Origin: a virus | Taxonomy: Duplodnaviria; Heunggongvirae; Uroviricota; Caudoviricetes | DNA: 46,106 nucleotides | Strand: one strand, 5' to 3' | IMG/VR virus record: IMGVR_UViG_2563366942_000012 | Part shown: positions 1 to 46,106 of the stretch, piece after piece | How positions within the stretch are numbered: the first letter of the stretch is position 1 | Layout of the letters: each line of letters starts with the position of its first letter | The notes under the pieces: generated by a model | Seen by the model: the letters and a program-made list of their open reading frames with translations, nothing else | Databases searched by the model: none | Told to the model about the DNA's origin: nothing | Translations under genes and position numbers: made by a program

Positions 1-1131
1 TCAAATGACCAGTTTTTTCCATTCCTTACCGCGTGCGTCGTTGTAAATATCGGTCATTTTTTGATTCGAATGGCCTAGCAAAATTTTGGTATCAACCCCC
101 TGCTCTCTGAACAATCGCTCTGATAAAGATCTCTGCTCATGGAAAGAGGGAGGGGTGCCATTAGCACGCCAGTTGTAATCCACAGAATCCCGGGCTTTTT
201 TAAATGCAACGGTTAATGTTGCTGGCTTAACCATCCCGCCGCGCTTAGCTGTCCCTTTCGCGTGATGGTGGTGCAATAGCCACGGACTAAGAACGCAATC
301 GCGGCAGGATGACACCACATCATCTAGGGTGAGATTTAATTTATCGCAACGCAGAGCCAGAGGGATGGCAATCCGGGTTCCTGTTTTTTGCTGTTCGACA
401 TGAAGATAACCATCCCGGATATCCGAAAATTGCATTTTGCAAATATCTGAAAGGCGCTGGCCTGTCATCAGTGCCAGCAGCATACCGCGCTGTAAAAAGT
501 AACCATCCTTTTCCGCTGCGTTATAAATCATCATCCACTCATCAAAAGTCAGTCGCTGTCTTGATATCCGCACCTGCGGTTTTTTTGCCGATTCTGCAGG
601 GTTAAAGCCTGGCGGGACATCGCCCGTTTGCTGAGCTTCCCGGAAAACATCGATCAGTACTTTCCTGAAAATTTGTCCCATTCTGTTATGTCCTCTGGCC
701 TTGTACTCTTCCAGTACTGATACCACATCTTTTACGGTTATGGCATCTAACGGTCTGGTGCCAAAACGTTCATCAAATACCCTGAGAGGGGCCGCTTTCT
801 GTTTCAGCGTGTTGAGTTTGATCTCGCCGTTTTCATATCTTTCCTGTTGAATTTTTCTGTAATTATTCAGAAAAATGGTAACGGTTGATGAACCGCCGGT
901 ATCACTAATAATTTTCTCCTGCAGACTGAGCATTTGTTCCATTTGCTGCCGGGCAAGACGGCTGTTCGCTTCTGCTGCAATAGTTTCTGCCAGTTTCTGG
1001 TCAATACTGCCGAGACCGTGATTTTTGCCTGTTATGGGATGCCTGTAACGCCAGTAAACTTTGTTATTTCTTTTGTCAAAATACGGAGATAATCCCGGAA
1101 CATCGGTTTTATATTTTCGCGGGCGCGCCAT
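1..1131 (-). CDS. int: Phage integrase (tyrosine recombinase)
   Basis: 376 aa ORF at prophage edge, overlapped at its 5' end by an excisionase-like ORF; C-terminal region typical of tyrosine recombinases; GAGGA Shine-Dalgarno 6 nt upstream of ATG. Confidence 0.85.
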   Translation of the reverse strand: MARPRKYKTDVPGLSPYFDKRNNKVYWRYRHPITGKNHGLGSIDQKLAETIAAEANSRLARQQMEQMLSLQEKIISDTGGSSTVTIFLNNYRKIQQERYENGEIKLNTLKQKAAPLRVFDERFGTRPLDAITVKDVVSVLEEYKARGHNRMGQIFRKVLIDVFREAQQTGDVPPGFNPAESAKKPQVRISRQRLTFDEWMMIYNAAEKDGYFLQRGMLLALMTGQRLSDICKMQFSDIRDGYLHVEQQKTGTRIAIPLALRCDKLNLTLDDVVSSCRDCVLSPWLLHHHHAKGTAKRGGMVKPATLTVAFKKARDSVDYNWRANGTPPSFHEQRSLSERLFREQGVDTKILLGHSNQKMTDIYNDARGKEWKKLVI

Positions 1132-1357
1132 CTTCCAGTATCCTCTTCAAAGCAGGGTGATCTGTGGCGATCACCTCCGGCTTGTTTACCATTCCGACAA
1201 AGCGAGCTTGCGGATCCACTCGCCAGCGTCTTCCAACTTTTTTGGGGAGAGGAAATATCATTCCGGCTTTAGCGTATTTACTTAACGTACTCGGAGTAGG
1301 GACCGGTTCACTGAATTCCTCTTTTGCCCACTCAGTGAGCAGAATAAGTCTTGCCAT
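1109..1357 (-). CDS. xis: Excisionase-like DNA-binding protein
   Basis: 82 aa basic protein immediately upstream of and overlapping int; position and size typical of lambdoid Xis/AlpA-like proteins. Confidence 0.7.
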   Translation of the reverse strand: MARLILLTEWAKEEFSEPVPTPSTLSKYAKAGMIFPLPKKVGRRWRVDPQARFVGMVNKPEVIATDHPALKRILEDGAPAKI

Positions 1358-1421
1358 GAGCGTCGTTCGCTAATCATGGTCGCCGCCACTATAGCTGGTG
1401 GGCAACGACCGGGGTTGAACA

Positions 1422-3893
1422 TTAAAAATCAGCCTGATTCGGGATCAGTTTTTGCCAGATAGCTGAAACGTATTTTGCCTGGTAACGGGCATCATCCAGC
1501 GCATTGTGGCGCTCACCTTCGAATGGGATAGCAGTTCTGGCATCGAAGTCTACGGCTTTCCCCAGCTCAACGATTGTGCGTACATCGCGATCGTTGCAGT
1601 AGCGCCACGGGCAGGGGATACCCTGTCGTTCGTATGAACGGCGCAAAATCGTGTTGTCGAAGTTGGCCCCATTACCCCAGACCTGAACAAAAAACTCACC
1701 GGAGTTTTCGTCGATAAATTCCCGCAATTGCAGTAGTGCATCATCTAACGGGATTTCATCGGTCATAATGGCAGACTGCGCTTCACGTGATTGCTTCAGC
1801 CACCATTTAATGACGTCACGATCAATGACTCCGCCAGCAGTATCCAGATCGATGGTCTTGCTAAATTCTGGTCCCATATCTCCGGTTTGCGGATCGAAAA
1901 ATATTGCGCCTATTGAGATAATCGGGGCATCGGGATTTTTTCCCATGGTTTCAAGGTCGATCATCAGATGAATCCCCGCTCTGCTGGTGGATGTGAGATT
2001 ATGATGACTGTTCGCCTTAATTAAGGGATCTGACGCCTCGCCAGTTTCACTATCGCTGGCATGATGCTGATTGCCGCCAGTGTTCTCCTTGTGCTGATGT
2101 GCAGTACCTTCCATTTCCTCCGGATCATTTTCCTGAACTTCAGGCTGATTCTCTTCATCGAATATTTCCTGGTATGTTGCGTCGCCCATCACCGCGCCAC
2201 AATCAGGGCAGTTGCCGCCGCCGGTCTGACCGCAGGCGGTGCAGACTTTTTCCGGTTCCTGTTGCGCCACTGGTTCAGGCTGTTTCGTTTCTGGCTCGTT
2301 TTGTAACGCATTTGGGCTGTTTTGTTCCGCTTTCTGGTCGTTCTGTTCCGTTTCTTGCTGGTTCTGGTTCACAGAATCGCGGGTTTCAATCCCCTTCACC
2401 CATTTCGGATCATTCGGGTCGCTAATCCCTGCAACAAATTCACCACGTGATGCGGCGAGCAACTGATTGGCGTCAGGCTGGCTGATATTGGCTGCCTGCA
2501 TAATTTTCTTTACTTCGTCAGCGGTAACTTTTACCGGTTCTGGTTGTTCAGAATTTTGTGCGGTATTTGCATTTTGCGGTAAGCCTGTGTATGTGCCATT
2601 TTTTCGGGCAAAATATTCTTCTTTTGTGATTTCAGTAGCCCCGGCAGCCAGCGCCTTATCCAGACCAGAAAGTTTGTTTGCGCGACCGTATTTTTCGCAA
2701 TCCTTGTCGGTGAAGAAGAAGTAGAACGGCCCCTCACGCTCTACAGATGGTTCGACTTCCACTTTGCATTCGGTTTTTTCGTTGTCCGGAATTGCCGTTT
2801 CCACTGCATCAGTTTCTGGTACTGGCGACGAGAGAGTGTCAGTTGCGCTCTGATTTGTTCCTTCATCTTCAAACACGCCCTTTGTAGTCAGGTATTCAGT
2901 AATGTATTTGTTCAGTGCCACAGGGTCTTTGTGAATGTCGATCGGACGTTCACGGACAAGGCCAAAAATAGTCTGGCGGTCGTAGCGAAGGGCATCAGGC
3001 TGTTTGCGCATTGATGCCGAGATACTCTTCCAGTCTTCGCGGTCGTTGTCGATAACTTCATTTTTTGCCCAGCGATGGATGCTGCCGTCAATGTTTCCGG
3101 CATCCACATCACCAGGCCAGAGAGCGTAGGCCAGTTCGTCATCCAGTGTTTTCCATGTCTGCTTATATTCGCGACGAATGACTGCAGTGACAGGGGGGAT
3201 TTTTTCTGCTGAGTTTTCAGTGTGCTGTCGGTGGACTCTGGCGCGGGCGAGATCAACAACAGACGTGTATTTTCCGGTTTCCTTGCGTTCACCTTCGCGA
3301 CGTTTTTTCCAGATGCGCATCTCTGCCTGAATTTCGGGCCATTTGGCACCAGGCTTACATTTATGCTTAACCCACCCGATGGCATGCAGCTTAAGCTCCG
3401 GATACATGGCGTTAACTTCTGGCATTTTCATCAACGCTTCAACGATATGTCCGTCGAATGTTGCCATGTCTTCCTGCAACAATTCCTGCGCGCTAATCAC
3501 CATATCAACGGTGATGTTTTCACATGTGTCGAACTTAACCATGACAGCGTTCTGTACTTCAGGGGCCAGCTTGTCAAAAGCGACGTTCATCGGATCTGAT
3601 TCAGTCTCAACCGGGACAAAGGAAGTAGCCCCCTCATCCCAGCGGTTTTCCTGCATATATTCAGCATCCCATGAATCGAGGGCAGGGCGGGGTATACCGG
3701 GTTTATCCTCGCAAACAAGAAATTTATAAGCGCAGTCCTGAGCAGCCGGATAATGCTCCAGGAATTGCCAGTGAAATTTTGCGCGGGCGCGACGTTCATC
3801 ACCGGCTTCAATGGCAGTGGCTACAGCGACTGCACCTTCTTCCTTTATTGCCTGTTCGTCCGGAATGGCGGCGCAAATAAAGACTTTACTCAT
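1422..3893 (-). CDS. Large putative exonuclease with C-terminal DEDDh (DnaQ-like) 3'-5' exonuclease domain; this class is often annotated as exodeoxyribonuclease VIII
   Basis: 823 aa; C-terminus has exonuclease motifs (HLMIDLETMG ... NALDDARYQAKY); a CxxC...CxxC zinc-ribbon in the middle; acidic low-complexity linker; located in the early-left operon. Confidence 0.7.
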   Translation of the reverse strand: MSKVFICAAIPDEQAIKEEGAVAVATAIEAGDERRARAKFHWQFLEHYPAAQDCAYKFLVCEDKPGIPRPALDSWDAEYMQENRWDEGATSFVPVETESDPMNVAFDKLAPEVQNAVMVKFDTCENITVDMVISAQELLQEDMATFDGHIVEALMKMPEVNAMYPELKLHAIGWVKHKCKPGAKWPEIQAEMRIWKKRREGERKETGKYTSVVDLARARVHRQHTENSAEKIPPVTAVIRREYKQTWKTLDDELAYALWPGDVDAGNIDGSIHRWAKNEVIDNDREDWKSISASMRKQPDALRYDRQTIFGLVRERPIDIHKDPVALNKYITEYLTTKGVFEDEGTNQSATDTLSSPVPETDAVETAIPDNEKTECKVEVEPSVEREGPFYFFFTDKDCEKYGRANKLSGLDKALAAGATEITKEEYFARKNGTYTGLPQNANTAQNSEQPEPVKVTADEVKKIMQAANISQPDANQLLAASRGEFVAGISDPNDPKWVKGIETRDSVNQNQQETEQNDQKAEQNSPNALQNEPETKQPEPVAQQEPEKVCTACGQTGGGNCPDCGAVMGDATYQEIFDEENQPEVQENDPEEMEGTAHQHKENTGGNQHHASDSETGEASDPLIKANSHHNLTSTSRAGIHLMIDLETMGKNPDAPIISIGAIFFDPQTGDMGPEFSKTIDLDTAGGVIDRDVIKWWLKQSREAQSAIMTDEIPLDDALLQLREFIDENSGEFFVQVWGNGANFDNTILRRSYERQGIPCPWRYCNDRDVRTIVELGKAVDFDARTAIPFEGERHNALDDARYQAKYVSAIWQKLIPNQADF

Positions 3894-3985
3894 TTTGTTT
3901 TACCTCATTACAGATTTAAGGGTGAACAAATCCCTGCCATTGCTGGCATATAAGAATGAAATCGGATGTTTATTACGGAACTGTT

Positions 3986-4186
3986 TTAAAGACCTGCCGG
4001 GATTTCGCTATTATCCTGGTGAATAACTTTATCGACAGGGTAACAGTTACCGGGAATTTTCTGTTCGGTTGCTGCAGTCACACACTCCTGCATTGTCCTG
4101 TGAACACTGACTGCAATATCAACTGGCTCTCCGGAAACAAGAAAAACTGTCAGAACAAGTGCAAATGCTGTATTCATTGCCAGCAT
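3986..4186 (-). CDS. Small secreted/membrane protein immediately downstream of dicB (YdfD-like by position)
   Basis: 66 aa from internal ATG; N-terminal hydrophobic signal-like segment (MLAMNTAFALVLTVFLVSG); overlaps dicB stop by 13 nt. Confidence 0.45.
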   Translation of the reverse strand: MLAMNTAFALVLTVFLVSGEPVDIAVSVHRTMQECVTAATEQKIPGNCYPVDKVIHQDNSEIPAGL

Positions 4187-4362
4187 CCTTTTTGTATCGG
4201 ACGTAAACGGGCCAGCATTGAAAGAATGCATATTTTATTTAATAACTCCCGTTCGTGTTTTCTCTTGTTAATGGCATCTTCAGTAAATACAGGGTTACTG
4301 ATAGTGACACCAATTTCAAAACAACCTTCAGACGTATTAACGTTTGGTAATAACGTTTCCAT
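4174..4362 (-). CDS. dicB: Cell division inhibitor DicB
   Basis: 62 aa product METLLPNVNTSEGCFEIGVTISNPVFTEDAINKRK...KGCWQ is near-identical to my recollection of E. coli DicB; the listed 97 aa ORF is an upstream in-frame extension. Confidence 0.85.
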   Translation of the reverse strand: METLLPNVNTSEGCFEIGVTISNPVFTEDAINKRKHERELLNKICILSMLARLRPIQKGCWQ

Positions 4363-4536
4363 TATCGCGTCCTCAACAATGAATTTTGTGATGCGGTGCC
4401 TGGTGCCTCCAGGTGACGTTAACCAGTTAACAATTAACGCCGGATACAGAGAATCCACCCATAACACTGTTTTTGGTTTTAACTGTTCCGCGTGCGCTTA
4501 GCCGCATTCACTGCATCACAAAATTCACTTTAAAAA

Positions 4537-4589
4537 GGGTGGCAGAGCAGTCACGGAGTAGAACTGATGCCACCAAAGACTACACATGG
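4537..4589 (-). ncRNA. dicF: DicF small RNA
   Basis: Minus-strand sequence ...GGUGGCAUCAGUUCUACUCCGUGACUGCUCUGCCACCC followed by a U-run closely matches remembered DicF, including the 3' hairpin; lies just upstream of dicB as in the Qin dicB operon. Ends approximate. Confidence 0.7.
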
Positions 4590-4910
4590 ATATTGTGGCG
4601 GGCTGTCACTTAAGCGTATGGTCAGCCTGACAACCCGGTGTCCTCAAGGGGAAGGAATAACCCCGCCATACTTACCGCCGCGCCATTTCGCGGATTGCCA
4701 CAACCGGAAGCGCACGGTCGAATTAAATTTAACGACAAAGTACAGAGAGACGAGCTTCTCCGTGTGCTTTCGCGTTATGCTCTGACTTTTCAGAGAAATA
4801 TCCTTTCAGTAAACTGTCAGTGCCGGATGTTCACCCGTGTCCGGCGCACGCACTCCACTTCACCCGTGGAGAACTCCTTAATTACCAACCTTAGCTTCGT
4901 TGGTTAGCTA

Positions 4911-5129
4911 TTAACGCGGGTATGTAATCATTCTGGCAATGCTTAATGCCGCTGCTTTTTCCAGATTGGTGATATCCTGCTCCAGAGCGGACAGATTTTC
5001 AGCCTGCTTAGCCCTGGCTTCATTGGCCCATTTCAGATCCTGCGCTGCATTAATTTTCTGGCGCATCCACTCATAAAGTTCATCATCGGTATAGTCTGGC
5101 GCGATGATGACGGGTTCTCGTTTCTGCAT
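4911..5129 (-). CDS. Hypothetical small coiled-coil protein of the early-left operon
   Basis: 72 aa ORF with strong AAGGAG Shine-Dalgarno upstream; same strand as dicF/dicB. Confidence 0.5.
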   Translation of the reverse strand: MQKREPVIIAPDYTDDELYEWMRQKINAAQDLKWANEARAKQAENLSALEQDITNLEKAAALSIARMITYPR

Positions 5130-5221
5130 GTCGGCTCCTTGTGGTTAGCGTTGCCTGCTTTTAACCACGTCAGGCGAGGTGGTATCCTCTGAGGGGTCTG
5201 TTACTCGAGAGGAAATTGGTT

Positions 5222-5422
5222 ATGAGTACAATCAAGTTTTCTTGCCCAGAATGTGGTGGCGAAGTCTTTGACACATCCTTTAAGCCGCAGGGCTCTGACA
5301 GTTTCGCGGGAGCCATCTGCAAAAATTGTGGTCACCTTGTAACTGAAGATGAGTCCTCGCAGTTCGATGACGAAATCGTTGACAATATCTTCGGTGCACT
5401 CACCAGAGACTTTCTGAAGTAA
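5222..5422 (+). CDS. Small zinc-ribbon protein (CPECGG...CKNCG)
   Basis: 66 aa from ATG with GAGAGGA Shine-Dalgarno; two CxxC pairs typical of a zinc ribbon; divergent from the 4911..5129 gene. A minus-strand ORF overlaps it, so the coding strand is uncertain. Confidence 0.45.
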   Translation: MSTIKFSCPECGGEVFDTSFKPQGSDSFAGAICKNCGHLVTEDESSQFDDEIVDNIFGALTRDFLK

Positions 5423-5739
5423 AGGCGCATACCGCTTAGTTACCGCTCTGATAATTCTTACCTGTCCGGCAATGGCGCTGATGTCAATATAAAGCGCCAT
5501 TGCTGCTTCTTTGCCGATCCCGGGATGCCTTCCATTCTGATGTTTGACTTCGCCCACTGAGAAATCCTCTGTTTCCCCTTAACGCCGGGGTAGCGGAACA
5601 AAAACCTGCTGCATAGTTATTAAAGTTGAACCCTGCCGTCATGTTCTTACGCCTCGGGCTGGCTACTTAACCCCTGACCACTGCCTGGTAACTCGAAGTA
5701 TTGCCCTGCATTCTGTGGGGCGGGGTGGGTGGCAGGTAT

Positions 5740-5800
5740 ATAATGTACTTTGCGTTCATTGTTGTAAAGTACTTTTAGTACATTTTGTGTGTAAAAAAAT
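5740..5800 (-). promoter_or_regulatory. Candidate leftward early promoter/operator (PL/OL analogue)
   Basis: Inverted repeats built on TGTACT/AGTACA half-sites just downstream of the repressor gene; the same half-sites recur in the divergent region at 6290..6345. Confidence 0.45.
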
Positions 5801-5858
5801 GAGATGGGATAAAGTGAAGCACAAACCCGGAGGAAGGCGCTACCGGATTTATGCTGGT

Positions 5859-6278
5859 TTAAGAGGCTTTTTGTTTTTTCTTTCGTGCTAACTCTTCGTA
5901 AATTGCATTGTACTTCTGTTTTTTCTCTTCAAGAGTTTTTAAAAGTTCATCTGTCTCACTGTCAGGGAGCTCGTCCAGAAGGTCAATGATGATTTTTTGT
6001 CTTGGATTTAACTCCTGATAGAAACGTACCTGTCCACTTTCTTCTGTATCCTCTCCCAAAAGATAGGTTGGTGTTGTTCCTATTAGTGTTGCTAATTCCC
6101 TTAATTTCTCCCGGCGAGGAATTGTTTCGCCATTAAACCATTTGCTAACCGCTTTTGGTGTTAATTTCATTCGACGGGCAATTTCTGCCTGCCTTCCATG
6201 TTGTTCATAACCAGCGTTTTCACAGGCTAGCGCAAGCCTACTGGCGAACTCTTTACGCGCTTTATCTTCATGAACCAT
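5859..6278 (-). CDS. cI/DicA-like prophage repressor (HTH-XRE)
   Basis: 139 aa; N-terminal helix-turn-helix (SRLALACENAGYEQHGRQAEIARRMKLTPKAVSKW); divergent from a Cro-like gene; no obvious Shine-Dalgarno, possibly leaderless. Confidence 0.8.
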   Translation of the reverse strand: MVHEDKARKEFASRLALACENAGYEQHGRQAEIARRMKLTPKAVSKWFNGETIPRREKLRELATLIGTTPTYLLGEDTEESGQVRFYQELNPRQKIIIDLLDELPDSETDELLKTLEEKKQKYNAIYEELARKKKQKAS

Positions 6279-6284
6279 AAGTTC

Positions 6285-6350
6285 AATGATATTCGCTCTT
6301 GAATGTACTGTCAGTTCTGTTATAGCATGTACTCAAAGTTCACATTGTGA
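6285..6350. promoter_or_regulatory. Divergent immunity promoter/operator region (OR; PRM/PR analogue)
   Basis: Intergenic region between divergent repressor and Cro-like genes with repeated ATGTACT operator-like half-sites and TTGAAT / TATAGC promoter-like hexamers. Confidence 0.5.
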
Positions 6351-6357
6351 GGGTGAT

Positions 6358-6612
6358 ATGAACCAGAAAACACTTGAAGATGTAATCAAAACTGTTCGCG
6401 TTGCTGTTGTGGCCGACGTTTGTGGTGTCAGCCAAAGAGCAATCTATAAATGGATGGATAACGGAAAATTGCCTCGCACAGAATATACCGGCGAAACAAA
6501 TTACGCTGAAAAAATCGCTCTTGCATCAAACGGATTATTTTCTGCCGATGCAATTTTAACTATTGGCAGGAATAAAACTACTACGAAAAAGCTGATGGGA
6601 GTTGATTCATGA
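6358..6612 (+). CDS. Cro/YdaS-like HTH regulator
   Basis: 84 aa from ATG with GAGGG Shine-Dalgarno; HTH segment VADVCGVSQRAIYKWMDNGKLP; stop overlaps start of next gene (ATGA). Confidence 0.7.
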   Translation: MNQKTLEDVIKTVRVAVVADVCGVSQRAIYKWMDNGKLPRTEYTGETNYAEKIALASNGLFSADAILTIGRNKTTTKKLMGVDS

Positions 6613-7034
6613 AAATCAAGCATGAACACATCCGCATGGCGATGAATGCCTGGGCGCATCCGGACGGCGAAAAAGTACCGGCTGCGAAAATTACCAAAGC
6701 GTATTTCGAGCTGGGAATGACGTTCCCGGAACTGTATGACGACAGCCATCCGGAAGCCCTGGCCCGTAATACCCAGAAAATTTTCCGTTGGCTGGATAAA
6801 GACACCCCTGATGCTGTTGAAAAAATGCAGGCTCTGTTACCGGCGATCGAAAAGGCGATGCCGCCTTTGCTGGTGGCCCGTATGCGCAGCCACAGTTCTG
6901 AATATTACCGTGAGATCGTCGAACGGAGGGATCGGCTGGTGAAGGATGTCGATGATTTTGTTGCGTCAGCGGTTGTTTTGTATGACCAGATGAATCGCGG
7001 CGGCCCGGCAGGGAATGCTGTGGTGATGCACTAA
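6609..7034 (+). CDS. YdaT-like protein (CII-position protein of Rac-type immunity regions)
   Basis: 141 aa beginning MKIKHEHI, matching my recollection of Rac YdaT; translationally coupled to the Cro-like gene. Confidence 0.55.
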   Translation: MKIKHEHIRMAMNAWAHPDGEKVPAAKITKAYFELGMTFPELYDDSHPEALARNTQKIFRWLDKDTPDAVEKMQALLPAIEKAMPPLLVARMRSHSSEYYREIVERRDRLVKDVDDFVASAVVLYDQMNRGGPAGNAVVMH

Positions 7035-7056
7035 AAGCACGGTGTTCGGGGGGGTT

Positions 7057-8019
7057 ATGAGCAGCAAGCTTCATGGTCTTGTCTGGGAAGGGTGCGCCTT
7101 CACCGGCATGATCTTATCCAGGGTGGCGGTTATGGCCCGTCTTGCAGACTACAGCAATGACGAGGGCGTGTCATGGCCTGCCATTGAAACTATCCGGCGT
7201 CAGATCGGTGCAAGAAGTGAATCCACAGTGAAATCGGCTATTGCAGAACTGGCGAAAGAGGGCTGGCTGACGAAGGAAGAGCGTAAGGTCGGTGGGCGTA
7301 ATGTAAGCAATATCTATCGGCTTAATGTGGAAAAACTCGAAGCAGCTGCGGCGGCGGCGCGTGAGTCATATAAACCGAAAAGAAAAATTAGCCCGGCAAA
7401 AAATGACCCGTTAACAGTTGACCCGTCAAATATTGACCCCTCAACGGTTGACCCGTCAAATTTTGATGGATCAACTGTTGATAAAAAACTGCCGATTAGG
7501 GGGGCGATGATTGACCCCGATCCGTCAGTATTAAAACCTGATCCGTCAGATAAAAGATCTTCTTGTCCGGACGCTTCGCAACCGGACCCGCAGACGGCTG
7601 AACAGGATTTTTTAACCCGACACCCTGACGCGGTTGTGTTCAGTGCGAAAAAACGCCAGTGGGGAAGTCAGGAAGATTTGGTGTGCGCACAGTGGATCTG
7701 GGGACGAATCGTGAGTCTTTACGAGCAGGCGGCCAGCTATGATGGCGAGATCACTAGACCGAAAGAACCCAACTGGACAGCATGGGCCAATGACGTTCGC
7801 ACAATGCGGATGCTGGATGGCAGAACTCACAGACAAATTTGTGAAATGTTTGGGCGTCTCCAGCGGGATTCGTTCTGGGTAAAAAACATCATGAGTCCGG
7901 CAAAACTCCGGGAAAAATGGGATGAACTGGTTATCCGCCTGGGGCGTTCGCCTGCGCAGCGTTGCGTGAATCACATTTCTGAACCGGACACTGAAATACC
8001 GCCGGGATTCAGGGGGTGA
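7057..8019 (+). CDS. Replication initiation protein (O-like, N-terminal winged-helix DNA-binding domain)
   Basis: About 320 aa from ATG at 7057 (GGGGGG Shine-Dalgarno); N-terminal HTH; internal DP(L/S)(T/N)VDPSN peptide repeats encoded by DNA iterons; followed by a DnaC-like gene. Confidence 0.75.
   Translation: MSSKLHGLVWEGCAFTGMILSRVAVMARLADYSNDEGVSWPAIETIRRQIGARSESTVKSAIAELAKEGWLTKEERKVGGRNVSNIYRLNVEKLEAAAAAARESYKPKRKISPAKNDPLTVDPSNIDPSTVDPSNFDGSTVDKKLPIRGAMIDPDPSVLKPDPSDKRSSCPDASQPDPQTAEQDFLTRHPDAVVFSAKKRQWGSQEDLVCAQWIWGRIVSLYEQAASYDGEITRPKEPNWTAWANDVRTMRMLDGRTHRQICEMFGRLQRDSFWVKNIMSPAKLREKWDELVIRLGRSPAQRCVNHISEPDTEIPPGFRG
7402..7490. repeat. Iteron array (candidate phage replication origin) inside the O-like gene
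   Basis: Five to six tandem copies of a roughly 15 bp unit (consensus GTTGACCCGTCAAAT) followed by an A-rich stretch. Confidence 0.6.
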
Positions 8020-8025
8020 CGTGTC

Positions 8026-8772
8026 ATGAAAAACATTGCGGCAGTTGGGGTTCTTGAACGTATTCGCAGACTTGCACCACAGGGGTCGGTTCCACCGTAC
8101 CGGACGGTGGAGGAGTGGCGGGAATGGCAACTTGCTGAAGGACGAAAACGCAGCGAGGAGATTAACCGCCAGAATCGCCAGTTGCGGGTGGAAAAAATCC
8201 TGAATCGTTCGGGCATCCAGCCTCTGCACAGCAAATGCTCGTTTGCAAATTATCAGGTGCAGAACGACGGGCAAAAATACGCGCTGAGCCAGGCCAAATC
8301 CATAGCTGACGAACTGATGACCGGGTGCACGAATTTTGTGTTCAGCGGTAAAACCGGCACCGGGAAAAATCACCTTGCAGCGGCGATGGGCAACCGGCTG
8401 ATGGTGAAGGGGCGCAGCGTGATTATCGTCACCGTGTCTGACGTCATGAGCGTGTTGCATGACAGCTACGACAACGGCAAATCCGGGGAAAAATTTTTAC
8501 AGGAGCTTTGCGGGGTTGATTTGCTGGTCCTGGATGAAATAGGCGTTCAGCGGGAGACGAAAAACGAGCAGGTGGTATTGCACCAGATAATTGATCGCCG
8601 GACAGCATCACTGTGCAGTGTCGGGATGTTAACAAACCTGAATCATGCCGCAATGAGTACGCTTCTTGGTGAGAGGATTATGGACCGCATGACCATGAAC
8701 GGTGGTCGATGGGTGACGTTTAACTGGGATAGCTGGCGTCCAAATGTCAGCAATATGAGGGTTGTGAAGTAA
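8026..8772 (+). CDS. DnaC-like helicase loader (AAA+ ATPase)
   Basis: 248 aa; Walker A GKTGTGKNHLAAA, Walker B LLVLDEIG; immediately downstream of the O-like gene. Confidence 0.85.
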   Translation: MKNIAAVGVLERIRRLAPQGSVPPYRTVEEWREWQLAEGRKRSEEINRQNRQLRVEKILNRSGIQPLHSKCSFANYQVQNDGQKYALSQAKSIADELMTGCTNFVFSGKTGTGKNHLAAAMGNRLMVKGRSVIIVTVSDVMSVLHDSYDNGKSGEKFLQELCGVDLLVLDEIGVQRETKNEQVVLHQIIDRRTASLCSVGMLTNLNHAAMSTLLGERIMDRMTMNGGRWVTFNWDSWRPNVSNMRVVK

Positions 8773-8793
8773 TTTTGTCCGGAGGAAATTTTA

Positions 8794-9564
8794 ATGGAAA
8801 CCGTATCTGACGCACTGAAAGCACTGAAAAAAGCCTCTTCACATGTGGTGGCAGCTCGCCTTGGAATCAGTCGTGAAGAGGCTGTCAACGAGCTGTGGGA
8901 ACTCAAAAGAAAAGGCGTCGTTGATAAAACTGGTCACACCTGGTTTCTGGCTGGCGAAGGTGAATCCCGGGTAACCGAAGAGCGGCCAGTAAAATCTGAA
9001 GCACAGGATATGCTGACCGGGGAGGTCGAACAAAAAGTTACCGCAGACATGATGATTGAGTTTATCGGTCAGGATGGGGCTAAAACGTGTGAGGAACTGG
9101 CGGGTAAGTTCGGTGTCAGTACTCGCAAGGTTGCTTCCACGCTGGCGGTGGTAACCGCAACGGGGCGGCTGGCACGCGTTAATCAGAACGGTAAATTTCG
9201 TTACTGCATGCCGGGCGATAATTTACCAGCAGAGCCGAAAGCCGCGCTGGTAACGGAAAGTGATGGTAAGGCCTTTCCTCAGCCAGCAGGTGCTGCGTTA
9301 CCAGGCCGGGAAGCCGCAACACAGGAAGAAATTAAAACAGAAACTGTGGCGGACATTGTGCAGTCGTTGCCATCGTTTACCGAAACGCAAGCAGATGAGC
9401 TGATTTTTCCGTCCCTGCGCAGGGCAAACCTGGCGCTGCGCAGGGCGAAAAGTGATGTTCAGAAGTGGGAGCGAGTCTGCGCCGCGCTGCGGGAGCTGAA
9501 CAAGCACCGGGATATTGTTCGACAGATTACTGATTCTTCCCGCCGTGTTGTATCGGAAAAGTGA
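8794..9564 (+). CDS. Hypothetical protein with two winged-helix-like segments
   Basis: 256 aa ORF with GGAGGA Shine-Dalgarno; no catalytic motif recognised. Confidence 0.5.
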   Translation: METVSDALKALKKASSHVVAARLGISREEAVNELWELKRKGVVDKTGHTWFLAGEGESRVTEERPVKSEAQDMLTGEVEQKVTADMMIEFIGQDGAKTCEELAGKFGVSTRKVASTLAVVTATGRLARVNQNGKFRYCMPGDNLPAEPKAALVTESDGKAFPQPAGAALPGREAATQEEIKTETVADIVQSLPSFTETQADELIFPSLRRANLALRRAKSDVQKWERVCAALRELNKHRDIVRQITDSSRRVVSEK

Positions 9565-10005
9565 TTGCCGGAGGCGCTTATGGCAAAAGTATTTACACAA
9601 GAAGAGCGGGAAAAAATTAAAGGGCAGGTTGTTGAACTTGTACGTCTGAGCGGTCGCGAGACGTTACGGCAACTGGAAGCCAAGACAGGTGCGACAAGAT
9701 ATCTGATGAGCGTTCTTGCCAGAGAGCTGGTTGCCAGTGGCGATGTATACGACTCTGGTTACGGGTTATTCCCGTCTGAACAGGCGCGTAAGGACTGGCA
9801 AAATGCTCGCAAAAAACTCTCAAGGGCAAAGGTGAAGAAACCTGCAGTGGTTGATCCGGACCTTATCTGGTCGTTACCAGACGGCGAAATACGCCGCTAC
9901 GACAGGCGCCTGAATATAATCTGTCGCGAGTGCCGGAAGAGCGAAGCTATGCAGCGTGTACTGGCATTTTATCAAGGAAATGTTAGGTATTTTAGACGTT
10001 ACTAG
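9565..10005 (+). CDS. Hypothetical protein
   Basis: 146 aa ORF contiguous with the upstream gene; start may be the ATG at 9580. Confidence 0.45.
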   Translation: MPEALMAKVFTQEEREKIKGQVVELVRLSGRETLRQLEAKTGATRYLMSVLARELVASGDVYDSGYGLFPSEQARKDWQNARKKLSRAKVKKPAVVDPDLIWSLPDGEIRRYDRRLNIICRECRKSEAMQRVLAFYQGNVRYFRRY

Positions 10006-10158
10006 ATTAAAGAGCATTAGTTCAGATGTGAATTGACATTTTCATGGCGCAGGGTAGAGCCAGCGTGGTTGTCCGCTTTGCGTCAAAACCAGATATTACC
10101 AGATTTAGACATATATTCCCGATAGACCTGCTCTGATGCTACACTCTGTGCTATTTTC

Positions 10159-10845
10159 ATGACCCCAATAAAAATATTTATGACTATTGCTGATTTCAAA
10201 CGGCCTAAATTGGAGCTCCCAAACGGGGCAAACAAACTACTACTGCACTCTTGCTGTGCTCCATGTTCCGGTGAAGTGATGGAGGCGCTTCAGGCCTCGG
10301 GAATCGACTACACCATCTTTTTCTACAACCCGAACATTCATCCTCAGAAAGAGTATTTAATTCGTAAGGATGAAAATATTCGCTTTGCTGAACAACACGG
10401 CGTGCCGTTTATCGATGCTGATTACGACACCGACAACTGGTTTGAACGTGCCAAAGGAATGGAATGGGAGCCTGAGAGGGGGATCCGTTGTACCATGTGT
10501 TTTGACATGCGTTTTGAGCGGACAGCGTTGTACGCTGCTGAAAATGGTTTCAGTGTGATCAGCAGTTCACTGGGCATTTCACGCTGGAAAAATATGCAGC
10601 AGGTTAACGAGTGTGGGCGGCGAGCTGTTGCGCATTATCCGGGTATGGTGTACTGGGATTATAACTGGCGCAAGCAGAGCGGCTCGTCCCGTATGATTGA
10701 AATCAGCAAGCGCGAAAAATTCTATCAGCAGGAATATTGTGGCTGTGTGTATTCTCTGCGCGATACCAATCTACACCGCAAATCTCAGGGACGCCCTCTT
10801 ATCAAAATTGGCCAACTCCACTACGGAAAAGAAGAGAAGGAGTGA
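10159..10845 (+). CDS. queH: QueH-like epoxyqueuosine reductase (DUF208 family)
   Basis: 228 aa with the HSCCAPCS cysteine motif near the N-terminus plus downstream Cys residues (CTMCFD, CGCVYS) characteristic of QueH; preceded by a 150 bp intergenic region; start codon uncertain (no clear Shine-Dalgarno). Confidence 0.6.
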
Positions 10846-11082
10846 TTTTATGGATCACCTTTCTGATTGATTTCATATTGGCGAGGTGACGTGAGTTAAG
10901 TAGAATGGCTGCGGGTGCTTGAGGCTATCTGTCTCAGGCATGAACACTGAAAGGCAGATAGAGAAAAGCCCCAGTTAACATTTCGCGTCCTGCAAGACGC
11001 TTAACATTAATCTGAGGCCCAATCTATGTCTCACAAATGTAGGTTAGCCTCTTACGTGCCGAAAGGCAAGGGGAAGCAGGCT

Positions 11083-11238
11083 ATGAAGCAGCAAAAGGCG
11101 ATGTTAATCGCCCTGATCGTCATCTGTTTAACCGTCATAGTGACGGCACTGGTAACGAGGAAAGACCTCTGCGAGGTACGACTCCGAACCGGCCAGACGG
11201 AGGTCGCTGTCTTCACAGCTTACGAACCTGAGGAGTAA
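11083..11238 (+). CDS. hok: Hok/Gef-family type I toxin (HokD/RelF-like)
   Basis: 51 aa MKQQKAMLIALIVICLTVIVTALVTRKDLCEVRLRTGQTEVAVFTAYEPEE matches the Hok family; in-frame upstream extension resembles a mok-like leader ORF. Confidence 0.8.
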   Translation: MKQQKAMLIALIVICLTVIVTALVTRKDLCEVRLRTGQTEVAVFTAYEPEE

Positions 11239-11299
11239 GAGACCTGGCGGGGGAGAAATCCCTCGCCACCTCTGATGTGTCAGGCATCCTCAACGCACC

Positions 11300-11335
11300 C
11301 GCACTTAACCCGCTTCGGCGGGTTTTGTTTTTTTC
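11300..11335 (+). terminator. Rho-independent terminator after hok
   Basis: CCCGC-TTCG-GCGGG hairpin followed by TTTTGTTTTTTT. Confidence 0.65.
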
Positions 11336-11405
11336 TGGCATTCTGGTTTACAATTCGCACGTCAGCCTGAACACCTGACACCTGCTGCGCCAGCAGAGAA
11401 AACAG

Positions 11406-11678
11406 ATGGCGCACAAAACCAAATTTCACAATTCTGATACCGACCTTGCCATCCGGCATGGGCGGCGTTCACACGCATTTAAAACCGACTGGTACCAACA
11501 CCCACCATGTACTGAAGAACAGGCCGAATGGCTAATTCATAACTACCGCAGACGCGGATACGAGATTAAGAAAGCCCTCAGCCTCGATTATCGTCACTGG
11601 ATAATCTCCGTCAGGCTTCCTTACTCTGAACGCCCACCGCGTCCGTCCCGCACATTCCAGCAACGCATCTGGAGGTAA
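11406..11678 (+). CDS. Hypothetical nin-region protein
   Basis: 90 aa ORF immediately upstream of the next gene (stop 11678, start 11680). Confidence 0.45.
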   Translation: MAHKTKFHNSDTDLAIRHGRRSHAFKTDWYQHPPCTEEQAEWLIHNYRRRGYEIKKALSLDYRHWIISVRLPYSERPPRPSRTFQQRIWR

Positions 11679-11679
11679 C

Positions 11680-12735
11680 GTGCGGGTATTACTTCGACCT
11701 GTTCTGGTACCGGAACTCGGGCTGGTGATCGTTAAGCCGGGCCGTGAATCCATGCCGGTATTCCACAATACCCGGGTACTGGTGGAGCCGGAACCGAAAA
11801 GCATGCGTAATCTGCCGTCCGGGGTCGTTCCTGCCGTTCGCCAGCCGCTGGCGGAGGATAAATCATTACTGCCATTTTTCAGCGACGAACGAGTGATTCG
11901 TGCTGCTGGTGGCGCTGGCGCATTGTCTGACTGGTTACTGCGCCATGTTAAATCCTGCCAGTGGCCACACGGCGATTATCACCACAGTGAAACCGTCATT
12001 CACCGTTATGGTACCGGCGCAATGGTGTTGTGCTGGCACTGCGACAACCAGCTGCGCGACCAGACCTCCGAATCACTCGGGCAACTTGCTCACCAAAACC
12101 TGTCTGCATGGATGATTGACGTCATACGCCATGCAATGAATGGCTCGCAGGAACGGGAATTATCGCTGGCTGAATTATCCTGGTGGGCGGTCCGCAATCA
12201 GGTGGCGGACGCGCTACCGGAAGCGGTATTACGTCGTTCGCTGGGGTTGCGTGCGGAAAAAATCCGCTCAATGTACCGTGAAAGCGACATCGTACCGGGA
12301 GAGCAGACCGCCACCAGCATACTGAAGCAGCGCACAAAAAATCTTGCGCCGCTGCCTCACGCCCACCAGCAAAACCCGCCACAGGAAAAGACGGTGGTCA
12401 GCATTGCCGTTGATCCGGAGTCACCGGCTCAGTATCTCCAGCGCCAGAAATCACAACGGGAAGAGATGCCTGTATACACGCGTTGGGTAAAAACGCAGAA
12501 ATGCATGACGTGTGGCAATCAGGCAGATGATCCGCATCACATCATTGGTCATGGACTGGGAGGGATGGGAACAAAGGCTGATGATTTGTTTGTTATTCCG
12601 CTGTGCCGTAAATGCCATAGCGAACTACACGCCGGGGTAAAAGATTTTGAAGAAAAACACGGCAGCCAGCTGTTGTTGCTGATTCGTTTTTTAATGCACG
12701 CGAGAAATTCGGGTGTTCTGAAGTGGAAAGCATAA
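11680..12735 (+). CDS. Nin-region protein with C-terminal HNH/zinc-finger nuclease-like motif (DUF968-like)
   Basis: 351 aa; C-terminus has CxxC...HHIIGHG...CRKCH; immediately upstream of rusA. Confidence 0.5.
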   Translation: MRVLLRPVLVPELGLVIVKPGRESMPVFHNTRVLVEPEPKSMRNLPSGVVPAVRQPLAEDKSLLPFFSDERVIRAAGGAGALSDWLLRHVKSCQWPHGDYHHSETVIHRYGTGAMVLCWHCDNQLRDQTSESLGQLAHQNLSAWMIDVIRHAMNGSQERELSLAELSWWAVRNQVADALPEAVLRRSLGLRAEKIRSMYRESDIVPGEQTATSILKQRTKNLAPLPHAHQQNPPQEKTVVSIAVDPESPAQYLQRQKSQREEMPVYTRWVKTQKCMTCGNQADDPHHIIGHGLGGMGTKADDLFVIPLCRKCHSELHAGVKDFEEKHGSQLLLLIRFLMHARNSGVLKWKA

Positions 12736-13101
12736 ATGACTGAACGCATAGAATTTGTTTTGCCTTACCCGCCAACGGTGAACACTTACTGGCGACGTCG
12801 TGGCAGCACATATTTTGTATCAAAAGTCGGTGAGCGTTATCGCCGTGATGTGGCGCTTATTGTTCGCCAGCAGCAACTGAAATTAAACCTGTCCGGAAGG
12901 CCGGCAATAGAAATTATTGCAGAGCCACCGGATAAGCGCCGTCGTGACCTGGACAATATCCTGAAGGCACCACTGGATGTACTGACGCATGCGGGGCTGC
13001 TCATAGACGACGAGCAGTTTGATGAAATTAATATTGTGCGCGGTCAGCTTGTTCCTGGTGGGCGGTTGGGGATAAAAATCACAGAACTGGAGTACGCATG
13101 A
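12736..13101 (+). CDS. rusA: Holliday junction resolvase RusA
   Basis: 121 aa; FVLPYPPTVNTYWRRRG and RRRDLDNILKAPLDVL motifs match the RusA family. Confidence 0.85.
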   Translation: MTERIEFVLPYPPTVNTYWRRRGSTYFVSKVGERYRRDVALIVRQQQLKLNLSGRPAIEIIAEPPDKRRRDLDNILKAPLDVLTHAGLLIDDEQFDEINIVRGQLVPGGRLGIKITELEYA

Positions 13102-13787
13102 ATAACCAGTATTTACAGTTTGTTCGTGAGCAACTCATGATTGCCACCGCCGATTTGAGTGGATCAACAAAAGGGCAGCTTGAGGCCTGGCAGGAGAATG
13201 CCATGTTTGATACAGGGCGTTACAGGCGTAAAAAAATCCGGTACCGCGATGAAGTGACTGGAAAAATGATAACGCGGGATAATCCACCAATCCCGGGAAA
13301 GCAATCGCTGGCGAAGGGGGTGTCAATTCCTCTCGTCAGTCCGGTTGAGTTTTCGACATCATCGTGGCGGCGGGCTGTTCTGTCTCTTGAAGAACATCAT
13401 AAAGCCTGGTTGTTGTGGTGTTACAGCGGGAGTATTTGTTGGGAATATCAGATCGCGATAACGCAGTGGGTGTGGAATGAATTTAAAACCCGGTACGGCA
13501 CCAGAAAAATTGCAGGGAAAACGCAGGAGCGCGTGAAGAAGTTGATCTGGCTGGCGGCACAGGATGTCAGAGGATGGATTACCGGGTGTGAGGTCTACCA
13601 GAGACAGGAGCTTGCCAGACTGTGTGGAGTTAAGCCTGATAACTGGAGCCATAATTATGCGAACTACTGGCGTGAGATGTGCGATATTTTTAAGAGTCTC
13701 GATAGAGAATCTGTGATTTGCACCGTGAAAATAAGAGCGCAACAAAAAGCGACTTTTTCACGACGAGATATTGCAAAAGTCAATTAA
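13098..13787 (+). CDS. Putative late-gene antiterminator Q
   Basis: 229 aa ORF directly after rusA and followed by a promoter-like element plus terminator; position and size typical of lambdoid Q. Family assignment from memory is tentative. Confidence 0.5.
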   Translation: MNNQYLQFVREQLMIATADLSGSTKGQLEAWQENAMFDTGRYRRKKIRYRDEVTGKMITRDNPPIPGKQSLAKGVSIPLVSPVEFSTSSWRRAVLSLEEHHKAWLLWCYSGSICWEYQIAITQWVWNEFKTRYGTRKIAGKTQERVKKLIWLAAQDVRGWITGCEVYQRQELARLCGVKPDNWSHNYANYWREMCDIFKSLDRESVICTVKIRAQQKATFSRRDIAKVN

Positions 13788-13789
13788 AT

Positions 13790-13885
13790 AGCGTACGTTT
13801 CGTATAAATCTGATATTTTGCCGATTTTGTACGCGATGGCAAAGTAAGAAAAAAAACTGCCGTCAGGCGGTTTTTTTTTATGCCC
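13790..13885 (+). promoter_or_regulatory. Candidate late promoter and terminator (PR'/tR'-like)
   Basis: TCAATT-17-TATAAA promoter-like hexamers directly after the Q-like gene, then A-run / imperfect hairpin / T9 bidirectional terminator-like structure around 13850..13880. Confidence 0.35.
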
Positions 13886-14001
13886 AAAATCGCGTCAGTA
13901 CAGTAAACACGCTGGTGGTTGCGAATACGGGTCTTTCAGCTTGCTGGCTTTTTCGACAAGAGTTATTGGTATGTCACGTTAACCGGAAAAAGGAAAAAGA
14001 C

Positions 14002-14199
14002 ATGCTAAAACAGCAGGATATGACAGAAACCGCCAGAGTGGTGTTTAATGAATTAAGCGTTACCGAACCGGCGACAGTCGGGGAGATAGCGCAGAATACT
14101 TACCTTTCACGCGAACGCTGCCAGTTAATACTGACTCAGCTGGTTATGGCGGGTCTGGCAGACTATCAGTTCGGTTGTTACAGACGCCTTCCGCAGTGA
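14002..14199 (+). CDS. Small winged-helix-like protein upstream of the DNA methyltransferase
   Basis: 65 aa from ATG with AAGGAAAAAG Shine-Dalgarno; followed by its own hairpin terminator. Confidence 0.45.
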   Translation: MLKQQDMTETARVVFNELSVTEPATVGEIAQNTYLSRERCQLILTQLVMAGLADYQFGCYRRLPQ

Positions 14200-14212
14200 A
14201 GGCTTTTTTATT
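14182..14212 (+). terminator. Rho-independent terminator
   Basis: GCCTTC-CGCAGT-GAAGGC perfect hairpin followed by TTTTTT. Confidence 0.6.
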
Positions 14213-14349
14213 TGTGGTAAATGGGCGGCTGGTGGGTGTTAGGGGCACTTACCAGCCATCTGCTCATGCGTTGGGTTCACAAGCAAACCTCAGGCCCACT
14301 GCTTTGCGCAAAAGCAGAATGAGCCTATCAGAGACAGGCTTAATGATCC

Positions 14350-15399
14350 ATGCTTAATACTGTAAAAATATCCAGTTGTGAGTTAATCAACGCCGACTGC
14401 CTGGAATTTATCCGGTCGTTACCCGAAAATTCTGTTGACCTGATAGTCACGGACCCGCCGTACTTTAAAGTGAAGCCTGAGGGCTGGGATAACCAGTGGA
14501 AGGGCGACGATGATTACCTGAAGTGGCTGGACCAGTGTCTGGCGCAGTTCTGGCGGGTGCTGAAACCTGTCGGAAGTCTTTACCTGTTCTGTGGTCATCG
14601 CCTGGCATCTGATATCGAAATCATGATGCGTGAACGCTTCAGTGTGCTGAACCATATTATCTGGGCGAAGCCGTCCGGACGCTGGAACGGATGCAACAAG
14701 GAAAGCCTGCGGGCGTATTTCCCCGCCACAGAGCGCATTCTGTTCGCGGAACATTATCAGGGGCCGTATCGTCCGAAAGATGCCGGGTATGCGGCGAAGG
14801 GCAGTGCACTGAAACAGCATGTGATGGCCCCGCTGATTTCTTACTTTCGTGATGCGCGCGCTGCCTTGGGGATAACGGCAAAACAGATTGCAGATGCCAC
14901 AGGAAAGAAAAACATGGTGTCGCACTGGTTCAGTGCCAGTCAGTGGCAGCTACCGAACGAAAGCGATTATCTGAAATTACAGTCGCTGTTTGCCCGGGTG
15001 GCAGAAGAGAAACATCAGCGCGGTGAACTGGAAAAGCCCCACCACCAGCTGGTGGATACGTATACGTCACTGAACCGGCAGTATGTGGAGCTGCAGAGTG
15101 AATATAAGCATCTGCGGCGGTATTTTGGTGTGACGGCGCAGGTGCCGTACACGGATGTGTGGACACATAAACCGGTGCAGTTCTATCCCGGGAAACATCC
15201 GTGCGAAAAACCGGCAGAAATGCTGCAGCAGATAATCAGCGCAAGCAGTCGTCCGGGTGACCTGGTTGCAGATTTTTTTATGGGCTCAGGTTCAACGGTA
15301 AAAGTGGCACTGGCGCTCGGGCGTCGTGCGATTGGCGTTGAACTGGAGACCGGACGTTTTGAGCAGACAGTCAGGGAAGTTCAGGATTTAATCGTTTGA
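14350..15399 (+). CDS. Orphan DNA methyltransferase (N6-adenine/N4-cytosine class, DPPY motif)
   Basis: 349 aa; catalytic motif IV DPPY near the N-terminus and AdoMet motif FFMGSGST near the C-terminus; no adjacent restriction endonuclease candidate. Confidence 0.8.
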   Translation: MLNTVKISSCELINADCLEFIRSLPENSVDLIVTDPPYFKVKPEGWDNQWKGDDDYLKWLDQCLAQFWRVLKPVGSLYLFCGHRLASDIEIMMRERFSVLNHIIWAKPSGRWNGCNKESLRAYFPATERILFAEHYQGPYRPKDAGYAAKGSALKQHVMAPLISYFRDARAALGITAKQIADATGKKNMVSHWFSASQWQLPNESDYLKLQSLFARVAEEKHQRGELEKPHHQLVDTYTSLNRQYVELQSEYKHLRRYFGVTAQVPYTDVWTHKPVQFYPGKHPCEKPAEMLQQIISASSRPGDLVADFFMGSGSTVKVALALGRRAIGVELETGRFEQTVREVQDLIV

Positions 15400-15447
15400 A
15401 ACGGATGAGATTGCAGAATTAATTACGCACCATTATTATTCTGCTCC

Positions 15448-15523
15448 CGGCCCTTTAGCTCAGTGGTGAGAGCGAGCGACTCATAATCGCCAGGTCGCTG
15501 GTTCAAATCCAGCAAGGGCCACC
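15448..15523 (+). tRNA. tRNA with CAU anticodon, ileX-like (tRNA-Ile2, lysidine) rather than tRNA-Met
   Basis: 76 nt cloverleaf: acceptor GGCCCTT/AAGGGCC, anticodon loop CUCAUAA, T-loop TTCAAAT, 3' CCA; close to my recollection of E. coli ileX. Confidence 0.8.
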
Positions 15524-15530
15524 ATCACAT

Positions 15531-15607
15531 ACCGCCATTAGCTCATCAGGAAAGAGCGCCAGCTTTCGAAGCTGGTTGCGCGGAGTTCGGGTCCCCGAAG
15601 GCGGTCC
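15531..15607 (+). tRNA. tRNA-Arg-like (UCG anticodon), with non-canonical features
   Basis: 77 nt cloverleaf with anticodon loop UUUCGAA and 3' CCA, but one mismatch each in acceptor and T stems and an unusual T-loop TTCGGGT; middle tRNA of the Stx-phage-style ile-arg-arg trio. Confidence 0.55.
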
Positions 15608-15620
15608 ATTATCTGTATCC

Positions 15621-15697
15621 TGCGTTGTTAGCTCAGCCGGACAGAGCAATTGCCTTCTAAGCAATCGGTCACTGGTTCGAATCCAGTACAACGCGCC
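15621..15697 (+). tRNA. tRNA-Arg (UCU anticodon)
   Basis: 77 nt; acceptor GCGTTGT/ACAACGC, anticodon loop CUUCUAA, T-loop TTCGAAT, 3' CCA. Confidence 0.85.
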
Positions 15698-15710
15698 ACA
15701 CTTATTTTCC

Positions 15711-15740
15711 CTGGCTCGCTTTTGCGGGCTTTTTTTAAAT
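15711..15740 (+). terminator. Rho-independent terminator after the tRNA cluster
   Basis: CTCGC-TTTT-GCGGG hairpin (one G-U pair) followed by CTTTTTTT. Confidence 0.5.
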
Positions 15741-15742
15741 GT

Positions 15743-15957
15743 CTCACAATTCAGGCGGTTGACTGTTGTCTGGTTTGCGGGGAGTTTGTTAAAAGAAACT
15801 GGCATGGTGAATCCCCCTGTGCGGAGGGGCAATCAGCGAGTAGGTATATGGGATAATCGCGGATTCAGGTGCTGGTACTGAATTCACCGGGAGGCACCCG
15901 GCACCATGCAATGGCACATAGCGCCACTCTCCAGCCCCTCTCCGGAGGGGCTTTTCT
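15743..15957 (+). repeat. Structured repeat unit, copy 1, ending in a strong intrinsic terminator
   Basis: Shares CTCACAATTCAG...GTTGAC...GGTGAATCCCCCTG(T/A)GCGGAGGGGC...CACCGGGAGGCACCCGGCACCATG...AGCCCCTCTCCGGAGGGGCTTT with copy 2; three GC-rich hairpins, the last being a perfect 8 bp stem plus T-run. Confidence 0.7.
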
Positions 15958-16146
15958 GTGCCGGATACATCACAGTTTCTGGAACCTTAGGTACTACAGT
16001 ATCAGTCAGGGTGCTATATTTTCAGATGTGATGAAAGCCTGTCAGCAGGCAGGGCGTATCGGAAATGACCCAGTAGAGAAAACGTTGACTCAGATACCGG
16101 TGCTGAGTTACCGGGAAACCGGCATCACATGACCGCTATCCTTCCA

Positions 16147-16176
16147 GGCCCATCCGCTCCGGTGGGCCTTTTTACT
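16147..16176 (+). terminator. Rho-independent terminator between the two repeat copies
   Basis: AGGCCCA-TCCGCTCCGG-TGGGCCT hairpin followed by TTTTT. Confidence 0.6.
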
Positions 16177-16210
16177 GCAGAAAACAGGTTCCCCGTTAAA
16201 TGCTATGTTG

Positions 16211-16443
16211 CTCACAATTCAGTAAGTTGACAGTTGCCTGTCAGACTGGGCATTTGTTAAAAAAATTTCGCATGGTGAATCCCCCTGAGCGGAGGGGCGA
16301 CTGGTGACGGTATAATCTCTGATTATCAAAACGAGAATGACGCGGGTTTAGTGGCACCGGGCTGAACTCACCGGGAGGCACCCGGCACCATGTGCATGAT
16401 GATACAGATACGCGGCTTTAGCCCCTCTCCGGAGGGGCTTTCT
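16211..16443 (+). repeat. Structured repeat unit, copy 2, ending in the same terminator hairpin
   Basis: Imperfect direct repeat of 15743..15957 with the same hairpins; contains TTGACA and a perfect TATAAT hexamer (not at consensus spacing to each other). Confidence 0.7.
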
Positions 16444-16672
16444 TATGGACAAAAAAAGCCCGCGCTGGGAGACGCGGGCGGCAAGGAATAAACAATAAAA
16501 CGTGAAGTAATATTTCAGCTGGCGAATAATACCCCATAGTAATCACTCTGCGCAACTGCGCGGTCTTTTTCGAATTGCGGGCTGTAGTCTCCCTTCTGCC
16601 ATTGTCCTGTAACTTCCGGACTTCAGCCTGCTCCTTATCTGACTCACAACATTATCCCGCCCGGGAGGATTC

Positions 16673-18526
16673 ATGGCATTTAAACACTATGACGTGGTCA
16701 GGGCGGCATCGCCGTCAGACCTTGCGAAACGACTGACACAAAAACTGAAGGAGGGCTGGCAGCCGTTTGGTAGTCCGGTGGCCATAACCCCTTATACCCT
16801 GATGCAGGCGATTGCAGCAGAAGGTGATGTGGTCGTCAGTGGTGCAACTGAGCCGGAGTGGTACTACGTCATCGTACTGGCCGGGCAATCCAATGCCATG
16901 GCTTACGGTGAAGGGCTTCCGCTTCCGGATTCATACGATGCGCCCCATCCGCGCATTAAGCAACTGGCCCGTCGTAACACAGTGACTCCCGGTGGTGAAG
17001 TATGCGTATTTAACGACATCATTCCTGCTGACCATTGTCTGCATGATGTTCAGGATATGAGTACGATTAACCATCCCCGGGCTGACCTGAGCAAAGGGCA
17101 GTACGGCTGTGTCGGACAGGGCTTACATATTGCCAAAAAACTGCTTCCGTATATCCCTAATAATGCGGGGATCCTGCTGGTACCATGCTGTCGTGGTGGT
17201 TCGGCATTCACCCAGGGCACGGAGGGGACATTCAGCGAGTCCACGGGAGCCAGTCAGGATTCGGCTCGCTGGGGAGTGGGTAAGCCGTTATATCAGGATC
17301 TGCTTTTCCGCACGAAGGCAGCATTGCAGAAAAACCCGAAAAACGTTTTGCTGGCGATATGCTGGATGCAGGGGGAATTCGATATGACGAATGCCAGTTA
17401 CGCCCAGCAGCCAGCAGCATTTCTTGCAATGGTACAGCAGTTCCGTGCTGACCTTGCCGGGCTGGCGGCGCAGTGTCACGGTGGAAGTCCGGCATCAGTC
17501 CCCTGGATTTGTGGCGACACGACATACGCGTGGAAACAAGAACACGGTACGCAATATGAAGTGGTATATGGTGCATATAAAGGTAAAGAATCCCAGCAGA
17601 TTTATTTTGTTCCCTTTATGACCGATGGTAGCGGAGTTAATACACCGACAAACAACCCGTCAGAAGATCCTGATATTGCCGGGTCTGGTTATTACGGTTC
17701 GGCATCCCGAACGAACAAAAACTGGGTATCATCAAATCGCCCGACGCATTTCAGCTCATGGGCGCGTCGTGGCATTATTCCCGATCGTATGGCAACTGCT
17801 ATTCTGAACGTAGCCGGTCGCACCTTAGCCTTCATTAGTGGTAAGGCACCGGAAATCAAACCCTCGCCCGGCGGCGACACGCCATCGGGGCCGTCTGAAG
17901 ATGCATCCATACGCACAATCTCCCTGTTGCCGACAGCCGGAGACGCTGCTGCGCAGGGCTGGAGCATTAAGAATGGCGGAATTCAGTTGTCAGATGGTGT
18001 ATTTAAGATCACCAAGCAGAGCAATAAAGCCTGGTCCCTGACGCGCCCGGTGGATGACGCAGTCTCCCTGCTGACACGGGGTGGCAGACTGAGCTGTAAG
18101 TTTCGACTGTCAGGCGCACTGACCAACAACCAGTTCGGTCTGGGAATTTATCTGTATACCGATGTAGCGTTACCTGACGTCGTGGCGATGACCGGGACTG
18201 GTAACCCGTTCCTGATGTCGTTCTTCACCCAGACCACAGACGGCAAACTGAATCTGATGCATCACAAGAAAGCAGGAAACACAAAGTTGGGCGAGTTCGG
18301 GAATTACAGTAACGACTGGCAGACGCTGGAGCTGGTGTTCACCGCCGGCAGTGCCACGGTTACTCCGAAACTGAATGGAGTGGCTGGCCCGGCATTCCAG
18401 GTCATAAAAGACAGTCTGACACTGGGGCTGAATGCGCTGACGCTGACGGATATTACCAAAAATGCAGCGTATGGCGTTGAGATAGAAAGTCTGGTGCTGG
18501 AGATAAATGCACCGGCATCATCATAA
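16673..18526 (+). CDS. nanS-p: NanS-p-type sialate O-acetylesterase (SGNH/SASA domain)
   Basis: 617 aa; N-terminal MAFKHYDVVRA segment, esterase motif VIVLAGQSNAMAYGE; lies between the tRNA region and the holin as in Stx phages; GGGAGGA Shine-Dalgarno. Confidence 0.8.
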   Translation: MAFKHYDVVRAASPSDLAKRLTQKLKEGWQPFGSPVAITPYTLMQAIAAEGDVVVSGATEPEWYYVIVLAGQSNAMAYGEGLPLPDSYDAPHPRIKQLARRNTVTPGGEVCVFNDIIPADHCLHDVQDMSTINHPRADLSKGQYGCVGQGLHIAKKLLPYIPNNAGILLVPCCRGGSAFTQGTEGTFSESTGASQDSARWGVGKPLYQDLLFRTKAALQKNPKNVLLAICWMQGEFDMTNASYAQQPAAFLAMVQQFRADLAGLAAQCHGGSPASVPWICGDTTYAWKQEHGTQYEVVYGAYKGKESQQIYFVPFMTDGSGVNTPTNNPSEDPDIAGSGYYGSASRTNKNWVSSNRPTHFSSWARRGIIPDRMATAILNVAGRTLAFISGKAPEIKPSPGGDTPSGPSEDASIRTISLLPTAGDAAAQGWSIKNGGIQLSDGVFKITKQSNKAWSLTRPVDDAVSLLTRGGRLSCKFRLSGALTNNQFGLGIYLYTDVALPDVVAMTGTGNPFLMSFFTQTTDGKLNLMHHKKAGNTKLGEFGNYSNDWQTLELVFTAGSATVTPKLNGVAGPAFQVIKDSLTLGLNALTLTDITKNAAYGVEIESLVLEINAPASS

Positions 18527-18676
18527 AAAGTGAGCCAGCCAAATGGAAGGTATCGTTAAACTCACCGGTAGTGTCAGTGGGTCGTCTGAGATGCCTGCAT
18601 GAGTTATCAGAGCCATCAGTACTTAACTGGTGGCTTTTTTTATTGTTGTCAGCTTCCGGATAACGGGAGACGGGGT

Positions 18677-18892
18677 ATGTACCAGATGGAAAAAATCACA
18701 ACAGGTGTGTCATACACCACGTCAGCGGTGGGAACGGGCTACTGGTTCCTGCAGTTGCTGGACAGGGTTTCCCCGTCTCAGTGGGCGGCAATAGGCGTGC
18801 TGGGGAGTCTGCTGTTTGGGCTGCTGACATATCTGACTAACCTGTATTTCAAAATCAGAGAGGACCGTCGTAAGGCTGCACGGGGAGAGTAA
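18677..18892 (+). CDS. S: Holin, phage-21 S-type (pinholin-like)
   Basis: 71 aa [71 protein letters not shown]; two transmembrane segments; GGGAGA Shine-Dalgarno. Confidence 0.85.
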
Positions 18893-18896
18893 TTCA

Positions 18897-19241
18897 ATGA
18901 CTCAAAACTATGAACTGATTGTGAAAGGGATCCGCAATTTTGAGAATAAAGTTACGGTAACTTTAGCGTTACGGGACAAAAAACGCTTTGACGGTGAAAT
19001 TTTTGACCTGGACATCTCGCTGGACCGTGTTGAAGGTGCCTCGCTGGAGTTTTATGAGGCAGCAGCCAGAAGGAGCATCAGACAGGTCTTCCTGGATGTT
19101 GCTGCCGGGTTATGTGAAGGGGATGAGCAGTCGCCGGAAAAGCGCCCCGTAATTTTAGAGGCGCAGGATGTGTTGATAACCTACAGAGGAAAACTACCGG
19201 GAATAATTACGGGTTCTCTGAAGAGTCCGCCGAAATGGTAA
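18897..19241 (+). CDS. Protein of unknown function inserted between holin and endolysin (YdfR-like by position)
   Basis: 114 aa ORF starting 5 nt after the holin stop; soluble, no recognised motif. Confidence 0.5.
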   Translation: MTQNYELIVKGIRNFENKVTVTLALRDKKRFDGEIFDLDISLDRVEGASLEFYEAAARRSIRQVFLDVAAGLCEGDEQSPEKRPVILEAQDVLITYRGKLPGIITGSLKSPPKW

Positions 19242-19479
19242 TTTTACCAGCATATTTTTCATCCAGTAATACAGCAAGCCGCCTGAAAGAGTCTTGTTGT
19301 TCCTGAGACCATTTGGGATTGCATGATTCAAACTGGATTGATGCCAGCGTTGATTGCATCTGTTCCCTTGGAATTGAGAATGCCAGATATGAGAAGGCGA
19401 CGGTAAGGGTATTCACGTCTTCCCGAAGCCTGGAAATGCTGTCGAGCAACTCCTGTAGAGAAATGGTGTTATTGTCCAT
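19207..19479 (-). CDS. Hypothetical antisense-oriented ORF between holin and endolysin
   Basis: 90 aa ORF convergent with 18897..19241 (35 bp 3' overlap); AGGA Shine-Dalgarno 7 nt upstream of ATG; no homology recognised. Confidence 0.3.
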   Translation of the reverse strand: MDNNTISLQELLDSISRLREDVNTLTVAFSYLAFSIPREQMQSTLASIQFESCNPKWSQEQQDSFRRLAVLLDEKYAGKITISADSSENP

Positions 19480-19584
19480 AAATAATCCTCATGATTGTAT
19501 TGACCTGTTAGCAGCCTGAGGCAACAGGCTGGAACTGATAAACATATCTAGGGCTCAGAAACCGATAAATCCTGATAAATATCC

Positions 19585-20118
19585 ATGAACGCAAAAATCA
19601 GATACGGCCTGTCGGCTGCCGTTCTGGCGCTGATTGCCGCTGGTGCGCCTGCGCCTGACATTCTCGACCAGTTTCTGGATGAAAAGGAAGGTAACCACAC
19701 CACGGCATACCGTGATGGCGCGGGTATCTGGACCATCTGCCGCGGTGCCATCCTGGTGGATGGCAAACCTGTCGTTCCGGGCATGAAGTTGTCGAAGGAA
19801 AAATGCGACCGGGTTAACGCCATTGAGCGTGATAAGGCGCTGGCATGGGTGGAGAAAAACATCAGAGTGCCATTGAGTGAACCCCAGAAAGCGGGGATCG
19901 CGTCATTCTGTCCGTACAACATTGGTCCCGGTAAGTGTTTCCCGTCGACGTTTTATAAACGAATTAATGCAGGTGATCGCAGGGGAGCGTGTGAGGCGAT
20001 TCGCTGGTGGATTAAGGACGGTGGCAGAGACTGCCGTGTCCGCTCAAATAACTGTTATGGTCAGGTATCCCGTCGTGACCAGGAGAGCGCGCTGGCGTGC
20101 TGGGGAATCGACAGATAA
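19585..20118 (+). CDS. R: SAR endolysin (lysozyme R, T4-lysozyme-like fold)
   Basis: 177 aa; N-terminal signal-arrest-release hydrophobic segment LSAAVLALIAAGAPA, catalytic E/D/T region EKEGNHTTAYRDGAGIWTICRG; closely resembles remembered RrrQ-type lysozymes. Confidence 0.85.
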   Translation: MNAKIRYGLSAAVLALIAAGAPAPDILDQFLDEKEGNHTTAYRDGAGIWTICRGAILVDGKPVVPGMKLSKEKCDRVNAIERDKALAWVEKNIRVPLSEPQKAGIASFCPYNIGPGKCFPSTFYKRINAGDRRGACEAIRWWIKDGGRDCRVRSNNCYGQVSRRDQESALACWGIDR

Positions 20119-20277
20119 GCAGAATATTTTGCTGAAAAATAAGGTATGGCCACGCGGGCGGATAACACGAAATCCTGCGAACTGGCGAAACGTAAGTGAA
20201 TAAAAGTAAAAACCCCGTTTGTTGGCACCAAGCGGGGTTTTGTGTTTCCTGACTCCGGAAAAGTCAAAGGAGAAAGT

Positions 20278-20415
20278 GTGTTTGATTTTAGCAAACTGAT
20301 TCGGGAGATTCGAGTGATGGCTGAAAAATTATCCACCTGGAAGTTCATTCTTATCTGGCTGGTGTTTGTGATTATGGCCTCCGGTTATTTCATCGGTCAG
20401 ATACGCTGGTGGTGA
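20278..20415 (+). CDS. Candidate small membrane peptide between R and Rz
   Basis: 45 codons from GTG (AAGGAG 5 nt upstream) or 32 from internal ATG; one hydrophobic helix ([19 protein letters not shown]); stop is 1 nt before the Rz start codon. Below the ORF-track length cut-off; read directly from the sequence. Confidence 0.35.
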
Positions 20416-20416
20416 A

Positions 20417-20884
20417 ATGAACCGCGTACTGTGCGTGGTCATCATTGCCCTGCTGGTGGCCTGTGGTGCGCTTAGTCTGGGGCTGAATCATTACCGTGAT
20501 AACGCCATTACCTACAAAGCCCAGCGCGACAAAAATGTCAGAGAACTGAAGCTGGCGAACGCGGCAATTACTGACATGCAGATGCGTCAGCGTGATGTTG
20601 CTGCGCTCGATGCAAAATACACGAAGGAGTTAGCTGATGCGAAAGCTGAAAATGAAACTCTTCGCGCTGACGTTGCCGCTGGTCGTAAGCGCCTGCGTAT
20701 CAACGCCACCTGTCCAGGTCCCGTGCGTGAAGCCACCGGCACCGCCCGCGTGGATAATGCAACCGGCCCCCAACTGGCAGACACCGTTACACGGGATTAT
20801 TTCACCCTCAGAGAGCGGCTGATGACGATGCAGAAGCAACTGGAAGGGGCGCAGGAATATATCCGTACTCAGTGCCTGAAATAA
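20417..20884 (+). CDS. Rz: Spanin, inner-membrane subunit Rz
   Basis: 155 aa; N-terminal transmembrane segment, coiled-coil periplasmic domain; Rz1 embedded in +1 frame. Confidence 0.85.
20637..20822 (+). CDS. Rz1: Spanin, outer-membrane lipoprotein subunit Rz1
   Basis: 61 aa embedded in Rz in a different frame; signal peptide with lipobox LVVSAC and proline-rich mature region. Confidence 0.8.
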
Positions 20885-21507
20885 GTTTTGTTGATGCGCC
20901 GTATCGTCGCTGTATTCCCTCATTAACAGAGACCGCAGCCCGACAGGGAGACTCCTCTGCGCGAGTGTGCGGGGATAATCAAAAACGATACACACCGGGG
21001 TTTACCGCGTTAACGGAGCGCGGCGTTGTCCCCTCATAGTCGCCTGTCCGGTGCGATGGTGGAAGAAACCGGATGTTTATCACTATTAATTGATGACACA
21101 GAAATGGATTCATTGAATTTCAGCACGTTTTTGTATTCGTGTTATTGAACATCTGTTTATTTTACTTTTAACATATTGATAATAAAAAGAGCTGTAAATC
21201 TTTAGATGAGTCGATTTTGTCCGGGGAAGTTCAAATGGATTTTATGCTGACGGTTTCTGGTGTGGTTATCCTGTCCATTGCTTATACTGCAGATAAATAT
21301 GGCTGCCATTTGTTATCACGTATTGGCGCTTATTGTTCGTTGATGCTGATTTTCTCGTCGCTTTTTTTTGAGTAAGTTATATTAATTATAACAAATAATT
21401 TTCTGTGTTATTTTTTCAGGCTATCCCGTCAGAGGGGAAGCCTGTACTGCCGGGGAGCGAATGGAAAACTGATGTGTCCGGTAACTGCGTGTTCTGTGAA
21501 CACCATG

Positions 21508-21693
21508 TTACTTAATTATGTAATTCATACCCGAACTCTCTGTTGACAGCCTTCTTCTGCAGGCTTCAATAACCCACGCTGAAAAGTTTCCTGAACCTTT
21601 CAGATCAAGAGCGATGTTAATTTGTTCAATCATCTGGTTTGGAAATCGGATGTTGCGGGTTGTTGTTCTGCGGGTTCTGTTCTTTGATGACAT
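21508..21693 (-). CDS. Ribbon-helix-helix-like small DNA-binding protein
   Basis: 61 aa; basic N-terminus then IRFPNQMIEQINIALDLKG...FSAWVIEACRRRL consistent with a beta-alpha-alpha RHH fold; in an AT-rich block between Rz and cos; palindrome ATCAATTA-n17-TAATTGAT upstream. Confidence 0.5.
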   Translation of the reverse strand: MSSKNRTRRTTTRNIRFPNQMIEQINIALDLKGSGNFSAWVIEACRRRLSTESSGMNYIIK

Positions 21694-21879
21694 AATGTTT
21701 CCCCATATTCAGTGTTGCTGATTTGTATTATCTGAAGTTGCTTTTACGTTAATTTGATGCAGATCAATTAATACGATACCTGCGTCATAATTGATTATTT
21801 CTCGTGGTTTGATGGCGTACACACATGTTGTGATAAACCTTATATAGATGATAATCATTATCATTTTCGTGGGTCCTTT

Positions 21880-22080
21880 CCGGCGATCCGACCGGTTACG
21901 GGGCGGCGACCTCGCGGATTTTCACTATTTATGAAAATTTTCCGGGATCCATGTCCGGTTTCTCTGCAAGTTAACCATATGAAAAATATAAAAACATGCT
22001 TTCCATGAACCGGACATGCGCAAAAAATAGACACTAAAACCGGACATGACCGGTTTTGTTGTGATTGTGAGGTGAGAGTT
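21880..22080 (+). other. cos: cos site: cosN with lambda-identical 12-nt cohesive-end sequence (21901..21912) plus cosB-like terminase-binding repeats
   Basis: GGTTACG-GGGCGGCGACCT-CGCGGATTTTCACTATTTATGAAAATTTTCC matches the lambda genome ends as I remember them; downstream three copies of CCGGACATG (one inverted) at about 21950, 22010 and 22040 with an AT-rich spacer. Confidence 0.8.
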
Positions 22081-22096
22081 TTTTGCGAGGTGAGGA

Positions 22097-22606
22097 GTGG
22101 CTACGCAGACTGAAGTTGCCAGGCATTTAAGTCTGACCGATCGCCAGCTTCGCAGATTGCAGAAATTGCCGGGTGCCCCGATATCGAATAAGCGAGGGCA
22201 ACTGGATCTGGATGCCTGGCGCGATTTTTACATATCGTATCTGAGAAGAAGTAAAAACGATGTGCCTGATGGCGATAGCGAAGACGACTATGAGGAGAAA
22301 TTGCTTATTGCCAGATGGGAACTGACAGCAGAACAGGCTGTTACACAGCAGTTAAAAAATGAGGTGTCAAAAGGAAAACTTATTGACACCGGGTTCTGTA
22401 TTTTTGCCCTCAGCAAGCTGGCAATGGCGTTATCCAGTACGCTTGATTCCATCCCTTTATCCATGCAGCGACAGTTTCCTGATTTAACACCGCGCCATCT
22501 TGACCATCTGAAAACCCTTATTGCGAAGGGGGCAAATCAGTGTGCGCGGGCGGGGGATAAATTACCGGATTTACTCGATGAATATATCAGAGCAACAACT
22601 GAATAA
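22097..22606 (+). CDS. nu1: Terminase small subunit (Nu1-like, with a divergent N-terminal DNA-binding domain)
   Basis: 169 aa from GTG; C-terminal half aligns with remembered lambda Nu1 (FCIFALSKLA..., LPDLLDEYI); overlaps the terminase large subunit start. Confidence 0.8.
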   Translation: MATQTEVARHLSLTDRQLRRLQKLPGAPISNKRGQLDLDAWRDFYISYLRRSKNDVPDGDSEDDYEEKLLIARWELTAEQAVTQQLKNEVSKGKLIDTGFCIFALSKLAMALSSTLDSIPLSMQRQFPDLTPRHLDHLKTLIAKGANQCARAGDKLPDLLDEYIRATTE

Positions 22607-24506
22607 TATGATGAGTGCTGTCACAACAGCATTACAGCCCCTGATAAGGGCATTGCCGGTGACGCCAGTTGAATGGGCTGATCAAAATTATTATCTGCCT
22701 AAAGAATCTTCATATGGTGAGGGAGAATGGAAAACGCTGCCGTTCCAGATCGCCATCATGAACAGCATGGGGAATGATCAGATCCGGACTGTTAATCTGA
22801 TTAAATCTGCCCGTGTTGGCTATACAAAGATGTTGCTGGGAGTCGCCGGGTATTTTATTGAGCATAAATCCCGAAACAGTCTGCTTTTTCAGCCCACGGA
22901 TTCTGCCGCTGAAGATTTTATGAAGTCTCACGTGGAGGCGACGATTCGCGATGTTCCCTGCCTGAAAAAACTTTCTCCCTGGCTGGGACGTAAACATCGT
23001 GATAATACCATCACGCTGAAACGCTTTTCATCGGGTGTGGGCTTCTGGTGCCTGGGCGGCGCTGCCGCCAAAAACTACCGTGAAAAATCCGTGGACGTGG
23101 TCTGCTATGACGAACTTTCCTCGTTCGAGCCGGATGTCGAAAAAGAGGGCTCGCCAACCCTGCTGGGGGATAAGCGTATTGAGGGCTCGGTATGGCCAAA
23201 ATCCATTCGCGGCTCGACGCCTAAAATAAAAGGCTCCTGCCAGATCGAAAAAGCGGCCAACGAGTCGGCGCATTTCATGCGTTTTTATGTGCCCTGCCCG
23301 CACTGTGGGGAGGCGCAGTATCTGAAATTTGGCGATGAGTCCACGCCTTTTGGCCTTAAATGGGAGAAGGACAGCCCCGAAAGCGTTTTCTACCTCTGTG
23401 AACATCATGGCTGCGTGATCCATCAGTCTGAGCTTGACCAGAGCAACGGGCGGTGGATCTGTGAAAACACGGGGATGTGGACCCGCGACGGTCTGACGTT
23501 TTTCAGCGCCGCGGATAATGAAATTCCGCCGCCGCGCTCCATCACATTCCATATCTGGACGGCGTACAGTCCGTTCACCACCTGGGTACAGATTGTCTAT
23601 GACTGGCTGGATGCACTGAAAGATCCCAACGGCCTGAAAACCTTTGTGAACACCACGCTGGGCGAGACCTGGGAAGAGGCCGTGGGCGAAAAACTCGATC
23701 ACCAGGTGCTGATGGATAAGGTTGTGCGTTACACGGCGGCGGTGCCTGCCCGGGTGGTTTATCTGACGGCGGGCATTGACTCGCAGCGAAACCGTTTTGA
23801 GATGTATGTCTGGGGATGGGCTCCGGGAGAGGAAGCCTTTCTGGTGGATAAAATCATCATTATGGGGCGTCCCGATGAGGAAGAGACGCTGTTACGTGTG
23901 GATGCGGCGATCAACAAAAAATACCGCCATGCAGACGGAACCGAAATGACCATTTCCCGTGTCTGCTGGGACACCGGGGGGATCGATGGCGAAATCGTCT
24001 ATCAGAGGTCAAAAAAACACGGTGTTTTCCGGGTGCTGCCGGTAAAAGGCGCATCTGTCTATGGCAAGCCGGTGATCACCATGCCAAAAACCCGCAATCA
24101 GCGGGGCGTGTATCTGTGCGAAGTGGGGACGGACACCGCAAAAGAAATTCTCTATGCCCGTATGAAAGCCGATCCCACGCCTGCGGATGAAGCCACGTCG
24201 TATGCCATCCGTTTTCCTGATGATCCGGAGATTTTTTCGCAGACAGAGGCGCAGCAACTGGTGGCGGAAGAGCTTGTGGAGAAGTGGGAAAAAGGAAAGA
24301 TGCGTCTGCTGTGGGATAACAAAAAGCGGCGTAACGAAGCGCTGGACTGCCTGGTGTATGCCTACGCGGCATTACGTGTGTCCGTGCAACGCTGGCAGCT
24401 TGATCTGGCTGTACTGGCAAAATCCCGGGAAGAAGAGACGACCCGGCCAACCCTTAAAGAACTGGCAGCGAAGCTGTCCGGAGGAGTGAATGGTTACAGT
24501 CGCTGA
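22578..24506 (+). CDS. A: Terminase large subunit (gpA-like)
   Basis: Strong similarity along its length to remembered lambda gpA (VEWADQNYYLPKESSYGEGEWKTLPFQ, KNYREKSVDV, CPHCGEAQYLKFGD, FVNTTLGETWE); start at MNISEQQ. Confidence 0.9.
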   Translation: MNISEQQLNNMMSAVTTALQPLIRALPVTPVEWADQNYYLPKESSYGEGEWKTLPFQIAIMNSMGNDQIRTVNLIKSARVGYTKMLLGVAGYFIEHKSRNSLLFQPTDSAAEDFMKSHVEATIRDVPCLKKLSPWLGRKHRDNTITLKRFSSGVGFWCLGGAAAKNYREKSVDVVCYDELSSFEPDVEKEGSPTLLGDKRIEGSVWPKSIRGSTPKIKGSCQIEKAANESAHFMRFYVPCPHCGEAQYLKFGDESTPFGLKWEKDSPESVFYLCEHHGCVIHQSELDQSNGRWICENTGMWTRDGLTFFSAADNEIPPPRSITFHIWTAYSPFTTWVQIVYDWLDALKDPNGLKTFVNTTLGETWEEAVGEKLDHQVLMDKVVRYTAAVPARVVYLTAGIDSQRNRFEMYVWGWAPGEEAFLVDKIIIMGRPDEEETLLRVDAAINKKYRHADGTEMTISRVCWDTGGIDGEIVYQRSKKHGVFRVLPVKGASVYGKPVITMPKTRNQRGVYLCEVGTDTAKEILYARMKADPTPADEATSYAIRFPDDPEIFSQTEAQQLVAEELVEKWEKGKMRLLWDNKKRRNEALDCLVYAYAALRVSVQRWQLDLAVLAKSREEETTRPTLKELAAKLSGGVNGYSR

Positions 24507-24696
24507 ACTGCAGGCGCTGCGTCAGGCGCGCCTTGATTTATTAACCGGTAAACGGGTGGTGTCTGTCCAGAAAGATGGTCGCAGAATTGAATATACGGCG
24601 GCTTCTCTGGATGAGCTTAACCGGGCGATCAATGATGCGGAGTCGGTACTGGGGACAACCCGGCGTCGCCGTCGTCCGCTGGGAGTGAGGTTATGA
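24490..24696 (+). CDS. W: Head-tail joining protein gpW
   Basis: 68 aa; LTGKRVVSVQKDGRRIEYTAASLDEL matches lambda W. Confidence 0.85.
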   Translation: MVTVAELQALRQARLDLLTGKRVVSVQKDGRRIEYTAASLDELNRAINDAESVLGTTRRRRRPLGVRL

Positions 24697-26285
24697 AACG
24701 AACGCCTGTCCTGATTGATGTGAACGGCGTTCCGCTTCGTGAGAGCCTCAGCTACAACGGGGGCGGTGCAGGATTTGGCGGGCAAATGGCTGAGTGGTTG
24801 CCACCGGCGCAGAGTGCCGATGCGGCCCTGCTGCCCGCGTTGCGTCTGGGGAATGCCCGGGCAGATGATCTGGTGCGCAATAACGGAATAGCGGCCAATG
24901 CGGTGGCCCTGCATAAGGATCACATTGTCGGGCATATGTTTCTGATCAGCTACCGTCCGAACTGGCGCTGGCTGGGGATGCGGGAGACCGCAGCAAAAAG
25001 CTTTGTCGATGAGGTGGAGGCGGCCTGGTCGGAATACGCCGAAGGGATGTTTGGCGAGATCGACGTGGAAGGAAAACGCACGTTCACGGAATTTATCCGT
25101 GAAGGTGTGGGCGTTCATGCGTTTAACGGCGAAATCTTTGTGCAGCCGGTCTGGGATACGGAAACCACGCAGTTATTCCGTACGCGTTTTAAAGCCGTGA
25201 GTCCGAAACGGGTGGACACGCCTGGACACGGTATGGGGAACCGTTTTCTGCGGGCCGGTGTGGAGGTCGATCGATATGGCCGTGCCGTCGCGTACCATAT
25301 CTGTGAGGATGATTTTCCGTTCTCTGGTAGTGGACGATGGGAACGGATCCCGCGTGAACTTCCCACCGGGCGTCCGGCCATGCTGCATATTTTCGAGCCG
25401 GTGGAGGACGGGCAGACCCGTGGGGCTAATCAGTTTTACAGCGTCATGGAACGGCTGAAGATGCTCGATTCCCTGCAGGCAACACAGCTTCAGTCGGCCA
25501 TAGTGAAGGCGATGTATGCAGCGACGATTGAAAGTGAACTTGATACCGAAAAGGCCTTTGAATATATCGCCGGCGCGCCACAGGAGCAGAAGGATAATCC
25601 GCTTATTAATATTCTGGAGAAGTTTTCCAGCTGGTATGACACGAATAACGTGACACTGGGCGGTGTCAAAATTCCGCACCTTTTCCCTGGTGATGATCTG
25701 AAACTACAGACTGCGCAGGATTCAGACAATGGATTTTCTGCGCTTGAACAGGCGCTGCTGCGGTATATCGCCGCCGGTCTTGGCGTTTCCTACGAACAGT
25801 TGTCCCGTGATTACTCGAAGGTCAGTTACTCAAGTGCCCGCGCCTCCGCCAATGAGTCGTGGCGCTATTTTATGGGGCGGCGAAAATTTATTGCGGCCCG
25901 GCTGGCCACGCAGATGTTTTCCTGCTGGCTGGAAGAGGCACTTCTTCGGGGGATTATTCGTCCGCCACGGGCACGTTTTGATTTTTATCAGGCGCGATCA
26001 GCCTGGTCACGGGCAGAGTGGATTGGTGCCGGAAGAATGGCCATTGACGGGCTCAAGGAAGTCCAGGAATCAGTGATGCGCATTGAGGCCGGACTGAGCA
26101 CGTATGAGAAAGAGCTGGCGCTGATGGGCGAGGATTATCAGGACATTTTCCGCCAGCAGGTCAGGGAATCTGCTGAGCGGCAAAAAGCCGGACTCTCACG
26201 TCCGGTGTGGATAGAGCAGGCGTATCAGCAGCAGATAGCGGAGAGTCGCAGGCCGGAAGAGGAGACAACACCACGTGAGACGTAA
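24693..26285 (+). CDS. B: Portal protein gpB
   Basis: 530 aa, position and size as lambda B; follows W with overlapping stop/start. Confidence 0.85.
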   Translation: MKRTPVLIDVNGVPLRESLSYNGGGAGFGGQMAEWLPPAQSADAALLPALRLGNARADDLVRNNGIAANAVALHKDHIVGHMFLISYRPNWRWLGMRETAAKSFVDEVEAAWSEYAEGMFGEIDVEGKRTFTEFIREGVGVHAFNGEIFVQPVWDTETTQLFRTRFKAVSPKRVDTPGHGMGNRFLRAGVEVDRYGRAVAYHICEDDFPFSGSGRWERIPRELPTGRPAMLHIFEPVEDGQTRGANQFYSVMERLKMLDSLQATQLQSAIVKAMYAATIESELDTEKAFEYIAGAPQEQKDNPLINILEKFSSWYDTNNVTLGGVKIPHLFPGDDLKLQTAQDSDNGFSALEQALLRYIAAGLGVSYEQLSRDYSKVSYSSARASANESWRYFMGRRKFIAARLATQMFSCWLEEALLRGIIRPPRARFDFYQARSAWSRAEWIGAGRMAIDGLKEVQESVMRIEAGLSTYEKELALMGEDYQDIFRQQVRESAERQKAGLSRPVWIEQAYQQQIAESRRPEEETTPRET

Positions 26286-27780
26286 TCTTTCACACATTAT
26301 TGCCGCAGCATTCAATGAACCGCTGCTTCTGGAGCCCGCCTATGCGCGGGTTTTCTTTTGCGCGCTCGGGCGCGAGATGGGGGCAGCAAGTCTTTCGGTA
26401 CCACAACAGCAGGTACAGTTTGATGCTCCCGGAATGCTGGCTGAAACGGACGAGTACATGGCCGGAGGTAAACGACCGGCCCGTGTTTACAGGGTGGTGA
26501 ACGGTATTGCTGTACTGCCGGTGACCGGCACGCTGGTGCACCGGCTGGGTGGTATGCGGCCATTTTCCGGAATGACAGGCTATGACGGTATTGTCGCCTG
26601 TCTTCAGCAGGCAATGGCGGATAGCCAGGTGCGGGGCGTACTGCTGGACATTGACAGTCCGGGCGGGCAGGCCGCCGGCGCGTTTGACTGCGCTGACATG
26701 ATTTACCGCCTCCGTCAGCAGAAGCCGGTCTGGGCACTGTGCAATGACACGGCCTGTTCTGCAGCCATGCTGCTGGCGTCGGCCTGCTCCCGACGGCTGG
26801 TTACCCAGACATCCCGTATCGGCTCCATTGGCGTGATGATGAGCCATGTCAGCTATGCCGGTCATCTGGCGCAGGCCGGTGTGGATATCACGCTGATTTA
26901 CTCCGGGGCGCACAAGGTGGATGGCAATCAGTTTGAAGCGTTGCCGGAAGAGATTCGCCAGGACATGCAGCAGCGGATTGATGCGGCGCGCCGGATGTTT
27001 GCCGAAAAAGTGGCGATGTTTACCGGTCTGTCTGTTGATGCAGTCACGGGAACAGAGGCCGCTGTTTTTGAAGGTCAGTCCGGCATTGAGGCCGGGCTGG
27101 CGGATGAATTAATCAATGCGTCGGATGCCATCAGTGTGATGGCCACGGCGCTGAACAGTAATGTCAGAGGAGGCACTATGCCGCAATTAACTGCAACGGA
27201 AGCCGCCGCGCAGGAGAACCAGCGAGTGATGGGGATCCTGACGTGCCAGGAAGCGAAAGGACGTGAACACCTTGCCACGATGCTGGCAGGACAACAGGGC
27301 ATGAGCGTTGAACAGGCCCGGGCGATTCTGACCGCGGCAGCACCACAGCAGCCGGTGGCATCCACGCAGAGTGAAGCCGATCGCATTATGGCGTGTGAAG
27401 AGGCTAACGGTCGTGAACAACTGGCGGCAACGCTGGCGGCGATGCCGGAGATGACGGTGGAAAAAGCCCGCCCGATCCTGGCTGCTTCACCGCAGGCGGA
27501 TGCCGGACCCTCACTCCGTGATCAGATCATGGCACTGGATGAGGCAAAAGGGGCTGAGGTGCAGGCTGAACAGCTGGCGGCGTTCCCCGGAATGACGGTG
27601 GAGGCTGCCCGCGACATTCTGTCCTCGGGATCAGGTAAAGCAGAACCGGTCTCTGCATCCACAACCGCCCTGTTTGAACATTTCATGGCGAATCATTCAC
27701 CGGCAGCGGTGCGGGGTGGCGTGTCACAGACGTCAGCAGACGGTGATGCGGACGTGAAAATGCTCATGGCCATGCCATGA
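26275..27780 (+). CDS. C: Head maturation protease gpC (S49/ClpP-like) with C-terminal scaffold (Nu3-like) region
   Basis: 501 aa; protease-type core followed by an Ala/Gln-rich C-terminal region containing three tandem 40-residue repeats. Confidence 0.8.
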   Translation: MRRNLSHIIAAAFNEPLLLEPAYARVFFCALGREMGAASLSVPQQQVQFDAPGMLAETDEYMAGGKRPARVYRVVNGIAVLPVTGTLVHRLGGMRPFSGMTGYDGIVACLQQAMADSQVRGVLLDIDSPGGQAAGAFDCADMIYRLRQQKPVWALCNDTACSAAMLLASACSRRLVTQTSRIGSIGVMMSHVSYAGHLAQAGVDITLIYSGAHKVDGNQFEALPEEIRQDMQQRIDAARRMFAEKVAMFTGLSVDAVTGTEAAVFEGQSGIEAGLADELINASDAISVMATALNSNVRGGTMPQLTATEAAAQENQRVMGILTCQEAKGREHLATMLAGQQGMSVEQARAILTAAAPQQPVASTQSEADRIMACEEANGREQLAATLAAMPEMTVEKARPILAASPQADAGPSLRDQIMALDEAKGAEVQAEQLAAFPGMTVEAARDILSSGSGKAEPVSASTTALFEHFMANHSPAAVRGGVSQTSADGDADVKMLMAMP

Positions 27781-27816
27781 AGTCAGTGCTGACCATCAAT
27801 AGGAGGTTTTTACAAT

Positions 27817-28164
27817 ATGGTGACGAAAACCATCACTGAACAGCGTGCGGAAGTACGTATTTTTGCCGGTAATGATCCGGCTCATACCGCCACAGGCAGC
27901 AGCGGGATTTCCTCGCCAACACCGGCACTGACGCCCCTGATGCTGGATGAAGCCACCGGGAAACTGGTGGTCTGGGACGGACAGAAAGCCGGTAGTGCGG
28001 TTGGCATACTGGTACTGCCGCTTGAAGGCACAGAGGCGGTGCTGACGTATTACAAGTCGGGGACCTTTGCGACGGAGGCAATCCACTGGCCTGAAAGTGT
28101 GGATGAACACAAAAAGGCCAACGCCTTTGCCGGCAGTGCCCTGAGTCACGCGGCGCTGCCGTAA
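27817..28164 (+). CDS. D: Head decoration protein gpD
   Basis: 115 aa; NDPAHTATG...TPLMLDEATGKLVVWDG...VGIL matches lambda D. Confidence 0.85.
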   Translation: MVTKTITEQRAEVRIFAGNDPAHTATGSSGISSPTPALTPLMLDEATGKLVVWDGQKAGSAVGILVLPLEGTEAVLTYYKSGTFATEAIHWPESVDEHKKANAFAGSALSHAALP

Positions 28165-28221
28165 CACGTTATCAGGCCACCGCGGTGGCCTGACTGATTT
28201 CTGAATGAAAGGAACTGATTT

Positions 28222-29250
28222 ATGGGATTGTTTACGACCCGCCAGTTACTCGGTTATACCGAACAAAAAGTTAAATTTCGTGCGCTGTTTCTGGAGCTGT
28301 TTTTCCGCCGTACGGTGAATTTCCATACCGAAGAGGTGATGCTGGACAAAATTACCGGAAAAACGCCGGTGGCGGCCTATGTCTCCCCGATCGTTGAAGG
28401 AAAAGTGCTTCGCCATCGCGGTGGTGAAACCCGCGTGTTACGTCCGGGCTACGTCAAGCCCAAACACGAATTTAATTACCAGCAGGCGGTTGAGCGCCTT
28501 CCTGGTGAAGATCCGGCTCAGCTGAACGACCCGGCCTACCGTCGTCTGCGTATCATTACCGATAACCTCAAACAGGAAGAGCACGCTATTGTGCAGGTGG
28601 AAGAAATGCAGGCGGTAAATGCTGTGTTGTATGGCAAATACACCATGGAAGGGGATCAGTTTGATACTGTCGAGGTGGATTTCGGGCGCTCTGAAGGAAA
28701 TAACATTGAGCAGGCTGACGGTAAAAAATGGTCTGAGCAGGACCGTGATACGTTTGATCCGACGCATGATATTGACCTCTATTGCGATCAGGCCAGCGGC
28801 CTTGTGAATATCGCCATTATGGACGGTACGGTCTGGCGTCTGCTGAATGGCTTTAAGCTGTTCCGCGAAAAACTGGATACCCGTCGCGGCTCAAATTCAC
28901 AACTCGAAACGGCAGTGAAAGATCTGGGCGCAGTGGTGTCCTTCAAGGGGTATTACGGCGATCTGGCCATTGTGGTGGCGAAAACGTCTTATGTGGCAGA
29001 GGACGGTACCGAAAAACGTTATCTGCCGGAGGGCACACTGGTCCTGGGGAATACGGCAGCAGAGGGCATTCGTTGCTATGGTGCCATTCAGGATGCGCAG
29101 GCGTTGTCCGAAGGTGTGGTGGCCTCTTCCCGTTATCCGAAACACTGGCTGACGGTAGGGGATCCCGCCCGTGAATTTACCATGACGCAGTCCGCGCCGC
29201 TGATGGTGTTGCCGGACCCGGATGAGTTTGTGGTGGTACAGGTGAAATAA
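28222..29250 (+). CDS. E: Major capsid protein gpE
   Basis: 342 aa; extensive match to lambda E (YVSPIVEGKV, PGYVKPKHE, LDTRRGSNS, TGDPAREFTM). Confidence 0.9.
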   Translation: MGLFTTRQLLGYTEQKVKFRALFLELFFRRTVNFHTEEVMLDKITGKTPVAAYVSPIVEGKVLRHRGGETRVLRPGYVKPKHEFNYQQAVERLPGEDPAQLNDPAYRRLRIITDNLKQEEHAIVQVEEMQAVNAVLYGKYTMEGDQFDTVEVDFGRSEGNNIEQADGKKWSEQDRDTFDPTHDIDLYCDQASGLVNIAIMDGTVWRLLNGFKLFREKLDTRRGSNSQLETAVKDLGAVVSFKGYYGDLAIVVAKTSYVAEDGTEKRYLPEGTLVLGNTAAEGIRCYGAIQDAQALSEGVVASSRYPKHWLTVGDPAREFTMTQSAPLMVLPDPDEFVVVQVK

Positions 29251-29301
29251 TCCGTGAGCGGGGGCGAAATGCCCCCGTGTCTTTTTTCACAGGAGGCTGA
29301 G

Positions 29302-29685
29302 ATGGCAACAAAAGAAGAAAATCTGAATCGTCTTCGTCAACTGGCTGGCCTGCTGGGGCGCGAGGCGGATATGTCGGGGAGTGCTGCGGATATTGCTCAA
29401 CGTGTGTCTGAGTGGGAAGAGGAGCTTGCTGTTTCCCCGGAGGGCATTATGCACTCTGATGAGAGCGGGGCTGATCAAAATCACACAGACGATGGTGAGC
29501 AGTTGAACAACACGGATGCTCCGGATGATGTTAAAGCCGTCCGGGTACGGAAGTGCCTGCAAGTAATGGGGTATTGCCCGGAGACAGGTCGTCCCGTTGA
29601 GCTGGCGTTACGGGGTATGCGTGTTCTGGTGCCATCATCACTGGCAACGGCCATGATACAGCACGGAACGGCTGAATATGCGTGA
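29302..29685 (+). CDS. FI: DNA packaging protein gpFI
   Basis: 127 aa from ATG with AGGAGG Shine-Dalgarno; acidic protein at the lambda FI position. Confidence 0.7.
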   Translation: MATKEENLNRLRQLAGLLGREADMSGSAADIAQRVSEWEEELAVSPEGIMHSDESGADQNHTDDGEQLNNTDAPDDVKAVRVRKCLQVMGYCPETGRPVELALRGMRVLVPSSLATAMIQHGTAEYA

Positions 29686-30031
29686 TTTTCAGAATGCCTT
29701 TGATGCTGCCCTCGCCGGGGTGGACAGTACGATCGTTGAAGTGATGGGGATCCGTGCGCAGTTCACCTCCGGAGCACAACGTGGCGGCGAAGTTCAGGGG
29801 GTTTTTGACGATCCGGAGTCGCTGGGTTTTGCCGGTGGCGGGGTCCGTATTGAAGGAAGCAGCCCGTCATTATTTGTGCGGACGGATACGGTGCGTGCCG
29901 TGCGGCGTGGTGACACGCTGACCATTAACGGCGAGATGTTCTGGGTGGATCGTGTTTCTCCGGATGACGGGGGAAGCTGTTATCTCTGGCTCAACCGTGG
30001 GCAACCACCCGCTGTTAACCGGCGACGATAA
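29678..30031 (+). CDS. FII: Head-tail connector gpFII
   Basis: 117 aa; C-terminus FWVDRVSPDDGGSCYLWLNRGQPPAVNRRR matches lambda FII. Confidence 0.9.
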   Translation: MRDFQNAFDAALAGVDSTIVEVMGIRAQFTSGAQRGGEVQGVFDDPESLGFAGGGVRIEGSSPSLFVRTDTVRAVRRGDTLTINGEMFWVDRVSPDDGGSCYLWLNRGQPPAVNRRR

Positions 30032-30046
30032 ACGCAGGGTGAAATT

Positions 30047-30622
30047 ATGGCGATAAAAGGGCTTGATCAGGCGATTGATAATCTGAGCCGGGTTCGTAAA
30101 AACGCCATTCCGGCGGCTTCAGCAATGACGATTAACCGCGTGGCCACAACGGCGATTAATCAGTCTTCATCACAGGTTGCCCGGGAGACAAAGGTACGCC
30201 GGAAACTGGTTAAGGAACGGTCCAGACTGAAACGGGCCACGGTCAGAAATCCGAATGCAAAAATTATCGTTAACCGCGGTGATCTCCCTGTGATTAAGCT
30301 GGGGATCAGAATGCTGGGGCGTCGTCCGGACAGCATACTCAAAGCCGGTCAGCATCGTTATCAGCGGGCATTTATCCAGCGATTAAATAATGGGCGCTGG
30401 CATGTTATGCAACGTCTTCCCCAGGCCAGATATGAGGAGGGCAATGACGACAAGGGAAGGAAAAAGCGTAATCGCCTTCCCATTCAGGTGGTGAAAATCC
30501 CGATGGCGGCCCCACTGAAACAGGCATTTGATGAGAATGTTGACCGTATCCGGCGTGAACGCCTGCCTAAAGAACTGGCATACGCGCTGAAACAACAACT
30601 GAGGATTGCGATAAAACGATGA
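30047..30622 (+). CDS. Z: Tail completion protein gpZ
   Basis: 191 aa, lambda Z position and size. Confidence 0.8.
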   Translation: MAIKGLDQAIDNLSRVRKNAIPAASAMTINRVATTAINQSSSQVARETKVRRKLVKERSRLKRATVRNPNAKIIVNRGDLPVIKLGIRMLGRRPDSILKAGQHRYQRAFIQRLNNGRWHVMQRLPQARYEEGNDDKGRKKRNRLPIQVVKIPMAAPLKQAFDENVDRIRRERLPKELAYALKQQLRIAIKR

Positions 30623-31014
30623 AACACACTGACATTCGTGCCGCAGTGCTGGATGCACTCGAGCAGCATGAACACGGGGCGACGCTGTTTGATGGTCGCC
30701 CCGTTGTTTTTGACGAAGAGGATTTTCCTGCGATCGCGGTTTATCTGACGGATGCAGAGTATACCGGTGAAGAGCTGGATGCAGATACCTGGCGGGCCAC
30801 GCTGCATATTGAGGTGTTTTTACCGGCACAGGTACCGGATTCAGAGCTTGATCAGTGGATGGAAAGCCGGATTTACCCGGCGATGACTGCGATCCCGGCA
30901 CTGGCAGGACTGATTACCACGATGGTTACGCAGGGCTATGAGTATCGTCGTGATGACGATATGGCGTTATGGAGCTCTGCGGATCTGACTTATTCCATTA
31001 CATACGAGATGTGA
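30619..31014 (+). CDS. U: Tail terminator protein gpU
   Basis: 131 aa; [44 protein letters not shown] matches lambda U. Confidence 0.9.
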
Positions 31015-31021
31015 GGACGAT

Positions 31022-31768
31022 ATGGCAACACCAAATCCCCTGGAGCCGGTAAAAGGTGCCGGTACCACTCTGTGGGTTTACAACGGCAAGGCTGATGCTT
31101 ATGCAAACCCGTTGTCAGACGATGACTGGCAGCGACTGGCTAAGGTGAAGGATCTGACGCCGGGCGAGATGACGGCTGAACCCTACGATGATAACTACCT
31201 GGATGATGAAGACGCGGACTGGACCGCGACCGGGCAGGGACAGAAATCTGCAGGTGATACCAGTTTTACGCTGGCCTGGAAACCGGGAGAGGAAGGTCAG
31301 AAAGGGCTTATAGGCTGGTTTGAAAGCGGCGATGTCCGGGCCTATAAAATCCGTTTTCCGAATGGCACGGTGGATGTGTTTCGTGGCTGGGTCAGCAGTA
31401 TCGGTAAGGCCGTGACGGCGAAAGAAGTGATCACCCGCACGGTGAAAGTCACTAACGTGGGTAAACCTTCTGTAGCGGAAGAACGCAGCAAAATTACGCC
31501 GGTCACTGCGATTAAGGTAACGCCGACAGGTACGGTTGAAAAAGGGAAAACAACCACCCTGACCGTTACTGTGGAACCGGAAAATGCAACGGATAAGACA
31601 TTCAGGGCGATTTCCGCCGATCCATCAAAAGCCACCATTAGCGTGAAAGATATGACGATTACTGTGACGGGGGTTAAGGATGGAAAAGTCAGCATCCCTG
31701 TGATTTCCGGTAATGGTCAGTTTGCTGCGGTGGCTGAAATTACCGTTAATAATGTGCCGGGTGGCTAA
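31022..31768 (+). CDS. V: Major tail protein gpV with C-terminal Ig-like domain
   Basis: 248 aa at the lambda V position; Thr/Val-rich C-terminal beta-rich segment. Confidence 0.85.
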
Positions 31769-31786
31769 AGAGCTGAGAGATAAGCG

Positions 31787-32218
31787 ATGTTCCTGAAAAC
31801 AGAACAATTTGAATATAACGGTGTATCCGTCACGCTTTCTGAGCTGTCTGCGCTGCAGCGTATTGAGCATCTTGCCCTCCTGAAACGGCGGGCAGAAGAG
31901 GCTGAAGCCAGCGGCAACCTGCAGGTGAGTGTGGAAGATCTTGTCAGAACCGGCGCGTTTCTGGTGGCGATGTCCCTGTGGCATAACCATCCACAGAAAA
32001 CGCAGTCACCGTCAATGAATGAGGCCGTGATGAAGATAGAGCAGGAAGTGCTCACCACCTGGCCTGCCGATGCCATTGCCCGGGCGGAAGACGTGGTGTT
32101 GTGCCTGTCCGGGATGATCGAAGCTGTTCGTCCGGATACTGATATTACTGAAGTGGCGAAAAATAACACGCTGACTGATGATGATTTTTCTGCGGGAAAG
32201 TCTTCGACGGCGAGCTGA
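31787..32218 (+). CDS. G: Tail assembly chaperone gpG
   Basis: 143 aa; MFLKTEQFEYNGVSVTLSELSALQRIEHLALLKRRAEEAE matches lambda G; slippery heptamer near the 3' end. Confidence 0.9.
   Translation: MFLKTEQFEYNGVSVTLSELSALQRIEHLALLKRRAEEAEASGNLQVSVEDLVRTGAFLVAMSLWHNHPQKTQSPSMNEAVMKIEQEVLTTWPADAIARAEDVVLCLSGMIEAVRPDTDITEVAKNNTLTDDDFSAGKSSTAS
32194..32200 (+). promoter_or_regulatory. Programmed -1 ribosomal frameshift site (G GGA AAG) producing the G-T fusion
   Basis: Heptamer GGGAAAG in X XXY YYZ register with the G frame; the -1 frame is open from here into the T ORF. Confidence 0.8.
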
Positions 32219-32658
32219 ACTTTGCCCTCAGACTGGCGCGTGAGATGGGGAGACCCGACTGGCGCGCCATGCTTGCCGGGATGACATCCACCGAATATGC
32301 CGACTGGCACCGTTTTTACCGCACGCATTATTTTCAGGATACCCAGCTGGATATGCATTTTTCCGGGCTGACGTACACCGTACTCAGCCTGTTTTTCAGC
32401 GATCCGGATATGCATCCCTCTGATTTCAGTCTGCTTGTCCCCCGGCATGAGGAAGAGCAGGTGGAGAGGCCGGATGAGGACAAAATGCTGATGCAGAAAG
32501 CGGCAGGACTTGCCGGAGGCGTCCGGTTCGGTGGGGACGGAGGGCGCGATATTTTATCGTCTGCGGATGTGGCGGATGTCATGGTGGATGATGCCGCATT
32601 AATGATGGCTTCAGCGGGGATTCCGGGAGGTGTGAGATATGTCCCAGCCGGTTGGTGA
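32194..32658 (+). CDS. T: T portion of the gpG-T tail assembly chaperone fusion (made by -1 frameshift from G)
   Basis: -1 frame open from the slippery site through the 137 aa T ORF (32245..32658); architecture as in lambda G/GT. Confidence 0.8.
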   Translation, partial: GKVFDGELNFALRLAREMGRPDWRAMLAGMTSTEYADWHRFYRTHYFQDTQLDMHFSGLTYTVLSLFFSDPDMHPSDFSLLVPRHEEEQVERPDEDKMLMQKAAGLAGGVRFGGDGGRDILSSADVADVMVDDAALMMASAGIPGGVRYVPAGW

Positions 32659-35200
32659 TCTTGTTATTGACCTTAGTCTGGATGCTGTCCGTTTCGATGA
32701 GCAGATGAGCCGGGTAAGGCGTCATTTTTCAGGTCTGGATACCGACGCCAGAAAAACCGCCAGTGCTGTTGAACAGGGCCTGAGCCGCCAGGCGCTGGCT
32801 GCACAAAAAGCCGGGATTTCCGTCGGGCAGTATAAAGCGGCCATGCGAACCCTGCCCGCACAGTTTACGGATATCGCCACGCAGCTTGCCGGTGGTCAGA
32901 ATCCCTGGCTGATCCTGCTGCAACAGGGCGGTCAGGTGAAGGACTCCTTCGGCGGGATGATCCCCATGTTCAGGGGGCTTGCCGGTGCGATCACCCTGCC
33001 GATGGTCGGGGTCACCTCGCTGGCGGTGGCGACAGGTGCGCTGGTGTACGCCTGGTACCAGGGAGATTCCACGCTTTCAGCGTTTAATAAAACCCTGGTT
33101 CTTTCCGGTAATCAGTCCGGACTGACTGCCGATCGCATGCTGACGCTCTCCAGAGCCGGACAGGCCGCAGGGCTGACGTTTAACCAGGCGAGTGAGTCAC
33201 TGGCAGCCATGGTGAATGCCGGTGTGCGTGGTGGTGAACAGTTTGATGCCATCAACCAGAGTGTCGCGCGTTTTGCTTCTGCATCCGGTGTGGAGGTGGA
33301 CAAGGTTGCAGAGGCTTTCGGAAAACTGACCACTGACCCGACGTCGGGGCTGATTGCGATGGCGAAGCAGTTCCATAACGTGACGGCGGAGCAGATTGCG
33401 TATGTTGCTCAGTTGCAGCGTTCCGGCGATGAAGCCGGGGCATTGCAGGCGGCGAACGAGGCCGCAACGAAAGGGTTTGATGACCAGACCCGCCGCCTGA
33501 AAGAGAACATGGGCACGCTGGAGACCAGGGCAGACAGGACTGCGCGGGCATTCAAATCCATGTGGGATGCGGTGCTGGATATTGGTCGTCCTGATACCGC
33601 GCAGGAGATGCTGATTAAGGCAGAGGCTGCGTTTAAGAAAGCAGACGACATCTGGAATCTGCGCAAGGATGATTATTTTGTTAACGATGAAGCGCGGGCG
33701 CGTTACTGGGATGATCGTGAAAAGGCCCGTCTTGCGCTTGAAGCCGCCCGAAAGAAGGCTGAGCAGCAGACTCAACAGGACAAAAATGCGCAGCAGCAGA
33801 GCGATACCGAAGCGTCACGGCTGAAATATACCGAAGAGGCGCAGAAGGCTTACGAACGGCTGCAGACGCCGCTGGAGAAATATACCGCCCGTCAGGAAGA
33901 ACTGAACAAGGCACTGAAAGACGGGAAAATCCTGCAGGCGGATTACAACACGCTGATGGCGGCGGCGAAAAAGGATTATGAAGCGACGCTGAAAAAGCCG
34001 AAACAGTCCGGCGTGAAGGTGTCTGCGGGCGATCGTCAGGAGGACAGTGCTCATGCTGCCCTGCTGACGCTTCAGGCAGAACTCCGGACGCTGGAGAAGC
34101 ATGCCGGAGCGAATGAGAAAATCAGCCAGCAGCGCCGGGATTTGTGGAAGGCAGAAAGTCAGTTCGCGGTACTGGAGGAGACGGCACAACGTCGCCAGCT
34201 GTCCGCACAGGAGAAATCCCTGCTGGCGCATAAAGATGAGACGCTGGAGTACAAACGCCAGCTGGCTGCACTTGGCGACAAGGTTACGTATCAGGAGCGC
34301 CTGAACGCGCTGGCGCAGCAGGCGGATAAATTCGCACAGCAGCAACGGGCAAAACGGGCCGCCATTGATGCAAAAAACCGGGGGCTGACTGACCGGCAGG
34401 CAGCGCGGGAAGCCACGGAACAGCGCCTGAAGGAACAGTATGGCGATAATCCTCTGGCGCTGAATAACGTCATGTCAGAGCAGAAAAAGACCTGGGCGGC
34501 TGAAGACCAGCTTCGCGGGAGCTGGATGGCAGGCCTGAAGTCCGGCTGGAGTGAGTGGGAAGAGAGCGCCACGGACAGTATGTCGCAGGTAAAAAGTGCA
34601 GCCACGCAGACCTTTGATGGTATTGCACAGAATATGGCGGCGATGCTGACCGGCAGTGAGCAGAACTGGCGCAGCTTCACCCGTTCCGTGCTGTCCATGA
34701 TGACAGAAATTCTGCTTAAGCAGGCAATGGTGGGGATTGTCGGGAGTATCGGCAGCGCTATTGGCGGGGCTGTTGGTGGCGGCGCATCCGCGTCAGGCGG
34801 TACAGCCATTCAGGCAGCTGCGGCGAAATTCCATTTTGCAACCGGAGGATTTACGGGAACCGGCGGCAAATATGAGCCAGCGGGGATTGTTCACCGTGGT
34901 GAATTTGTCTTCACGAAGGAGGCGACCAGCCGGATTGGTGTCGGCAACCTGTATCGTCTGATGCGCGGGTATGCGGAAGGTGGTTATGTCGGCGGTGCCG
35001 GAAGTCCGGCGCAGATGCGGCGGGCGGAAGGTATCCGGTTTGAGCAGAACAACAGCGTGGTGATTCAGAACGACGGTATCAACGGACAGGCCGGGCCGCA
35101 GCTGATGAAAGCGGTGTATGAGATGGCCCGTAAAGGTGCGCAGGATGAGATTCAGGCGCAGATGCGTGATGGTGGCCTGTTCTCCGGAGGTGGACGATGA
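32639..35200 (+). CDS. H: Tail tape measure protein gpH
   Basis: 853 aa, same length as lambda H; Ala/Gln-rich coiled-coil; glycine-rich hydrophobic C-terminal region. Confidence 0.9.
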   Translation: MSQPVGDLVIDLSLDAVRFDEQMSRVRRHFSGLDTDARKTASAVEQGLSRQALAAQKAGISVGQYKAAMRTLPAQFTDIATQLAGGQNPWLILLQQGGQVKDSFGGMIPMFRGLAGAITLPMVGVTSLAVATGALVYAWYQGDSTLSAFNKTLVLSGNQSGLTADRMLTLSRAGQAAGLTFNQASESLAAMVNAGVRGGEQFDAINQSVARFASASGVEVDKVAEAFGKLTTDPTSGLIAMAKQFHNVTAEQIAYVAQLQRSGDEAGALQAANEAATKGFDDQTRRLKENMGTLETRADRTARAFKSMWDAVLDIGRPDTAQEMLIKAEAAFKKADDIWNLRKDDYFVNDEARARYWDDREKARLALEAARKKAEQQTQQDKNAQQQSDTEASRLKYTEEAQKAYERLQTPLEKYTARQEELNKALKDGKILQADYNTLMAAAKKDYEATLKKPKQSGVKVSAGDRQEDSAHAALLTLQAELRTLEKHAGANEKISQQRRDLWKAESQFAVLEETAQRRQLSAQEKSLLAHKDETLEYKRQLAALGDKVTYQERLNALAQQADKFAQQQRAKRAAIDAKNRGLTDRQAAREATEQRLKEQYGDNPLALNNVMSEQKKTWAAEDQLRGSWMAGLKSGWSEWEESATDSMSQVKSAATQTFDGIAQNMAAMLTGSEQNWRSFTRSVLSMMTEILLKQAMVGIVGSIGSAIGGAVGGGASASGGTAIQAAAAKFHFATGGFTGTGGKYEPAGIVHRGEFVFTKEATSRIGVGNLYRLMRGYAEGGYVGGAGSPAQMRRAEGIRFEQNNSVVIQNDGINGQAGPQLMKAVYEMARKGAQDEIQAQMRDGGLFSGGGR

Positions 35201-35526
35201 AAACCTTCCGCTGGAAAGTGAAACCCGGTATGGATGTGGCTTCGGCCCCTTCCGTAAGAAAGGTGCGCTTTGGTGATGGCTATTCTCAGCGAGCGCCTGC
35301 CGGGCTGAATGCCGACCTGAAAACGTACAGCGTGACGCTTTCTGTCCCCCGTGAGGAGGCCACGGTACTGGAGTTGTTTCTGGAAGAGCACGGGGGCTGG
35401 AAAGCCTTTCTGTGGACGCCGCCTTATGAGTGGCGGCAGATAAAGGTGACCTGCGCAAAATGGTCGTCGCGGGTCAGTATGCTGCGTGTTGAGTTCAGCG
35501 CAGAATTTGAACAGGTGGTGAACTGA
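35197..35526 (+). CDS. M: Minor tail protein gpM
   Basis: 109 aa at the lambda M position. Confidence 0.85.
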   Translation: MKTFRWKVKPGMDVASAPSVRKVRFGDGYSQRAPAGLNADLKTYSVTLSVPREEATVLELFLEEHGGWKAFLWTPPYEWRQIKVTCAKWSSRVSMLRVEFSAEFEQVVN

Positions 35527-36224
35527 TGCAGGATATCCGGCAGGAAACACTGAATGAATGCACCCGTGCGGAGCAGTCGGCCAGCGTGGTGCTCTGGGAA
35601 ATCGACCTGACAGAGGTCGGTGGAGAACGTTATTTTTTCTGTAATGAGCAGAACGAAAAAGGTGAGCCGGTCACCTGGCAGGGGCGACAGTATCAGCCGT
35701 ATCCCATTCAGGGGAGTGGTTTTGAACTGAATGGCAAAGGCACCAGTACGCGCCCCACGCTGACGGTTTCTAACCTGTACGGTATGGTCACCGGGATGGC
35801 GGAAGATCTGCAGAGTCTGGTCGGCGGAACGGTGGTCCGGCGTAAGGTTTACGCCCGTTTTCTGGATGCGGTGAACTTCGTCAACGGAAACAGCGATGCC
35901 GATCCGGAGCAGGAGGTGATCAGCCGCTGGCGCATCGAGCAGTGCAGCGAACTGAGCGCGGTCAGTGCCTCTTTTGTACTGTCCACGCCGACGGAAACGG
36001 ACGGCGCTGTTTTTCCGGGACGTATCATGCTGGCCAACACCTGCACCTGGACCTATCGCGGTGACGAGTGCGGTTATAGCGGTCCTGCTGTCGCGGATGA
36101 ATATGACCAGCCAACGTCCGATATCACGAAGGATAAATGCAGCAAATGCCTGAGCGGTTGTAAGTTCCGCAATAACGTCGGCAACTTTGGCGGCTTCCTT
36201 TCCATTAACAAACTTTCGCAGTAA
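35526..36224 (+). CDS. L: Minor tail protein gpL
   Basis: 232 aa at the lambda L position; C-terminal cysteine cluster. Confidence 0.85.
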   Translation: MQDIRQETLNECTRAEQSASVVLWEIDLTEVGGERYFFCNEQNEKGEPVTWQGRQYQPYPIQGSGFELNGKGTSTRPTLTVSNLYGMVTGMAEDLQSLVGGTVVRRKVYARFLDAVNFVNGNSDADPEQEVISRWRIEQCSELSAVSASFVLSTPTETDGAVFPGRIMLANTCTWTYRGDECGYSGPAVADEYDQPTSDITKDKCSKCLSGCKFRNNVGNFGGFLSINKLSQ

Positions 36225-36229
36225 ATCCC

Positions 36230-36973
36230 ATGACACAGACAGAATCAGCGATTCTGGCGCACGCCCGGCGATGTGCGCCAGCGGAGTCGTGCGGCTTCGT
36301 GGTAAGCACGCCGGAGGGGGAAAGATATTTCCCCTGCGTGAATATCTCCGGTGAGCCGGAGGCGTATTTCCGTATGTCGCCGGAAGACTGGCTGCAGGCA
36401 GAAATGCAGGGTGAGATTGTGGCGCTGGTCCACAGCCACCCCGGTGGTCTGCCCTGGCTGAGTGAGGCCGACCGGCGGCTGCAGGTGCAGAGTGATTTGC
36501 CGTGGTGGCTGGTCTGCCGGGGGACGATTCATAAGTTCCGCTGTGTGCCGCATCTCACCGGGCGGCGCTTTGAGCACGGTGTGACGGACTGTTACACACT
36601 GTTCCGGGATGCTTATCATCTGGCGGGGATTGAGATGCCGGACTTTTATCGTGAGGATGACTGGTGGCGTAACGGCCAGAATCTCTATCTGGATAATCTG
36701 GAGGCGACGGGGCTGTATCAGGTGCCGTTGTCAGCGGCACAGCCGGGCGATGTGCTGCTGTGCTGTTTTGGTTCATCAGTGCCGAATCACGCCGCAATTT
36801 ACTGCGGCGACGGCGAGCTGCTGCACCATATTCCTGAACAACTGAGCAAACGAGAGAGGTACACCGACAAATGGCAGCGACGCACACACTCCCTCTGGCG
36901 TCACCGGGCATGGCGCGCATCTGCCTTTACGGGGATTTACAACGATTTGGTCGCCGCATCGACCTTCGTGTGA
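36230..36973 (+). CDS. K: Tail assembly protein gpK (NlpC/P60- and JAB-like)
   Basis: 247 aa at the lambda K position; HSHP metalloprotease-like motif and conserved Cys/His. Confidence 0.85.
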   Translation: MTQTESAILAHARRCAPAESCGFVVSTPEGERYFPCVNISGEPEAYFRMSPEDWLQAEMQGEIVALVHSHPGGLPWLSEADRRLQVQSDLPWWLVCRGTIHKFRCVPHLTGRRFEHGVTDCYTLFRDAYHLAGIEMPDFYREDDWWRNGQNLYLDNLEATGLYQVPLSAAQPGDVLLCCFGSSVPNHAAIYCGDGELLHHIPEQLSKRERYTDKWQRRTHSLWRHRAWRASAFTGIYNDLVAASTFV

Positions 36974-37542
36974 AAACGGGGGCTGAAGCCATCCGGGCAC
37001 TGGCCACACAGCTCCCGGCGTTTCGTCAGAAACTGAGCGACGGCTGGTATCAGGTACGGATTGCCGGGCGGGATGTCAGCACGTCCGGGTTAACGGCGCA
37101 GTTACATGAGACTCTGCCTGATGGCGCTGTGATTCATATTGTTCCCAGAGTCGCCGGGGCCAAGTCAGGTGGCGTATTCCAGATTGTCCTGGGGGCTGCC
37201 GCCATTGCCGGATCATTCTTTACCGCCGGAGCCACCCTTGCAGCATGGGGGGCAGACATTGGGGCCGGTGGTATGACCGGCATCCTGTTTTCTCTCGGTG
37301 CCAGTATGGTGCTCGGTGGTGTGGCGCAGATGCTGGCACCGAAAGCCAGAACTCCCCGTACACAGACAACGGATAACGGTAAGCAGAACACCTATTTCTC
37401 CTCACTGGATAACATGGTTGCCCAGGGCAATGTTCTGCCTGTTCTGTACGGGGAAATGCGCGTGGGGTCTCGCGTGGTTTCTCAGGAGATCAGCACGGCA
37501 GACGAAGGGGATGGTGGTCAGGTTGTGGTGATTGGTCGCTGA
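36871..37542 (+). CDS. I: Tail assembly protein gpI
   Basis: 223 aa overlapping the 3' end of K; glycine-rich hydrophobic C-terminal half. Confidence 0.8.
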   Translation: MAATHTLPLASPGMARICLYGDLQRFGRRIDLRVKTGAEAIRALATQLPAFRQKLSDGWYQVRIAGRDVSTSGLTAQLHETLPDGAVIHIVPRVAGAKSGGVFQIVLGAAAIAGSFFTAGATLAAWGADIGAGGMTGILFSLGASMVLGGVAQMLAPKARTPRTQTTDNGKQNTYFSSLDNMVAQGNVLPVLYGEMRVGSRVVSQEISTADEGDGGQVVVIGR

Positions 37543-37602
37543 TGCAAAACATTTTATGTGAAACCGCCTGCGGGCGGTTTTGTCGTTTATGGAGCATGAC
37601 GA

Positions 37603-40600
37603 ATGGGTAAAGGCAGCAGTAAGGGGCATACCCCGCGCGAAGCGAAGGACAACCTGAAATCCACGCAGTTGCTGAGTGTGATCGATGCCATCAGCGAAGG
37701 GCCGATAGAAGGTCCGGTGGATGGATTAAAAAGCGTGCTGCTGAACAGTACGCCGGTGCTGGACAGTGAGGGGAATACCAACATCGCCGGTGTCACGGTG
37801 GTGTTCCTGGCTGGTGAGCAGGAGCAGACTCCGCCGGAGGGATTTGAATCCTCCGGCTCCGAGAAGGTGCTGGGTACGGAAGTGAAATACGACACGCCGA
37901 TCATCCGGACCATCACGTCTGCAAACATCGACCGTCTGCGTTTTACCTTCGGTGTGCAGGCTCTGGTGGAAACCACCTCAAAAGGGGACCGGAATCCATC
38001 GGAAGTCCGCCTGCTGGTTCAGATACAACGTAACGGTGGCTGGGTGACGGAAAAAGACATCACCATTAAGGGCAAAACCACCTCGCAGTATCTGGCATCG
38101 GTAGTGGTGGATAACCTGCCGCCGCGCCCGTTTAATATCCGGATGCGCAGGATGACGCCGGACAGCACCACAGACCAGCTGCAGAACAAAACGCTCTGGT
38201 CGTCATACACCGAAATCATCGATGTGAAACAGTGCTACCCGAACACGGCACTGGTCGGCGTGCAGGTGGAGTCGGAACAGTTCGGCAGTCAGCAGGTGAG
38301 CCGTAATTATCATCTTCGCGGGCGTATTCTGCAGGTGCCGTCGAACTATAACCCGCAGACGCGGCAATACAGCGGTATCTGGGACGGAACGTTTAAGCCA
38401 GCATACAGCAACAACATGGCCTGGTGTCTGTGGGATATGCTGACCCATCCGCGCTACGGCATGGGGAAACGTCTTGGTGCGGCGGATGTGGATAAATGGG
38501 CGCTGTATGTCATCGGCCAGAATTGCGACCAGTCGGTGCCGGATGGCTTTGGTGGCACGGAGCCGCGCATCACCTGTAATGCGTACATGACCACGCAGCG
38601 CAAGGCGTGGGATGTGCTCAGTGATTTCTGCTCGGCGATGCGCTGTATGCCGGTATGGAACGGGCAGACGCTGACGTTCGTGCAGGACCGACCATCAGAT
38701 AAGGTGTGGACCTATAACCGCAGTAATGTGGTGATGCCGGATGATGGCGCGCCGTTCCGCTACAGCTTCAGCGCCCTGAAGGACCGCCATAATGCCGTTG
38801 AGGTGAACTGGATTGACCCGAATAATGGCTGGGAGACGGCGACAGAGCTTGTTGAAGATACGCAGGCCATTGCCCGTTACGGTCGTAACGTCACGAAGAT
38901 GGATGCTTTTGGCTGTACCAGTCGGGGGCAGGCACACAGAGCCGGGCTGTGGCTGATTAAAACGGAACTGCTGGAAACGCAGACCGTGGACTTCAGCGTG
39001 GGTGCCGAAGGGCTTCGCCATGTGCCGGGCGATGTCATTGAAATCTGTGATGATGACTATGCCGGTATCAGCACCGGTGGTCGTGTGCTGGCGGTGAACA
39101 GCCAGACGCGGACGCTGACGCTCGACCGTGAAATCACGCTGCCATCCTCCGGTACCACGCTGATAAGCCTGGTTGACGGACAGGGGAATCCGGTCAGCGT
39201 GGAGGTTCAGTCCGTCACCGACGGCGTGAAGGTAAAAGTGAGCCGTGTTCCTGACGGCGTTGCTGAATACAGCGTGTGGGGGCTGAAGCTGCCGACGCTG
39301 CGCCAGCGCCTGTTCCGCTGCGTGAGTATCCGTGAGAACGACAACGGCACGTATGCCATCACCGCCGTGCAGCATGTGCCGGAGAAAGAGGCCATCGTGG
39401 ATAACGGGGCGCACTTTGACGGCGACCAGAGCGGCACGGTGAACGGGGTCACACCGCCAGCAGTGCAGCATCTGACTGCCGAAGTCACCGCAGACAGCGG
39501 GGAATACCAGGTGCTGGCGCGCTGGGATACGCCGAAGGTGGTGAAGGGCGTGAGCTTTATGCTTCGTCTGACCGTGGCAGCGGATGACGGCAGTGAGCGG
39601 CTGGTCAGCACGGCCAGGACGACGGAAACCACATACCGCTTCACGCAACTGGCGCTGGGAAACTACAGGCTGACAGTCCGGGCGGCAAATGCCTGGGGGC
39701 AGCAGGGCGATCCGGCATCGGTATCGTTCCGGATTGCCGCACCGGCAGCGCCGTCGCGGATTGAGCTGACGCCGGGCTATTTTCAGATAACCGCCACGCC
39801 GTATCTTGCCGTTTATGATCCGACGGTACAGTTTGAGTTCTGGTTCTCGGAAACGCGGATTACCGATATCAGGCAGGTTGAAACCACAGCCCGCTACCTT
39901 GGCACGGGGCTGTACTGGATAGCCGCCAGTATCAATATCAAACCGGGCCATGATTATTACTTTTATATCCGCAGTGTGAACACCGTTGGCAAATCGGCAT
40001 TCGTGGAGGCCGTCGGTCGGGCGAGCGATGATGCGGAAGGTTACCTGGATTTTTTCAAAGGCAAGATAACCGAATCCCATCTCGGTAAAGAGCTGCTGAA
40101 AAAAGTCGACCTGACGGAGGATAACGCCAGCAGACTGGATGAGTTTTCGAAAGAGTGGAAGGACGCTAACGATAAATGGAATGCTATGTGGGGCGTCAAA
40201 ATTGAGCAGACCAAAGACGGCAAACATTATGTCGCGGGTATTGGCCTCAGCATGGAGGACACGGAGGAAGGCAAGCTGAGCCAGTTTCTGGTTGCCGCCA
40301 ATCGTATCGCGTTTATTGACCCGGCAAACGGGAATGAAACGCCGATGTTTGTGGCGCAGGGCAACCAGATATTCATGAACGACGTGTTCCTGAAACGCCT
40401 GACGGCTCCCACCATTACCAGCGGTGGAAATCCGCCGGCATTTTCCCTGACACCGGACGGAAAGCTGACCGCTAAAAATGCGGATATCAGCGGTAATGTG
40501 AATGCAAATTCAGGGACGCTCAACAACGTCACGATTAACGAGAACTGTCGGGTTCTGGGAAAACTGTCCGCGAACCAGATTGAAGGCGATCTCGTTAAAA

Positions 40601-40998
40601 CAGTGGGCAAAGCTTTCCCCCGGGACTCCCGTGCACCGGAGCGGTGGCCATCAGGGACCATTACCGTCAGGGTTTATGACGATCAGCCGTTTGACCGGCA
40701 AATTGTTATTCCTGCGGTGGCTTTCAGCGGTGCCAGACATGAGCGGGAGAATAGCGATACTTATTCGTCATGCCGCCTGATAGTGAAGAAAAACGGGGCT
40801 GAAATTTATAACCGAACGGCTCTGGATAATACGCTGATATACACGGGTGTTATTGATATGCCTGCAGGCAGTGGCGTAATGACACTGGAGTTTTCTGTAT
40901 CAGCATGGTGGGTAAATGGTTGGTATCCCACAGCAAGTATCAGCGATTTGCTGGTTGTTGTGATGAAGAAAGCCACTGCAGGCATCACGATTAGCTGA
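37603..40998 (+). CDS. J: Host specificity / central tail fibre protein gpJ
   Basis: 1131 aa; size, position and fibronectin-III-like middle region match lambda J. Confidence 0.9.
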
Positions 40999-41015
40999 AT
41001 TTTATAACCCAGATA

Positions 41016-41045
41016 CGGGCGCCAGAAATGGCGCCTTTTTTATTG
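41016..41045 (+). terminator. Rho-independent terminator after J
   Basis: GGCGCC-AGAAAT-GGCGCC hairpin followed by TTTTTT. Confidence 0.7.
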
Positions 41046-41065
41046 CAGAAAAGCGAGAGGTAATT

Positions 41066-41665
41066 ATGCGTAAATTATGTGCTGTTATTCTGTCCGCAGT
41101 AGTCTGGCTGGTTGCCGCTGGTACGCCAGCGAGTGCAGCAGAGCATCAGTCCACACTAAGCTCCGGGTATATTCAGTCCCATACTGATATGCCCGGCAAC
41201 GATGACCTGAAGGGCATTAACGTGAAATACCGTTATGAATTTACGGACACGCTGGGGCTGGTGACGTCATTCAGTTATGCTGGAGACAAGAATCGCCAGA
41301 TTACCCGTTACAGTGATACCCGCTGGCATGAAGATTCAGTGCGTAACCGCTGGTTCAGCATGATGGCGGGGCCATCTGTGCGCGTGAATGAGTGGTTCAG
41401 CGCATATGCGATGGCGGGTGTGGCTTACAGCCGTGTTTCGACTTTCTCCGGGGATTATCTCCGCGTAACTGACAACAAGGGGAAAACGCACGATGTGCTG
41501 ACCGCAAGTGATGATGGTCGCCACAGTAACACGTCTCTGGCGTGGGGGGCTGGCGTGCAGTTTAACCCGACCGAATCCGTGGCCATTGATATTGCTTATG
41601 AAGGCTCCGGCAGTGGTGACTGGCGCACTGACGGTTTTATCGTGGGTGTCGGTTATAAATTCTGA
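41066..41665 (+). CDS. lom: Lom outer membrane protein (Ail/Lom family)
   Basis: 199 aa with signal peptide and beta-barrel pattern ending in aromatic residue; bracketed by terminators (moron arrangement). Confidence 0.85.
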
Positions 41666-41677
41666 TTAGCAGTGTTA

Positions 41678-41710
41678 TGACAGCCCGCATATTCTGGCGG
41701 GCTTTTTTGT
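41678..41710 (+). terminator. Rho-independent terminator after lom
   Basis: CAGCCCGC-ATATTCTG-GCGGGCTT hairpin followed by TTTTT. Confidence 0.7.
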
Positions 41711-41713
41711 GGG

Positions 41714-43549
41714 GTGGATATGGCAGCAGTAAAAATCTCAGGTGTGCTGAAAGATGGTGCGGGAAAACCAATACAGAACTGCACTATTCAACTGAAGGCA
41801 AAACGTAACAGCACAACGGTTGTGGTGAACACGGTGGCCTCAGAAAATCCGGATGAAGCCGGGCGTTACAGTATGGATGTTGAGTATGGCCAGTACAGCG
41901 TTATCCTGCTGGTTGAAGGTTTTCCGCCTTCACATGCCGGGACCATTACCGTTTATGAAGGTTCCAGACCAGGTACGCTGAATGATTTTCTGACTGCCCC
42001 CGACGAAGGCGACCTGAAGCCAGATGTGGTGAAACGATTTGAAGATTTGACAAGTCAGGCGCGACGAAGTGCAGATGTGGCAATATCAGCGACAAAAAGG
42101 GCAGAAGCGTTACTGTCTGAAATGCAGGGAATAGCCGATAGTTTTCCCGGTTTGCGCTTTGAGAACTTTGACGACATCGTGAGTCGTTGCACTACTGCAA
42201 TGTTAAAACTGGAACAACCCGAGGTTGTTGATACATCAATATCTTTAAAAATAAAAGAAAATATCGATTTTAATTATGTCGGTGCAGTTAACGGATATTG
42301 CGATATTTCTGAACCAGAAAAGTATAAAGTCGAAATGTATGCTTATACAACCGGAGAGTATTTTAACGGCGACGCTAATTTGAATAGTGACGGAACTTTC
42401 TATTTCAGACGTTGCTGGACGGGAGCAAAACAGTTTCGTCTTATTCGGATTGAGGATAATGCGTGGATCACAACGCTGGAGTTTCCACTGCTCATTCGTA
42501 GCTACTGGATGCCGGAGGACGCAGACCCCGAAGTGATCAGGGTGATGAAAGATCGGTGTTACACGTATGACCAGGCGCTGGCAGCACTGGCGTTGATGGT
42601 TCAGCGACATGAGGCTGTAGAAAGATACGTTGCGGGCTTGTGTGCGCTTGTTGATGAAAACGGTGGAGTAAAGTTTTTTGTTAACAGGCTGTCTGCCATG
42701 TCACCGCGTACCTATTACCGCTTGGGCAATGCGGCATGGGTTTATTATGCTCTTGCTTTCTATCTGGAGAAGTATCCGGACGGTACTCAGACTGCGCGGG
42801 TCAGAGAAAAGCTATTGGCAGGCATTGCCTGGCTGGATACTTTTCTGGTGAGCACACCAGGCGACCTGCGTGAAGGCCTGTATAAAGGGGGGCAGGGGCG
42901 TTATGTGGACGGCAATTTTGATGAAACTTTCGTCGCCGAATGGTGCGCACTGGAGCATAACGTTGATATCTGGTTTTTGTTTGAACTGATGGGACGGCTG
43001 GGATTTGACGGTTTCAGTGAGCGGGCTGACAGGCTGGCAAAGAGTATCATCAGAGGTCTGTGGGTGGAAGATGAAGGCCGATTTCGACAGGGGGTTCATT
43101 CAACCCACTATGACAACGCAGCGGCGCTGGATCAGTCTTCCTGGGGCGGATTGTTTGTTGCCAATATTGATGCTGAGAAAGCGGCTAAGTGCCGAAAATA
43201 TATGGGGCGTTTTTTATTTGGTACGAGGGAAACCACGGGTTACACACCGTACCACCCTGATTATGGTTATAGTGGTCACAGCCGTGGCGTGTGGGTGGAA
43301 GGAACGGCAGGTGTGGCACTTTTTGAGCGCAAGCTGGGTAATGAGCTGAATGCGGTGAATCTTGTGGCAGCAATGGCTCCACTTTTTAATGAGTACGGTT
43401 ATCGTGATTCTTGCGATAACCTGGCATACGATGTGCTGCCTTCCTGGCCATCAACAACAAACACTGCCTGGATCATTCTGGCTGTAAAGCCAGATAATTT
43501 CTGGTTAGTGGATTCGCCAGAAATGGATGTAGGGACAATCCGCTATTGA
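41714..43549 (+). CDS. Chimeric side-tail-fibre-like protein: lambda Stf-like N-terminal domain fused to a non-fibre C-terminal domain, possibly an (alpha/alpha)-barrel glycan-active enzyme
   Basis: N-terminal 110 aa nearly identical to remembered lambda Stf (AVKISGVLKDGAGKPIQNCTIQLKAKRNSTTVVVN...); remainder lacks fibre repeats and is rich in Trp/Tyr helical segments; AT-rich junction at 42230..42450. Confidence 0.6.
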   Translation: MDMAAVKISGVLKDGAGKPIQNCTIQLKAKRNSTTVVVNTVASENPDEAGRYSMDVEYGQYSVILLVEGFPPSHAGTITVYEGSRPGTLNDFLTAPDEGDLKPDVVKRFEDLTSQARRSADVAISATKRAEALLSEMQGIADSFPGLRFENFDDIVSRCTTAMLKLEQPEVVDTSISLKIKENIDFNYVGAVNGYCDISEPEKYKVEMYAYTTGEYFNGDANLNSDGTFYFRRCWTGAKQFRLIRIEDNAWITTLEFPLLIRSYWMPEDADPEVIRVMKDRCYTYDQALAALALMVQRHEAVERYVAGLCALVDENGGVKFFVNRLSAMSPRTYYRLGNAAWVYYALAFYLEKYPDGTQTARVREKLLAGIAWLDTFLVSTPGDLREGLYKGGQGRYVDGNFDETFVAEWCALEHNVDIWFLFELMGRLGFDGFSERADRLAKSIIRGLWVEDEGRFRQGVHSTHYDNAAALDQSSWGGLFVANIDAEKAAKCRKYMGRFLFGTRETTGYTPYHPDYGYSGHSRGVWVEGTAGVALFERKLGNELNAVNLVAAMAPLFNEYGYRDSCDNLAYDVLPSWPSTTNTAWIILAVKPDNFWLVDSPEMDVGTIRY

Positions 43550-43610
43550 CTCTCTTGTTGTTTGATAAACCGACAAAAGGATAAATATCAGCGATCCATT
43601 CTGTGCTGTT

Positions 43611-43675
43611 TGATTGTGCGCTCCCCGCTCAGAATTGCGCGTCAATTAGCCTATAAAAAATCGCGAAGATACAAT
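43611..43675 (+). repeat. About 65 bp element, copy A (repeated at 45435..45500)
   Basis: TGTGCGCTCCCCGC(T/C)CAG(A/C)ATTGCGCGTCAATTAGCC followed by an A-run and ACAAT; the two copies bracket the tfa/methyltransferase cargo block. Confidence 0.6.
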
Positions 43676-43876
43676 ACGTACTTCATTGCGCTTGAACACC
43701 CCAGGCATAATATCGCTGGATTGAAATGTTCGGACATGGCAAGCGAATGAATATGCCGTGGTGGGGCGGTTTTGATCCGCGCGCGTGGGATGTGGCAAGC
43801 CTGATGGATTTTGCTGTGCCGGTGGTGGCGTGTCTGCTGGTCTGGCTGTTGGTTAATCGTGGGTGAAAAAAGGTGA

Positions 43877-44005
43877 GCTGTATATGCAACGGAGGAAGAA
43901 ACCTCGTTGCTGGAAGCCTGGAAAAAGTATCGGGTGTTGCTGAACCGTGTTGATACATCAACTGCACCTGATATTGAGTGGCCTGTGAACCCTGTCAGGG
44001 AGTAA
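43877..44005 (+). pseudogene. Remnant of tail fibre assembly gene tfa (C-terminal 42 codons, no start)
   Basis: Encodes ...[39 protein letters not shown], matching the lambda Tfa C-terminus; the frame opens directly after an in-frame stop. Confidence 0.7.
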
Positions 44006-44059
44006 TCATTGGGATTATGCCGCAGCACGTCTTAAGCAAGAACGTGCTGCGGTTGGATG

Positions 44060-44728
44060 CTATTTTTTCCCTGAAGCGGAAAACATTACTACAGTACCTT
44101 GAACCTTGGTTTTAACATTCTCGAAATGCTCTGAGAGTATATGTGTTAAGCCTTCTTCGGAATCTTTTGTGTTTGAAAAGATGCCTTTCTGATTGTAAAT
44201 GCGCATCAGTTTTTGACCGAAGCTATTGTGCACAACTCCATCGCCAAGAATTGTGGCTCCGTATAGAGTTCCATCGTCAGTTAAGGCCTGCGCCGCATTG
44301 CGTATTACACAGCTTTTTGTAGATATATTTCCAGGCAGGCAGTGAAGAAGGTAAAACATGGAAATGGAATCAAATTGACCATGTAACGTCGCGGGATAAG
44401 GTTCAAAAACATCATGGCTAATTTTATGTTTAATTTTTGATTCCCCAGCCCTTGTAGATGCCGCGTTCAGGCTAGCTTCGTTCAAATCCATTAAAGATAT
44501 CAGACTACTCTCAGGTACGTGAGTAAGGTAAAACCCAGTTCCAACACCAATATCCAGATGGTTGTTACCTAAATGTTCCAGAAAGTGTGGAAGAAGGTGT
44601 TCCTTTGTAGGACATCCCCATGCAAGCCGATTTGATACTCCCAAAACCCACCAGTCATAAAGCTTTAGGGTAAGTGGTGTGTAAATTTTAGCCCCATCAT
44701 CTGTGTTTTTTTTCATTAATTTCACCAT
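44060..44728 (-). CDS. Class I SAM-dependent methyltransferase (cargo gene)
   Basis: 222 aa with AdoMet-binding motif I DIGVGTGFY and acidic motif-II-like LMDLNE; AT-rich codon usage unlike the flanking phage genes; flanked by direct repeats of the tfa 3' end. Confidence 0.65.
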   Translation of the reverse strand: MVKLMKKNTDDGAKIYTPLTLKLYDWWVLGVSNRLAWGCPTKEHLLPHFLEHLGNNHLDIGVGTGFYLTHVPESSLISLMDLNEASLNAASTRAGESKIKHKISHDVFEPYPATLHGQFDSISMFYLLHCLPGNISTKSCVIRNAAQALTDDGTLYGATILGDGVVHNSFGQKLMRIYNQKGIFSNTKDSEEGLTHILSEHFENVKTKVQGTVVMFSASGKK

Positions 44729-44784
44729 GTTATAGTTTTATTTGTGAATTAAATCAATTATGGCGATGAATTACAAGGGGTTAA

Positions 44785-45054
44785 ATGCTGCCGCAGCATA
44801 GCGATATTGAAATAGCCTGGTATGCTTCGATACAGCAGGAGCCGAATGGCTGGAAGACCGTCACCACACAGTTCTACATCCAGGAATTCAGTGAGTATAT
44901 TGCGCCACTGCAGGATGCTGTAGATCTGGAAATCGCAACGGAGGAAGAAAGATCGTTGCTGGAGGCATGGAATAAATATCGGGTATTGTTGAATCGTGTT
45001 GATACATCAACTGCACCTGATATTGAGTGGCCTGCAAATCCTGTCAGGGAGTAA
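44785..45054 (+). CDS. Truncated tail fibre assembly protein (Tfa C-terminal half)
   Basis: 89 aa; C-terminal 50 residues match lambda Tfa ([51 protein letters not shown]); about half the length of full Tfa, so possibly non-functional. Confidence 0.55.
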
Positions 45055-45434
45055 TCATTGGGATTATGCCGCAGACACGTCGTATGCAGGAACGTGCTGC
45101 GGTTAGTTTGTGAGCTTTCGATAGTGGTTGTTATTTTTGCCCTTATTTGTTCCGGAGGCCCTGGTTCAATGGTCCGTCTGCCCCCTGTGGTGATGTCAGC
45201 AAAATCAGCCACTGCGCGAACCACAATAGCCCGGGAAGATGCTGAAGATCACCAGGTAAAGCTGTCAGCGCAGAAACTGGAAGAACTGCTCGCATCAATG
45301 GTTAAGGATGAGGTTGATCGCAATGATGGGATTTATTGACGTCAGCGAGAGCAGAAGGAAGAACTGAATAACCTGAATGATTTACGCTCAATCAGAGCGA
45401 TGATGATTGGCAGTAATTAGCGGTCAATTTCGGT

Positions 45435-45500
45435 TTTTTTGGCTGTGCGCTCCCCGCCCAGCATTGCGCGTCAATTAGCCCCAAAAAAACGAAAAAGTTA
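45435..45500 (+). repeat. About 65 bp element, copy B
   Basis: Direct repeat of 43611..43675 located in the AT-rich arm just inside the right prophage junction. Confidence 0.6.
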
Positions 45501-45651
45501 CAATCAAGTAAAAAATCCCTTCTGCAAAACTAAAAAAGATTTCAATAAAATCAGACAGTTAAAAACATAAAAAAAAGGTACAAAAAAGCATCTCAAAGTC
45601 TTGTTTTTTGCTTCAAATACAATTGGTTATTGTGTTTTTTGAAACCTACCA

Positions 45652-45768
45652 GTGTGGTACATGGATATCGATACCACCGCCAATTATAAACTGGGCGGTG
45701 CACAGCAACACGATAGCGTACGCCTCGATCCGTGGGTGTTTATGTTCTCAGCAGGATATCGTTTTTAA
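45652..45768 (+). pseudogene. ompW: ompW 3'-terminal fragment at the right prophage junction (attR-associated)
   Basis: Encodes ...WYMDIDTTANYKLGGAQQHDSVRLDPWVFMFSAGYRF-stop, matching the OmpW C-terminus, with no upstream ORF; preceded by AT-rich phage-arm DNA. Confidence 0.65.
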
Positions 45769-45827
45769 TTCCGCACAAAAACGACCCCGTAATATACGGG
45801 GTCAATAAGGACATGGTATAAAGGGTA

Positions 45828-46106
45828 TTATTTCTTCGCTTCTACGCCATCAGTTTCAGAGCGAATTAAAAATTTCTCAGTTGTTTGCGGAATATGCTGA
45901 ATCAGCCAGTCGGCCATTTGCTTTTCCTCATTTAAAATCGCTTCGATGGTTGGAATTGAAGCTGTATCACCGGCATTTTTTGCTGCTGCTAAGAGTGAGG
46001 TGTAACAGGCGATTTCAAATTGCTCGAAGACATATCCGCTAATAGAGCCTTTGACTATTTCATCAGAAGGAAATATACCACCGATTGACTGCCCAAGCGC
46101 AGCCAT
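45828..46106 (-). CDS. yciE: Host gene yciE (ferritin-like DUF892 protein); 5' end truncated by the window edge
   Basis: 92 aa C-terminal portion ...AALGQSIGGIFPSDEIVKGSISGYVFEQFEIACYTSLLAAAKNAGD... matches remembered E. coli YciE; hairpin terminator downstream on the minus strand at about 45781..45805. Confidence 0.7.
   Translation of the reverse strand: MAALGQSIGGIFPSDEIVKGSISGYVFEQFEIACYTSLLAAAKNAGDTASIPTIEAILNEEKQMADWLIQHIPQTTEKFLIRSETDGVEAKK

What the first reader, a model, noticed from the sequence alone, without database searches (positions are those of the whole stretch)
20885..21900. AT-rich moron block between Rz and cos with a ribbon-helix-helix gene and palindromic operator
The segment from about 21060 to 21880 is far more AT-rich than the flanking lysis and terminase genes. 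It encodes, on the minus strand, a 61 aa RHH-like DNA-binding protein; upstream of it lies a 33 bp palindrome ATCAATTA-n17-TAATTGAT suited to autoregulation. On the plus strand there is a 45-codon hydrophobic ORF (21234..21371). No bor-like lipoprotein is present here. An RHH regulator paired with a small hydrophobic peptide could be a toxin-antitoxin-like or exclusion module, but this is speculative.
Basis: partly seen in the sequence, partly recalled or inferred. Interest (0 to 1): 0.45.

Follow-up and report, generated by a model that had tools for sequence, protein, structure and literature searches.

The report
Lambda right-end RHH gene plus moron
The stretch between the lysis genes and the packaging site of this E. 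coli lambda-like prophage holds a very common small DNA-binding gene of unknown role, which phage lambda itself also carries, next to a swapped-in AT-rich insert encoding a tiny membrane protein; it is ordinary and shows no sign of a toxin-antitoxin or defence system.

Summary

- **What the window is:** a lambdoid E. coli prophage. The region is 100% identical to many RefSeq genomes, where it is annotated "YlcI/YnfO family protein" plus "hypothetical protein".
- **The 61-aa ORF (21508-21693, minus strand):** DUF3950 (PF13132, E=9e-19). Its sequence pattern, predicted topology and weak profile matches are Arc/Mnt-like ribbon-helix-helix.
- **Shared with lambda:** the gene and the 33-bp palindrome (21763-21795) also occur in lambda. 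There the ORF (48109-48303, complement) is unannotated and the palindrome is identical. K-12 DLP12 carries the gene as ylcI.
- **The optional block:** 21076-21847 is absent from phi80 and from one Stx1 phage. Both still keep the Fur box, cosQ and cosN.
- **The recently swapped part:** 21096-~21556, which carries a 46-aa two-helix membrane ORF restricted to E. coli.
- **The palindrome:** it is the least variable part of the DUF3950 upstream region, so it is a plausible operator. However, DUF3950 genes next to HNH-type packaging modules lack it.
- **Pairing of the two genes:** DUF3950 and the small ORF assort independently and are convergent. A toxin-antitoxin or exclusion pairing is therefore not supported.

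The function of DUF3950 remains untested.

The parts
20885..21075 (.). GC-rich conserved linker after Rz. It is non-coding by the evidence here, and its end (GGAAGAAACCGGATG, 21061-21075) marks the left edge of the optional block.
   Evidence: - GC is 0.571.
- It is 79% identical to lambda 46868-46981, and 21061-21077 matches lambda 47020-36. Both lie in the bor/lambdap78 intergenic region, and the reading frame is not kept in lambda.
- It is more than 91% conserved in 21 of the 23 variants found among the fetched loci (83-84% in the other two).
- No RNA signal: fold z-score -0.96 and no Rfam match.
- In Stx1 phage LC645428 it directly abuts the Fur box.
21076..21095 (-). Relic of the last codons of a lambda-type DUF3950 gene (...TSIKSD..). 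It marks the far end of the replaced segment.
   Evidence: It matches lambda 48115-48134 and the DLP12 ylcI 3' end at 18 of 20 bases. This explains the apparent third 'half-site' TATTAATTGAT at 21084.
21096..21507 (.). AT-rich swapped-in segment, the true variable moron. With 21508-~21556 it also supplies the new C-terminal tail and stop codon of the DUF3950 gene.
   Evidence: - GC is 0.371.
- It has no homology to lambda; homology resumes at about 21557.
- It is present at 788 places in 734 of 5426 E. coli genomes.
- It is found next to both lambda-cos and HNH-type packaging modules.
21235..21375 (+). 46-aa ORF with two hydrophobic segments, a putative small inner-membrane protein. PGAP annotates it as hypothetical protein WP_000347013.1.
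   Evidence: - ORF and annotation.
- Homologues occur only in E. coli.
- A diverged orthologue (71% aa identity) keeps the frame in strain SHP24.
- pN/pS is 0.38, against 0.64-0.77 in the other two frames. This rests on one pair with 24 differences.
- No match in Pfam, PHROG, NCBIfam or PADLOC.
21417..21444 (.). Stable hairpin between the two convergent ORFs.
   Evidence: Free energy is -16.8 kcal/mol (plus strand) and -15.7 (minus strand), with z-scores -3.3 and -3.9. No T-run follows on either strand, and the hairpin is not conserved in SHP24.
21480..21512 (.). Second stable hairpin, overlapping the DUF3950 stop codon.
   Evidence: Free energy is -13.1 and -11.9 kcal/mol, with z-scores -3.1 and -3.4. 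The scan flags it as terminator-like on the plus strand. It is not conserved in SHP24.
21508..21693 (-). DUF3950 / YlcI / YnfO gene: 61 aa, Arc/Mnt-like ribbon-helix-helix, transcribed against the late operon.
   Evidence: - Family matches: PF13132 E=9e-19, NF041551, phrog_949.
- AlphaFold2 model: extended residues 1-18, helices 19-32 and 37-55, mean pLDDT 70.
- hhalign places it in RHH register with Arc, Mnt and the NikR N-domain at p 0.006-0.025, against 0.2-0.6 for controls.
- Lambda encodes a homologous 64-aa ORF, about 90% identical over residues 1-52 with a different C-terminal tail.
21763..21795 (.). 33-bp palindrome ATCAATTA-n17-TAATTGAT (extended arms 11 of 13), the candidate operator in the DUF3950 upstream region.
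   Evidence: - Located.
- Identical in lambda (48373-48405) and DLP12.
- Least variable 33-bp window of the intergenic region.
- Not a stable RNA hairpin: z-scores -0.6 and -1.0.
- Absent from phi80 and LC645428, which also lack DUF3950, and absent from the HNH-linked DUF3950 genes.
21849..21863 (.). Fur box: a perfect 7-1-7 motif TGATAATcATTATCA, matching the E. coli 19-mer consensus at 17 of 19 on the minus strand.
   Evidence: - It is the only site in the window with 15 or more of 19 matches.
- Its arms are conserved while the centre base varies among relatives.
- It occupies the same position as the K-12 nohA and nohB Fur sites. The nohA site is shifted by Fur in a gel assay (PMC2189734).
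- It is kept in phi80 and LC645428.
21871..21877 (+). cosQ (GGGTCCT).
   Evidence: The sequence is identical to lambda's. Its role in packaging termination is taken from PMC4856287.
21901..21912 (+). cosN cohesive-end sequence GGGCGGCGACCT.
   Evidence: It is the 12-base sequence that starts just after the window's match to the last base of the lambda record. In phi80 the same 12 bases are annotated as the sticky end.
21950..22055 (.). cosB-like repeats: AACCGGACATG twice, CATGTCCGGTT, and CATGACCGGTT.
   Evidence: A role as TerS binding sites is inferred from their position only.
22097..22606 (+). Terminase small subunit (Nu1-like C-terminal part).
   Evidence: Pfam Phage_Nu1 E=1e-18, covering residues 49-150 only. 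PGAP annotates it as 'terminase small subunit'.

Best explanation
**Layers of the region**
- 20885-21075 is a conserved linker that follows Rz in many lambdoid phages.
- 21076-21847 is an optional cassette sitting between that linker and the Fur box/cosQ/cosN unit.
- The old, widespread core of the cassette is a DUF3950 (YlcI/YnfO) gene with about 155 bp of its own upstream DNA. Phage lambda has this too.
- A more recent exchange replaced the 3' tail of that gene and everything downstream of it with an AT-rich segment (21096-~21556). The segment carries an independent moron, a 46-aa two-helix membrane protein gene.

**Proposed mechanism (inferred, not shown)**
- The DUF3950 protein is a dimeric Arc/Mnt-like ribbon-helix-helix DNA-binding regulator. 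It is made from the prophage, against the direction of late transcription.
- It binds the conserved palindrome at -71 to -103 as a pair of dimers and so controls its own promoter region.
- Fur, bound at the adjacent box, controls transcription around cos independently.
- The small membrane protein is a separate accessory gene whose role is unknown.
For: **Shown**
- Family membership.
- Lambda and DLP12 share the gene and the palindrome.
- The mosaic boundaries.
- The block is absent from phi80 and LC645428, which retain the Fur box, cosQ and cosN.
- The modules assort independently.
- ylcI is transcribed in K-12 as part of a ybcW-ylcI convergent pair (PMC12288877).
- The palindrome is the most conserved window of the intergenic region and is not an RNA structure.
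- The palindrome lies outside the 238-bp functional cos, lambda 48446-182 (PMC4856287).

**Supporting the DNA-binding regulator inference**
- The protein has a basic N-terminal arm, an N-I-R-F-P strand aligned to Arc's N-L-R-W-P, a G-x-x-N-x-S turn, and two predicted helices.
- It gives a weak match to the RHH part of HicB-like antitoxins.
- Distant DUF3950 homologues occur in five satellite-like elements laid out as int-alpA-ant/bro-[DUF3950 on the opposite strand]-primase. Each carries 2-3 repeated pseudo-palindromes upstream of the DUF3950 gene. In some the motif is GTGYRYAAACAC at 23-bp spacing and is found nowhere else in the fetched loci. In Xenorhabdus it is TGGTACGTACC twice, over the -10 element and the ribosome-binding site.
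Against: - No binding, expression or phenotype data exist for any DUF3950 protein (literature searches).
- No solved-structure or Foldseek match confirms the fold.
- No sigma-70 promoter was found for the gene. The palindrome therefore lies where an activator site or UP-like element would be expected, not over a recognisable -35/-10.
- About 28% of E. coli DUF3950 copies, including near-identical proteins next to HNH/P27-type terminase genes, lack the palindrome and have no other inverted repeat upstream.
- An 8-bp inverted repeat is not rare by chance.
- Conservation was measured on related, recombining sequences.
Confidence: 0.5

Rival explanations
1. The DUF3950 protein is a DNA-binding regulator, but the palindrome is not its operator. 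Instead the palindrome is a site for a host nucleoid or regulatory protein (IHF-, H-NS- or Fur-like AT-rich recognition), or simply a well-kept piece of promoter architecture. The RHH protein would then act elsewhere, for example in trans on other prophages or satellites.
For: - HNH-linked DUF3950 genes encode almost the same DNA-reading strand but lack the palindrome.
- The palindrome sits about 30 bp upstream of the best -10-like hexamer, not over it (my reading).
- The arms contain WATCAA-like and TCGTATTAATT motifs that resemble IHF and H-NS preferences. This is recalled knowledge, not tested here.
- The centre-to-centre spacing of the 8-bp arms is 25 bp, which is off-phase for two dimers on one face of the helix.
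Against: - In every locus examined the palindrome occurs together with a DUF3950 gene, and it is missing from lambda-cos phages that lack the gene.
- Other DUF3950 subfamilies carry their own repeats upstream of their genes.
- With the extended 13-nt arms the spacing is 20 bp, about two helical turns.
Confidence: 0.27
2. The DUF3950 protein is linked to DNA packaging rather than to transcription. Bound close to cos, it would modulate terminase access, packaging termination, or cos cleavage in the lysogen or by satellites.
For: - In E. coli phages the gene always lies immediately next to the packaging module, whether lambda cos/Nu1 or HNH plus P27-type TerS.
- Four protein clusters fuse DUF3950 to the N-terminal HTH of a Terminase_2 small subunit (P0206, P0235, P0236, P0271).
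- Capsid-forming satellites are reported to carry the family (PMC13612085).
Against: - A 238-bp cos that excludes the palindrome is sufficient for cos cleavage in vitro (PMC4856287).
- phi80 and an Stx1 phage with the same cosQ and cosN lack the gene.
- In the satellites the gene sits at the regulatory int/alpA-primase junction, not beside the terminase or capsid genes.
- The gene is on the strand opposite to the late operon.
Confidence: 0.1
3. One reading: the RHH protein and the hydrophobic peptide form a toxin-antitoxin-like or superinfection-exclusion module.
For: - The small ORF is hydrophobic, like type I toxins and some exclusion proteins.
- RHH domains are common in antitoxins, and there is a weak HicB-like PHROG match.
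- DUF3950 C-terminal tails are variable.
- The two genes are convergent, so antisense overlap is possible, as reported for ybcW-ylcI.
Against: - The genes are not co-transcribed.
- DUF3950 occurs about 12 times more often than the small ORF and pairs with bor/ybcV/ybcW, a TonB_C-like lipoprotein, or nothing.
- There is no PADLOC, Pfam or NCBIfam match to any toxin, and no Rfam antisense RNA.
- Truncated and frameshifted variants of the small ORF exist in databases.
Confidence: 0.06
4. The 46-aa ORF is not a real gene, and the AT-rich segment is non-coding filler or the remnant of an old exchange.
For: - The ORF is restricted to E. coli and matches no family.
- Its C-terminus ends in a slippery T8 run, with variable ends in databases.
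- No consensus promoter is found on its strand.
- The evidence for selection rests on a single diverged pair.
Against: - The frame, the start codon context (GGGGAA 7-13 nt upstream) and the two hydrophobic segments are kept at 77% nucleotide identity in SHP24.
- pN/pS is 0.38, lower than in the other frames.
- A 45-nt AT-rich block upstream is almost invariant between the two diverged versions.
- PGAP and the Sakai annotation (ECs_1538) both call it.
Confidence: 0.25

Closest known systems
YlcI (DLP12) / YnfO (Qin) of E. coli K-12 and the unannotated 64-aa ORF at lambda 48109-48303; Pfam DUF3950, NCBIfam NF041551, phrog_949
   Same: It belongs to the same family (about 90% identical over residues 1-52). 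It has the same position between the Rz-side morons and cos/Nu1(noh), the same orientation, and the same upstream palindrome and Fur box.
   Different: The C-terminal 12 residues differ (STESSGMNYIIK versus TSEKRAYTSIKSDEE). The downstream neighbours bor, ybcV and ybcW are replaced by the small-ORF segment.
Arc and Mnt repressors of phage P22 (ribbon-helix-helix)
   Same: Similar size, a basic N-terminal arm, an N-(I/L)-R-(F/W)-P strand motif, a helix-turn-helix arrangement with a G-x-x-N-x-S turn, a phage origin, and a small palindromic candidate operator.
   Different: There is no significant sequence or Foldseek match. Binding and dimerisation are untested. The gene is not part of an immunity region.
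Lambda bor / lom-type morons (Juhala et al. 2000 concept)
   Same: Extra AT-rich DNA between conserved late-region modules. It is present in some relatives and absent in others, and it lies in the same slot as bor.
   Different: No bor-like lipoprotein is present. A promoter and terminator were not demonstrated. The product is a 46-aa membrane peptide of unknown role.
nohA / nohB(D) Fur-binding sites of K-12 cryptic prophages
   Same: A perfect Fur 7-1-7 motif at the same place, just left of cosQ/cosN and upstream of the Nu1 homologue.
   Different: Fur binding was not tested for this sequence. Which promoter it controls is unknown.
Master-repressor position of phage satellites (SaPI Stl-like layout; Gram-negative PICI int-alpA modules)
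   Same: Distant DUF3950 homologues are the only opposite-strand gene between the int/alpA/ant genes and the primase operon, and they have repeated operator-like sites upstream.
   Different: Those are other subfamilies (33-53% identity) in satellites. The window's gene lies in a phage late region, and no repressor function has been shown anywhere.

Membership tests
DUF3950 / YlcI / YnfO (PF13132, NF041551) | HMM score above the curated cut-off | tested here: met
   PF13132 scores 67.5 bits against a cut-off of 25. NF041551 scores 35.2 against 30. phrog_949 gives E=9e-32.
DUF3950 / YlcI / YnfO | Prophage location between the lysis cassette and the packaging genes, as for ylcI and ynfO | tested here: met
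   The window and APEC O18 annotation, DLP12, lambda, and 94 loci.
Ribbon-helix-helix (Arc/MetJ) superfamily | N-terminal beta-strand followed by two helices joined by a G-x-(S/T/N)-type turn | tested here: met
   The AlphaFold2 monomer has extended residues 1-18 and helices 19-32 and 37-55. The GSGNFS turn and the alternating N-I-R-F strand are conserved across the family. This is a prediction, not a structure.
Ribbon-helix-helix (Arc/MetJ) superfamily | Significant sequence or structure match to a known RHH protein | tested here: inconclusive
   hhalign gives in-register matches to Arc, Mnt and the NikR N-domain at p 0.006-0.025, against 0.2-0.6 for controls. No Pfam RHH family matches. There is no PDB sequence hit and no Foldseek hit.
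Ribbon-helix-helix (Arc/MetJ) superfamily | Homodimer with an intermolecular two-stranded sheet that binds the DNA major groove | not testable with these tools
   Only monomer prediction was available, and no DNA-binding assay.
Type II toxin-antitoxin (RHH antitoxin) | Adjacent co-transcribed toxin gene | tested here: not met
   No co-directional neighbour exists. The next ORF is convergent and 132 bp away. The neighbours vary among loci.
Type I toxin-antitoxin (hok/ldr/ibs-like) | Small hydrophobic toxin of a known family with a cis-antisense RNA | tested here: not met
   The hydrophobic ORF is present, but it matches no toxin family and there is no Rfam antisense RNA in 20800-22100. The window's real hok/sok is at 10913-11088.
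Moron | DNA present in some and absent from other closely related phages at the same junction, with deviant base composition | tested here: met
   The block is absent from LC645428 and phi80. GC is 0.37 against 0.52-0.57 in the flanks.
Moron | Own promoter and terminator, giving expression from the prophage | tested here: inconclusive
   No plus-strand consensus promoter precedes the small ORF. Two stable hairpins follow it but lack T-runs and are not conserved.
Anti-phage defence systems (PADLOC-DB 2.0) | Match to a defence-protein model | tested here: not met
   No hit for either protein at E of 1 or below.
Fur box | 7-1-7 inverted repeat TGATAATnATTATCA, or at least 15 of 19 matches to GATAATGATAATCATTATC | tested here: met
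   A perfect 7-1-7 at 21849-21863, matching 17 of 19 on the minus strand, and unique in the window. Fur binding was not tested. The K-12 nohA counterpart is shifted by Fur.

The most novel reading that the evidence does not exclude
DUF3950 proteins are a family of small RHH switches shared by lambdoid phages and their satellites. In satellites they would be the master repressor of the primase operon. In phages, bound about 100 bp from cosN, they would couple prophage state or helper-satellite conflict to access to the packaging site. The fusions to a terminase small-subunit DNA-binding domain hint at this. Lambda would then still carry an unannotated, functional regulator at its right end.
Probability: 0.1. 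Interest if true: 0.6.

Novelty: already known. Interest (0 to 1): 0.25.

Why it matters
- **As found, it is routine.** This exact sequence is in many RefSeq genomes with the same annotation. The family is catalogued, though uncharacterised.
- **It cleans up the picture of the region.** The part that is actually variable is the 460-bp small-ORF segment. A documented Fur box lies beside cosQ.
- **It yields a cheap testable hypothesis.** The family is present in about 77% of complete E. coli genomes and in lambda itself. The proposal is an Arc-like repressor with a defined 33-bp candidate operator and defined repeats in satellites. If confirmed, it would remove one item from the E. coli and lambda list of genes of unknown function.

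Tried and rejected
- **Rfam:** gathering thresholds on the whole window and E-value mode on 20800-22100 found nothing in the region.
- **Structured RNA in the GC-rich linker:** rejected. The fold z-score is -0.96 and there is too little variation to test covariation.
- **The palindrome as an RNA hairpin or terminator:** rejected, with z-scores -0.6 and -1.0.
- **EHEC prophage anti-sRNAs:** these map to the pR' moron site, which here holds the STnc100 hits at 15.8-16.5 kb, not to this region.
- **A third 'half-site' at 21084:** explained as a relic of lambda-type tail codons.
- **Solved-structure and fold searches:** PDB sequence search, Foldseek against PDB and against the viral BFVD library gave no usable hits.
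- **Alternative operators in HNH-linked DUF3950 loci:** none found.
- **Literature on DUF3950, YlcI and YnfO:** only incidental mentions. The lambda ribosome-profiling paper and the Casjens-Hendrix review were not held.
- **Contexts of two isolated chromosomal homologues:** uninformative.
- **Junk 'homologues':** many hits from the protein searches are error-ridden reads of lambda control DNA. I excluded them from the alignments.
Full report
**What the window is**

The window is a lambdoid prophage of E. coli. The queried stretch 20885-21900 is 100% identical to many complete RefSeq genomes, including APEC O18 and AR_0017. NCBI's pipeline annotates two genes there: a 'YlcI/YnfO family protein' and a 46-aa 'hypothetical protein'. 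They lie between the Rz 'lysis protein' and a 'terminase small subunit'. The surrounding genes are a class II holin, a lysozyme, Rz/Rz1, then a Nu1-like TerS, TerL, portal and the rest.

**Checking the observation**

- **Base composition.** The AT-rich block is real. GC is 0.369 over 21076-21847, against 0.571 for 20885-21075 and about 0.52 for the lysis and terminase genes.
- **The 61-aa ORF.** It lies at 21508-21693 on the minus strand and matches Pfam DUF3950 (E=9e-19), NCBIfam YlcI_YnfO_N and phrog_949.
- **The palindrome.** ATCAATTA-n17-TAATTGAT is at 21763-21795. With 13-nt arms, 11 of 13 positions pair.
- **No bor.** No bor, ybcV or ybcW homologue is present.

An 8-bp perfect inverted repeat is not rare. 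It appears in 10% of shuffles of the 176-bp intergenic region.

**The key comparison: lambda itself**

The lambda RefSeq record annotates nothing after lambdap79. Yet lambda has a 64-aa ORF at 48109-48303 (complement) with the same N-terminal 52 residues. The 33-bp palindrome is identical in lambda at 48373-48405. K-12 DLP12 has the same order: rzpD-borD-ybcV-ybcW-ylcI-nohD.

The gene and the palindrome are therefore the conserved right end of lambda-type genomes, not something particular to this prophage. Counts in 5426 complete E. coli genomes:

| Feature | Places | Genomes |
|---|---|---|
| DUF3950 gene | 9562 | 4184 |
| Lambda-type upstream region with the palindrome | 6848 | 3766 |
| Small-ORF segment | 788 | 734 |

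**Mosaic anatomy**

- 20895-21010 is 79% identical to lambda 46868-46981, in the bor/lambdap78 intergenic region. 21061-21077 matches lambda 47020-47036.
- 21076-21095 matches the last codons of the lambda-type DUF3950 gene (lambda 48115-48134).
- Homology to lambda then stops and resumes at about 21557, inside the DUF3950 gene.
- The AT-rich 21096-~21556 segment was therefore exchanged into the 3' end of an ancestral lambda-type gene. It gave the gene a new tail (STESSGMNYIIK) and left a 20-bp relic on the other side. That relic explains the third copy of TATTAATTGAT at 21084.
- On the right, homology with phi80, HK225, mEp237 and some Stx1 phages begins exactly at the Fur box at 21849.
- phi80 has another gene there and no DUF3950. 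In Stx1 phage LC645428 the GC-rich linker runs straight into the Fur box, cosQ and cosN.
- The whole 21076-21847 block is therefore dispensable for a lambda-cos phage, and is moron-like in that sense.

Among 94 loci the DUF3950 gene is combined with lambda-cos/Nu1 or with an HNH + P27-type TerS/TerL module. On its other side it is combined with the small ORF, bor/ybcV/ybcW, ybcV alone, a TonB_C-like lipoprotein, or nothing.

**What the protein is**

The family alignment shows a basic N-terminal arm, an invariant I-R-F(-P) strand, a helix, a (G)-x-x-N-F-S turn, and a second helix W-V-x-E-A-C-x-x-x-L.

- **Predicted structure.** AlphaFold2 gives an extended N-terminus and two helices at 19-32 and 37-55, with mean pLDDT 70.
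- **Profile comparisons.** hhalign puts the strand in register with Arc (NLRWP against NIRFP), Mnt and the NikR N-domain at p=0.006-0.025. Four non-RHH controls give 0.2-0.6.
- **PHROGs.** There is a weak hit to the RHH region of HicB-like antitoxins.
- **Structure searches.** Neither the PDB sequence searches nor Foldseek returned a usable match.

I therefore call it RHH-like on pattern and prediction, not proven.

**Is the palindrome its operator?**

For:
- Among 32 distinct lambda-type upstream regions the palindrome is the least variable 33-bp window. It has 1 variable column against 36 of 160 elsewhere (p=0.002, post hoc, on related sequences).
- It does not fold better than shuffled sequence as RNA on either strand.
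- It lies outside the 238-bp functional cos (PMC4856287).
- It is always found with a DUF3950 gene, and it is missing from lambda-cos phages that lack the gene.
- More distant DUF3950 proteins have their own repeats upstream of their genes. GTGYRYAAACAC occurs two or three times at 20-23-bp spacing in three or four satellite loci and nowhere else in 143 fetched loci. TGGTACGTACC occurs twice over the -10 element and the ribosome-binding site in Xenorhabdus.

Against:
- Near-identical proteins next to HNH-type packaging modules have no palindrome and no other inverted repeat upstream.
- No consensus promoter was found.
- The site sits about 30 bp upstream of the best -10-like hexamer rather than over it.

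**The satellites**

In Proteus, Yersinia, Xenorhabdus and two metagenomic contigs, DUF3950 is the single opposite-strand gene between int/alpA/(Bro or AntA) and a primase operon. That is the place where a master repressor would sit. A 2026 survey lists the family in capsid-forming PICIs (PMC13612085).

Four protein clusters fuse DUF3950 to the N-terminal HTH of a Terminase_2 small subunit. That HTH closely resembles the TerS of the HNH-type lambdoid phages. This is a lead towards a packaging link, not evidence of one.

**The Fur box**

TGATAATCATTATCA at 21849-21863 is a perfect 7-1-7 Fur motif. It matches the E. coli consensus at 17 of 19 positions and is the only such site in the 46-kb window. 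Its arms are conserved among relatives while the centre base varies.

It corresponds in position to the nohA and nohB Fur sites of K-12. nohA was picked up as an in vivo Fur-binding fragment and is shifted by Fur in gels. nohB is a 25-bit predicted cluster at -133 (PMC2189734). Which promoter it controls is not known.

**The small ORF**

The product has two hydrophobic stretches. It has homologues only in E. coli and matches no family.

A version at 77% nucleotide identity in strain SHP24 keeps the frame, the start context and the hydrophobic profile. pN/pS there is 0.38, against 0.64-0.77 in the other frames. This is modest support for a real gene. Database variants with altered ends at the T8 run also exist. 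Two stable hairpins lie between the convergent genes, but they lack T-runs and are not conserved.

The two genes are convergent, assort independently, and match no toxin, antitoxin or defence model. I rate this idea at about 6%.

**Verdict**

This is an already catalogued and very common locus. It consists of a DUF3950/YlcI-type RHH-like gene with its conserved upstream palindrome, a Fur box, lambda cos, and a swapped-in AT-rich moron encoding a 46-aa membrane peptide.

The most likely mechanism is a small Arc-like repressor acting on its own upstream palindrome. Overall confidence is about 0.5, and lower for the operator step. Nothing here is surprising to a lambda specialist, except perhaps that the gene is still unannotated in the lambda reference record and entirely uncharacterised.

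Noticed in passing
window 21849-21863: A perfect Fur 7-1-7 box lies immediately left of cosQ. It is conserved in lambda, phi80 and Stx1 phages and corresponds in position to the K-12 nohA/nohB Fur sites. Iron control of transcription around cos is little discussed for lambda.
   Followed up: partly
L003 (NC_001416) 2710-2904, i.e. lambda 48109-48303 complement: The lambda reference record does not annotate the 64-aa DUF3950 ORF (identical in length to K-12 YlcI), although the ORF is intact and conserved.
   Followed up: yes
L133 4714-5103, L134 5001-5384 (proteins P0206, P0235, P0236, P0271): 127-129-aa proteins fuse DUF3950 to the N-terminal HTH of a Terminase_2 small subunit. They occur in satellite-like int-...-primase elements, and GTGYRYAAACAC repeats at 20-23-bp spacing lie upstream of the gene.
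   Followed up: partly
L008-L034 and many ENA proteins: Apparent DUF3950 'homologues' turn up in Streptomyces, Cohnella, Pedobacter, a spider and other hosts, mostly on contigs of about 3.5 kb. They are lambda DNA, very probably sequencing control DNA. Many 50%-cluster representatives are frameshifted noisy reads of it.
   Followed up: partly
window 15773-15963 and 16241-16450; tRNAs 15449-15695: Two STnc100 sRNA copies and three tRNA genes lie downstream of the Q gene. This is the pR' moron site where EHEC prophage anti-sRNAs were described.
   Followed up: no
window 10913-11088 and 4537-4588: A hok/sok type I toxin-antitoxin locus and a DicF sRNA are present in the early region, so the prophage does carry a bona fide type I system elsewhere.
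   Followed up: no
window 21950-22055 and 22097-22606: The cosB-like repeats are AACCGGACATG / CATGTCCGGTT, unlike lambda's R sites. The TerS matches Pfam Phage_Nu1 only over residues 49-150. This suggests a different N-terminal DNA-binding specificity despite a lambda-identical cosQ and cosN.
   Followed up: no
window 20872-21039: A 55-aa ORF over the GC-rich linker hits phrog_6954 'Rz-like spanin' (E=1e-16). The frame is not kept in lambda, so the PHROG label probably comes from annotation by adjacency.
   Followed up: partly
L054 about 2270-2420 (upstream of the DUF3950 gene): In one viral contig, unrelated sequence replaces everything upstream of the palindrome, and the breakpoint is exactly at its outer edge. 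From the reading frame I guessed an insertion-sequence fragment, but I ran no search on it.
   Followed up: no
L144 (phi80) 672-902: phi80 annotates a 'putative Fur-regulated protein' about 1 kb left of cos. This is another hint that iron-regulated accessory genes gather near this junction.
   Followed up: no

What the first reader, a model, noticed from the sequence alone, without database searches (positions are those of the whole stretch)
41714..43549. Chimeric tail-fibre protein: lambda Stf N-terminal anchor fused to a non-fibre, enzyme-like C-terminal domain across an AT-rich junction
The first 110 residues are almost identical to the lambda side-tail-fibre N-terminus that attaches the fibre to the tail. 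The following 500 residues have none of the Gly/Ser/Thr-rich fibre repeats; they are rich in Trp/Tyr-containing helical segments (WVYYALAFY, WLDTFLV, DIWFLFELMGRLG, SSWGGLF), reminiscent of (alpha/alpha)6-barrel glycan-active enzymes. The DNA at 42230..42450 is sharply AT-rich, consistent with a recombination junction. Only fragments of tfa lie downstream, so the canonical Stf/Tfa receptor-binding module has been replaced. This may be a fibre-displayed depolymerase or glycan-binding domain of unknown specificity.
Basis: partly seen in the sequence, partly recalled or inferred. Interest (0 to 1): 0.6.

Follow-up and report, generated by a model that had tools for sequence, protein, structure and literature searches.

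The report
Side tail fibre tipped with glycosidase-like barrel
A lambda-like prophage of E. coli carries a side tail fibre whose usual receptor-binding tip is replaced by a sugar-cleaving-enzyme-like domain of an uncharacterised family, a rare but not unprecedented kind of phage host-recognition protein.

Summary
The ORF is real and intact: 41714..43549, with the likely true start at ATG 41720 (609 aa). It sits after J and lom in a complete lambdoid prophage.

- **Anchor.** Residues 5-130 are the lambda Stf N-terminal anchor (PF08400; 90% identical to the solved lambda fragment).
- **Mobile module.** From residue 148 the protein is a module with no Pfam or NCBIfam model. It is an N-terminal beta-sandwich plus an (alpha/alpha)6 barrel (AlphaFold pLDDT 87).
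- **Recombination.** The same module joins other virion anchors at the same residue. It is under strong purifying selection (dN/dS 0.05-0.10).
- **Cellular relatives.** Distant stand-alone homologues lie beside processive GT2 polysaccharide synthases.
- **Conserved residues.** Invariant acidic residues E414, D473 and E529 sit at the N-terminal ends of barrel helices.

The AT-rich stretch is real, but it encodes the beta-sandwich subdomain. The fusion junction lies upstream, at 42104..42154.

Most likely this is a fibre-displayed glycan-binding and probably glycan-cleaving head. Its substrate is unknown. The module is rare (41 of 5426 complete E. coli genomes) and is often left unannotated in RefSeq.

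The parts
41720..43549 (+). Coding sequence of the chimeric side tail fibre. It is 609 aa from ATG 41720; the mechanical ORF opens at GTG 41714. Residue numbers in this report count from the GTG.
   Evidence: ORF list. Sequence MAAVKISG at 41720. PGAP start in MS 21-1 at the equivalent base. Intact in L002, L003 and L004.
41726..42103 (+). N-terminal anchor domain (residues 5-130), lambda Stf type. It attaches the fibre to the tail tip.
   Evidence: PF08400 at E 5.5e-62. 9e7m_Ta 'Tail fiber protein' at E 1.7e-49, 82 of 91 residues identical. Predicted beta-sandwich.
42020..42136 (+). Long predicted alpha-helix (residues about 103-141), probably the trimeric coiled-coil stalk between anchor and head.
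   Evidence: Full-length AlphaFold model has helix 101-139 in ATG numbering, at low pLDDT as a monomer. Coiled-coil trimerisation is inferred, not tested.
42104..42154 (+). Interval containing the fusion junction (residues 131-147).
   Evidence: Similarity to lambda-type Stf proteins ends at residue 110-131. Similarity to module-bearing proteins with other anchors starts at residue 148-150.
42155..43546 (+). Mobile C-terminal module (residues 148-611), shared by proteins with at least five different N-terminal architectures.
   Evidence: PHROGs 13714, 4128 and 7032, 'tail fiber protein'. No Pfam or NCBIfam hit. dN/dS 0.05-0.10.
42242..42481 (+). Beta-sandwich subdomain of the module (residues 177-256).
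   Evidence: Strands at fragment residues 39-118 of the model. GC 0.375 against 0.511 for the barrel. Same GC offset in three other alleles.
42527..43492 (+). (alpha/alpha)6-barrel, six-hairpin glycosidase-like domain (residues 272-593).
42953..42955 (+). E414 (motif ALEHNVD). Invariant. Candidate general acid.
   Evidence: Invariant in alignments A3 and A5. Lies at the N-terminal end of model helix 275-290. Catalytic role is inferred.
43130..43132 (+). D473 (motif ALDQSSW). Invariant. Candidate substrate-binding or catalytic residue.
   Evidence: Invariant in A3 and A5. Lies at the N-terminal end of model helix 333-345.
43298..43300 (+). E529 (motif VWVEGTAG). Invariant. Candidate general base.
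   Evidence: Invariant in A3 and A5. Lies at the N-terminal end of model helix 390-402. Its relative position along the barrel resembles the MmpH base E262 (PMC9883506). Inferred.
43886..44025 (+). First tfa 3' remnant. No intact fibre-assembly chaperone gene follows the fibre gene.
   Evidence: PGAP 'tail fiber assembly protein, incomplete' at the equivalent place in MS 21-1. Direct repeat with 44935..45074, 91% identical.
44785..45054 (+). Second tfa remnant (89-codon ORF).
   Evidence: PF02413 Caudo_TAP, profile positions 75-130 of 131 only.

Best explanation
The gene encodes a side tail fibre built from two parts.

- The first about 130 residues are the lambda Stf anchor that plugs into the tail tip. 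A long helix follows, probably a trimeric coiled coil.
- From residue 148 the canonical fibre shaft and tip are replaced by a self-contained head. The head is a beta-sandwich followed by an (alpha/alpha)6 'six-hairpin' barrel, the fold of many glycoside hydrolases.

The head most likely binds a polysaccharide on the E. coli surface. It probably hydrolyses that polysaccharide through the invariant acidic residues E414 and E529, with D286, D418 and D473 lining the site. This would give the phage reversible first contact and a way through a glycan layer before J engages its protein receptor.

Because the head is a globular domain that should fold on its own, no Tfa chaperone is needed. That fits the decay of tfa downstream.

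Shown here: the domain composition, the fold, the module boundary, the modular spread and the purifying selection.

Inferred: trimerisation, glycan binding, catalysis and the identity of the catalytic residues.

Unknown: the substrate. The same allele occurs in strains of different O types, and cellular homologues are linked to GT2 synthases. Both point towards a conserved, possibly beta-linked exopolysaccharide rather than an O antigen.
For: Domain composition and fold:
- PF08400 anchor and match to the solved lambda fragment.
- The gene follows J and lom.
- The model of residues 139-611 has pLDDT 86.8 and pTM 0.88, with a beta-sandwich plus six helical hairpins.
- Three distant members weakly hit Pfam MGH1-like_GH and one each hits GH94 and GH88 (E 0.001-0.004), all glycoside hydrolase families.

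Conserved site:
- Residues invariant across 45 sequences at 23-46% identity are Y285, G338, G393, E414, L472, D473 and E529. Nearly invariant are D286, R336, H415, D418, W477, W527 and W586.
- Most of these fall at the N-terminal ends of alternate barrel helices, where six-hairpin enzymes build their active site.
- The same invariants recur in the stand-alone bacterial subfamily.

Virion association:
- The module joins other virion anchors at residue 148-150: PF12571, PF18668, PF03406 and PF08400+PF03406.
- It is also fused to a T4 gp5 needle and to a podovirus nozzle.
- It is annotated 'minor tail protein' in Microbacterium phages.

Function retained:
- dN/dS is 0.05-0.10.
- The gene is intact and 98.9% identical in the complete genome of phage phiSTEC1575-Stx2k.

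Cellular homologues:
- In 5 of 5 loci examined they lie next to a PgaC/IcaA-like processive GT2 synthase, with TPR, HEAT-repeat and response-regulator genes.
- From my own knowledge, this mirrors operon-encoded glycanases such as BcsZ, PssZ, PslG and AlgL.

Annotation:
- PGAP names the free-standing C-terminal fragment 'glucosidase family protein'.
Against: - No enzymatic activity or binding has been measured.
- There is no sequence-level match to any glycoside hydrolase family. Pfam and NCBIfam give nothing, and a family profile finds nothing among PDB sequences.
- The six-hairpin fold also houses epimerases, lyases, cyclases and binding-only domains.
- The full-length monomer model is of low confidence in the stalk, and the oligomeric state is untested.
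- In jumbo phage ph0011 the homologue is a stand-alone gene among small hypothetical genes, not in an annotated tail cluster.
- The cellular homologues share only about 25-30% identity, so their context is weak evidence for the substrate.
Confidence: 0.6

Rival explanations
1. Binding-only head. The six-hairpin domain is a catalytically dead, lectin-like receptor-binding domain. It recognises a glycan, or even a protein, without cleaving it.
Against: The acidic residues E414, D473 and E529 are invariant from enterobacterial phages to myxobacterial chromosomal proteins at about 25% identity. That pattern is typical of catalytic sites rather than of binding sites that track variable receptors. 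Cellular homologues sit in polysaccharide-synthase clusters where glycanases are expected.
Confidence: 0.22
2. Different chemistry on the same fold. The head is a polysaccharide lyase or a sugar epimerase/isomerase-type enzyme rather than a hydrolase.
Confidence: 0.08
3. Non-functional relic. The ORF is an accidental fusion or decaying remnant in a defective prophage, as the RefSeq pseudogene calls suggest.
For: PGAP marks only the first 139 codons as an 'incomplete' pseudogene in MS 21-1 and F9792. tfa is fragmented downstream. The gene is frameshifted in TW10690 and truncated in some ETEC genomes.
Against: The 611-codon frame is uninterrupted here and in L002, L003 and L004. dN/dS is 0.05-0.10 against alleles with dS of 0.7 to over 2. 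The junction coincides with a recurrent module boundary. The gene is present in a deposited complete phage genome. The window carries a full set of integrase, head, tail, J and lom genes.
Confidence: 0.05

Closest known systems
Bacteriophage lambda side tail fibre Stf (Ur-lambda) with its chaperone Tfa
   Same: Same N-terminal anchor: PF08400, and 90% identity to the solved lambda fragment 9e7m_Ta. Same gene position after J and lom.
   Different: No fibre-repeat shaft and no Stf/gp37-like tip. No intact tfa gene. The distal 464 residues are a globular two-domain enzyme-like head.
GH15-type (alpha/alpha)6 enzymes (dextran dextrinase 9ju0, GH15-related 5z3a, glucodextranase 1ulv) and the mycobacterial endo-mannanase MmpH (7qsj)
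   Different: Only 10-13% identity. No PF00723 or other glycoside hydrolase Pfam hit. A family profile finds no PDB sequence. Catalytic residue equivalence was not established. Those enzymes act on alpha-glucans or alpha-mannans, and nothing shows that here.
Phage tailspike and tail-fibre depolymerases, including the rare 'alpha/alpha toroid' class
   Same: Modular design of a conserved N-terminal virion anchor plus an exchangeable carbohydrate-active head. Alpha/alpha toroid folds were seen in about 1% of predicted phage depolymerases (PMC11326577, PMC12491483).
   Different: Most depolymerases are trimeric right-handed beta-helices or beta-propellers. This head is a six-hairpin barrel on a lambda Stf anchor. 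No member of this sequence family was found described or assayed in the literature searched.
Operon-encoded glycanases of synthase-dependent exopolysaccharide systems (e.g. BcsZ and PssZ, GH8 (alpha/alpha)6 enzymes)
   Different: No GH8 sequence signature. The bacterial gene cluster (GT2, HATPase_c protein, response regulator, 1200-aa HEAT protein) is itself uncharacterised. The phage module is only about 25-30% identical to those proteins.

Membership tests
Lambda-type side tail fibre (Stf) | N-terminal tail-attachment domain (PF08400) | tested here: met
   E 5.5e-62, profile positions 2-127 of 134. 9e7m_Ta at E 1.7e-49.
Lambda-type side tail fibre (Stf) | Gene located after J and lom in the late operon | tested here: met
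   J at 37603..40998 and lom at 41066..41665 (PF06316, E 2e-120), then this gene.
Lambda-type side tail fibre (Stf) | Fibre shaft repeats and an Stf/gp37-like receptor-binding tip | tested here: not met
   No PF03406 or other fibre family beyond residue 130. The predicted structure is globular.
Lambda-type side tail fibre (Stf) | Intact cognate Tfa chaperone gene directly downstream | tested here: not met
   Only 3' remnants are present: PF02413 positions 75-130, and PGAP 'incomplete' calls.
Six-hairpin glycosidase superfamily ((alpha/alpha)6 barrel) | Twelve-helix (alpha/alpha)6 barrel fold | tested here: met
Six-hairpin glycosidase superfamily ((alpha/alpha)6 barrel) | Conserved carboxylates at the N-terminal ends of the inner helices forming the active-site funnel | tested here: inconclusive
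   E414, D473, E529, D286 and D418 are invariant or nearly so, and lie at helix N-termini in the model's secondary structure. Their three-dimensional clustering could not be inspected.
Six-hairpin glycosidase superfamily ((alpha/alpha)6 barrel) | Glycosidic-bond cleavage | not testable with these tools
   Needs a biochemical assay.
CAZy GH15 (glucoamylase, glucodextranase, dextran dextrinase) | Sequence membership (Pfam PF00723 or significant similarity to a GH15 member) | tested here: not met
   No Pfam hit at E up to 1 for the query. None of 45 family members hit GH15. The family profile against PDB sequences gave 0 hits. hhalign against a recalled A. niger glucoamylase sequence gave probability 0.1.
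CAZy GH15 (glucoamylase, glucodextranase, dextran dextrinase) | Glu general acid and Glu general base in equivalent positions | tested here: inconclusive
   Two invariant Glu exist (E414, E529) at roughly comparable relative positions, but no structural superposition was available.
Beta-helix tailspike depolymerases | Right-handed parallel beta-helix catalytic domain | tested here: not met
   The model is a beta-sandwich plus a helical barrel. The only Beta_helix Pfam hit was in one distant multi-domain relative.

The most novel reading that the evidence does not exclude
The module founds a glycoside hydrolase family not yet defined, with both phage and cellular branches. The cellular members would be the dedicated glycanases of an uncharacterised synthase-dependent exopolysaccharide system (GT2 synthase, TPR, HEAT-repeat protein, response regulator). 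Phages of many lineages would have captured the domain onto fibres, nozzles and needles. In E. coli the fibre head would then target a conserved beta-linked matrix polysaccharide such as poly-N-acetylglucosamine or cellulose rather than O antigen or capsule. That would give a serotype-independent, biofilm-matrix-directed adsorption device.
Probability: 0.25. Interest if true: 0.6.

Novelty: new member of a known kind. Interest (0 to 1): 0.4.

Why it matters
Enzymatic receptor-binding proteins decide phage host range and are sought as anti-biofilm and anti-capsule reagents. Almost all characterised ones are beta-helices or propellers.

This module is a compact head that probably folds on its own, without a chaperone. 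Nature has already transplanted it onto at least five anchor types at one fixed boundary (residue 148). That makes it an attractive cassette for fibre engineering.

It also points to an unassigned six-hairpin family whose cellular members sit in an uncharacterised exopolysaccharide gene cluster.

In practice, RefSeq annotation often truncates this gene to a 139-codon 'pseudogene' and leaves the enzyme-like 1.4 kb unannotated. Surveys of prophage depolymerases that rely on annotated proteins will therefore miss it.

Tried and rejected
- **AT-rich stretch as recombination junction: rejected.** The boundary maps to residues 131-147. The low GC belongs to the beta-sandwich subdomain in four divergent alleles. 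dS is similar in the sandwich and the barrel.
- **Frameshift or two-gene fusion: rejected**.
- **Sequence-level assignment to a known enzyme family: nothing found.** Pfam and NCBIfam on the query gave nothing beyond the anchor. Pfam on 45 relatives gave only marginal six-hairpin hits. A family-profile search of PDB sequences gave 0 hits. hhalign against a glucoamylase sequence written from memory gave no alignment. That sequence was not verified, so this counts for little.
- **Gifsy-1 Stf, which targets LPS core Gal II, as a possible relative: rejected.** That Stf is a canonical fibre about 51% identical to Ur-lambda Stf throughout (PMC12312913). No Salmonella phage record holds the barrel.
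- **Literature search for this family: nothing specific.** I tried six-hairpin, toroid, glucosidase plus tail fibre, and Stx2k phage tail. Only the generic recognition of alpha/alpha toroid depolymerase folds turned up.
- **Second homologue search with the mixed alignment A3:** it mostly re-found close relatives.
- **Cluster-member names for distant relatives:** uninformative.
- **Rfam scan of 41000..46106:** nothing relevant above gathering scores.
- **The 46-aa ORF downstream as a conserved partner: rejected.** It is intact only in the nearest relatives and has an internal deletion in others.
Full report
**Observation**

The window holds a 611-codon ORF at 41714..43549 on the plus strand. 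The mechanical ORF opens at a GTG. Two codons in, ATG 41720 gives MAAVKISG..., the lambda Stf start, and it is the start PGAP uses in the nearly identical strain MS 21-1. Residue numbers below count from the GTG.

- Residues 5-130 match PF08400 (prophage tail fibre N-terminal) at E 5.5e-62.
- Residues 5-95 are identical at 82 of 91 positions to the lambda tail-fibre fragment solved in 9e7m and 9mgh.
- Beyond residue 130 there is no Pfam or NCBIfam hit. Three PHROG families labelled only 'tail fiber protein' cover the rest.
- GC falls to 0.33-0.39 around 42100-42400, against 0.52 for the window.
- Downstream there are only two 3' remnants of tfa, at 43886..44025 and 44785..45054. They are 91% identical over their shared part and flank a minus-strand class I SAM methyltransferase gene.

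**Context**

The window is a complete lambdoid prophage.

- A lambda-type integrase lies at 1..1131 on the minus strand.
- Head and tail genes follow, then J (37603..40998, 1131 aa) and lom (41066..41665).
- Next come this gene, the tfa remnants, an ompW fragment and yciE.

The fibre gene is 98.9% identical at protein level to the 'tail protein' of Escherichia phage phiSTEC1575-Stx2k, a deposited complete phage genome. A later paper refers to the previously isolated Stx2k phage as long-tailed (PMC12029490).

**The ORF is not an artefact**

- The same 1836-nt frame is uninterrupted in MS 21-1, F9792 and phiSTEC1575-Stx2k, with 1-7 amino-acid differences.
- Against two diverged alleles (dS 0.7 to over 2), dN/dS is 0.06 and 0.045 for the barrel, and 0.096 and 0.085 for residues 148-256.
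- PGAP nevertheless annotates only the first 139 codons in MS 21-1 and F9792, as an 'incomplete' pseudogene, and leaves the remaining 1.4 kb without a feature. Most of the listed genomes show no annotated feature under the module.
- In TW10690, where a real frameshift exists, the free C-terminal piece is named 'glucosidase family protein'.

**Where the junction is**

- tblastn against phages shows similarity to lambda-type Stf proteins ending at residue 110-131.
- BLASTP against proteins that carry the C-terminal part behind unrelated N-termini starts at residue 148-150 in more than fifteen cases.
- The fusion point is therefore within residues 131-147, nt 42104..42154.
- The AT-rich DNA (42242..42481, GC 0.375) encodes residues 177-256, a beta-sandwich inside the module.
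- The same segment has lower GC than the barrel in three other alleles. These include a phage-plasmid copy and a jumbo-phage copy (0.417 vs 0.494, 0.379 vs 0.464, 0.247 vs 0.356).

The low GC is a property of that subdomain's coding sequence, not a recombination scar.

**What the module is**

An AlphaFold model of residues 139-611, built on 27 homologues, has mean pLDDT 86.8 and pTM 0.88. It shows a short helix, a beta-sandwich (fragment residues 39-118) and a helical-hairpin barrel (fragment 134-455).

| Search | Result |
|---|---|
| Foldseek vs BFVD viral structures | One close relative, F9VHN7 (585 aa, E 3.6e-20) |

Sequence methods place the domain in no defined family.

- Of 45 distant relatives, three marginally hit MGH1-like_GH and one each hit GH94 and GH88.
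- A family profile finds no PDB sequence.

Membership of a specific glycoside hydrolase family, GH15 included, is not met.

**Conserved site**

An all-against-library HMMER search finds 490 clusters at 50% identity. In an alignment of 45 members at 23-46% identity to the query:

- The invariant positions are Y285, G338, G393, E414, L472, D473 and E529.
- Nearly invariant are D286, R336, H415, D418, W450, W477, W527 and W586. Residue identities were checked.

In the model these fall at or next to the N-terminal ends of helices 146-157, 199-215, 275-290, 333-345 and 390-402 (fragment numbering). These are alternate helices of the barrel. In six-hairpin enzymes that end of the barrel forms the active-site funnel (general knowledge; see the MmpH description in PMC9883506).

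I infer E414 and E529 as the acid/base pair of an inverting hydrolase, with D286, D418 and D473 in sugar binding. This step is not shown, because I could not inspect coordinates or superpose structures.

**A mobile virion module**

The module occurs behind several architectures:

- PF08400, as here;
- PF08400 plus PF03406 fibre repeats (907-aa Salmonella proteins);
- PF12571 (tail-collar fibre);
- PF18668 (tail fibre/spike N-terminal domain);
- PF03406 alone, or short N-termini with no recognised domain.

More distant copies are fused to a T4 gp5 C-terminal needle, to a podovirus nozzle protein and to PhoD-like phosphatase domains. In Microbacterium phages the homologue is annotated 'minor tail protein'.

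It is rare. Only 16 of 50,697 phage records hold it, and 41 of 5426 complete E. coli genomes. The hosts have different serotypes (O18, O169:H41, O27:H7, O6:H16, several STEC) at 99% nucleotide identity or more. Close relatives occur in Yersinia, Salmonella and Citrobacter. That distribution argues against an O-antigen-specific receptor. This is an inference.

**Cellular relatives**

About 400-aa stand-alone homologues match the phage module at E 1e-21 to 1e-26. They form a large family of chromosomal 'hypothetical proteins', mostly from Myxococcota-like metagenome bins. They have a Cys-containing N-terminal consensus and the same invariant residues.

In all five loci examined the gene lies beside a roughly 500-aa GT2 glycosyltransferase. 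Its best NCBIfam match is the PNAG synthase PgaC/IcaA, at 104-132 bits, far below the 422-bit cut-off. The cluster also holds a TPR protein, a response regulator and a HEAT-repeat protein (about 1100-1200 aa in four loci, 364 aa in L014), and in four of the five loci an HATPase_c protein. In three loci the start of the gene overlaps the stop of the HEAT gene.

Synthase-dependent exopolysaccharide operons typically include a dedicated glycanase, for example BcsZ, PssZ, PslG, PgaB or AlgL (general knowledge). This context is independent support for a polysaccharide-cleaving role. Because GT2 enzymes invert, it hints at beta-linked substrates.

**Architecture and mechanism**

A full-length monomer model (pLDDT 67.8) gives, in ATG numbering:

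| Residues | Element |
|---|---|
| 4-78 | Anchor beta-sandwich |
| 101-139 | Long low-confidence helix |
| 150-164 | Second helix |
| 175-254 | Beta-sandwich |
| 270-590 | Barrel |

I read the long helix as the coiled-coil stalk of a trimer carrying three independent heads. The best-supported account follows from this:

- The fibre docks on the tail tip through the Stf anchor.
- Its heads bind, and probably hydrolyse, a conserved surface or matrix polysaccharide.
- That speeds adsorption and clears the way for J.
- A globular head does not need Tfa, which fits the tfa decay downstream.

Rivals are a binding-only head, a lyase or epimerase-type chemistry, and a dead relic. The relic reading is contradicted by the intact frame, the purifying selection and the gene's presence in a complete phage genome.

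**Comparison and novelty**

Enzymatic receptor-binding proteins with exchangeable heads are well known. An 'alpha/alpha toroid' class has been noted computationally in about 1% of predicted phage depolymerases (PMC11326577, PMC12491483).

I found no description or assay of this particular sequence family, and no Pfam, NCBIfam or PDB representative. I therefore file it as a new member of a known kind: an enzymatic tail-fibre head from the six-hairpin superfamily, on a lambda Stf anchor. It is not a new kind of system.

Interest is moderate (0.4). The finding is correct and tidy, and the module boundary is useful for engineering. The link to an uncharacterised exopolysaccharide gene cluster is a real lead. 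A phage specialist would not be greatly surprised.

Noticed in passing
window 41720..43549; L002 6721-7137; L004 1221-1637: RefSeq/PGAP annotates only the first 139 codons of this intact gene, as an 'incomplete' pseudogene, and leaves the 1.4-kb enzyme-like part without any feature in most of the listed genomes that carry it. Protein-based surveys will miss the domain.
   Followed up: yes
L009 1084-9269, L011, L012, L013, L014: Stand-alone bacterial homologues of the barrel sit in a conserved, apparently uncharacterised cluster: a TPR protein, a PgaC-like GT2 synthase, a response regulator and a HEAT-repeat protein (about 1100-1200 aa in four loci, 364 aa in L014), with an HATPase_c protein in four of the five loci. 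This looks like a synthase-dependent exopolysaccharide system with its own glycanase.
   Followed up: partly
window 44060..44728 (-), flanked by 43886..44025 and 44935..45074: A class I SAM-dependent methyltransferase gene on the opposite strand lies between two 91%-identical 3' remnants of tfa. It looks like a cargo gene lodged in a duplicated, decayed tfa region.
   Followed up: partly
window 43726..43866 (+): A 46-codon ORF with a hydrophobic C-terminal half (MFGHGKRMNMPWWGGFDPRAWDVASLMDFAVPVVACLLVWLLVNRG) follows the fibre gene. It is 86% conserved in phiSTEC1575-Stx2k and has an internal deletion in other strains. No family hit.
   Followed up: partly
window 43587..43660 and 45416..45489: A 74-nt direct repeat (78% identical) occurs just after the fibre gene and again near the prophage end by the ompW fragment. 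A similar sequence follows the fibre gene in strain C012 (L006). No Rfam match; function unknown.
   Followed up: partly
window 41682..41703: A terminator-like hairpin plus T-run follows lom, 17 nt before the fibre ATG. No promoter-like site was found in 40900..44100. Expression presumably depends on antiterminated late transcription.
   Followed up: no
window 16673..18526 (+): A 617-aa ORF combines DUF1737, a SASA sialate O-acetylesterase domain and DUF6645. From my own knowledge this resembles the NanS-p esterases of Stx-type prophages.
   Followed up: no
L005 5608-7092 (Escherichia phage ph0011, OP557969): A 348-kb jumbo phage encodes a 494-aa stand-alone copy of the module (59% identical in the barrel). 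It lies among small hypothetical genes near RNA ligase and kinase genes, not in an annotated tail cluster.
   Followed up: no
P0130, P0131, P0148, P0160 (metagenomic relatives): The barrel module is also fused to a T4 gp5-type needle, to a podovirus nozzle protein (1709 aa) and to PhoD-like phosphatase domains. These fusions are unusual and point to use of the domain at the point of cell-envelope penetration.
   Followed up: partly
L006 789-4400 (E. coli C012) and L007 (plasmid pSTEC388_1): The same PF08400-barrel gene sits directly after tail genes annotated 'tail protein X' and 'late control protein' at the same ompW/yciE locus in C012. A 625-aa variant lies on a 114-kb plasmid that carries phage tail genes. 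The module has moved between very different mobile elements.
   Followed up: no

Follow-up and report, generated by a model that had tools for sequence, protein, structure and literature searches.

The tfa–ybcY–tfa′ cargo module in the right arm of a lambdoid prophage integrated in ompW

The stretch of DNA analyzed here, the window, is 46,106 nucleotides long and is a lambdoid prophage integrated in ompW; it matches E. coli MS 21-1, whose prophage is located in that gene, at 100% identity. Toward its right end lies a block that we take, with a probability of about 0.85, to be the right-arm cargo region of the prophage, centered on a widespread tfa–ybcY–tfa′ module. By gene order and alignment, the block is the module already annotated in the K-12 prophage DLP12. 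It is a known and widespread prophage moron and offers little that is new. That is, the block is real but ordinary, since ybcY is present in 3832 of 5426 complete E. coli genomes (about 70%), in all of them at a nucleotide identity of at least 95%.

Morons are extra transcription units between the conserved late genes of lambdoid phages, such as lom and bor of λ, as described by Hendrix and colleagues. The likeness of ybcY to these is in its deviant base composition, its orientation opposite to that of the late operon, a promoter-like sequence of its own, a hairpin at its 3′ end, and its presence or absence between otherwise near-identical prophages. Whereas typical morons occupy a plain intergenic gap, ybcY is bracketed by homologous gene ends. 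We propose that ybcY would be a self-contained, oppositely oriented, AT-rich moron encoding a methyltransferase of 218–222 residues of the small-molecule or lipid type. The wider region would be a stack of scars. It starts on the left with stf611 and a short element, and continues with a truncated 97-residue gene, a tfa end, ybcY, the tfa′ end, a DUF4376 end with another copy of the element and, finally, attR.

The ybcY gene and its surroundings

The methyltransferase gene occupies 44060–44728 on the minus strand, where the list of open reading frames gives a 222-residue product, a predicted class I SAM-dependent methyltransferase of PHROG 2132. By alignment, it corresponds to K-12 ybcY (pseudogene b0562), but is intact. 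The motif DIGVGTG comprises residues 59–65. The PHROG 2132 match is full-length (E = 2.9e-156), with residues 5–222 on profile positions 1–218 of 218. The true start is probably the ATG at 44716, giving 218 residues, since M5 is invariant in the family alignment, the homologues are mostly 218 residues long, and the PHROG alignment begins at residue 5. The GC content is 0.407 in the gene and 0.342 in the 79 bp upstream of it, against 0.518 for the whole window and 0.55 for the late/tail region. An earlier note on this DNA had described a minus-strand methyltransferase of 222 residues with this motif in AT-rich DNA; the reading frame, the Pfam matches given below and the base composition confirm that description.

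An AT-rich candidate promoter region for ybcY, identified from the sequence and a promoter scan, extends over 44729–44784 on the minus strand. One candidate pairs TTGATT (44757–44752) with TATAAC (44734–44729) across a 17-nt spacer, and the other pairs TTAACC with CATAAT across a 16-nt spacer (44784–44757). In the scan, promoter-like sites were no commoner than in shuffled sequence. The RpoD genomic SELEX table for K-12 enters TTGATT-17-TATAAC for ybcY, with an H-NS mark (PMC3946193). We suggest that, in the lysogen, a sigma-70 promoter belonging to ybcY itself would drive its transcription under the influence of H-NS, and that the transcript would run into a hairpin common to ybcY and the convergent tfa remnant.

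This left hairpin, found by folding at 44019–44053, lies between the convergent tfa remnant and ybcY, beginning 13 nt past the tfa stop and finishing 6 nt short of the ybcY stop codon. It folds with −28.5 kcal/mol on one strand and −23.0 kcal/mol on the other (z about −5.5). A right hairpin at about 45068–45103, which differs from the left copy by one extra base and three substitutions, folds with −24.1 kcal/mol (z = −3.4). The left hairpin looks like a bidirectional terminator, a role that is putative because both hairpins lack a canonical U-tract on either strand, and the left one was not among the calls of the terminator scan. Accordingly, of the claim that each repeat carries the same stem-loop terminator, the stable hairpins stand but their designation as terminators is weakened.

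The genes around the module are for the most part remnants. To the left, stf611 (41714–43549, plus strand) is an intact side tail fiber gene of 611 codons (Pfam phage_tail_N, E = 5.5e-62; PHROG 13714/4128, “tail fiber protein”) and is the current functional tail fiber module. The remnant at 43676–43866 (plus strand), recognized by alignment and translation, is the 5′-truncated part of a gene for a 97-residue hypothetical membrane protein, of which phages ev243 and 2G7b and strain Ecol_316 have an intact version; the PGAP annotation of the remnant, in the identical genome, reads “hypothetical protein, frameshifted”. To the right of the module, a DUF4376 tail fiber-type pseudogene remnant (45151–45420, plus strand) is annotated by PGAP in the identical genome and matches PHROG 1141/7703; it has an internal stop and lacks its N-terminus. 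A motif search places a putative integrase arm-type site, TCTGCAAAAC, at 45521–45530 on the plus strand; the same motif has four tandem occurrences at attL, in the interval that separates int from the ompW stop. In the PGAP annotation, the prophage ends in an ompW 3′ remnant (45643–45768, plus strand), the attR core region, which is followed by yciE on the minus strand; ompW is intact at attL.

The tfa repeats and exchange between them

The direct repeats that bracket ybcY extend from 43886 to 44054 and from 44935 to 45104, and the copies are identical at 154 of 170 positions, with one 1-nt indel. Each contains the last 39 codons of tfa and the stop (ATEEE[T/R]SLLEAW...PVRE*), followed by the hairpin. 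The coding part of the left repeat is a tfa remnant without a start codon (43886–44005, plus strand). That of the right repeat lies within tfa′ (44785–45054, plus strand), a TfaX-like open reading frame of 89 codons in which the Tfa C-terminus makes up the final ~55 residues. The tfa′ product matches positions 75–130 of the 131-position Pfam profile Caudo_TAP (E = 6e-25) and PHROG 2341, and PGAP annotates tfa′ as an N-terminally incomplete tfa pseudogene; its 3′ end differs between loci. The earlier note had placed repeats of about 150 bp at 43901–44057 and 44962–45107, each with the last codons of tfa. The repeats and their tfa content are as described, but the 5′ ends had been set 15–27 nt too far in.

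Two other readings of these repeats were rejected. An invertible tail fiber segment of the Gin/Cin/Pin type does not fit, as the repeats are direct and not inverted; there is no adjacent serine invertase, and the methyltransferase gene is the only open reading frame of at least 120 codons between 43550 and 45800. A scan of the block against Rfam gave matches to IS009 (RF02111) of 112.5 and 71.6 bits, below the gathering score of 117, both on the tfa coding remnants, and only sub-threshold matches to CssrB. Since the matches are sub-threshold and lie on the tfa remnants and the hairpin, neither was taken as an RNA gene.

The two copies look like the ends of two different tfa alleles and not like a fresh duplication, since they are only 90.6% identical to each other, each has 97–99% identity with the copy at the same position in other genomes, and the 3′ end of the full-length O157 tfa is 96.3% identical to the left copy and 88.6% to the right. 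It is quite unlikely that a mobile methyltransferase cassette entered an intact tfa and duplicated the tfa 3′ end in situ, as a target duplication. Direct repeats of about 170 bp do immediately bracket an AT-rich insert, and homologues in other genera are often near IS or transposase genes. However, the repeats differ by 9.4%, yet the methyltransferase that they enclose is 98.5–100% identical across loci, and each copy is less similar to its partner than to the equivalently placed copy of other genomes and to tfa alleles that differ between the two. Nor is the duplicated length fixed, since the left tfa is full-length in K-12 and in phage PhiR26_1, where its homology to the right copy reaches 227 bp. 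In addition, no transposase, integrase or terminal inverted repeat is found within 43886–45104.

That the repeats do recombine is indicated by a natural variant. In two ovine strains, ECL27829 and ECL27977, this prophage is present in ompW but lacks the methyltransferase gene and has a single repeat, a chimera of left and right. This repeat has the left-type SNPs at 43986, 43987 and 43990, followed by the right-type hairpin and downstream sequence, which places the crossover inside the 35-bp identical stretch 43991–44025/45040–45074. The chimera shows only exchange through the repeat; the methyltransferase-less state could in principle be ancestral and not the outcome of a deletion. A survey for presence or absence of the gene between the repeats, as the earlier note had advised, thus did turn up prophages without it. 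Of the proposal that the block is cargo inserted by recombination, what holds is that ybcY is non-tail cargo and that the repeats are recombination substrates; the insertion is not particular to this prophage.

We propose that the two tfa ends would have been left behind as tail fiber modules were swapped in, presumably from the left. The ends may act as homology arms, since the coding sequence for the Tfa C-terminus is conserved among lambdoid phages, and the cassette would be carried between prophages, or looped out, via homologous recombination of the RecA or Red type. De Paepe et al. (2014, PMC3945230) showed experimentally that λ acquires markers placed in the stf/tfa homology of the defective prophages Rac and Qin via relaxed homologous recombination. 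Their system resembles the window in that Tfa/Stf coding homology of 88–96% provides the arms by which a marker between them enters another phage. It differs in that their exchange was experimental and inter-molecular, whereas the evidence for the window is comparative and the event may be an intra-molecular loop-out. With its crossover mapped to 35 bp, the locus would be a clean natural example of the conserved ends of tail fiber chaperone genes serving as homology arms in the transfer or loss of cargo.

Distribution of the module and the outer short element

The tfa flanks usually accompany ybcY. The left junction, a tfa 3′ end directly behind ybcY, is found in 3066 genomes (about 80% of carriers), and the right junction, a tfa′ fragment in front of ybcY, in 3431 (about 90%), counting BLAST “places” with at least 80% coverage, some of which are joined pieces. 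A cargo insertion at the tfa terminus had been suggested; one peculiar to a single prophage is not compatible with a module this widespread, with these flanks in 80–90% of its carriers. The earlier note had also named, as the finding that would count against it, the same gene at the same position in most related prophages without flanking repeats; the position is indeed shared, but the repeats are there.

In K-12, the cryptic prophage DLP12 has the order tfaD–ybcY(−)–tfaX, with the same orientations as in the window, and positions 43886–45031 of the window align with this segment of NC_000913 at 97.2% identity. The methyltransferase gene of K-12 strains is 99.1% identical to the copy in the window, and the promoter hexamers are the same. 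The differences are as follows. K-12 ybcY is a frameshifted pseudogene, whereas the window has an intact reading frame; the left tfa is the full-length tfaD in K-12 but 39 codons behind the truncated 97-residue gene in the window; and appY–ompT lies downstream in K-12, as opposed to the DUF4376 remnant and attR in ompW.

The inducible lambdoid phages ev243, 2G7b (genus Nesevirus) and PhiR26_1 have the arrangement Lom–tail fiber–(tfa or tfa remnant)–ybcY(−)–tfa′, as in the window, and their methyltransferases are 99.1–99.5% identical to that of the window at the protein level. Phages ev243 and 2G7b also share with the window the junction of the 97-residue gene with the tfa remnant at 43886. Homology of all three phages with the window stops at about 45009. 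Past tfa′, they continue with an alpha/beta hydrolase gene, ompT, att and int, whereas the window has the hairpin, the DUF4376 remnant and the ompW att; unlike the window, they have an intact 97-residue gene and no left short element.

Outside the Escherichia prophages, eight YbcY homologues in Salmonella, Enterobacter, Yersinia, Aeromonas, Klebsiella and Citrobacter are solitary genes, and no neighbor common to them was found. Genomic context therefore gives no functional clue. Our literature searches found only incidental mentions of ybcY and tfaX, and nothing that joins methyltransferase, tail fiber assembly and moron in lambdoid phages.

A short element recurs outside the tfa repeats. By BLAST, the pair is 52 bp long at 86.5% identity (43609–43660/45438–45489), and at 75% identity the match can be followed over 89 nt, giving a left copy at 43587–43675 (core 43616–43651) and a right copy at 45416–45504 (core 45445–45480). 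The left copy always stands directly after stf611 and, in the window, replaces the first ~35 codons of the 97-residue gene. The right copy immediately follows the DUF4376 stop codon and lies next to, but not in, the attP P-arm. In one case where the left copy seemed to have another context, the difference was due only to an IS66 insertion. The element had been described as 65 bp long, at 43611–43675 and 45435–45500, and as the outer pair of a nested cargo structure. It is real, although weaker than described, and the nesting is not upheld, as each copy has its own fixed context. Nothing ties the pair to mobility of the cargo.

We regard it as very unlikely that this pair delimits a bigger block of cargo that moves or recombines, for example as the fossil att arm of a former tandem prophage. 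The 36-nt core has only 2 mismatches between the copies, with 0 matches expected in shuffles, and the right copy adjoins the attP P-arm, with the arm-type site at 45521. Against this, each copy has a single context, the left after stf611 in 35 genomes and the right after the DUF4376 tail fiber pseudogene by the attP arm in 651. The motif TCTGCAAAAC is absent near the left copy, for which reason the element was rejected as an att-arm fossil. Among the matches listed, none joins stf611 and the element directly to att, and none shows recombination between the left and right copies. The homology is also short, and the RNA folds are no stabler than those of shuffles (z-scores of −0.3 to −1.5), so a structured RNA was likewise rejected.

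Nature and role of the methyltransferase

The product of ybcY confidently adopts, in the model, the class I (Rossmann) fold of SAM-dependent methyltransferases, with the corresponding activity predicted. Pfam Methyltransf_12 matches with 37.6 bits (cut-off 30), and Methyltransf_23, Methyltransf_25 and Methyltransf_11 likewise exceed their cut-offs. The AF2 model has a pLDDT of 90.8 and the seven-stranded alpha/beta arrangement of this fold. Its nearest PDB structures are PmtA, JHAMT, phosphoethanolamine methyltransferases, C-MeT domains, Coq5 and UbiG; the neighbors are overwhelmingly small-molecule and lipid methyltransferases, with a few tRNA and mRNA-cap enzymes. Identity to the solved small-molecule and lipid enzymes (PmtA 8ys9, JHAMT 7ec0, PfPMT 3uj7, Coq5 4obw, UbiG 4kdc) is 12–21%, and no single one of them stands out. 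The most likely substrate, judged from the fold, would be a small metabolite, a xenobiotic or a lipid, and not DNA. Membership in the NCBIfam families CpaM, RquA and PmtA was rejected, with scores of only 16–18 bits against cut-offs of 175–390. Two motifs invariant in and specific to the YbcY family, YDWWVL near the N-terminus and LLHCLPG after strand 4, were matched to no characterized enzyme.

Phage-borne methyltransferases are often DNA methyltransferases, and the protein might by that token shield phage or host DNA from restriction. This reading is effectively refuted. The Pfam matches are limited to small-molecule-type families, no DNA methyltransferase family of Pfam or NCBIfam is matched, and no DNA methyltransferase is among the fold matches listed; the 222 residues hold no target-recognition domain, and the best PDB sequence matches are JHAMT and UbiG. 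The sole PADLOC match is marginal (mad2, E = 0.0033), and we therefore propose no defense system. An effector of the NleE type, or another type III effector, was also rejected, as no effector family is matched and the homologues are solitary in contexts without a type III secretion system. The earlier note had not recognized the protein as NleE or any named effector, and the Pfam, NCBIfam and PHROG scans, which returned generic methyltransferase families only, agree with it.

That the gene is an inert, decaying remnant without function for phage or host, common only through hitch-hiking with tail fiber modules, is unlikely. It is surrounded by pseudogene fragments, and it has been lost without other change in the two ovine strains. 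It is also dispensable, since the K-12 copy is frameshifted and a K-12 ybcY mutant was like the wild type for growth inhibition on Hha overexpression, in one reported assay (PMC2408971). On the other hand, 24 copies were recovered and all 23 full-length, ungapped ones examined are intact, with 12 distinct synonymous and 9 non-synonymous codon changes (dN/dS roughly 0.25). PGAP annotates ybcY as intact in nearly all genomes among the matches listed, the inducible phages keep it, and 55 residues are invariant across a family that reaches down to 55% identity in other genera.

As a discovery, the locus carries small weight, as both ybcY and its arrangement between tfa ends already have annotations in K-12 and thousands of genomes; the gene nonetheless ranks among the prophage accessory genes most widespread in E. 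coli. A doubtful proposal, which we offer with reserve, is that YbcY enzymes are lysogenic-conversion factors that methylate an envelope lipid, in the manner of PmtA, or detoxify a metabolite or xenobiotic, with the tfa arms circulating the allele. If this were true, YbcY would alter host fitness or phage susceptibility, and the tfa arms would keep one allele, at least 95% identical, moving among unrelated tail fiber modules and att sites.

The right arm of the ompW prophage

The window, to which E. coli MS 21-1 is 100% identical, is a lambdoid prophage integrated in ompW, with the integrase at the left end and an attL that carries an intact, restored ompW. In the right arm, J and then lom are followed by stf611, a 611-aa tail-fibre gene (41714–43549), and the left copy of a short element (43587–43675). 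Next come a 5′-truncated gene for a 97-aa protein (43676–43866), the last 39 codons of tfa (43886–44005), a hairpin (44019–44053), and the minus-strand methyltransferase gene (44060–44728). An AT-rich promoter region separates the latter from tfa′, a TfaX-like ORF of 89 aa (44785–45054). A second hairpin, a DUF4376 pseudogene remnant (45151–45420), the right copy of the short element (45416–45504), the attP arm, and a 126-bp ompW 3′ remnant (45643–45768) complete the arm, with yciE next.

At attL, the motif (C)TCTGCAAAAC is found in four tandem copies in the interval from the ompW stop codon to the integrase gene (about 1520–1565 in comparison locus L035). A single TCTGCAAAAC lies in the right arm, at 45521–45530, and none is present near the left copy of the short element. 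In phages that integrate in ompW, these copies probably serve as arm-type binding sites for the integrase.

The host gene yciE at attR (45828–46106, minus strand) is frameshifted with an internal stop according to the MS 21-1 annotation; it is intact in other strains with ompW prophages. The stf611 ORF is unbroken in the window; of it, the PGAP annotation of MS 21-1 covers only the initial ~139 codons, labelled a partial pseudogene. Its C-terminal part is called a 'glucosidase family protein' in the annotation of another genome. The gene is not followed by a tfa-type chaperone gene.

A widely shared tfa–ybcY–tfa′ module

The methyltransferase gene corresponds to K-12 ybcY (b0562), a pseudogene in prophage DLP12, but is intact. 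DLP12 is annotated tfaD–ybcY (minus strand)–tfaX, and window segment 43886–45031 aligns with it at 97.2%. Of 5426 complete E. coli genomes, 3832 contain the gene, each time with a nucleotide identity of ≥95%. Queries spanning the left junction (tfa end, hairpin, and methyltransferase 3′ end) and the right junction (methyltransferase 5′ end and tfa′) are covered at ≥80% in 3066 and 3431 genomes, respectively. Three sequenced phages, ev243, 2G7b, and PhiR26_1, share this gene order; in them the module is followed by an alpha/beta hydrolase gene, ompT, att, and int. Given the DLP12 layout, these counts, and the phage gene order, the cargo at the tfa terminus described in the earlier note is real but is a conserved, shared module, not peculiar to this prophage. 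The observation is confirmed and its interpretation supported in part: the feature is the already known, very common tfa–ybcY–tfa′ module.

Repeats and exchange at the module's flanks

The inner direct repeats (43886–44054 and 44935–45104) are identical at 154 of 170 positions, with one 1-nt indel, and each holds 39 tfa codons with their stop codon as well as a hairpin. Both hairpins are highly stable (z = −5.5 left, −3.4 right), but neither has the canonical U-tract of the terminators earlier proposed, and a terminator scan did not call the left one. A duplication made on insertion looks unlikely as the source of the repeats, for the two tfa ends show 9.4% divergence, and each is 97–99% identical to the copy at the corresponding position in other genomes. 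Moreover, a full-length O157 tfa is 96.3% identical to the left copy vs 88.6% to the right. The repeats therefore look like the remaining ends of two distinct tfa alleles after tail-fibre module exchange. Rfam models also match here: IS009, a candidate E. coli sRNA family, at 112.5 and 71.6 bits on the tfa remnants (44808–45011 and 43864–43962), both below the gathering score of 117, and CssrB at 32.6 bits on the left hairpin (43989–44051). These models seem to overlap tfa coding sequence that is conserved.

In two ovine strains, ECL27829 and ECL27977, the same ompW prophage lacks the methyltransferase gene. Their single repeat has left-type SNPs at 43986, 43987, and 43990, then a right-type hairpin and downstream sequence; this switch places a crossover within the identical 35 bp of 43991–44025 and 45040–45074. 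Such a chimeric repeat is the signature of homologous recombination through the repeats. Insertion of the gene by the same route is the less parsimonious reading; since the module is so common, deletion in the ovine strains is the more parsimonious. Phage λ has been shown experimentally to take up markers embedded in the stf/tfa homology of Rac and Qin prophages by relaxed recombination dependent on Redβ/RecA (PMC3945230).

The left flank has undergone repeated replacement. K-12 and PhiR26_1 have a full-length left tfa, whereas in ev243, 2G7b, and Ecol_316 only 39 codons of it remain, behind an intact gene for the 97-aa protein. In the window, as across 35 genomes in all, sequence that follows stf611 has in turn replaced the first ~35 codons of this 97-aa gene. 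The gene encodes a predicted membrane protein (MDITPFLHALCAVAAQLL…; 43676–43866 here, 3900–4193 in L002) and, in many ompW prophages as well as in ev243 and 2G7b, lies between tail-fibre genes and the tfa remnant. On the right, >20 loci retain the tfa′ 5′ end; after …RVDTS (about 45009), several lineages have other sequence in place of the 3′ end. O157 strain FDAARGOS_293 (L007 1290–3503) holds a katN–yciE/F/G-like four-gene stress operon, encoding a manganese catalase and YciE-, YciF-, and YciG-like proteins, between a full-length tfa and the methyltransferase gene (equivalent to 43994–44014); the slot thus accepts varied cargo across prophages. In ETEC O6:H16 2011EL-1370-2 (L013 2405–5640), the stf611 3′ end, short element, and methyltransferase gene lie beside potB, so the block has moved between att sites. 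The prophage there is a heavily deleted remnant in which a portal fragment adjoins the tail-fibre fragment.

The outer pair, earlier described as a 65-bp repeat lying outside the inner ones, is present but weaker: its copies align over 52 bp at 86.5%, and their 36-nt core has 2 mismatches (0 matches expected in shuffles). The right copy lies immediately 3′ of the DUF4376 stop codon; 651 genomes have it, nearly all of them just once. The left copy is found solely behind stf611, in 35 genomes. Just these two contexts occur among 29 occurrences in the fetched loci and window; a seeming variant (L029) is an IS66 insertion, and in a seeming exception (L032) the upstream match is partial. RNA folds of the element do not exceed those of shuffled sequence in stability. 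We treat the element as a short 3′ flank common to two tail-fibre-type genes, not a cargo boundary.

The methyltransferase gene and its product

The gene is AT-rich, as first noticed (GC 0.407 vs 0.518 for the window). Translation probably starts at M5 (ATG 44716), giving 218 aa, because M5 is invariant, most homologues have 218 aa, and alignment to the ybcY-family profile PHROG 2132 begins at residue 5. Among the 24 full-length copies in the fetched loci, 23 align ungapped, all 23 intact; the 12 synonymous and 9 non-synonymous distinct codon changes suggest mild purifying selection.

The homologues of 55–90% identity in Salmonella, Enterobacter, Citrobacter, Klebsiella, Yersinia, and Aeromonas each stand alone, and no neighbouring gene is conserved among them. 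In the loci examined for upstream gaps (L008, L010, L036, L038, and L040), an unusually long gene-free stretch of ~460–850 bp precedes the Salmonella, Yersinia, Aeromonas, and Klebsiella genes, and only ~120 bp the Enterobacter gene. The long stretch may be DNA that these loci share for regulation or H-NS binding. Upstream of the window's gene are the hexamers TTGATT-17-TATAAC, which a K-12 RpoD SELEX table lists for ybcY with an H-NS mark (PMC3946193). The gene would be a moron, transcribed from its own promoter against the late operon.

The AF2 model is confident (pLDDT 90.8), and the family profile matches JHAMT at 1.9e-5; family and defence-system searches gave no pointer to DNA methylation or a known defence system. 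The expected substrate of the product is a small metabolite, a xenobiotic, or a lipid. In the sole assay found in the literature, a K-12 ybcY mutant behaved as wild type. The remaining interest lies in what this gene, present in about 70% of E. coli genomes, does.
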